This document shows, piece after piece, positions 1 to 32,000 of a stretch of 32,000 bases of DNA (positions are counted from its first letter, which is position 1; every line of letters begins with the position of its first letter). Location: NCBI RefSeq assembly GCF_000145295.1, contig NC_014408.1:750001-782000 (forward strand), in the 5' to 3' direction. The notes below the pieces were generated by a model that made no database searches, was not told the DNA's origin, and worked only from the letters and a program-made list of their open reading frames with translations. Both the position numbers and the translations under genes were made by a program. The DNA is from Methanothermobacter marburgensis str. Marburg (GTDB taxonomy: Archaea; Methanobacteriota; Methanobacteria; Methanobacteriales; Methanothermobacteraceae).

Positions 1-40
1 TCTGTTGCTCGCACCGGAACCTCAACCCTCACAGTATCCA

Positions 41-577
41 TCATCTTCCCTCCTCGCATAGTTTCCTCAGTATCTTTTTCGCCTGCTTCTTTATCTTCCA
101 GATGGGGCCCTCATTGACTATCATGTAATCTGAGGTTGCTATTACATTCCCTATTCCGAATCCAAGTTCCCTTTCATCCCTTTCAATGAATTCACTGTAA
201 CTTGATGAATCATCCTCTCTTCTGCGCTTTTTGAGGCGTTTGAATCTTGTCTTTCGCGTTGAGAATACAGATATCACCCTGAATCCAGGGAAGTTCTCCC
301 TGAATATCTCGACCTCGTGGGGGCTCCTTATTCCCTCTATGAGGAACCTCTCAGATTTTGCCTTCTGTATCCTTTCAACACACTTCTCGGCAACAACGTA
401 TTCGCCGTATTCCTCTCTGAGGCGGACAGCCGTTACACCTGGTTCCTCACCGCGTTTTCTGGCTTCATCCCTTATAACGTCACCCATCCTTATAACCTGA
501 AATCCCATGGACTCGGCGACCCTTGATACGACACCCTTACCTGCTCCTGGCATCCCTGAAACTCCAATAACCACCAT
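41..577 (-). CDS. UPF0200-type P-loop nucleotide kinase (adenylate kinase / dephospho-CoA kinase-like)
   Basis: ATG at 575-577 and TGA at 41-43. Walker A 'GMPGAGKG' sits at residues 8-15. The 178-aa size and layout are typical of small NMP/dephospho-CoA-type kinases. Family name is recalled as archaeal UPF0200. It lies 16 nt downstream of the PPS gene on the same strand. Confidence 0.8.
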   Translation of the reverse strand: MVVIGVSGMPGAGKGVVSRVAESMGFQVIRMGDVIRDEARKRGEEPGVTAVRLREEYGEYVVAEKCVERIQKAKSERFLIEGIRSPHEVEIFRENFPGFRVISVFSTRKTRFKRLKKRRREDDSSSYSEFIERDERELGFGIGNVIATSDYMIVNEGPIWKIKKQAKKILRKLCEEGR

Positions 578-593
578 ACTTACACACTCTGAT

Positions 594-1355
594 TTATTCT
601 TGTGAAGACTCGATCTCTGGATTGTAACGCCTTATATCAAGCAATTTTATGGTTTCCCTCAGGTTTTCTGTGTTGTCAAATTTCCTGAGGATCCCCTCAA
701 GTTCCTCCCTTGGGGCATCCCTGAGTTCCCTTACAGTATCTATCAGGGCAGGCACAGCCCTTACAATGTTATCTGTTATACTTATACTGGCCATTCTCGA
801 TGTACGCGAGAGGGGGTTGAGGTCCACCGTTATGACGGTTTTCCCGGATTTTCTCAGTATCTCGGTCCTATCACCATCTTCGAGGGGTACAAGGACTGTA
901 TCGGCGCTGTATATACCATCAGGACTTGCTGTTGCCCTTGGGCTCATTATACCATCTATGTGCATGAGTTTACCTGTTCCAAGGACCTCTGATGCCCCAT
1001 GTTCCCTCAGAACCTCCTCGATGAGTTTCACCCTTTTCTCTGTCCTGTGGAAAAGGTTTATCTCGATTTTTCCTCCAATCTCCCCTGCAAGTTCCACAAC
1101 CTCTGCAGGGACAAGGGCTGCAGTGTTCCCGTTAACTGAAATTACAGGGTTCTCTGCAAGGATAAGAGCTGCTGCCGCCGCTTTTATGGCCTTTCTGGCA
1201 GGTTCTGTTGTCTCTTCACCCAGCAGGTAGTCAAAGGCTTCACCCCTTCCATGGGCGATCATCCCTGAGTCTGCAAGTATGCCCTTTCGCCAGGCATCTG
1301 TTATTTTTTCTCTCTGCATAAGTGAATGGTAGCGTGGATGGTCCCTTGAAATCAT
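594..1355 (-). CDS. 4-phosphopantoate--beta-alanine ligase (archaeal phosphopantothenate synthetase, COG1701-like)
   Basis: ATG at 1353-1355 and TAA at 594-596. Motifs 'AHGRGEAFDYLLGE', 'NPVISVNGNTAALVP', 'VPLEDGDRTE' and 'VDLNPLSR' match my memory of the Thermococcus-type PPS family of archaeal CoA biosynthesis. Confidence 0.8.
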   Translation of the reverse strand: MISRDHPRYHSLMQREKITDAWRKGILADSGMIAHGRGEAFDYLLGEETTEPARKAIKAAAAALILAENPVISVNGNTAALVPAEVVELAGEIGGKIEINLFHRTEKRVKLIEEVLREHGASEVLGTGKLMHIDGIMSPRATASPDGIYSADTVLVPLEDGDRTEILRKSGKTVITVDLNPLSRTSRMASISITDNIVRAVPALIDTVRELRDAPREELEGILRKFDNTENLRETIKLLDIRRYNPEIESSQE

Positions 1356-1464
1356 GGTACTCTATTGTACCGGACATTTAATAAGTTTATTTCATGTAGT
1401 TAAGTGGGTGTCAGCCAAATATTTTATACCAGCTTGAAGATAGAATTAGGAGGAGGAATCCATA

Positions 1465-1680
1465 ATGGAAGAGGAAGTTGAGATCAAACGAAAACCCAGA
1501 AAGCCAGAGTATGGGAAAAGCCTCTGGGGGATCTACCTTGGGTCAATCCTGGTGATAATAGGTGTTATATGGTTTGCCTTTGCATCAGGCCTTATACCAC
1601 CCCAGTACTCAAGGTTCTGGCCCCAGGCCCTGCTGGTTATTATCGGGGTTCTTATAATCATAAAATCCATCAGGAACTGA
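1465..1680 (+). CDS. small membrane protein (two predicted TM helices)
   Basis: ATG at 1465 is preceded by 'AGGAGGAGG' (1448-1456). A charged N-terminus is followed by two hydrophobic stretches ('[20 protein letters not shown]', '[15 protein letters not shown]'). It ends 11 nt before the peptidase start. Confidence 0.6.
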
Positions 1681-1691
1681 GCGGTGATTGT

Positions 1692-2714
1692 ATGAAGGAA
1701 CTCATGAAGCGTCTCTCACTTGCCAGCGGAGTCTCTGGATTTGAGGGAGAGGTAAGGGATATCATAGCATCTGAACTTGAAGGTCATGTTGATAAGATAG
1801 AGGAGGACAGGCTTGGTAACATCATCGCAACCAGGAGTGGGTCCGGTCCATCGGTCATGCTTGCAGCCCACATGGATGAAATAGGCCTCATGGTGAGGCA
1901 CATTGATAAGAAGGGCTTCATAAGGTTTTCAAAGATCGGGGGAATCAGTGACCAGATGATACTCAACCAGGCTGTCTGGATCCACGGGGAGAATGGCCCT
2001 GTGATGGGCGTCATTGGATCCAAGCCCCCCCACCGGATGAAGGCCGCTGAGAGGAAGAAGGTAACAACCCATGATAACATGTTCATCGATATAGGGGCAG
2101 AGTCCCGTGAGGATGCAGAGGAACTTGTCTCTGTGGGGGATCCCATTACATTCCATGCACCCTACAGTGAACTTCCCAATTCCCGATTCACAGGAAAGGC
2201 CCTTGACAACCGTATAGGGTGCCTTGTGATGGTTGAGGTCCTTAAAAGGGTTGATACTGATGCAACAGTTTACGGTGTTGGAACGGTCCAGGAGGAGGTC
2301 GGGCTGAAGGGTGCCAAGACCTCGGCCTTCAAGCTCAACCCTGACATGGCCCTTGCCCTTGATGTCACAATAGCCGGGGATCACCCAGGTATGAAGGAGG
2401 AGGAGGCACCAGCGAAGCTTGACGGTGGCCCTGCTGTCATCCTCACAGATGCGAGTGGTAGGGGTATAATAACCCATCCAAGGGTTAAGGACTGGCTCCT
2501 TGAGACCGCAGGGGAGGAGGATATACCGGTGCAGATAGAGGTGAGTGAGGGGGGCACGACCGATGCAACAGCCATTCACCTTACAAGGGAGGGTATACCT
2601 GCGGGTGTGGTCTCTGTACCCACAAGGTACATCCACACAACGGTGAGCATGGCAAGCATGAAGGACATCGAGATGACCGTTGACCTTCTTGTTAAGGCAA
2701 TTGAAAGACTTTAA
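1692..2714 (+). CDS. M42 family metallo-aminopeptidase (FrvX / TET / 'endoglucanase'-annotated family)
   Basis: Motifs '[10 protein letters not shown]', 'ALDNRIGC' and '[10 protein letters not shown]' are typical of M42 peptidases. I place the start at ATG 1692 ('MKELMKRL') because 'GGTGAT' lies at 1683-1688. The track start at 1569 would overlap the small membrane gene and adds a non-homologous 41-aa extension. Confidence 0.85.
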
Positions 2715-2733
2715 ACCCCCCACCTGTTTTTCA

Positions 2734-2955
2734 CTACGATTTAACCTTCATTTTCCCGTCAACATAGAAGATATATGGGCTGTCGCACCAGTTTTCATAG
2801 ACCTCCACCACATATTTACTGCCCATGCCCACATCGCTGGTCATAATCTCATTCAGAAACTGGCCGACTGTTTCCTCTGAAATTTTCACCCGGCAAGGAA
2901 ATTCGCACTGTTTTTTCATTTCAAAGACCTTTATTATGACTTTTCTCTTCAACAT
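2734..2955 (-). CDS. hypothetical small protein (73 aa, contains CEFPC)
   Basis: ATG at 2953-2955 is preceded by GGAGG (minus strand, 2961-2965) with a 5-nt spacer. The track start at 2985 lacks an RBS. I recognise no family. It is convergent with the peptidase gene, with a 19-nt gap. Confidence 0.5.
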   Translation of the reverse strand: MLKRKVIIKVFEMKKQCEFPCRVKISEETVGQFLNEIMTSDVGMGSKYVVEVYENWCDSPYIFYVDGKMKVKS

Positions 2956-3000
2956 GCAAACCTCCTTTTGAATAACTTTGATCAATTATGTAATAATGTA

Positions 3001-3010
3001 ATATATAAAA
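3001..3010 (-). promoter_or_regulatory. candidate TATA box for the 2734-2955 gene, bracketed by a 10-bp inverted repeat
   Basis: The minus strand reads 'TTTTATATAT', 46-55 nt upstream of ATG 2955. It is flanked by 'ATGTAATAAT' (2988-2997) and its exact reverse complement 'ATTATTACAT' (3018-3027). Confidence 0.4.
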
Positions 3011-3116
3011 TTATCTAATTATTACATTGTGATGGAAGCCAGGTACATGGAAAGTTGGAAAACCATGCGACAGCTTAAGACTCTAAATAAATGTCATACT
3101 GGAAAAATAAGGCATC

Positions 3117-3240
3117 ATGATAAAATTAAGATAAAATTAATATCACTGGAGGTTTCCTTCATGTAGAGGCTCTTTTAAATATGATAAAATCTTTTAAATA
3201 TGGATAAAATTAATATCACGGGGTTTATCCAATCTTCATG
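3117..3240. repeat. imperfect tandem duplication in the AT-rich gap downstream of the KaiC-like gene
   Basis: 'GATAAAATTAATATCAC' occurs at 3130-3146 and 3203-3219. 'ATGATAAAAT' occurs at 3117-3126 and 3181-3190. 'CTTTTAAATATG' occurs at 3172-3183 and 3191-3202. Both long copies run on to '...CTTCATG'. Confidence 0.7.
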
Positions 3241-3269
3241 AAGATAACTTTGGATTGATTGGTACCGTA

Positions 3270-3983
3270 TTACTCATCAGGATTTTCAATGACCTCAAGA
3301 CCATCATCTGATATGATGTACGGTACAAATTCAATCGGTGTCCTTGTGCTCCTCATTTTTATAATGTCCATAACCCTCTCCCGTCTACCGGTATAGGGGT
3401 TCTCCCTCTTTATCAGTTTTATGGCCCCGTATACCGCATAGAGGGCTATTTCATTGAACTCCATGGAGGTGGCGCTGTCAAGGATTATCAATGCAGTTAT
3501 ACCCCTCTTCTTTAGTTCGTAGATGAGGAGGTCAAACTGGTCCCGGAACTCATGTGTCGTGAGTTTCTCTGTATGGCTCCCTATACTGTCTATTACAAGC
3601 ACCTCAGTGTCCTCCGGGATCTCAGCCAGTATCTTCTGAAGGTTTCCCTTGACGGATTCAATGCCTATGTGTATCTCTGCCTCTGTGAGCCTTGCCCTTA
3701 TTGCAGAGAGTCCTATGATCTTCAGGGCGCCTGATTCCATCAGTTCATCTATATCCCACCCAAGTGAGGCGCACTGGATCCTCAGGTCAGTCTCGTCCTC
3801 CTCTGTTGTAACATAGACTGTCTTAAGTCCTTTCCTGGCACTCTCAATGGCAAAGTGGAGTGCCATGATGGTCTTACCAGCCCCGGCGTCACCTGTTACA
3901 AGAATACTCCTCCCCTGAGGGTATCCCCCTATTATATCGTCCAGTCCCTTAACCCCCGTACCTAACCTGGGTATAGCATCCAT
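3270..3983 (-). CDS. single-domain KaiC-like / RecA-superfamily ATPase (COG0467-like)
   Basis: ATG at 3981-3983 with 'AGGGGGGT' upstream. Walker A 'GDAGAGKT' and Walker B-like 'VLVIDS' are present. The '[19 protein letters not shown]' opening is typical of KaiC/RadA-like domains. At 237 aa it is one domain only. Confidence 0.85.
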
Positions 3984-4044
3984 TTATTTACCCCCCTTAA
4001 TCCATTCAGATACATTTATGAATTCAAATATGAGGTTTCCCTCT

Positions 4045-4551
4045 CTATACCATATGGAATTCGAATGTGAGGTTCTCGTCCCTGCTCCTCAGCGTTGAGG
4101 TCTGTATGACGCTTCCCTTGATGCCGGTCCAGGTGAAGCTCCTCATCAGCATGGCCCTGAATATGAGTGAGAAGATGGGATTCTGACGTGCCTCATTGAT
4201 CCAGGGAAACGTTTTAAATTCAAGTACATGCCGTGACTTCTCCTTTCGGAGTGTGGTCTCGATTCCAAGGTTCCCGAGAAACCCTGAAAGCCACTTTATA
4301 TATGCATTGAAAACCCTCTCGGGCGCCCTACCTGACCTGATATCCTCAACAACCCCCAGCTTCTCCATCATCCTCTGGAAGTTGGGTTTGAGGTTCTTCT
4401 CAAACCTGTCTGCAAAGTTCTTTATGATGGCATTTCTGAGCTGTGGGGGGATTGAAGATGCAAAGACTGGCACAGCCGAAACAACGAATCCATAAAGCTG
4501 GGCCTTTGACCTCTCACGGATGAGTTCCTCCCTCCTCTTCTCAGCCTCCAC
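4045..4551 (-). CDS. C-terminal part of a frameshift-split response regulator: methanogen-type output domain (MetOD1-like)
   Basis: The only possible start is GTG 4549-4551, with no convincing RBS. The same frame stays open upstream and reads '...[30 protein letters not shown]', which is the end of a PAS domain. The C-terminal ~110 aa align by eye with the C-terminus of the 15948-16781 protein ('LKPNF/LKPGF', 'FPWINEARQNP/CPWIDDAGKNP', 'LTFEF/CLFRF'). Confidence 0.7.
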   Translation of the reverse strand: MEAEKRREELIRERSKAQLYGFVVSAVPVFASSIPPQLRNAIIKNFADRFEKNLKPNFQRMMEKLGVVEDIRSGRAPERVFNAYIKWLSGFLGNLGIETTLRKEKSRHVLEFKTFPWINEARQNPIFSLIFRAMLMRSFTWTGIKGSVIQTSTLRSRDENLTFEFHMV

Positions 4552-4574
4552 CCTATCTGTGATATCGTGTCCTA

Positions 4575-5291
4575 TTATCTGGAGGAGGTTCTTCTCGGTT
4601 GTTGTCTCAATGTGGTGGAGTGTATCTCAAAATGATGCTTTTTCCCCCTCACATCAACAAATTCGATTTCAAAGGTTTTGTGCTCATGGTTCATGAGGTT
4701 AAGAATCTTCTCAAGGACCTCCCTTGATAGGAAACCCTTCCTCTCGAGGATGGAAAGTTTCTTACCCCTTAGCTTCTTTCTATCAAGCCCTGTTAACTCC
4801 TCTACGTTTCTGTTTGCAAAGAGTATCCTTGAGTCAGAGTCCAGGAGGATTATGGGGTCGGGTGATGTTTCAAGGAGTGCCCTGTACCGTTCCTCACTTT
4901 CGCGGAGTTTACTGTCCATTCTGTGTTTATATAGGGCCACCTCGATTGCACTGTGAAGCTCACGGTCCTCAAAGGGCTTTATTATATACCCGAAGGGCCC
5001 TGTGAGTTTCGCACGGCTCAGGGTCTTTTCATCAGAGTATGCTGTAAGGTAAACAACGGGTATATTCATCTCCTCTCTTATGACCTCTGCCGCCTCTATC
5101 CCGTCCATTTCACCCTTAAGCACTATATCCATGAGTATAAGGTCAGGTTTCTCCTCACGGGCAAGTTTTATTGCCTCCTCACCTGAGGCTGCCATGCCAA
5201 CCACACGGTAGCCGAGGCCCTCGGCCCGGTGCTTGATGTCCATGGCCACTATACTCTCATCTTCCACAACGAGCAAACTTGTAGGCGACAT
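4575..5291 (-). CDS. N-terminal part of the split response regulator: receiver (REC) + PAS
   Basis: ATG at 5289-5291 with 'GGAGGAT' upstream. REC signatures are 'LLVVEDE', 'DLILMDI', 'YLTAYSD' and 'IIKPF'. The PAS opening is '[17 protein letters not shown]'. The ORF ends abruptly in '[12 protein letters not shown]' in the middle of the PAS domain. Confidence 0.8.
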
Positions 5292-5441
5292 TCAATCCTC
5301 CCTGGATATCATCCATCCCCCGCATTAAGGTTCACACAGTCAATAAGTATTATGTAAGGGTCACTATAAATAATTTGCTGGAAAATTCCGTTATCACCCC
5401 ATAAAACACTTCCGAACTGCAGAAAACCCTATGGGGGGGAT

Positions 5442-7181
5442 TCAGCCATTATCACCCCTTCTGAAGTGTCTGTATATTCTCTCTGCCACCGGGCGGTTCA
5501 TGCCCCTTACCGCTGCAAGTTCCTCCACACTGGCATTCCCTATACCCTCAACACTTCCAAAGTGCTCCAGGAGGGCCCTCTTCCTCCTGGGACCAACACC
5601 CCTTATACCGTCAAGTTCTGACTCAAGGGATTTTCTGTCCCTGATCCTCCGGTGGTATTCAACTGCAAACCTGTGGGCCTCGTCACGGAGGTGCCTGAGC
5701 AGCTGAAGGGCGCCATCTGACACCTCAACTGGCTCTGAAAGGCCCGGAAGGTATACATCCTCCTCCCTCTTTGCTATACCCACAAGAGGCAGATCCACAC
5801 CACATGACCTGAGGGCATCCAGTGCTGCTGAGAGCTGCCCCTTACCCCCGTCAATCAGTACAAGGTCCGGTTTTTCAGTTTCATCACCGGAGTACCTCCT
5901 CATGACGAGTTCCCTCATCATGGCATAGTCATCCGGGCCCATGGTCCTTATACGGTAGCGGCGGTACATTCCAGGGGCGGGTTTACCATCCAGGAAGACG
6001 GCGACTGAACCTGTTGCGTGTTCACCACCAATATTGGATATGTCAAGGCCCTCAATCCGTCTGGGAATGGAGGGGAGCTTGAGTTCACCCTTAAGTTCAA
6101 GGAGCGCATCCTTCACCTTACCCTTCTGTTGGAGGATGACGGAGGCGTTCTTCCAGGCGATGTTCAGGAGTCTCCTGCCTGAGCCCCCCTCTGGTGAATG
6201 TATCCTGACCTCACCACCCCTGAGCTCAGAGAGCCACTCTGCTATGACCTCATCCCCTACCGGGTACTGCACCAGGATCTCTGAGGGGATATAACGGGGG
6301 ATTGCATAATACTGCTTGAGGAAGGACTCAAGGATCTCCCTCCTATCTGCTGAGCCCCTCAGCATGAAGTCGTCCTTCCCTGTGATCTTACCGTCACGGA
6401 TCTGCAGAACCACAACGACGGAGTTATCACCACTTGTCTCCAGGGCCACTATGTCCTGGTCAATGGAGTCTGTGAAGGCCGCATACTGCCTCTCCATAAC
6501 CTCACGTATTGATTCAATCTGGTCCCGGATAACCGCGGCCCTCTCGAATTCCAGCTTTTCTGAGGCATCGCGCATCTCAGCCTCAAGAGCCTCAATAACC
6601 TCCCGGTACCGGCCCTGGAAGAAGAGGTCAACCCTTTCGATGATCTCAAGGTAGTCCTCCCTGCTTATCCCACCATCGCAGGGGGCATGGCAGAGGTCTA
6701 TCTGGCTGTTGAGGCAGGGCCCATCCATCCTTCTGCAGCTTCTGATTTTGAAGAGGGACTTTATGAACTTCAGGGTCTTCCTCACGGAACCGGTATCGGT
6801 GAATGGCCCGTAATACCTTGCACTGTCGCCCCCGATGGTCCTTGTTATGATTACGCGGGGGTATTCCTCATCTGTTATCTTTATGAATGGGTACCTCTTA
6901 TCATCCTTGAGGCGGACGTTGTAGGGGGGCCTGTACCTCTTTATTAGGTTGGATTCAAGGATGAGGGCCTCCTTTTCATTCTCTGTGAGGATGTACTCTA
7001 TGCTGTCAAGGTGCCTCATCATTACCCTGAGGCGGGGGTTCTCGTGTTCCCTGAAGTAGGATGCGACCCTCTTCCTTATTGAGACCGATTTTCCAACGTA
7101 GAGGACCCTGTCGTTTTCATCACGGAATATGTAAACGCCTGTCCTGTCTGGAAGTTTCCCTGGATCCCTTACCCTTGTCAA
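5442..7181 (-). CDS. uvrC: excinuclease ABC subunit C
   Basis: GIY-YIG N-terminus 'GVYIFRDENDRVLYVGKS...', a UVR-type helix region 'LEFERAAVIRDQIESI', and a C-terminal (HhH)2 'GIRGVGPRRKRALLEHFGSVEGI'. Start is TTG at 7179-7181 and stop is TGA at 5442-5444. Confidence 0.92.
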   Translation of the reverse strand: MTRVRDPGKLPDRTGVYIFRDENDRVLYVGKSVSIRKRVASYFREHENPRLRVMMRHLDSIEYILTENEKEALILESNLIKRYRPPYNVRLKDDKRYPFIKITDEEYPRVIITRTIGGDSARYYGPFTDTGSVRKTLKFIKSLFKIRSCRRMDGPCLNSQIDLCHAPCDGGISREDYLEIIERVDLFFQGRYREVIEALEAEMRDASEKLEFERAAVIRDQIESIREVMERQYAAFTDSIDQDIVALETSGDNSVVVVLQIRDGKITGKDDFMLRGSADRREILESFLKQYYAIPRYIPSEILVQYPVGDEVIAEWLSELRGGEVRIHSPEGGSGRRLLNIAWKNASVILQQKGKVKDALLELKGELKLPSIPRRIEGLDISNIGGEHATGSVAVFLDGKPAPGMYRRYRIRTMGPDDYAMMRELVMRRYSGDETEKPDLVLIDGGKGQLSAALDALRSCGVDLPLVGIAKREEDVYLPGLSEPVEVSDGALQLLRHLRDEAHRFAVEYHRRIRDRKSLESELDGIRGVGPRRKRALLEHFGSVEGIGNASVEELAAVRGMNRPVAERIYRHFRRGDNG

Positions 7182-7182
7182 C

Positions 7183-7341
7183 GTATCATCCCTTTAACAT
7201 TCTAAAAGTGCATCTGTATACCGGCTATCGTCCCTTCTAACTGCAGGGGTATACCGTCGATGTATCATTCCTTTAACATCCTAAGACTGCAGATGTATAC
7301 TTGATGTATCACTCTTCTAACTGCAAAGGTATATATAATGT
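7183..7341. repeat. tandem ~79/80-bp duplication filling the divergent uvrC/uvrB promoter region
   Basis: Copy 1 spans 7183-7261 and copy 2 spans 7262-7341. Shared blocks are 'GTATCATyCCTTTAACATyCTAA' (7183-7205 and 7262-7284) and 'CTTCTAACTGCA' (7234-7245 and 7314-7325). By-eye identity is roughly 70%. Confidence 0.8.
7330..7338 (+). promoter_or_regulatory. candidate TATA box for uvrB-uvrA
   Basis: 'TATATATAA' lies 59-67 nt upstream of ATG 7397, inside repeat copy 2. The equivalent position in copy 1 is 'GGGGTATACC', which is not TATA-like. Confidence 0.4.
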
Positions 7342-7396
7342 GACCTGAAAATATATTTTCACCATAAATCGAGTTTCTCATTTTAAGTGATTTGTG

Positions 7397-9340
7397 ATGA
7401 AATTTAAACTGGTATCAGATTACAGACCCCTCGGGGATCAGCCAAAGGCGATAAGGTCCCTCGTTGAGGGTATAAACGCGGGGATGAGGGAACAGACCCT
7501 TCTGGGGGTCACAGGGTCAGGTAAGACCTTCACCATCGCCAATGTCATCGAGGAGGTCCAGAAACCAACGCTGGTCATATCCCACAACAAGACACTGGCT
7601 GCGCAGCTCTACGAGGAGTTCAGGGAGTTCTTCCCTGATAACGCGGTGGAGTACTTCGTGAGCTACTATGACTTCTACCAGCCAGAGGCCTACATACCAC
7701 AGACAGACACCTACATAGACAAGGAGGCCTCAATAAACGATGAGATAGACCGGATGAGACACTCGGCCACCCAGGCACTCCTATCCAGGGACGACGTTAT
7801 AGTGGTATCCAGTGTATCCTGCATCTACGGCATAGGGGCCCCCGCAGATTACGGTGAGTTCACCCTCCACCTTGAGGTGGGCTCCTCCATAGGGAGGGAG
7901 GAGATCCTCTCAAGCCTTGTCAGCATGCAGTACGAGAGGAACGACGTGGAATTCGACAGGGGCCAGTTCAGGGTCCGCGGCGACACCATAGAGATAAACC
8001 CCATCCACGGAACACCACCAATCAGGATAGAGCTGTTCGGGGACGAGGTGGACTCCATATCAACCGTCCACAGGGTAACAGGTAAGAGGCTCCAGAAACT
8101 GGACCGCATAACGGTATTCCCTGCCAAGCACTTCGTGATCCCTGAGGACAGACTCCAGAGGGCCATAGAGTCGATAGAGGAGGAACTTGAGGATCGACTA
8201 AGGGAACTCAGGGCCCAGAATAAACTCCTTGAGGCCCAGCGCCTGGAGCAGAGGACGAGATTTGATATTGAAATGCTGCGGGAGATGGGATACTGCCAGG
8301 GCATAGAGAACTACTCAATGCACCTCAGCGGCAGGAAGTGGGGTGAGAAACCCAACACCCTCCTTGACTACTTCCCCGATGACTTCCTGACGGTCATTGA
8401 CGAATCACATGTGACCGTCCCCCAGATAAGGGGCATGTACAATGGTGACCGGGCAAGGAAGGAGACACTCGTTGAGTACGGCTTCAGACTCCCCAGTGCA
8501 AAGGAGAACCGTCCGCTACGCTTCGACGAATTCCAGGAGAGCATAAACCAGGTGATCTATGTATCTGCAACCCCGGGTAAATATGAGCTCTCCAGGAGCC
8601 AGAACATCGTTGAACAGATCATAAGGCCCACTGGCCTCGTGGACCCGGAGGTCAGGATCCGGCCTGTTAAGGGACAGGTTGACGACCTCCTCTCTGAGAT
8701 AAGAAGGAGGGTTGAACTTGGCCAGAGGGTTCTCGTAACCACCCTCACCAAGAGGATGGCAGAGGACCTCACCGACTATTATTCACGGGTTGGTGTGAGG
8801 GTGAGGTACCTCCACTCAGAGATAGATACCCTTGAGCGTGTTGAGATCATAGACGACCTCAGACGTGGCGAATTCGACTGCCTGGTGGGTGTGAACCTCC
8901 TCAGGGAGGGCCTGGACCTACCGGAGGTTTCACTGGTGGCGATCCTCGACGCCGACAGGGAGGGCTTCCTCAGATCAGAGACCTCCCTCATACAGACAAT
9001 CGGGAGGGCCGCCAGGAACGTCAACGGCCAGGTGCTGATATACGCCGACAGACTCACAGATGCGGTGAAAGCAGCGGTTGAGACCACCAACAGGCGAAGA
9101 AAGCTCCAGATGGAGTACAACCGCAGGCACGGTATAAAGCCAAGGAGCACAAGAAGGACCCTCAGGGAGAAGAAGGAGAAAGAGGAGATTAAGGCTGAGG
9201 AGATACCCCGGGATGAACTTGAAGTCATAATAAAGGACCTTGAGGCCGAGATGCGTGAGGCCGCAAGGAACCTGGAATTCGAGAGGGCCGCGAGACTCAG
9301 GGACCAGATAATGTCCCTTAAGGGGTCCTCATCAAAATAA
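7397..9340 (+). CDS. uvrB: excinuclease ABC subunit B
   Basis: Helicase motif I 'GVTGSGKT', a 'DESH' box, helicase C motifs and the C-terminal UVR motif '[16 protein letters not shown]'. The track start GTG 7394 is immediately followed by ATG 7397, which I prefer. Confidence 0.93.
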
Positions 9341-9379
9341 AACCGAACTTTATATGAATAAGTGGAGATTCTGAGAGTT

Positions 9380-12247
9380 ATGAGTGGAAAGATAGTTATT
9401 AAGGGTGCAAGGGAACACAACCTCCAGAACATTGACCTTGAACTCCCAAGGGATAAATTCATCGTTATAACAGGTATAAGCGGGTCAGGGAAGTCCTCCC
9501 TGGCCTTTGACACCATATACGCTGAGGGCCAGCGGAGATACGTTGAGTCCCTCTCAGCCTATGCAAGGCAGTTCCTGGGGCAGATGAAGAAGCCCGAGGT
9601 GGACTACATAGAGGGCCTCTCCCCTGCGATATCCATAGACCAGAAGACCACGAGGGTCAACCCCCGTTCAACCGTGGGGACCATAACAGAGATCTACGAC
9701 TACCTCCGGCTCCTCTTTGCAAGGATAGGTAAACCCCACTGCTACCTCTGCGGAAGGGAGATAGAGCAGCAGACATCAACCCAGATAGTGGACCGTATAA
9801 TGGAGGACGATGAGGGCACAAGGATCATCATACTGGCACCGGTGGTGAGGGACAGGAAGGGCGAGCACCAGAGGGTTTTTGAGAGGCTCAGGGAACAGGG
9901 ATTCGTAAGGGTCAGGGTTGATGGTGAAATAAGGGACCTTGACGAGGAATTCAATCTTGACAGAAACCGGAAACACTCGGTTGATGTGGTGGTGGACCGC
10001 CTTGCTGTTAGAAAGGACACTGAATTCAGGAAGAGGCTCGCGGACTCTGTTGAAACAGCCCTGGAGATGGGTGAGGGTACACTCCGGGTTCTCTACCATG
10101 ACACCGGCCATGAGAGGGTCTACAGTGAACACTTCGCCTGCCCTGACTGCGGCATAAACTTTGAGGAGATAAGCCCGAGGATGTTCTCATTCAACAGCCC
10201 CCATGGGGCATGTCCAGAGTGCAATGGGCTTGGAAGCAAACTTGAGATCGACCCTGACCTCGTCGTACCCTACCCTGAGCGATCCATAAATGAGGGGGCC
10301 ATAGTCCCATGGAGCAGGTCAGGTAAGAGGGACAACTACTACCACCAGATGCTGAGGGCTGTTGCAGAGCACTACGGCTTCAGCCTGGACACCCCCTTCG
10401 GTGAACTGGACGAGGAACACAGGAGGGCCATCCTCTACGGGACAGATGAGAAGATCCAGTTCGTATTCCAGCGTAAAAACAGAACCTACCGTGCTAACAG
10501 GCGCTTCGAGGGTGTTATACCCAGGATGGAAAGGATCTACATGGAGACCAAGTCCAACTACATGAGGACCTACATAGGTAAATTCATGAGCAACCATGCA
10601 TGCCCGGTCTGTAAGGGGAGCAGGTTGAGACCGGAGAGTCTCTCGGTCACTGTGGGTGGAAAATCAATACATGATGTTGTTGAAATGTCGGTTAGCGAGG
10701 CCCACAGCTTCTTTGAGGGCCTTGAACTCACCGGGAGGGAGGAGTACATCGCAAGGGAGATACTCAAGGAGATACGTGAGAGGCTACGGTTTCTGATTGA
10801 CGTGGGCCTGGACTACCTTACACTTTCAAGGTCCTCAGGCACACTCTCAGGTGGCGAGGCCCAGAGGATAAGGCTTGCAACCCAGATTGGATCGGGCCTC
10901 GTGGGGGTACTCTACATCCTGGACGAGCCCAGCATAGGCCTCCACCAGCGGGATAACATGAGGCTGATTGAGACACTCAAGAGACTCAGGGACCTGGGGA
11001 ACACCCTGATAGTGGTTGAACACGACGAGGAAACCATACTCTCCGCTGACCACGTGGTTGACATTGGACCCGGTGCCGGGGAACACGGTGGACACGTGGT
11101 TGCAGAGGGGACACCCCAGGAGATAATGGAGGACCCGGCATCCCTCACAGGGGCGTATCTATCGGGCCGGGAAACAATACCTGTACCCAAATTCAGGAGG
11201 GCTCATTCAGGGAAGTACCTCACGGTGAGGGGGGCCAGGGCCAACAACCTCAAGGACATCGATGTGAGGATCCCCCTGGGTGTCTTCACCTGCGTCACCG
11301 GCGTATCAGGTTCAGGTAAGAGTACACTGGTCAACGAGATACTCTACAGGGGGGTCTATGAGAGGCTCCACCATAAGCACATGAATGCAGGTGAGCACAC
11401 CGACATCGAGGGCCTTGAGCACATCGACAAGGTTGTGATGATAGACCAGTCACCAATCGGTAGAACACCAAGATCAAACCCCGCCACCTATACAGGTGTA
11501 TTCACCCATATAAGGGAACTCTTCGCCCAGACCCCCGAGGCAAAGAAGAGGGGCTACAGGCCAGGCAGGTTCAGTTTCAACGTCAAGGGGGGCCGCTGCG
11601 AGGCCTGCAGTGGTGACGGGATAATCAAAATAGAGATGCACTTCCTTGCAGACGTCTATGTCCCATGCGAGGTCTGCAGGGGAAGGAGGTACAATGAGGA
11701 GACCCTTGAGGTAAGATACAGGGGTAAGAACATAGCAGAGGTCCTTGATATGACCGTGGAGGAGGCCCTCGAGTTCTTTGAGAGCATACCCCAGGTGAGG
11801 AAGAAGCTGCAGACACTCTATGACGTGGGCCTTGGCTACATAAAGCTGGGTCAGCCAGCCACAACACTATCAGGTGGTGAGGCCCAGAGGGTCAAACTGG
11901 CAAAGGAACTTGGGAGGAAGAGCACCGGAAAAACGCTCTACATCCTTGATGAGCCAACCACAGGACTCCACTTCGATGACATCAAGAAACTCCTCAATGT
12001 CCTGGGAAGGCTTGTGGACGCAGGTAACACAGCCGTTGTGATAGAACACAACCTTGATGTTATAAAGTCTGCGGACCACATCATAGACCTTGGACCTGAG
12101 GGAGGTGACAGGGGAGGCCTTGTGGTTGCTGAGGGTACACCAGAGGAGGTTGCTAACTCAGGAACGCACACTGGCAGATTCCTCAGGGACGTCCTCAGCG
12201 GGGTGCAGAATGAGAGTGTCCCCGTGGGACAGGACACCGGAAAGTAG
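9380..12247 (+). CDS. uvrA: excinuclease ABC subunit A
   Basis: Two ABC ATPase modules are present ('GISGSGKSS' and 'GVSGSGKST' Walker A; 'LSGGEAQR' signature twice). CxxC zinc modules include 'CPDCG...CPECNG', 'CPVCKG' and 'CEACSGDG...CEVCRG'. ATG 9380 gives the canonical '[15 protein letters not shown]' start; GTG 9362 is the alternative. Confidence 0.93.
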
Positions 12248-12276
12248 CGGGTTTGCCTGCTCTCAGTGATCAGTTT

Positions 12277-12306
12277 CCCGGTTAATTCTTCACCGGGTCT
12301 TTTTTA
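12277..12306 (+). terminator. hairpin plus T-tract downstream of uvrA
   Basis: 'CCCGGT' (12277-12282) pairs with 'ACCGGG' (12292-12297) and is followed by 'TCTTTTTT'. It lies 30 nt after the uvrA stop. Confidence 0.5.
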
Positions 12307-12330
12307 AACCACATACCCCTTCCATATTCT

Positions 12331-12387
12331 TTATCGTAAGATAAAGGTGTTTTACTCTACTTATTGTAAGATAAAAGTGTTTCACTC
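12331..12387. repeat. two tandem 30-bp-period repeats upstream of the kinase operon
   Basis: 'TTATCGTAAGATAAAGGTGTTTTACTC' (12331-12357) and 'TTATTGTAAGATAAAAGTGTTTCACTC' (12361-12387) differ at 3 positions. They are followed by the palindrome 'TCCTTTAAAGGA' (12391-12402). Confidence 0.75.
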
Positions 12388-12405
12388 CACTCCTTTAAAG
12401 GAAAT

Positions 12406-12414
12406 TTTTTATAT
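12406..12414 (+). promoter_or_regulatory. candidate TATA box for the kinase/regulator operon (near-leaderless)
   Basis: 'TTTTTATAT' lies 31-39 nt upstream of ATG 12445. No Shine-Dalgarno-like sequence lies between them. Confidence 0.35.
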
Positions 12415-12444
12415 GATCATCCCCATAAATTTTATGTGGTTATC

Positions 12445-13473
12445 ATGAAATACCGTGAAGACCTTCTGATGATGATTGCAGCGGCAGTTATGATGTTATC
12501 CTTCAACTGGATACATGGAATTTTTCTGATTTTACCTCTCATCGCAATCCCAAAACCCTCAGGAAGGGTAATTAAATGGGCTCTTTTTGCTTTTGCAGTA
12601 TTCACGGCTTTACTCATAATTCAGCCAATGACACGCGCAGTTGGATTCAACATATCAGATGAACTCTTCAGGATAGTCCTCCTGATGCTCTTCACAGTAA
12701 TGATCGCACTACTCATTGAGAGGATTGAGAAGGTCCGCTCCCTAAGAGAACTGAACAGGGAACTGGCAAAAAAGGCCGCAGAACTTGAGGATGCCAATAA
12801 GGAACTGGAGGCATTTGCATACTCAGTCTCACATGACCTCCGCGTCCCTTTAAGGGCCATCGACGGGTTCTCAAGGATACTTGTTGAGGACTATGAGGAT
12901 AAACTTGATGATGATGGTCTCAGGGTCATTGGAATAATCAGGGAGAACACAAAGAAGATGGGGCAGCTCATCGACGACATCCTCCTCCTATCAAGGGCTG
13001 GAAGGCAGGAGATTAACCCTGTGACTCTGGACATGAGGGAACTTGCAGAGTCAACCTACCGGGAACTTGCCTCACAGGAGGAGGGAAGGGTCATAGAGTT
13101 TTCGGTGGAGGACCTCCCCCCTGCAATGGCAGACAGGGTCCTAATGGGGCAGGTGATGGGTAACCTCCTCTCAAACGCCATAAAATTCACAAGGGACAGG
13201 AACCCAGCAAGGATTGAGGTGGGATACATGGACGGGGGCGATGAGCACATCTACTATGTCAGGGATAACGGGGCAGGATTTGACATGAAGTATGTGGGAA
13301 AACTCTTTGGACTCTTCCAGAGACTCCACAGTCAGGAGGAATTTGAGGGAACCGGCGTGGGCCTCTCAATAGTCCAGAGGATAATAAAGAGGCATGGAGG
13401 AAGAGTCTGGGGTGAAGGTGAGGTTGATGCCGGCGCAACAATATACTTCACATTACCAAAGGCGGTGGGATAA
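12445..13473 (+). CDS. membrane-bound sensor histidine kinase (classical HisKA + HATPase_c)
   Basis: About four hydrophobic helices are followed by a coiled-coil. H-box is '[19 protein letters not shown]', N-box 'LLSNAIKFT', G-boxes 'VRDNGAGFD' and 'GTGVGLSIV'. I prefer ATG 12445; the track uses in-frame GTG 12436. The stop TAA 13471-13473 overlaps the next ATG by 1 nt. Confidence 0.88.
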
Positions 13474-13907
13474 TGACAGATACAGATATACTCCTTGTTG
13501 AGGACAACCCGACAGACGCTGAACTGACAATAAGGGCACTGAAGAAAAACAACCTTGCAAACAAGCTCCACTGGGTCAAGGATGGTGCAGAGGCCCTTGA
13601 CTACATATTTGCAAGGGGATCCTACTCTGAGAGGGACCCTGATAATCTCCCGAAGCTCATACTCCTTGACCTCAGGATGCCCAAGGTTGATGGGCTTGAG
13701 GTTCTCCAGGAGATTAAGAGAAATGAAAGCACATCCAGAATCCCGGTGGTGGTTTTGACTTCATCCAAGGAGGACCGGGATATAGTTGAGAGCTACAAGC
13801 TTGGGGTTAACAGCTACGTGAGCAAACCCGTGGAATTCGATGAATTCATAAACGCGGTTTCAACCCTGGGATTCTACTGGATGATCATAAATCAGCCACC
13901 TGAGTAG
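13473..13907 (+). CDS. stand-alone CheY-like response regulator (receiver only)
   Basis: '[10 protein letters not shown]', '[13 protein letters not shown]', 'VVVLTSS' and 'YVSKP' are the canonical acidic pocket, phospho-Asp, Thr/Ser and Lys positions. There is a 'TAATG' overlap with the upstream kinase and 'GGTGGGA' upstream. Confidence 0.9.
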
Positions 13908-13937
13908 TTCGCATGGTGTATATTCAGAGGATTTCCA

Positions 13938-15689
13938 ATGTCAGAAAAGGTTAAGGTGCTGATCCTTGAGGACGTCCCCCTTGACGCTGAACTTGTCATA
14001 AGGGAGCTTGAGAGGGATGGTATAGACTTCCAACATCTCACAGTTGACAGTGAGGACTCCTTCAGAAGGGCCCTTGAGGAATTCCAGCCAGACATCATCC
14101 TGGCCGACCATGCCCTCCCCGACTTTGACGGTGTATCAGCCCTGAGGATAGTGAGGGAGAGAGATAATATCCCCTTCATATTCGTGAGTGGAAAGATTGG
14201 GGAGGAATTTGCCGTTGAGATGCTGAAGGCGGGGGCAACAGATTACGTACTCAAAAATAACCTTTCAAAGTTACCCCTGGCTTTCAGGAGGGCCCTTCAG
14301 GAAGCAGAAGAGGAGAGAAAGGTCCGGGAGGCTCAGAGGGCCCTTGAAGAGAGTGAAAGGAAATATAGGGCCCTCTTTGAGAAATCAGGTAACCCAATAT
14401 TAATATGTTCACCCGAAGGCACAATACTTGACGTTAACCCTGCTGCAGCGGGATTCCTCAAATCATTTGCTGATGATATAACCGGCAGAAACATCAGTGA
14501 ATGGATCAGTGAGGAGGACTTTAAAAGGCTCATGGGGGACTGCGAGGGTGGCCCTATGAAGTTCACAGTGGGTCTACGGGGCCGCACCCTCGACGTATCC
14601 GTAACAGCGGTTGAGGTGGATGATGAAAAGCTTATTTACTTGATGGGCAAGGATATCACGGTCCAGAAGAGGATTGAAAAGGAACTTAAGGCCAGCAAGG
14701 AGGAGTACAGGGTAATATTTGAGAATACAGGTACCCTCACAATTATCTGTGGCAGTGATATGGTGATAGAGCTTGCAAACAGTGCCTTTGAAAGGTTTTC
14801 TGGTTACAGCAAGGGGGAAATACAGGGTTACATGAAGCTCACGGACTTTGTGGATCCCTCTGATGCAGGGCGTATAGAGGCATACCACAGACTAATGTCA
14901 GTTAACCCTGATGCCATACCGAAGAACTTTGAGCTCACACTCAAAAACAGGAGGGGTGAGGAGAGGAACTTCTTTGCAACGACGGTTACCATCCCTGGGA
15001 GCAAGAAGTGCCTTCTATCCCTCATGGATATAACCCATAAGAAGTCGGTTGAGAAGCGCCTTCGAGAATCCCTTAAGGAGAAGGAGCTGCTCCTCAGGGA
15101 GATACACCACAGGGTCAAGAACAACCTCCAGATAATATCAACCCTCCTGATGCTGCAGGCATCCATCACAGGGGACCCCCGACTGCGGGAACTCTACATG
15201 GACAGCCAGCACAGGATAGAGGCCATATCGCTCATACATGAAAAGCTCTACGAGTCAAGGGACCTATCACGGGTCAACCTCAGGGACTACATCAAGACAC
15301 TTCTCAGTGACCTCCTTGACTCATACGGTGCAGATAGAAGTGAGATAGATGTGAGAATCCGCGTGGATGATGTGATGCTTAACATCGAAACAGCAATTCC
15401 CTGTGGCCTCATAATAAATGAACTTGTAACCAACAGTATAAAGTACGCATTCCCTGATGATGGAGGCGAAATTACCGTGGAGGTTCACAGAAATGGTGGC
15501 CGTTACACCCTCATCGTTTCAGATAACGGTGTGGGCCTGCCAGAGGACCTTGACCTTGAGAATATCAGCACCCTGGGTCTAAGGATTGTGAGAAACCTTG
15601 TGGATCAGATAAATGGTGAACTCAAGATAGAGAGGCCCGCCAGGTTCACGGTGAAATTCCGTGAGGTTGAGTACAGTAAGAGGTTTTAG
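13938..15689 (+). CDS. hybrid sensor kinase: REC - PAS - PAS - HisKA_2-type kinase core
   Basis: N-terminal REC ('VLILEDV', 'IILADHALP', 'FIFVSG', 'YVLKNN'). Two PAS openings ('KYRALFEKSGNPILIC', 'EYRVIFENTGTLTII'). H-box 'EIHHRVKNNLQIISTLL', then 'ELVTNSIKYAFP' and 'VSDNGVGLP'. Confidence 0.9.
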   Translation: MSEKVKVLILEDVPLDAELVIRELERDGIDFQHLTVDSEDSFRRALEEFQPDIILADHALPDFDGVSALRIVRERDNIPFIFVSGKIGEEFAVEMLKAGATDYVLKNNLSKLPLAFRRALQEAEEERKVREAQRALEESERKYRALFEKSGNPILICSPEGTILDVNPAAAGFLKSFADDITGRNISEWISEEDFKRLMGDCEGGPMKFTVGLRGRTLDVSVTAVEVDDEKLIYLMGKDITVQKRIEKELKASKEEYRVIFENTGTLTIICGSDMVIELANSAFERFSGYSKGEIQGYMKLTDFVDPSDAGRIEAYHRLMSVNPDAIPKNFELTLKNRRGEERNFFATTVTIPGSKKCLLSLMDITHKKSVEKRLRESLKEKELLLREIHHRVKNNLQIISTLLMLQASITGDPRLRELYMDSQHRIEAISLIHEKLYESRDLSRVNLRDYIKTLLSDLLDSYGADRSEIDVRIRVDDVMLNIETAIPCGLIINELVTNSIKYAFPDDGGEITVEVHRNGGRYTLIVSDNGVGLPEDLDLENISTLGLRIVRNLVDQINGELKIERPARFTVKFREVEYSKRF

Positions 15690-15828
15690 GTTCAGGATGA
15701 CTATCAGATTCCGGTAACAATTCATCCTTCAAATCAGGTACAGTAAGAGGTTCAGGTTTAAATGATTATCAGGTCCCGGTAATTCATCCTTCAAATCAGG
15801 TACAGTAAGTGGTTTCAGGTTCCAGATG
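15671..15828. repeat. tandem 67/62-bp repeat (2.4 copies) starting inside the last 6 codons of the kinase gene
   Basis: Copies start at 15671, 15738 and 15800, each opening 'GTACAGTAAG(A/T)GG' and ending '...TTCATCCTTCAAATCAG'. The kinase stop TAG (15687-15689) lies inside copy 1. Confidence 0.8.
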
Positions 15829-15947
15829 TGCTTGCTTTTAAACTGCCACAGGCGGCTTAAAGGTCAGATTTCACATCAAATTTTAAGTTTCAGTGATTCC
15901 AGAATGACTGAGGATCATCTGAATTAAAAAGATCTTGGGGAGATTTT

Positions 15948-16781
15948 ATGGCAAGAATTCTTGTTGTTGAGGACGAGGCCATAGTGGCAATGGGTATAAG
16001 ACACAAACTTGAGACAATGGGCCATGAGGTGGTGGATACCGTCTCAACAGGCAGGGACGCCATAAGGGCAAGTAAGATACATGAACCAGACCTTGTCCTC
16101 ATGGATATAGTTCTCAAGGGTGAAATGGACGGAATAGAGGCCGCAAAGGAGATAAGGGACCGCTTCAACATCCCCATAATCTACCTCACAGCCTACGCCG
16201 ATGAGGAGATGCTGGCACGTGCAAAGATAACAGAGCCCTACGGGTACATTGTGAAACCCTTCAAATCGTCTGAACTCAACGCCAACATTGAGATGGCGAT
16301 ATACCGGCACAGGTCTGCAATGAGGGAAATGGAACTCATGAGGAAGAGGATAATCTCAGACTTCTACAACTTCATCCTCAATGCAATGCCCTCACCAGAT
16401 GCCGATAGGGATGAAATCAGGGAATTGCTATCAAGGATATTCAGGGATAGGATCATATCTGAACTTAAACCTGGATTTGAATCATCTATGGGGGAATCCC
16501 CCTACGAGGACCCGCTTGAGGCATACCTTGCATGGGTTGCAGATGTATTTGAGAACTTCACTATCAGGGTGGGCTTTCTTGAGGATGATGAGAATGTCTA
16601 CGTTGAATTCGAGAACTGCCCATGGATTGATGATGCAGGGAAGAACCCTGGATTCTGCCTCAACTGTGAGGCCATTCTCAAGCTGAGCTGGGACTGGAGT
16701 GGACTTCCTGGTGATTTCAGGGCACTTGATCACATTGCTGATGGATCAGAGAGGTGCCTCTTCAGGTTCAGCGTGAAGTAA
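15948..16781 (+). CDS. response regulator: REC + methanogen-type output domain (MetOD1-like)
   Basis: ATG 15948 has 'GGGGAG' 5 nt upstream. The REC domain is about 60% identical by eye to the REC of 4575-5291 ('ILVVEDEAIVAM', '[18 protein letters not shown]', 'YLTAYADE', 'IVKPF'). The C-terminal ~140 aa carry 'CPW...NPGFCLNCE...ERCLFRF'. Confidence 0.88.
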   Translation: MARILVVEDEAIVAMGIRHKLETMGHEVVDTVSTGRDAIRASKIHEPDLVLMDIVLKGEMDGIEAAKEIRDRFNIPIIYLTAYADEEMLARAKITEPYGYIVKPFKSSELNANIEMAIYRHRSAMREMELMRKRIISDFYNFILNAMPSPDADRDEIRELLSRIFRDRIISELKPGFESSMGESPYEDPLEAYLAWVADVFENFTIRVGFLEDDENVYVEFENCPWIDDAGKNPGFCLNCEAILKLSWDWSGLPGDFRALDHIADGSERCLFRFSVK

Positions 16782-16864
16782 TCGTTTCACTGGACTCGAA
16801 AACCATATACCCCACACAAACCTTTCAAAGGTTCAGCGTTAAATAATCTTTTCAGTGGTCTGGA

Positions 16865-17953
16865 ATGAGGAGAACGGGTATCGCAAACCTACCCCTCCAT
16901 GGGGGTCATCCACCTGCCTGGCTCATGAGGAGGATGGTCAAACTCTCAGGTGCCATAGCTGAGGTTATAATTGAGGAGTACGGGACCTCTGAGTTCATAT
17001 CGAGGATCTCGGACCCCTTCTGGTTTCAGGCCTTCTCCTGCACCATCGGATTTGACTGGCACTCATCAGGGACAACAACAACTACTTGCGGGGCCCTAAA
17101 ATCTGCACTTGACCCTGAAAGGCATGGTATACTGGTTGCAGGTGGTAAGGGAAGGACGTCCCGCAGGACACCGGGGGAACTTGAGGCTGCAGGGAAACTC
17201 TTTGACCTGGATTCCTCGCAACTGGTTTATTCCAGCAGGATAGCTGCCAGGGTGGATGGTAACTGTATACAGGACGGTTTCAGCCTCTACCAGCACACCT
17301 TCCTTGTTGACGCCGATGGTGAGTGGGCTGTTGTACAGCAGGGACTCAACCCTGATGGAGGATATGCCAGGAGGTACCACTGGCTTGGTTCAGGGGTTGG
17401 GGATTATGTTGACTCACCCCACAGTGGGATATCATCGGATAGGACCATGGGGAAGGTCCTTGACATGACCTCACCCACAAGCAGCGGCGCCCGTGAAGTT
17501 AGTGTTGACATCGTCTGCGATGACCCCTCACACCTCAGGGGTTACCTAACAGGACAGCGGACACTCTTTGACTTCAATGTACTTGACATGCCAGGACACC
17601 ATGAGGTTCTACCTGTGGACCTCACAGAGAGGGACATGGCTGTCCTTGAAAGGGCATATGAGATCCAGCCTGGAAACTATGAGGAACTTGTCATGATTGA
17701 TGGCCTCGGGGCCAAAAAGATCAGGGCCCTGGCCCTTGTTGCTGACCTCGTATACGGTGAGGAGGTAAGCTGGAGGGATCCTGTGAAATACAGCTATGCA
17801 CATGGCGGCAAGGACGGATACCCCTACCCCGTGGATAGGGATACATATGACAGCACAGTGAATTATCTTAAGGGTGCTCTTGAGGAGGCTAGAATTGACA
17901 GAAGGGATCGCCTTAGGGCACTTGAGTCACTTGAAAGATTCTTGAGGGTTTAG
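16865..17953 (+). CDS. conserved hypothetical protein, DUF763-like, with a C-terminal helix-hairpin-helix-like motif
   Basis: The 362-aa ORF has coding-like composition. The N-terminal 'LPLHGGHPPAWL' block is recalled as DUF763/COG1415. 'MIDGLGAKKIRALALV' fits the hxxhxGhGxxxAxxh HhH pattern. Confidence 0.75.
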   Translation: MRRTGIANLPLHGGHPPAWLMRRMVKLSGAIAEVIIEEYGTSEFISRISDPFWFQAFSCTIGFDWHSSGTTTTTCGALKSALDPERHGILVAGGKGRTSRRTPGELEAAGKLFDLDSSQLVYSSRIAARVDGNCIQDGFSLYQHTFLVDADGEWAVVQQGLNPDGGYARRYHWLGSGVGDYVDSPHSGISSDRTMGKVLDMTSPTSSGAREVSVDIVCDDPSHLRGYLTGQRTLFDFNVLDMPGHHEVLPVDLTERDMAVLERAYEIQPGNYEELVMIDGLGAKKIRALALVADLVYGEEVSWRDPVKYSYAHGGKDGYPYPVDRDTYDSTVNYLKGALEEARIDRRDRLRALESLERFLRV

Positions 17954-17960
17954 TTTTTTT
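17954..17960 (+). terminator. oligo-T tract immediately after the DUF763-like gene stop
   Basis: The stop 'TAG' is followed directly by T7 and then 'CATTTTC'. This matches the archaeal oligo-T termination signal type. Confidence 0.45.
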
Positions 17961-18062
17961 CATTTTCAGGGTTTAGGTTTTGATGTTCGTCTTCTCAGTA
18001 AGTTTTAAGTTTTACTCCAGAAAGATTATATTATTCACTGTTATGACCTATGAGGTGATGGT

Positions 18063-19154
18063 TTGGTTCAGCGAGTTCTTGTGATTTCAAACATGTATCC
18101 AGGTAAGGAAAATGTATCCTTCGGTAGTTTCATCAGGGTCCACGTGGATGCATTCAAACGTTACACGGATGTTGAACAGTTCGTTGTTGCAAACACAGAT
18201 CAGAGGAAGGGTAAGGGTAGGCTGATATGCAAGTACAGCTCCCTGCTGATTAGATCCATATGGTCTTCCATTTCAAAGAGGTTCGATGTGATCCATGCAC
18301 ATTATGCCTTCCCCACTGGCTTCATAGGGTTAATATGTCACTGGATAACCAGAAAACCCCTGGTCATAACTGTCCACGGCGGCGATATTAACAATCTTGC
18401 AAAAAGGAATCGTCTTCTCTTTAAGATCACGGCTTTTGTCCTCAGAAGGGCAGCTGCAGTTATAGCTGTAAGCACGGACATAAGGAATAAACTCGTGACA
18501 GAATTCAACGTTGATAAGGATAGGGTTCATATAATAAATATGGGGGTCAACAGAGAAATTTTCCGGCCAATGGAGAAGAGTGAAACCCGCGAAAAACTTG
18601 GTCTAAATAATGATAAAAGGATAATCCTGTTTGTTGGTAACATTATACCCCGAAAGGGGGTTCTGTATCTCCTTGAAGCCATGAGGAACGTTGATGCGGG
18701 TGATGTTCAGTGCATAGTTCTGGGGGCCCCTGTGGATACAGGATACATGAATAGGCTTACAGAAATCGCTGATTCACTGGATGCTGATGTGAGGTTCATG
18801 GAACCTGTGCCATACGAGGAGGTCGCCCTCTGGATGAACGCGGCTGATATTTTTGTTCTACCCTCCCTTGAGGAACCCTTTGGTCTTGTGGCCCTTGAAG
18901 CCCTTGCCTGTGGAACCCCAACCATTGCAACATTGGTTGGAGGTCTCAGGGAATTTGTAAGGGACTCTGAGACAGGCTACAGTGTACCGCCCATGGATTC
19001 TGCTGCAATTGCAGAGAAGATAAACCATATCCTTGACCCTGATAACAGAGAGGAGGTTGAGGCGATCAGAGAGAGGGGCCTTGCAGTGGCAGATTCCTTC
19101 AGCACAGAGAAGCAGGTGAGGCGGATACTTGAAGTTTACAGGGAGGTTTCATAG
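18063..19154 (+). CDS. GT4-family (GT-B fold) glycosyltransferase
   Basis: The C-terminal 'EPFGLVALEALACGTPTIAT' is the typical E-x7-E region of GT4 enzymes, and there is an N-terminal 'VLVISNMYP' Rossmann start. TTG 18063 lies 5 nt after 'GAGGTGAT' (18051-18058). In-frame ATGs at 18057 and 18042 are alternative starts. Confidence 0.85.
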   Translation: MVQRVLVISNMYPGKENVSFGSFIRVHVDAFKRYTDVEQFVVANTDQRKGKGRLICKYSSLLIRSIWSSISKRFDVIHAHYAFPTGFIGLICHWITRKPLVITVHGGDINNLAKRNRLLFKITAFVLRRAAAVIAVSTDIRNKLVTEFNVDKDRVHIINMGVNREIFRPMEKSETREKLGLNNDKRIILFVGNIIPRKGVLYLLEAMRNVDAGDVQCIVLGAPVDTGYMNRLTEIADSLDADVRFMEPVPYEEVALWMNAADIFVLPSLEEPFGLVALEALACGTPTIATLVGGLREFVRDSETGYSVPPMDSAAIAEKINHILDPDNREEVEAIRERGLAVADSFSTEKQVRRILEVYREVS

Positions 19155-19395
19155 ATCTCCCTCTGATAATTTATATCAGGTTATTTCATTCTGAAATTAG
19201 TGATATGTTTGTTTTTTAGCTGTCTTCTTTGTTTTTGTGTGATTCTATCCTGAAGATCTTTCGCTGCCATATTCACAGGAATTTAAAGAGAAAAATTTTT
19301 ATTACTTTTCCGGATTTCATATGCTTATAAGTAATACTTGGATTTTTTTAGTAATTATTAAATACCCTGCTGAGATACACCCAGATGGTGATAGG

Positions 19396-20075
19396 TTGGA
19401 TACAGCATACTTTCCGTTTACAGCAATCACAGGCCAGGAGATGCTGAAGGAGGCCCTCGTCCTCAACGCAGTAAACCCTGCAATAGGAGGCGTCCTGATA
19501 CGGGGGATAAGGGTACAGGAAAGTCAACTGCAGTAAGGGCCCTGAGTGACATTCTTCCTGAAGAAACATCGTGGATGGCTGCAGGTTCGGATGTGACCCT
19601 GATGGATCTGAACTATGATGGAGTGCCAGAAAAAACAAGATGCATGGGAAGCTTCAGGTGAGGTCCGCGAAAATGGAGGTTGTCGACCTTCCTGTTTCGG
19701 CAACAGAGGACATGGTGGTGGGAACCCTTGATATAAGGAGGGCGCTCCATGAGGGAATAAAGGCCCTTGAGCCAGGATTACTTGCAAGGGCCAATGGAAA
19801 CATCCTCTACATCGACGAGGTCAACCTCCTCGATGACCATGTGGTCAACGTTTTACTTGACGCAGCAGCCATGGGTGTGAACATAGTTGAACGTGAGGGC
19901 ATATCTGTGAGACACCCCTCAAGGTTCATACTTGCAGGTACCATGAACCTCGAGGACCTCAGGCCCCAGATAATTGACAGGTTCGGTTTAAGTGTGGATG
20001 TGGAGGCCCTCACTGACCCAATGAGAGGATAAATGTCATAAAGCAGGCACTTGATTTCCAGAGGACCCTGAGGAC
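19396..20075 (+). pseudogene. chlI/bchI-like AAA+ chelatase subunit, disrupted (4 frameshifts + 1 in-frame stop, C-terminus missing)
   Basis: Stitched across frames it reads '[33 protein letters not shown] | [19 protein letters not shown] | VDGCRFGCDPDGSEL* ... [19 protein letters not shown]...[57 protein letters not shown]...DRFGLSVDV | [14 protein letters not shown] | DPED'. Frame changes lie near 19503, 19565, 20022 and 20060, and a TGA lies at 19616-19618. The right boundary is approximate. Confidence 0.8.
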
Positions 20076-20822
20076 AACCACATCCTGAAGCACAACCTTG
20101 AGGACGGAACTGTGAAGGTTCCCGCAAGGATATTTGGACCGGTGCCATTGGAGTATGCAAGCACACTAACCCGAAATCATCGATGACGGAAGCTGGAACT
20201 CTGAGGATGAACTTGCATCCACCTACATGGAGGAGATGTGTTACGCCCACCTTCCTGGCGGTGTCAGGAAGGCCGGGATGAGTTCAGGAGGAACCTCCAG
20301 AGGTGGAGGTGGTGGCCCAGGAGAGGGACAACGTGGAGTACGAGGTGACCGACCTCGACCACTACTATGAATTCATGGGTGGCCTCACATCATCCATAAG
20401 GAGCCTTGGGGGTTCATGCAGCGTGAGGGTTGTGGACTCAACTGAGGACGAGCTCTACGTTGAGGGCCTTGAGGACGTCATAGGGAGGGCCGTAAGGTGC
20501 AGGATCCTCAACCCCCGCTGGCTTTACGGATGCTGGCCCATGATTATCACGGGGCAAAGAACATCAAGAACCGTGTGGAGCACCTCCTGGGCTTCTCAGC
20601 CACAACAGGGGCCGTGGAGAACGGGTATATGATGATGTTGCAGAGACACTGATACTTGACGATGAAATGAGGAGAAGGATCACAGAGAACAACCCCTTTG
20701 CAGCGGTTCGGATGGGTGAGACACTCCTTGAAACGGCTGAGAGGGGCTACTGGGACGCACCGGATGAGGTGATTGAGAGGATAGGGGAGATGGTTCTCAA
20801 CATTGAATATGAACTTGAGTAA
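20076..20822 (+). pseudogene. C-terminal ~245 codons of a cobN/chlH-like chelatase large subunit, disrupted and fused to the chlI-like remnant
   Basis: Stitched reading: 'VPARIFGPVPLEY... | EIIDDGSWNSEDELASTYMEEMCYAHLPGG | GRDEFRRNLQR | VEVVAQERDNVEYEVTDLDHYYEFMGGL...RILNPRWL | GMLAHDYHGAKNIKNRVEHLLGFSATTGAVEN | YDDVAETLILDDEMRRRITENNPFAAVRMGETLLETAERGYWDAPDE...YELE*'. This matches my memory of the CobN C-terminus ('RVFG..PG.YG', 'QNQDN.E.D.LD.DDYY.F.GG', 'NPKWI.GM..HGYKGA', 'ATTG'). The stop is TAA at 20820-20822. Confidence 0.75.
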
Positions 20823-20907
20823 TGGGTTCATATACGGATTCAGTCAATATTACCGGGAAAGAAGAAGAACATTCATTGAAGTACCCTTTTTTCTTTAACA
20901 TAGAAGG

Positions 20908-20916
20908 TTTAATATA
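20908..20916 (+). promoter_or_regulatory. candidate TATA box giving a leaderless or near-leaderless transcript for the 1203-aa kinase
   Basis: 'TTTAATATA' is preceded by purine-rich 'TAGAAGG' and lies 25-33 nt upstream of ATG 20941. The sequence between them ('CCAAGAAAAGCAATATATATATAC') has no SD-like motif. Confidence 0.4.
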
Positions 20917-20940
20917 CCAAGAAAAGCAATATATATATAC

Positions 20941-23900
20941 ATGCCATCTGCCCTTGTCGTTGAGGATGAGGCAGTAACCGCACTTGAACTTGTAAGGCTT
21001 CTTGAATCATGGGGATATGATGCGGTTTCTGTGAGTACCGGGGAGGAAGCCATTGAAACCGCCCTCAAGATGAAACCCGACATCATCCTCATGGACATAG
21101 TCCTCCAGTCAGAGGTTGATGGAGTAAGGGCCGCAAGCGCCATAAAAAGGGTCATTGATGTACCCGTGGTGTTCCTCACAGCATATTCCAGCCGGAAGAT
21201 ATTCAAGAGGGCATCTGAGGTTGAGCCGGACGCCTATCTCCTGAAGCCCTTCAATTCAAGGGAACTTGCATACGCCCTTGAACTCGCCCTGTACAAGAAC
21301 AAGATGCAGAAACTCCTCTCCCATGCCAACAGAAGGTATCAGCAGATACTGGACACAACAGGTGAGGGAGTCTGTATATTCAGTTCAGACGGAATTATAC
21401 AGTACTGTAATAGGAGGATGGCTGACTTTTTATCCTGCAGACGCGGGGACATTACGGGAAAAAGCATCTTTGATTTTGTCCACCCCGGAGACAGGAAAAC
21501 AATGGAGCGTATTTTTGATTCCTGCCGTAAGGGTGCATCAGGGGAGCGTGAGATCCGCTTCAGGGCAGCTGATGGTACCACTAAATGGATGATCCTCTCA
21601 GGCCACCCCATAACTGAGTTGTCCCAGTTCAAGGGCGGCTTCTGCATGTTCAGGGATGTAACAGAGCAGAAGATGGTTGAGAGGCGCCTTAGAAAGACAA
21701 ATAGATGCCTGGAACTTCTAAGCAGAATTAACCTTAAGGCAGCGGTTTCAACCGATCCGTCTGAACTCATGAAAGGTATATGCAAACTCCTGGTTGATGA
21801 GGGATACTCCCATGCATCATTCAGGACACCTGACGGTGTTACTGAAGGTGAGGGCCCAATACCTGATGTCAATCTGAGGGAAGGCATCCACAAAGGGAAG
21901 GGCGGGTCAACCGCGGTCATCCAGCTGGAGAACTGCAAAAAACCATTCTACCTCGTGGTTTCAGCGATGAGGAAAATCGATGAGGCGGAGATGAAATTCC
22001 TTAGGGAAATTGCCTCAAGCACAGCAGAGACCCTAAGGAGAATCACCTCAGAAAGTGAACTTGATTCCATCTCATCCAGATACCGTGAAATCTTCGAGAA
22101 TGCAGGGGACGCCATATTCCTCACGAAGGACAAAAAAATAATTGAATGTAACAGAACCGCCCTGGAACTCTTCAGGGCTAGCGAGGACGAAATAAAGGGT
22201 AAAACCCCCTGGGAACTCTCACCTGAGTACCAGAAGGATGGGAAGTCCTCAGAATTGGCCCAGGCCATTATTGAAAGGGCAATGTCCGGTGAGAGGTGTG
22301 AATTCGACTGGCTCCACAGGAAAATCACAGGTGAGGTTTTCCCCACAAGGGTTACCGTCAGCAGGTCAGGGGACCTTGTGATGGGCATAGTCAGGGACAT
22401 GACAGACCTCCACAGAGCCCATAAAAAACTTAGAACTGAACACAGAAAATTCAGGGATATCCTTGAGTCAATACCAGACCCTACATTTGCAATTGACACC
22501 GATGGAAGGGTTATAGCCTGGAACAGGGAGATGGAAAAGCTCACAGGTGTGAGGAAGGAAGAAATAATGGGTGAGGGTGACAGGGCATACGCAATTCCAT
22601 TTTACGGTAAAAGAACCCCTGGACTTCTTGAGTTCATTTTAAAACCTGAAGATGCCCCTGAAAGGTACAAAAACATCAGAATGGATGGGAATTCAATCTA
22701 CGCTGAGGTCTATGTGGGGCACATGGGAAGGCATTTCCAGATCAGGACATCTCCCATCTATGATGAACATGAGGAGGTCATAGGCGCCGTGGAGATACTG
22801 CGGGATGTTACAGATTATATTGAGACCAAGAAAAAACTCGAGAAATCAAGGGAAAGTTACAGGACAATATTTGAAAACAGGGCCACCCCAACTGCAGTTA
22901 CAGACACGGACTTCAATATTCTGAGGGCAAACAGGGTCTTTAAAGAGATCTTCGGCAGATCGGAGGGAATCAATATGGCCGATATCATCCATGAGGGTGA
23001 CCTTGAGAAACTCCACGGACTCCAGGACAAATGCCGGGCACTCATCAGGATGAAGGCCGATGATAGGATTCTCCACATGATAGTCCATAGGGGTGATATT
23101 CCAGGTTCAGGTCAGGTTGTGCTGAGCTTCAATGATATAACAAAACTCAAAATGTCCCAGCACAAGCTGAGGGATGAACTCAGGATCAGGATGGCTCTAA
23201 GTGAGATATACCCCCATGCGGTTTCTGCTGAGAGTATAGAGGAATTCACAGAGTACATACTTGATGCCGCATGCCAGGTTACAGGTGCAGAGAAGGGTGC
23301 CATAAGGCTTAAAAACAGGAGAGAAATTCTGGTATCAGGCAGCCTCAGTAATGAGGAAATTGAGGCAATTTCAGAGGATGGAATCTCATCTGCAGGGGAC
23401 AGTCTGCGTTTCAGTTCATCATCAGGGGATATGAAATCTGAGATAATCCTCACGGGCGGAGATTTCCATAAATCAGACCTGAGGGCGGTTAAACACCTTT
23501 CACAGTATTACCTCCTGGCAGTGAGGCAGCTGGCCTACAGGAAGAGGATGATGGAACATCAGAATCATCTGAGGCTCATAAATATCATACTCAAATCTGC
23601 GGAGACAGATGATCCAGGTATCTTCATGGAACGGGTTCTCGATGCCATCATAAGGTGCCCTGAATTCAGATCAGCGGCAGCCTACATTGAACCCGACCTG
23701 CGACTGGAGAGGGGAATGGATGCCCCTGAAGAACTTCCTGATTTCCCTGAAATTAAACTGCATGAAAATTTCGCTGAAATACCCATAATAGTCGATGACG
23801 AGGTTAAGGGAACCCTTAAACTGGGTTTAGAGGCCGATGAAATCCCAGAAAAAACTGAATTCCTTGAGATACTTGGAGCTGAAATCTCTGATGGAATTCA

Positions 23901-24552
23901 GAGGATAATGATGCACAGGCAGATCGTCGAATCCCTCTATGAAAAGGAGGTGCTTCTCCGGGAGATACACCACAGGGTCAAGAATAACCTCCAGATAGTT
24001 GCAAGCCTCCTCTCGCTTCAGTCAGCCTACACAGATAACCCTGAAATCCTGAATATCCTCAGGGATAGCCAGCTGCGGGTAAGGACAATGGCGGTCGCCC
24101 ATGAAAAGATATACCAGTCAAAGGCCATATCCACCATAAACCTGGGGGAATACCTCAAAACACTTGCAGATGAGATGGTCACACTCCAGTCAAACGATAG
24201 AAGATTCATAGAACTCAAGTTTGAATACGATGATATCATGGTGGAGATGGAGAGATGCATCCCCCTTGGCCTCATAACAAATGAGATAATCTCAAATTCG
24301 GTGAAACATGCATTCACAGGGGATAGGGGTAAGATAAGCGTATCCATCAGAAAAACCGGTGATAACTGTGTCCTTGAGATATCTGATAATGGCAGGGGCC
24401 TTCCAGCCGATTTCAACATAGAGGAACTCACATCCCTTGGAATGCAGCTTGTGGCAAACCTTGTAAGGCAGATCGACGGGGAACTTGAATACGGAAACCA
24501 TGATGGGGCCTGCTTCAGGATAACCTTCCCGATTATTGATAGTGGCTCATAA
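20941..24552 (+). CDS. large hybrid sensor kinase: REC - multiple PAS and GAF-like modules - HisKA_2-type kinase core
   Basis: Canonical REC ('LVVEDEA', 'IILMDIVL', 'VFLTAYS', 'LLKPF'). At least four PAS openings ('RYQQILDTTGEGVCIF', 'RYREIFENAGDAIFL', 'KFRDILESIPDPTFAI', 'SYRTIFENRATPTAV'). H-box 'EIHHRVKNNLQIVASLL', then 'EIISNSVKHAF' and 'ISDNGRGLP'. The ORF runs 3.6 kb uninterrupted. Confidence 0.9.
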   Translation: MPSALVVEDEAVTALELVRLLESWGYDAVSVSTGEEAIETALKMKPDIILMDIVLQSEVDGVRAASAIKRVIDVPVVFLTAYSSRKIFKRASEVEPDAYLLKPFNSRELAYALELALYKNKMQKLLSHANRRYQQILDTTGEGVCIFSSDGIIQYCNRRMADFLSCRRGDITGKSIFDFVHPGDRKTMERIFDSCRKGASGEREIRFRAADGTTKWMILSGHPITELSQFKGGFCMFRDVTEQKMVERRLRKTNRCLELLSRINLKAAVSTDPSELMKGICKLLVDEGYSHASFRTPDGVTEGEGPIPDVNLREGIHKGKGGSTAVIQLENCKKPFYLVVSAMRKIDEAEMKFLREIASSTAETLRRITSESELDSISSRYREIFENAGDAIFLTKDKKIIECNRTALELFRASEDEIKGKTPWELSPEYQKDGKSSELAQAIIERAMSGERCEFDWLHRKITGEVFPTRVTVSRSGDLVMGIVRDMTDLHRAHKKLRTEHRKFRDILESIPDPTFAIDTDGRVIAWNREMEKLTGVRKEEIMGEGDRAYAIPFYGKRTPGLLEFILKPEDAPERYKNIRMDGNSIYAEVYVGHMGRHFQIRTSPIYDEHEEVIGAVEILRDVTDYIETKKKLEKSRESYRTIFENRATPTAVTDTDFNILRANRVFKEIFGRSEGINMADIIHEGDLEKLHGLQDKCRALIRMKADDRILHMIVHRGDIPGSGQVVLSFNDITKLKMSQHKLRDELRIRMALSEIYPHAVSAESIEEFTEYILDAACQVTGAEKGAIRLKNRREILVSGSLSNEEIEAISEDGISSAGDSLRFSSSSGDMKSEIILTGGDFHKSDLRAVKHLSQYYLLAVRQLAYRKRMMEHQNHLRLINIILKSAETDDPGIFMERVLDAIIRCPEFRSAAAYIEPDLRLERGMDAPEELPDFPEIKLHENFAEIPIIVDDEVKGTLKLGLEADEIPEKTEFLEILGAEISDGIQRIMMHRQIVESLYEKEVLLREIHHRVKNNLQIVASLLSLQSAYTDNPEILNILRDSQLRVRTMAVAHEKIYQSKAISTINLGEYLKTLADEMVTLQSNDRRFIELKFEYDDIMVEMERCIPLGLITNEIISNSVKHAFTGDRGKISVSIRKTGDNCVLEISDNGRGLPADFNIEELTSLGMQLVANLVRQIDGELEYGNHDGACFRITFPIIDSGS

Positions 24553-24584
24553 TCACCTGCTTTTTGCTGATTATTGGCGCTTTT

Positions 24585-25826
24585 TTAACTGTTTCTTCCC
24601 ATGGCTCTTAGTATCAGCGAGTCCTCTACCTTTGCAATGAATGACCTCATCCTCAGAACCTTATCAGGGCTTGTTGATACAGCATCGACACCCATCTCAA
24701 CGAGTTTCCTCACCAGAACGTAATTTGTTGCAGCGTATCCAGCAGCATAGACCTCCACACACCTTTCATGGCACGCAACAACCACCTCCTCAACCATTCC
24801 CAGGACTGCTGGGTGTGATAGATTGAAGATACCTGCAACACGGGTGCTCCTCCTGTCCGCTGCAAGGCTGCACATGGTGAGGTCACTGAGGCCAAGTGAG
24901 ACAAAATCCACACCTTCGTCAAGGAGTTCATCTATCTGGAGTGCCATGGATGGTGTTTCAATAGATGCGCCCACCCTGAGGTCCCTGTGGGGTCTTATGC
25001 CCGATTCATCAAGGATTTCAACTGCCTGGACATATTCAGGAATATCCCTTATGAAGGGGAACTTCAGCTCAAGGTTACTGTATCCTGAATCCAGGAGATT
25101 ACTCACTGCCTCAAATTCTGCTTTCAGGACCTCAGTATCCCTGAGATCCCTTTTTATGGCCCTCATACCCAGGAAGGGGTTTCTCTCCTGGGGCTCAGTA
25201 TATCCACGGAGGTGTGTGAGTTCATCTGTCGGAATGTCGAATGTCCTGAAGCATACAGGTTTAGGGTGGAATGCTTCAAGTATCTCCTCAAGACCCCTTT
25301 CAAGAACCCTGGAGAGTTCACCTTCCTTCAAAAGCAGGTAGGGGTGTTTTCCTGTCTCTATGACCATATTCTCTATCCTTACAGAACCAACACCATCGGC
25401 AAATTCAGCAACCCTTGCTGCGAGCCAGGGGAAATTCAGGTTCACCATGACCTTTGTGGCTGTCTCATGGACCCCCATCACATCATCCCTGGACGCCCAG
25501 TCCATGACTCCCCGGTAGATGTTCCCGGTTTTACCATCCACAGTGACTATCATGCCCTCCCTGAGAACTCTGGTGGCGATCTCTGTTCCAAGTACGCAGG
25601 GTATTCCAAGTTCCCTGAGTGTTATTGCGGCGTGACTCGTGAGTCCACCGTAATCAGCTATAACGGCGGCTGCCCTTTTGATTTCAGGCAGCATATCCCT
25701 GGCTATCTTTTTGAAGACAGCCACCTCTCCCCATTCAAGGCTGCACGCATCCTCAAGGTTCCTTATTATACGCACCTTTCCGCTTCGCCTTCCGGCACCG
25801 GCACCCACACCCCTCAGGATCTGCAT
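24585..25826 (-). CDS. PEP-utilising enzyme (phosphohistidine swivel domain + PEP/pyruvate-binding TIM barrel) lacking the N-terminal ATP-grasp domain
   Basis: It starts directly with 'LRGVGAGAGRRSGKVRII' and the swivel-domain His motif 'GGLTSHAAITLRELGIPCV'. The C-terminal barrel has 'RTFD', 'NPFLGMRAI', 'ASIETP' and 'SLGLSDLTMCSLAADR'. At 413 aa it compares with roughly 750-800 aa for PpsA. Confidence 0.85.
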   Translation of the reverse strand: MQILRGVGAGAGRRSGKVRIIRNLEDACSLEWGEVAVFKKIARDMLPEIKRAAAVIADYGGLTSHAAITLRELGIPCVLGTEIATRVLREGMIVTVDGKTGNIYRGVMDWASRDDVMGVHETATKVMVNLNFPWLAARVAEFADGVGSVRIENMVIETGKHPYLLLKEGELSRVLERGLEEILEAFHPKPVCFRTFDIPTDELTHLRGYTEPQERNPFLGMRAIKRDLRDTEVLKAEFEAVSNLLDSGYSNLELKFPFIRDIPEYVQAVEILDESGIRPHRDLRVGASIETPSMALQIDELLDEGVDFVSLGLSDLTMCSLAADRRSTRVAGIFNLSHPAVLGMVEEVVVACHERCVEVYAAGYAATNYVLVRKLVEMGVDAVSTSPDKVLRMRSFIAKVEDSLILRAMGRNS

Positions 25827-25949
25827 ATGATTTATATATGTTTAATCATGTTAAAATACTATGCTCAATATGCACCACAATTCCTTCCAATTTAAACATT
25901 CCATTAAATTAAAGAAAATTTGGTATTGCTTTTAATGAAAAATTAAATT

Positions 25950-26819
25950 TCAGTAGTCTATGTAGTCGAATCTGCTCTCAAGTATCATGACGAGGGCAAA
26001 TCCGATTATACCAATCACCACGGATATTATGATGGATGTGGTATCCACCATCGCTATCTTGTTGTAGGGGAGCCTCAGGGTACCTATCATGAGGCCCACA
26101 AGAAATGACATGGTAACGGCCTCATGGTTCCTCAGCAGGTAATCCAGAACCCTTGAGAAGCTCATTATACCAATAGCCGCCCCTGCAAGGAATGTGAATA
26201 TTTCAACGATGGCCATACGGTTCAGGACCCCCAGCATGTACTCATACTGGTTCAGCAGGAGAAGTAGAAATGCACCTGAGATACCCGGCAGTATCATGGC
26301 ACATATGGCCACGAATCCAGATATGAAGACAACAGGGAGTGTGTGGTTTGCCTGTATCGGGTTGAGGCCCACGAAGAGGTAGGCGAATATGAGGCCCAGA
26401 GCACCTGATGCCAGGTTTTTGAGTGAAAAACCATCTATCTTCTGGTAGACCACATATGCTGAGGCGAGTATGAGGCCTGAGAAGAATGCGTAGGTGAATG
26501 CCACGTAGGTGGTTATGAAGAAGAGTATAACCTTTGATAGTGTGAGAATCGCACAGGCTATACCTGCAAGGAGGGGTACGAAGAGTTCAAAGTCAACCTC
26601 CTCCCTCAAGGACTTCCGGGCACCAACAAGGTCGCCGGTGATGAGGGGCTTTATGAATCCGAACCTTATCTTACTTATTGCATGGACTAACCTCTCATAG
26701 ATACCTGTTATGAGTGCGATTGTCCCGCCCGAGACACCGGGCATAACATCCGCGCTTCCCATGAAGAGTCCCCTGAGGAATATTGCCAGGAACCCCCTGA
26801 GTCTGTCATAGTAACCCAT
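25950..26819 (-). CDS. DUF368-family polytopic membrane protein (family recently linked to polyprenyl-phosphate recycling in bacteria)
   Basis: ATG at 26817-26819 with 'GGAGGAT' upstream. The signature 'MPGVSGGTIALITGIYERL' and its internal repeat 'LPGISGAFLLLLLNQYEYML' are present, with about 8 hydrophobic segments. Confidence 0.8.
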   Translation of the reverse strand: MGYYDRLRGFLAIFLRGLFMGSADVMPGVSGGTIALITGIYERLVHAISKIRFGFIKPLITGDLVGARKSLREEVDFELFVPLLAGIACAILTLSKVILFFITTYVAFTYAFFSGLILASAYVVYQKIDGFSLKNLASGALGLIFAYLFVGLNPIQANHTLPVVFISGFVAICAMILPGISGAFLLLLLNQYEYMLGVLNRMAIVEIFTFLAGAAIGIMSFSRVLDYLLRNHEAVTMSFLVGLMIGTLRLPYNKIAMVDTTSIIISVVIGIIGFALVMILESRFDYIDY

Positions 26820-26941
26820 TTAAATCCTCCATGATCATGAATTGAAGAAGATATTTATAACCAGCCACCTTATAAATGTAGCTTCCCCGATGCATATGGC
26901 TGAGAATTGATGTGAATTCTAATTACCCTCATAAATGTACC

Positions 26942-27811
26942 CTACCAGACCTCTGAGGCATGTTTTCTCAGGGCATCCACTATCCTTTTCACCTTGCTCT
27001 CACCCAGCATGAGGCGGCTCTCCATTATATGCTCCGGGACATGGCAGGGCTTCAGGATCCTGCAGTGCTCATCCTCCTCCATGATGGTGCAGGAGGCGCT
27101 GAGGAATGCAACCACAGCATTAACCCATGAGACATAGATATCCCTGGTTTCAAGGAATTCCTTGAGGGCTGCGGCATTTCTCTTGGCCTGGATGGACGGT
27201 GACCTGACCTCCTCCTTTCTGAGTTCATCGTTAAGGAACCAGCGGTCACCCTTCACGATGTAGTTCCCTGAATAGGACTTTGTCTCTATCACGTAGACCC
27301 CGGTTGGCCCCACAACCACGTGGTCCATGTTCCCGTATGCCCCCGGGAGCTTGATGTCGTTCAGGATATGATACCCTTCAGGCAGGCGTCTGAGGCAGTT
27401 TGTCACTATGAGTTCACCCTCATGTCCCTTTCTCCAGCCCATACCTCTTCTTTCACTGGCCCTTATCAGTGGCACCGAGAGGGCCATGAGAATGATTCCC
27501 AGAAGCACGGGTGTGATGCCCCATGTCGTGCCTGTGACTGTAAGTAATATTCCGGCAGGTGTCATCAATGCCCCTGCAATGAGGATGAGGTTCCCGCCCC
27601 TCCAGAGCCTCCAGTAGTTATCGGCCTTCCTGTGGGTGTGGGTTTTTCTGCTGGATTCAGGGACATGTTTGGTGATTTTACGGTATTCGTTGAGGTTTTT
27701 AACGTAGAGGAGTGGTGAGCCGCATTCATCACACATGTGGAATGCCCAGAATTCTTCCTCACTGTTGATCTGCCAGTAGTGGTTACAGTTCTCGCATATG
27801 AGGTAGGCCAT
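26942..27811 (-). CDS. Zn-ribbon / two-TM / NERD (nuclease-related) domain protein
   Basis: I prefer ATG 27809-27811 ('MAYLICENCNHYW...CDECGSP', a CxxC...CxxC ribbon). Two TM helices follow ('LILIAGALMTPAGILLTV', 'ITPVLLGIILMALSVPLI'). The NERD core is 'GHEGELIVTNCLRRLPEGYHILNDIKLPGAYGNMDHVVVGPTGVYVIETKSYSG'. The track start at 27976 adds 55 unconvincing residues. Confidence 0.8.
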   Translation of the reverse strand: MAYLICENCNHYWQINSEEEFWAFHMCDECGSPLLYVKNLNEYRKITKHVPESSRKTHTHRKADNYWRLWRGGNLILIAGALMTPAGILLTVTGTTWGITPVLLGIILMALSVPLIRASERRGMGWRKGHEGELIVTNCLRRLPEGYHILNDIKLPGAYGNMDHVVVGPTGVYVIETKSYSGNYIVKGDRWFLNDELRKEEVRSPSIQAKRNAAALKEFLETRDIYVSWVNAVVAFLSASCTIMEEDEHCRILKPCHVPEHIMESRLMLGESKVKRIVDALRKHASEVW

Positions 27812-27982
27812 GATATCACTTGAAAGAGATTTCCCTTTCCTACTTATAGGGGGGAGGTGATTATATTCTTTTCCATGTGTGCTGTTTTGTGTGCTTATGA
27901 CAATACTGTCGCCGCATAAAACACTTCTTGTCAATGTAGCAGCCAAGACCTCTATCATTAATGTGGAGAATAACAAGCCAAT

Positions 27983-28262
27983 GATATACAGGATGTGTAT
28001 ATCATGATATACATGAGGTGTATATAACTCTCCGAGGGTACCCCCCGGTTGGGGCTGATATCGATATACATATATCGTAATACATCAGCTGATATACGTG
28101 GTGTGTATATCGGGGGGTGTGGGGGTGATATACACTGAGGGTATGCCTGTAGGGCCGCCCTGATATACATATACACGATATATATATCAGGGTTTTCTCC
28201 AGGAGACCTTCGCTGGGTTATATACAGGGTGTGTATATCATGATATACAGCATGTGTATACA
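27983..28262. repeat. array of six 21-bp palindromes GATATACA-N5-TGTATATC plus two related palindromes, arranged symmetrically around a G-rich core
   Basis: U1 27983-28003; U2 28006-28026; U3 28091-28111; U4 28127-28147 (right arm degenerate); U5 28219-28239; U6 28242-28262. Related elements are 'GATATACATATATC' at 28063-28076 and 'GATATACA...GATATATATATC' at 28162-28188. The G-rich core 'GGGGGGTGTGGGGG' spans 28112-28125. Confidence 0.85.
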
Positions 28263-28426
28263 GTATGAAAAAATCAAAAACAGAGTTATCATGTCTTTTT
28301 TGATCATCCAAGTAATTTCCAACTTTTTCCAGAGGTTCTCCTATGAGGGTTCATATGATAATGCCTCAGATAGGTACAGATTCGGTGCAAAATACAGGTA
28401 TCTGTATCATATGATGTATATGTGGC

Positions 28427-28526
28427 GATGAATCTGGAGGTTTTTCGGGGCATTTTATTTTTATCAAATAACACATTAAGATGAATCTGGAGTTTTCAGG
28501 CGGATTTCATTTCCATCTTATAACAC
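28427..28526. repeat. 53-bp-period tandem repeat (2 copies) just downstream of the kinase gene stop
   Basis: Both copies (28427-28474 and 28480-28526) start 'GATGAATCTGGAG', continue with T-rich tracts and end 'ATAACAC'. By-eye identity is about 70%. Confidence 0.75.
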
Positions 28527-28582
28527 CTTGATTTATCTTCGTTAAACGTCACTATTACGAAGGTATTGTTAATGGCTGCAAC

Positions 28583-30265
28583 CTATTCATCCCTCTCCCT
28601 GAAAACAATAGTGAATTTCGTACCATTATCTACCTCCAGTGTCATCTCACCGTTCAGCTGTTTGGTGAGGAGGCTCACAAGTTTAAGTCCAAGGGTATCG
28701 GTACTCGAGGGGTCGATATCCTCTGGAAGACCCACACCATCATCTGCCACCACCAGTTCTACTGAACCGTCGGCCCTTCTCATACCTATGGTTATGGTGC
28801 CTCTTCCATCGGGAAATGCATATTTGATGCTGTTGGTTACAAGTTCGTTGATGAGCAGCCCGAGGGGAATGGCAGTGTCCAGGTCAAGTTCCATGTCCTC
28901 AATCTCAAGATCTTTCCTGACACTTACCCCATGGGATATTATTATGTCCCCAACCAGTTTCTCCACGTATTCCCTGAAATTGACCCTCTCCAGTGACTCT
29001 GACTGGTAAAGGTGTTCATGTATCATTGCCATGGCCTTTATCCTTCCCTGACTCTCCCTGACTATTTTACGGAGTTCTTCATCCCCTATCCTTGAAAGCT
29101 GAAGGTTCAGGAGGCTTGAGATTATCTGGAGGTTGTTCTTGACCCGATGGTGTATCTCCCGGAGAAGCACCTCCTTCTCCCGGAGGGACCTGCGGATCTC
29201 CTCCTCAGCCTCCCTGATATCTGTGACATCGACAAGGGAAGCCACGGTCATTGTGGTTCCAGGGATGCGATCCGCATTCATCCTTATGTACTTTATGTTC
29301 CCATGACGGTCACGGAACCTGAAGTTATAGATTCTTGGAACGGCATCAGGGTCCTTCAACCAGAGATGGTAATATTCTTCCATTCTCTTGAGATCCTCAT
29401 CTGCTAAGAATTCCCTCCAGCTCTTCTTACCCTCTATCTCCTCCCTGGAGTAGCCGCTGAGCCTCTCAAATTCCCTGTTAGCCATCAGTATGGTGGTGTC
29501 CTCATCAACTATGGTTGTCGCAGAACCGGTATTCTCGAATATGCTCCTGTATAATCGCTCCTTCTCCTTAAGCTCATCCTCAAGCTGTTTACGTTCTGTT
29601 AGATCCCTGTAGACAGCGACCACCTCTCCTGAAGGCAGGCGGTAGACGAAGTTTTCCTTCCAGCCACTTATCCTGTCATCACTGTAAAAGGCGATGGGGA
29701 AGTGTTCTGCCCTTCCAGTCCTGTATACTCTCCTTAGAACATCAAGAAGCCCGAAATCATCCACACCTGGAAAGACCTCAGTCACCCTCCTCCCGATTAT
29801 CTCCTCCTTATTCACCCTCTCAATACGTTCAGCTGCACGGTTGAAATCCCTGATTACGAAGTCCTCACCATCATCAACCGCCTCATAGACAGCCACGCAG
29901 CTATCGATGTACTCAAAGAGCTTTTTGTAGCGCTCCTCCCCAAGGATGATCCTGCTCATGAGAAAATCAATGCAACTTTTAAGGTCGTCATCATCCACGG
30001 GCTTCTCAATGCAGCCATATGGACAGGTCAATACAAGATTCCCTTCATCCTCAAAGTCTATGAGGTACATGAGGGGGATCCCCGTGTCTCCAGGACCCCA
30101 AGCCCCCACCCTCTGGGGGGTTGTGTATATGAGGATCAGGTCATGTTCAGTTTTCCTGGCATCTTTAAGATCTGTGGCCACATCCACACTGAAACCATGG
30201 CGCCTCAGTTTTTCCTCTAAGTCAGGAGCACTATCAATATCCTTAACGAGAAGAATCCTGAACAT
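28583..30265 (-). CDS. sensor kinase: degenerate (pseudo-)receiver - PAS - PAS - HisKA_2-type kinase core
   Basis: ATG at 30263-30265 with 'GAGGTGA' upstream. PAS openings are 'RYKKLFEYIDSCVAVYE' and 'LYRSIFENTGSATTIVD'. H-box 'EIHHRVKNNLQIISSLL', then 'ELVTNSIKYAFP' and 'VADDGVGLP'. The N-terminal REC-like fold lacks the phospho-acceptor Asp ('DLILIYT' versus 'DIILMDI'). Confidence 0.88.
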   Translation of the reverse strand: MFRILLVKDIDSAPDLEEKLRRHGFSVDVATDLKDARKTEHDLILIYTTPQRVGAWGPGDTGIPLMYLIDFEDEGNLVLTCPYGCIEKPVDDDDLKSCIDFLMSRIILGEERYKKLFEYIDSCVAVYEAVDDGEDFVIRDFNRAAERIERVNKEEIIGRRVTEVFPGVDDFGLLDVLRRVYRTGRAEHFPIAFYSDDRISGWKENFVYRLPSGEVVAVYRDLTERKQLEDELKEKERLYRSIFENTGSATTIVDEDTTILMANREFERLSGYSREEIEGKKSWREFLADEDLKRMEEYYHLWLKDPDAVPRIYNFRFRDRHGNIKYIRMNADRIPGTTMTVASLVDVTDIREAEEEIRRSLREKEVLLREIHHRVKNNLQIISSLLNLQLSRIGDEELRKIVRESQGRIKAMAMIHEHLYQSESLERVNFREYVEKLVGDIIISHGVSVRKDLEIEDMELDLDTAIPLGLLINELVTNSIKYAFPDGRGTITIGMRRADGSVELVVADDGVGLPEDIDPSSTDTLGLKLVSLLTKQLNGEMTLEVDNGTKFTIVFRERDE

Positions 30266-30300
30266 TCACCTCAGCCCCTGTACTAATTATATTTTCATCC

Positions 30301-30977
30301 TCACCCTCTGAATAGCTTTTTGGTCCCCATCTCAGGGTTTGAGGCGATACGCTGCAGGTCGCCTCCGGGGATGTTCACCATGACATCCCCCTAACCACAT
30401 GCACCTCCTTGAGCCCACATCCCCGAATCCATAGGTCACCTTACCTGTGAGGTAGGGGGAGTGATGCCATTGAGCTGCATATGGGTCCTGAGTCGGCCCC
30501 GAGGCCATGTGAACCTGAGTCATAGGCGTTGGCATGGAGGACCTCCATTGCCTGCCTGGCATTGCAGAGGATGAATATAACGTCTGGCTCATATTCAGCA
30601 AGTTGAAGGGGGGCAAATATAAGGGCACTGAAGACCCCCGGTTCAATGTTCAGGTTATCCCCTCCATGAGCGCTGCACCGCCGGTATGTTCCTGTAGACC
30701 TCCATGGGCACAGGGAAAGCGCCGCTTCGCATGTTAGCTGGGAATTCGGATGGATCCCTCAGGCCAGTGTACCTCGCACCCCCCATGCACTCCTCCTCAT
30801 CCCTGGTCGCATAGAAGACCTCCCCATTCATTGCCTTCACGAGTTTTTCACAGAACCTTGATTTACCATTCTCCCTTTCAATGTTTGCTGGCTCCCTGAC
30901 GGACCATTTTATGGCCACAGGTTCATTTTCAAGTTTTAAGACTTCCTTAAGTTTTTCCCCAGTTCCTTAGTATCCAA
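30301..30977 (-). pseudogene. DUF169-like gene disrupted by at least four frameshifts
   Basis: Stitched minus-strand reading: '(L)DTKELG | EKLKEVLKLENEPVAIKWSVREPANIERENGKSRFCEKLVKAMNGEVFYATRDEEECMGGARYTGL... | DNLNIEPGVFSALIFAPLQLAEYEPDVIFILCNARQAMEVLHANAYDSGSHGLGADSGPICSSMASLP | YLTGKVTYGFGDVGSRR... | DDVMVNIPGGDLQRIASNPEM...*'. Frame changes lie near 30955, 30655, 30440 and 30385. The family call (DUF169, 'PVA.KF ... FC ... C.GG ... EPDV') is from memory. Confidence 0.65.
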
Positions 30978-31179
30978 TAAAACCCGCTATTATCACGTAT
31001 TTAATTTGTTTTTGAATAATCGTTTCCTGGGATACTGCGTTCTGAAAATTTAGATGCGAGGTCCAGTTGTGACGACACAGTAGTTGAAATAGTAGTTTTT
31101 GTGTATGGACCTTTCTAAAGTGTTTAAGGCTTCTTCTAGTTTTTAGTGATTCAGATACTTATCAGGCTAAAATAAGCAC

Positions 31180-32000
31180 TTAACCGATAAGTTTCTTTTT
31201 CAGTTTTTTGAATTCTTCTTCTGTGAGTATTCCGCTTTCTACCAGTTCGCTGGCCTTTTTTATCTCATCCACAACGCTTATTGTGGGGGTGGAGGATGTT
31301 CCACTTTTTAATTTTTCTATTCTCTCTTTTATTTTAAGGGCGATTTTATATTCTTTTTCTCCATCAAATGTGACCGTATTCTCATCATTGGTTGAAGATA
31401 CACCACCACCAGTTTTCTCGAACCCCCCAGGTACTGTAAACTGGATGTATCCAACGGTGAATCCTGGTTTTTTTATTTCGACACCTGTAATATCTTGCAA
31501 GTATATTGTTTTTGTCCCTTTGGTTAAACTTCCATAGAAAAGGATTGACTTAAGGCCCTCTCTTTTTATCTCGACACGGTTATCATAAAGTTCAACCTGT
31601 CCGTTCCTGCCATCTAAGAAAAAAAGAGGCCTTGTGGTTTTTTGTTCGTATTCAGTTTCTAAAGGATCTGCGCTGCTATCCTCCAAATCAGGATTTTTTG
31701 GAGGTAGAAGAAGTTCTTCTGCCCTATCTAGATACTCTCTTCTGAGGTTGTATACTCTGAATTTGCCATTGTAGGTAAAGGTAAGCTGTGATAGTATCCT
31801 TCCAATTTTAACATCCTCCATATTACTTCTCAGAAAAACTTCCTTTTTTCCACTTTTTTCACCGGTTAGATTTCTCTTATGTACTATTACAGCATCCCTT
31901 GTTATTTCAATATCATCACCACCAGAGGGTGCTTCAAAGTATACCAGGATGTTCTGAAGATCCTTTCCGCAGTTTGTGCAAAATTTGACAGCTTCAGCAT
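31180..32000 (-). CDS. Zn-ribbon / tandem PH-like (DUF4429- or bPH-type) / SHOCT-domain protein, 5' end outside the window
   Basis: The frame stays open upstream of the track's ATG (31821) to the window edge: '...EAVKFCTNCGKDLQNILVYFEAPSGGDDIEITRDAVIVHKRNLTGEKSGKKEVFLRSN-MEDVKIG...'. The C-terminal 'ELVESGILTEEEFKKLKKKLIG' is a SHOCT-type motif. 'TIYLQDITGVEIKKPGFTVGYIQFTVPGG' is PH-like. GC is low. Confidence 0.7.
   Translation of the reverse strand, partial: AEAVKFCTNCGKDLQNILVYFEAPSGGDDIEITRDAVIVHKRNLTGEKSGKKEVFLRSNMEDVKIGRILSQLTFTYNGKFRVYNLRREYLDRAEELLLPPKNPDLEDSSADPLETEYEQKTTRPLFFLDGRNGQVELYDNRVEIKREGLKSILFYGSLTKGTKTIYLQDITGVEIKKPGFTVGYIQFTVPGGFEKTGGGVSSTNDENTVTFDGEKEYKIALKIKERIEKLKSGTSSTPTISVVDEIKKASELVESGILTEEEFKKLKKKLIG

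Follow-up and report, generated by a model that had tools for sequence, protein, structure and literature searches.

A recurrent 282-bp palindrome module of Methanothermobacter genomic islands and its orphan copy in Methanothermobacter marburgensis

Introduction

Arrays of short DNA sites are bound by ribbon-helix-helix (RHH) proteins in several systems, for example the parC site of R1, which is bound by ParR, the heptad arrays of pSM19035, which are bound by the omega protein, and the Arc and Mnt operators of P22. The Arc operator is 21 bp, and an inverted site of 21-23 bp suits an RHH dimer of dimers. In archaeal ORBs, a G-rich element lies beside dyad elements. Little is known of the mobile elements of methanogens, and it is only recently that Methanothermobacter became genetically tractable.

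Here, we describe an array of palindromes in a stretch of 32,000 nucleotides from the chromosome of M. marburgensis str. Marburg (NC_014408.1, positions 750,001 to 782,000; hereafter, the window). The array is a copy of a 282-bp module that is linked to Methanothermobacter genomic islands. In these islands the module, like the parC, omega and Arc/Mnt arrays, is a cluster of short sites beside a small gene for an RHH-like protein, and like parC it has two clusters that flank a central region. However, it differs from the RHH-bound arrays in several respects: there is no recognised ParM or ParA, the spacing is irregular and not in a 7-11-bp register, the array lies downstream of the RHH-like gene (RHH-53, see below), the whole element is a 282-bp imperfect palindrome, and binding is here only predicted. 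Iteron origins and archaeal ORBs share with the module many same-sense copies of one word, an AT-rich neighbour and a G-rich element, but the module has neither a linked initiator gene nor regular spacing. Lambda-type attP and Tn3/Tn4430-type resolution sites are also similar, in that they are 240-280 bp long, have several protein-binding repeats to either side of a centre and are linked to a tyrosine recombinase gene. In contrast to these sites, the module is intact in integrated islands, and the att core is a different sequence at the island ends.

Results

Palindromes between the NERD and kinase genes

The array is situated between two genes on the same strand. The features of this region are as follows (coordinates are those of the window).

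26942-27811, minus strand: NERD-domain gene, 171 bp from the module
27911-28349, unstranded: strain-specific segment of 439 bp, consisting of 71 bp, the module and 86 bp; takes the place of the MNT/HepT cassette found in K4 and JASFYE010000008
27982-28263, unstranded: recurring 282-bp module, bounded by the outer palindromes
27982-28027, unstranded: left terminal pair (U1 and U2), two abutting 23-bp palindromes TGATATACA-N5-TGTATATCA; inverted repeat of the right pair
28057-28083, unstranded: most conserved interior block, TGATATCGATATACATATATCGTAATAC; near-invariant in types 1-3, diverged in M. wolfeii type 4
28090-28112, unstranded: internal palindrome U3, left arm GATATACG
28112-28125, plus strand: G-rich core GGGGGGTGTGGGGG, central, at the dyad centre
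28126-28148, unstranded: internal unit U4, left word good, right arm poor
28158-28192, unstranded: 35-bp palindrome CCCTGATATACATAT-N5-ATATATATATCAGGG, 15-nt arms, 93% complementary
28218-28263, unstranded: right terminal pair (U5 and U6); the outer arm of U6 is degenerate in the window copy (TGTATACAG)
28583-30265, minus strand: PAS/HisKA_2 sensor histidine kinase gene, identified by domain search

The interval from the NERD start (27811) to the kinase stop (28583) is non-coding, as a first-pass annotation of the window had stated; Pfam gave no match for ORFs that cross the gap. A tRNA scan found no tRNA, the ORFs and Pfam matches contain no integrase or RHH gene near the gap, and no initiator gene (Rep or Orc1/Cdc6) was recognised in the window.

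We scanned the 32-kb window with GATATACANNNNNTGTATATC (GATATACA-N5-TGTATATC), allowing up to three mismatches. There were seven matches, all within 27983-28262, while dinucleotide-preserving shuffles gave an expectation of 0.07 and none of them reached seven. Six such units had been described in the first-pass annotation, and all six are present between 27983 and 28262, at the positions given there. Their palindromic nature stands, but the proposed length of 21 bp was too short: there is a T before almost all left arms and an A after the right arms, and the true unit is the 23-bp TGATATACA-N5-TGTATATCA. Therefore, U1/U2 and U5/U6 abut exactly. U4 is located where it had been placed, but it is a weak unit with three mismatches and the right arm GGTATGCC. 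A palindrome described earlier as loose (28162-28188) contains the seventh match (28168-28188) and belongs to the 35-bp palindrome at 28158-28192. The G-rich core GGGGGGTGTGGGGG at 28112-28125 was confirmed by reading the sequence. The mirror-like layout that had been noticed is real, because the end pairs together with about 12 further bases form 55-nt inverted arms that are 75% complementary. Folded as a single strand, the module gives one extended foldback (z = -7.2 for DNA and -8.1 for RNA), which makes the foldback structure suggested earlier physically plausible. The words of the array are spaced by 23, 59, 26, 36, 35, 57 and 23 bp, without phasing on a single face of the helix, and all spacers are G/T-rich on one strand.

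The array is a discrete module that recurs in genomic islands

Strain KEPCO-1 (CP042937.1) encodes a NERD protein identical to that of the window and carries the same array beside it. This genome has two more copies, one with 94.6% identity that is inverted and 5.4 kb distant, and another inside a tandem island. Copies with 93-95% identity are present in tyrosine-integrase islands of several Methanothermobacter strains and metagenomes (L001:3826-4107; L071:44-323; L220; L227-230; L233; L253). L071 is a Methanothermobacter MAG, L220 is a JGI metagenome contig, and L227-230 and L233 are ENA/Logan contigs. The alignments with island copies begin and end exactly at 27982 and 28263; the array is a discrete module with its own identity and sharp borders. 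Diverged homologous modules were also found, with 80% identity in L234 and 74% in L236 and its relatives. The form in M. wolfeii islands, among them that of strain SIV6 (L250, LT608329.1), is homologous as read by eye. The module has the same orientation in all island copies. An invertible promoter switch was rejected because there is no inverted allele among them. Only one solo locus was found across the collections searched, and the remaining copies occupy a fixed island position.

By blastn, the module has no match among PLSDB plasmids and INPHARED phages. In viral contigs, searches with the 16-nt and 14-nt palindrome, module-interior and island-end patterns gave chance singletons or nothing. 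An 18-nt unit junction found nine bacterial singletons and no Methanothermobacter in 185,579 species-representative genomes; with the same junction, a metagenome scan gave a single true module (L220) amid chance singletons. Literature searches on the motif and on pFV1/pFZ1 found nothing relevant. It should be mentioned that metagenome contigs that end inside the module do so at points spread over about 25 nt, which fits repeat-induced breaks and strain variation alike.

Gene order of the islands

The gene order is constant across the islands compared, and is as follows.

Positions 1-3: 396-aa tyrosine recombinase; 32-35-aa ORF; 144-146-aa coiled-coil protein
Positions 4-5: optional AAA_15/AAA_21 OLD/PtuA-like ATPase cargo; 53-70-aa RHH-like protein
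Positions 6-8: opposite-strand 44-aa RHH-like protein (types 1-2); module; G/C-rich tract and AT-rich DNA
Positions 9-12: 135-aa protein; 81-89-aa protein; optional SIR2_2 cargo; DUF6788
Positions 13-14: NikR-like protein (some islands); MTF_ORF3, YdjM, 87-aa protein and CLIPPER/DUF11 protein

The defence cargo is variable. The last four genes are the backbone of the plasmids pFZ1, pFV1 and pRMAS01. Thus, the islands and pFV1/pFZ1 have this backbone in common, whereas the module is found in the islands and not in the free plasmids: it is absent from pFZ1, pFV1 and pRMAS01, and there is no analogous array in pFZ1. The integrase family is large, with 188 proteins found, and is restricted to Methanobacteriaceae; a search of viral contigs gave no relative. 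The AAA_15/AAA_21 (OLD/PtuA-like) protein is the only ATPase and occurs in some islands only. Neither a partition NTPase (ParA/ParM) nor a gene for Rep, Orc1/Cdc6, a primase or a helicase could be recognised in the Methanothermobacter islands.

The module is internal to the islands, with 1.1-5 kb between it and the end that carries the integrase; the opposite end, which is seen in L253, is free of the motif. An AT-rich stretch of 45 bp adjoins the module on one side, and the G/C-rich tract with AT-rich DNA on the other. The genes to either side of the module in type-3 islands converge on it. Therefore, promoter control cannot be the sole role for which it is conserved. The island of M. wolfeii SIV6 encodes an integrase of the same family as the Methanothermobacter islands described here, and contains a homologous module. 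From gene description and content only, we take this island to be GI 2 of the SIV6 paper, which gives GI 2 no function and in which "palindrom" matches only text about CRISPR (PMC7022856).

The integrase attachment site is distinct from the module

We deduced the core site of the integrase by aligning the 170 nt upstream of the integrase start from 12 independent contexts (junctions). The island end is constant (CTATTACGAAC-ATATGGTCCGAATAAACAC). Before it are a 4-nt spacer and a variable chromosomal arm, which resembles TTCG[TC][TA]A[TA]A[GC]. Therefore, the core is TTCGTAATAG-N4-CTATTACGAA. KEPCO-1 has islands in tandem, where the integrase end of one directly adjoins the far end of its neighbour, and the joined ends form a palindrome of about 64 bp. 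The window contains an empty site of this kind, 275 bp from the module.

28538-28561, unstranded: empty attB, TTCGTTAAAC-GTCA-CTATTACGAA; situated 22 nt past the stop of the kinase gene, with an arm matched exactly by 28552-28561

In L001 and L071, the equivalent of 28538-28561 is the exact point of island insertion. In M. thermautotrophicus loci, where the intergenic DNA is otherwise diverged, a 28-nt stretch that includes the core is 100% kept.

The integrase core is unrelated to the module word TGATATACA. The module does not resemble the junction core, and the one stretch of 8-10 nt that is similar to a core arm (28074-28083) is at chance level. Moreover, the module is found inside the integrated elements and not at their ends. 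Because the core sequence is unrelated and the module is internal, the module is not the att site.

The window copy is an orphan in strain-variable DNA

The content of the gap between the kinase and NERD genes varies from genome to genome.

Strain K4: MNT/HepT toxin-antitoxin pair
L071: island plus MNT/HepT pair
M. thermautotrophicus: 57-aa ORF
M. wolfeii: PepSY-like gene

Other strains with these flanking genes lack the module. At kinase-NERD loci without an island (K4, JASFYE01, M. thermautotrophicus and M. wolfeii), the motif is absent, and L071 carries it only inside its island. About 97 bp directly upstream of NERD are kept in genomes without the module. The locus is not conserved in close relatives, which the first-pass annotation had named as a finding that would speak against its proposals; this undermines a host regulatory role in particular.

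The module borders differ between the two contexts, with GCCAA before and GTATG after the module in the window, and ATGTC and AATAC, respectively, in the islands. There is no target-site duplication in either context, and no island-end sequence lies beside the orphan copy. Comparison of the flanks of the window copy with those of island copies gave one borderline 24-nt match, which lost its significance when larger targets were used. The island copies differ from the orphan copy by 5-7%, whereas identity between the two strains is 99.96% in the chromosomal flanks. Therefore, the orphan copy predates the KEPCO-1 island insertions. Thus, the window copy is an orphan of a mobile-element module that lies in strain-variable DNA beside an empty attB. 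As no cognate gene is close to it, this copy is most likely a relic.

Conservation of the TGATATAC word

We compared the variable columns of five distinct type-1 copies. The spacers were variable at 47% of columns, the arms at 6% and the non-motif interior at 11.5% (Fisher tests: spacer versus arm, p = 2e-6; spacer versus interior, p = 3e-5). Kept arms with free spacers are probably the signature of half-sites that are read by a protein, with a spacer that it does not contact. Conservation of the non-motif interior is close to that of the arms and implies constraint beyond simple half-site binding.

With at most one mismatch allowed, modules of all four types contain 8-14 copies of the word TGATATAC each, where about 0.3 are expected; type-1 modules have 13-14 such words against 0.35 expected, and are thus arrays of a repeated short site. 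In types 2-4, most words have the same sense (7:2, 8:2 and 6:2). Therefore, the conserved feature is the same-sense words at homologous positions. In other words, the palindromic unit is not what is conserved, and the 23-bp palindromes are an elaboration of type 1. In the diverged modules, partner arms decay without compensatory change while the word is retained, and in types 3-4 they are mostly missing. This uncompensated decay argues against selection for hairpins or RNA.

Candidate proteins encoded beside the module

In every island, the module starts 79-261 bp after the stop codon of an orthologous 53-aa protein (RHH-53). This is the only small protein of DNA-binding type that is adjacent to the module in every type. 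RHH-53 is orthologous in the four aligned island types, with an invariant PVVVRLY strand, and matches PDB 2KKE (E = 4e-19). From its sequence pattern and weak Pfam hits (NikA-like/DUF6290), we read it as a predicted RHH protein. A second RHH-like protein of 44 aa (RHH-44) is encoded about 97 bp from the module in types 1-2. Thus, an RHH-like gene stands beside the array in every island, in contrast to the window, where none is near the gap.

The 135-aa protein is a diverged Hjc. It matches the NCBIfam Hjc family (E = 5.7e-5) and shares 41% identity with a Pfam-Hjc protein encoded in an island of Methanobacterium, and the 27 best PDB matches of its AlphaFold model (pLDDT 69) are all Hjc structures. 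However, the catalytic D and E-x-K residues are replaced. The gene lies about 330 bp from the module in most islands and is absent from type-3 islands. A predicted non-cutting protein of junction fold, encoded beside cruciform-prone DNA, is a lead rather than a result.

Discussion

The array is best read as a cis-acting repeat array of a mobile element, namely a protein-binding cis-element, of which the window holds a relic. On balance, we consider it probable that the array is a multi-site protein-binding platform for maintenance or control of the island, with RHH-53 as the best candidate binder. In this model, the TGATATAC words would be binding sites for a dimeric island protein, and RHH-53 is put forward because it is invariably adjacent. 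Two inverted words in type 1 would make a 23-bp site for a dimer of dimers, and the abutting pairs at both ends of the module might support cooperative, possibly looped, assembly. The resulting nucleoprotein complex may act in partition, in the start of replication, or in repression of the flanking genes. The proposal in the first-pass annotation of a centromere- or iteron-like site of a former mobile element came close to this; to it are now added the integrase island, of which the site is a module, and the orphan status of the window copy. Several observations speak against the model: the words are not phased on one face of the helix, most words of types 2-4 have the same sense, the interior is constrained as well as the arms, the free plasmids have no module, and neither a partition NTPase nor a replication gene was recognised in the Methanothermobacter islands. 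The bias of the spacers to G/T on one strand is not accounted for by a symmetric duplex-binding model, and it is left unexplained by the protein-binding platform, as are the sharply defined borders of the orphan and the strongly constrained interior.

Several other explanations were considered. First, the module may be an accessory, resolution or cassette-exchange site for the tyrosine recombinase of the island, in which case the palindromes would be recombinase arms around a crossover spacer. Inverted arms of 8-9 bp around a short spacer do resemble recombinase core sites, the spacers are hypervariable and seem to be shuffled among units and copies, and the borders at the outer palindromes are sharp in two unrelated contexts, with the orphan copy only 275 bp from attB. 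Furthermore, in L235/L239 an MwoI-type R-M insertion breaks the module at the equivalent of the central core and about 150 bp, a half-module, is duplicated. However, the L235 junction also holds a duplicated 3' end of the RHH gene, which suggests unequal or homologous rather than site-specific exchange. The core TTCGTAATAG-N4-CTATTACGAA, seen at 12 junctions, is not related to TGATATACA, and the one 10-mer of the module that is similar to it is at chance level; the module is 1.1-5 kb inside the islands, away from their ends, and its single orientation in all island copies gives no sign of inversion. We therefore regard a recombination site as unlikely.

Rather less is to be said for the module as the replication origin, or a cis-site, of an integrative plasmid, with same-sense TGATATAC iterons, a core prone to foldback or cruciform formation and adjacent AT-rich DNA. 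Six to eight same-sense words are at homologous positions in all four types, island modules are flanked by AT-rich DNA, the foldback potential is strong, genes are common to the islands and pFZ1/pFV1, and a protein of Hjc fold is encoded about 330 bp away in most islands. However, Rep, Orc1/Cdc6, primase and helicase are all unrecognised in the Methanothermobacter islands, and the free plasmids are without the module. The repeat spacing of 23-59 bp is irregular, and regular direct repeats are not seen. The Hjc-like protein, for its part, lacks the catalytic D/E-x-K and is missing in type-3 islands. Thus, an origin seems distinctly improbable.

A selfish foldback or MITE-like element, which moves by itself and has no function for host or island, is very unlikely. 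Its size of 282 bp, the terminal inverted repeats of 46-55 nt (the 55-nt arms being 75% complementary), the long foldback and the identical borders in island and solo copies would suit such an element. In contrast, target-site duplication is lacking in both contexts, all collections searched yielded one solo locus only, position and orientation are fixed in every island, and the interior is strongly conserved.

The leading idea of the first-pass annotation was a resident operator array, or divergent promoters, for the NERD and/or kinase genes. The array is indeed 171 bp upstream of the NERD start codon, and U2 and U5 each have a conserved TATA-like word (TTATATA) as their inner half-site. As described above, however, strains and species that have both genes (K4, JASFYE01, M. 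thermautotrophicus and M. wolfeii) are without the motif and have different DNA in the gap, the conserved 97 bp or so upstream of NERD do not depend on the presence of the module, and the usual home of the module is inside islands. The idea is abandoned for NERD and kinase, and we give very little credence to host regulation. A structured non-coding RNA made of hairpins is the least credible explanation, to be all but dismissed: the strong fold (z = -8.1) and the G/T bias of the loops on one strand point to it, but Rfam gave nothing at gathering thresholds for the whole window and one chance-level hit (E = 0.77) for 27800-28600 in E-value mode, the arms of diverged modules decay independently and uncompensated with the word kept, and types 3-4 mostly miss the partner arms.

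A bolder version of the protein-binding platform, which we think improbable, is that the 282-bp foldback is a self-contained maintenance element of a type new for archaeal integrative plasmids. Its cruciform-prone TGATATAC array would be recognised by the RHH protein together with the inactive Hjc-like protein, it would serve as a centromere or as a structure-dependent start of replication, and it could be copied as a unit to new sites, as the orphan would suggest.

In this study, a recurrent and strongly conserved non-coding element has been defined, together with the attachment site of a widespread integrase family of Methanobacteriaceae, and an integration hot spot has been identified beside a sensor kinase gene. 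For annotation, the array in the window is to be regarded as a mobile-element relic and not as a regulatory region of the NERD and kinase genes. Should the module prove to serve partition or replication, it could provide vectors for thermophilic methanogens with a cassette for stability or origin function, and the persistence of pFV1/pFZ1-related islands with R-M and other defence genes would be explained.

Attachment site and islands

The window carries an empty attachment site between the palindrome module and the kinase gene:

Window 28538-28561, TTCGTTAAAC-GTCA-CTATTACGAA, unoccupied attachment site of the 396-aa integrase family of Methanobacteriaceae.

In two other genomes, this site is the exact point at which islands have been inserted. 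Furthermore, a 28-nt stretch spanning the site is 100% conserved in the M. thermautotrophicus loci, while the intergenic DNA around it has diverged. Between the module and the site, a sequence of about 52-53 bp (GATGAATCTGGAG...ATAACAC.TT) is present in two tandem copies (window 28427-28529); counterparts of these copies, approximately 80% identical, also occur in module-free strains.

Strain KEPCO-1 (CP042937.1; L252/L253, record positions 1-42194) possesses two near-identical islands in tandem, and their integrase genes (QEF93682.1 and QEF93701.1) are identical. At the island junction, where the far end of one island meets the integrase end of its neighbour, the two ends make up a palindrome of about 64 bp (GTGTTTATTCTGACCATGTGGATTCGTAAC-GTCA-CTATTACGAACATATGGTCCGAATAAACAC). 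Three copies of the module are present in the KEPCO-1 genome.

An island with a related integrase (63% identical) was found in another genus:

L246, Methanobacterium alkalithermotolerans CP058560.1, 2111292-2128470, island.

This island also encodes a DnaG-zinc-ribbon protein, a 718-aa protein, an intact-looking Hjc and MTF_ORF3, and it is possibly a replication-competent relative of the Methanothermobacter islands. In its AT-rich non-coding regions, there was no clear equivalent of the module.

Probable gene remnants were observed elsewhere in the window. The DUF169 gene (window 30332-30918), which is intact in relatives (228-231 aa), looks split into ORFs of 104 aa and 87 aa and is probably a pseudogene. 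Window 19640-20822 contains short CobN/Mg-chelatase gene fragments (51 and 106-109 aa) and AAA_5/Mg-chelatase ATPase fragments (124-130 aa), which are likely gene remnants; at the counterpart position in M. wolfeii, the CobN-like gene is intact and 1120 aa long.

Interrupted modules, spacers and the adjoining protein

A type-3 module, a diverged version of the module from related islands, is interrupted by a MwoI-type restriction-modification cassette:

L235, 12285-12443 and 15935-16240, interrupted module (also in L239).

The cassette splits the module at the central core, and at its flanks one module half is present as a direct duplication of about 150 bp and the 3' end of the RHH gene is duplicated. 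In record L236, the type-3 module is uninterrupted. Five kinase-bearing metagenome contigs (L004, L005, L006, L008 and L012) terminate 43-68 nt into the module. In a sixth (L007, 4534-4702), another sequence takes over at the border of the module. It looks coding and, read by eye, bacterial and ClpB-like; this switch is probably an assembly chimera.

The palindrome spacers (window 27983-28262) are all G/T-rich on the plus strand, and at 47% of columns their variability greatly exceeds that of the rest of the module. Moreover, certain spacer sequences, for example gcatg and tgagg, recur in different units of different copies. Simple duplex binding leaves this pattern unexplained.

In two records with an island-borne module, a 135-aa protein is encoded next to it:

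L228, 14923-15330, 135-aa protein adjoining the module.
L001, 3087-3494, 135-aa protein adjoining the module.

This protein is a diverged homologue of the Holliday-junction resolvase Hjc, and its 27 best PDB fold matches are Hjc structures. The catalytic Asp and Glu-x-Lys residues are substituted, and the protein is probably an inactive, structure-binding one.
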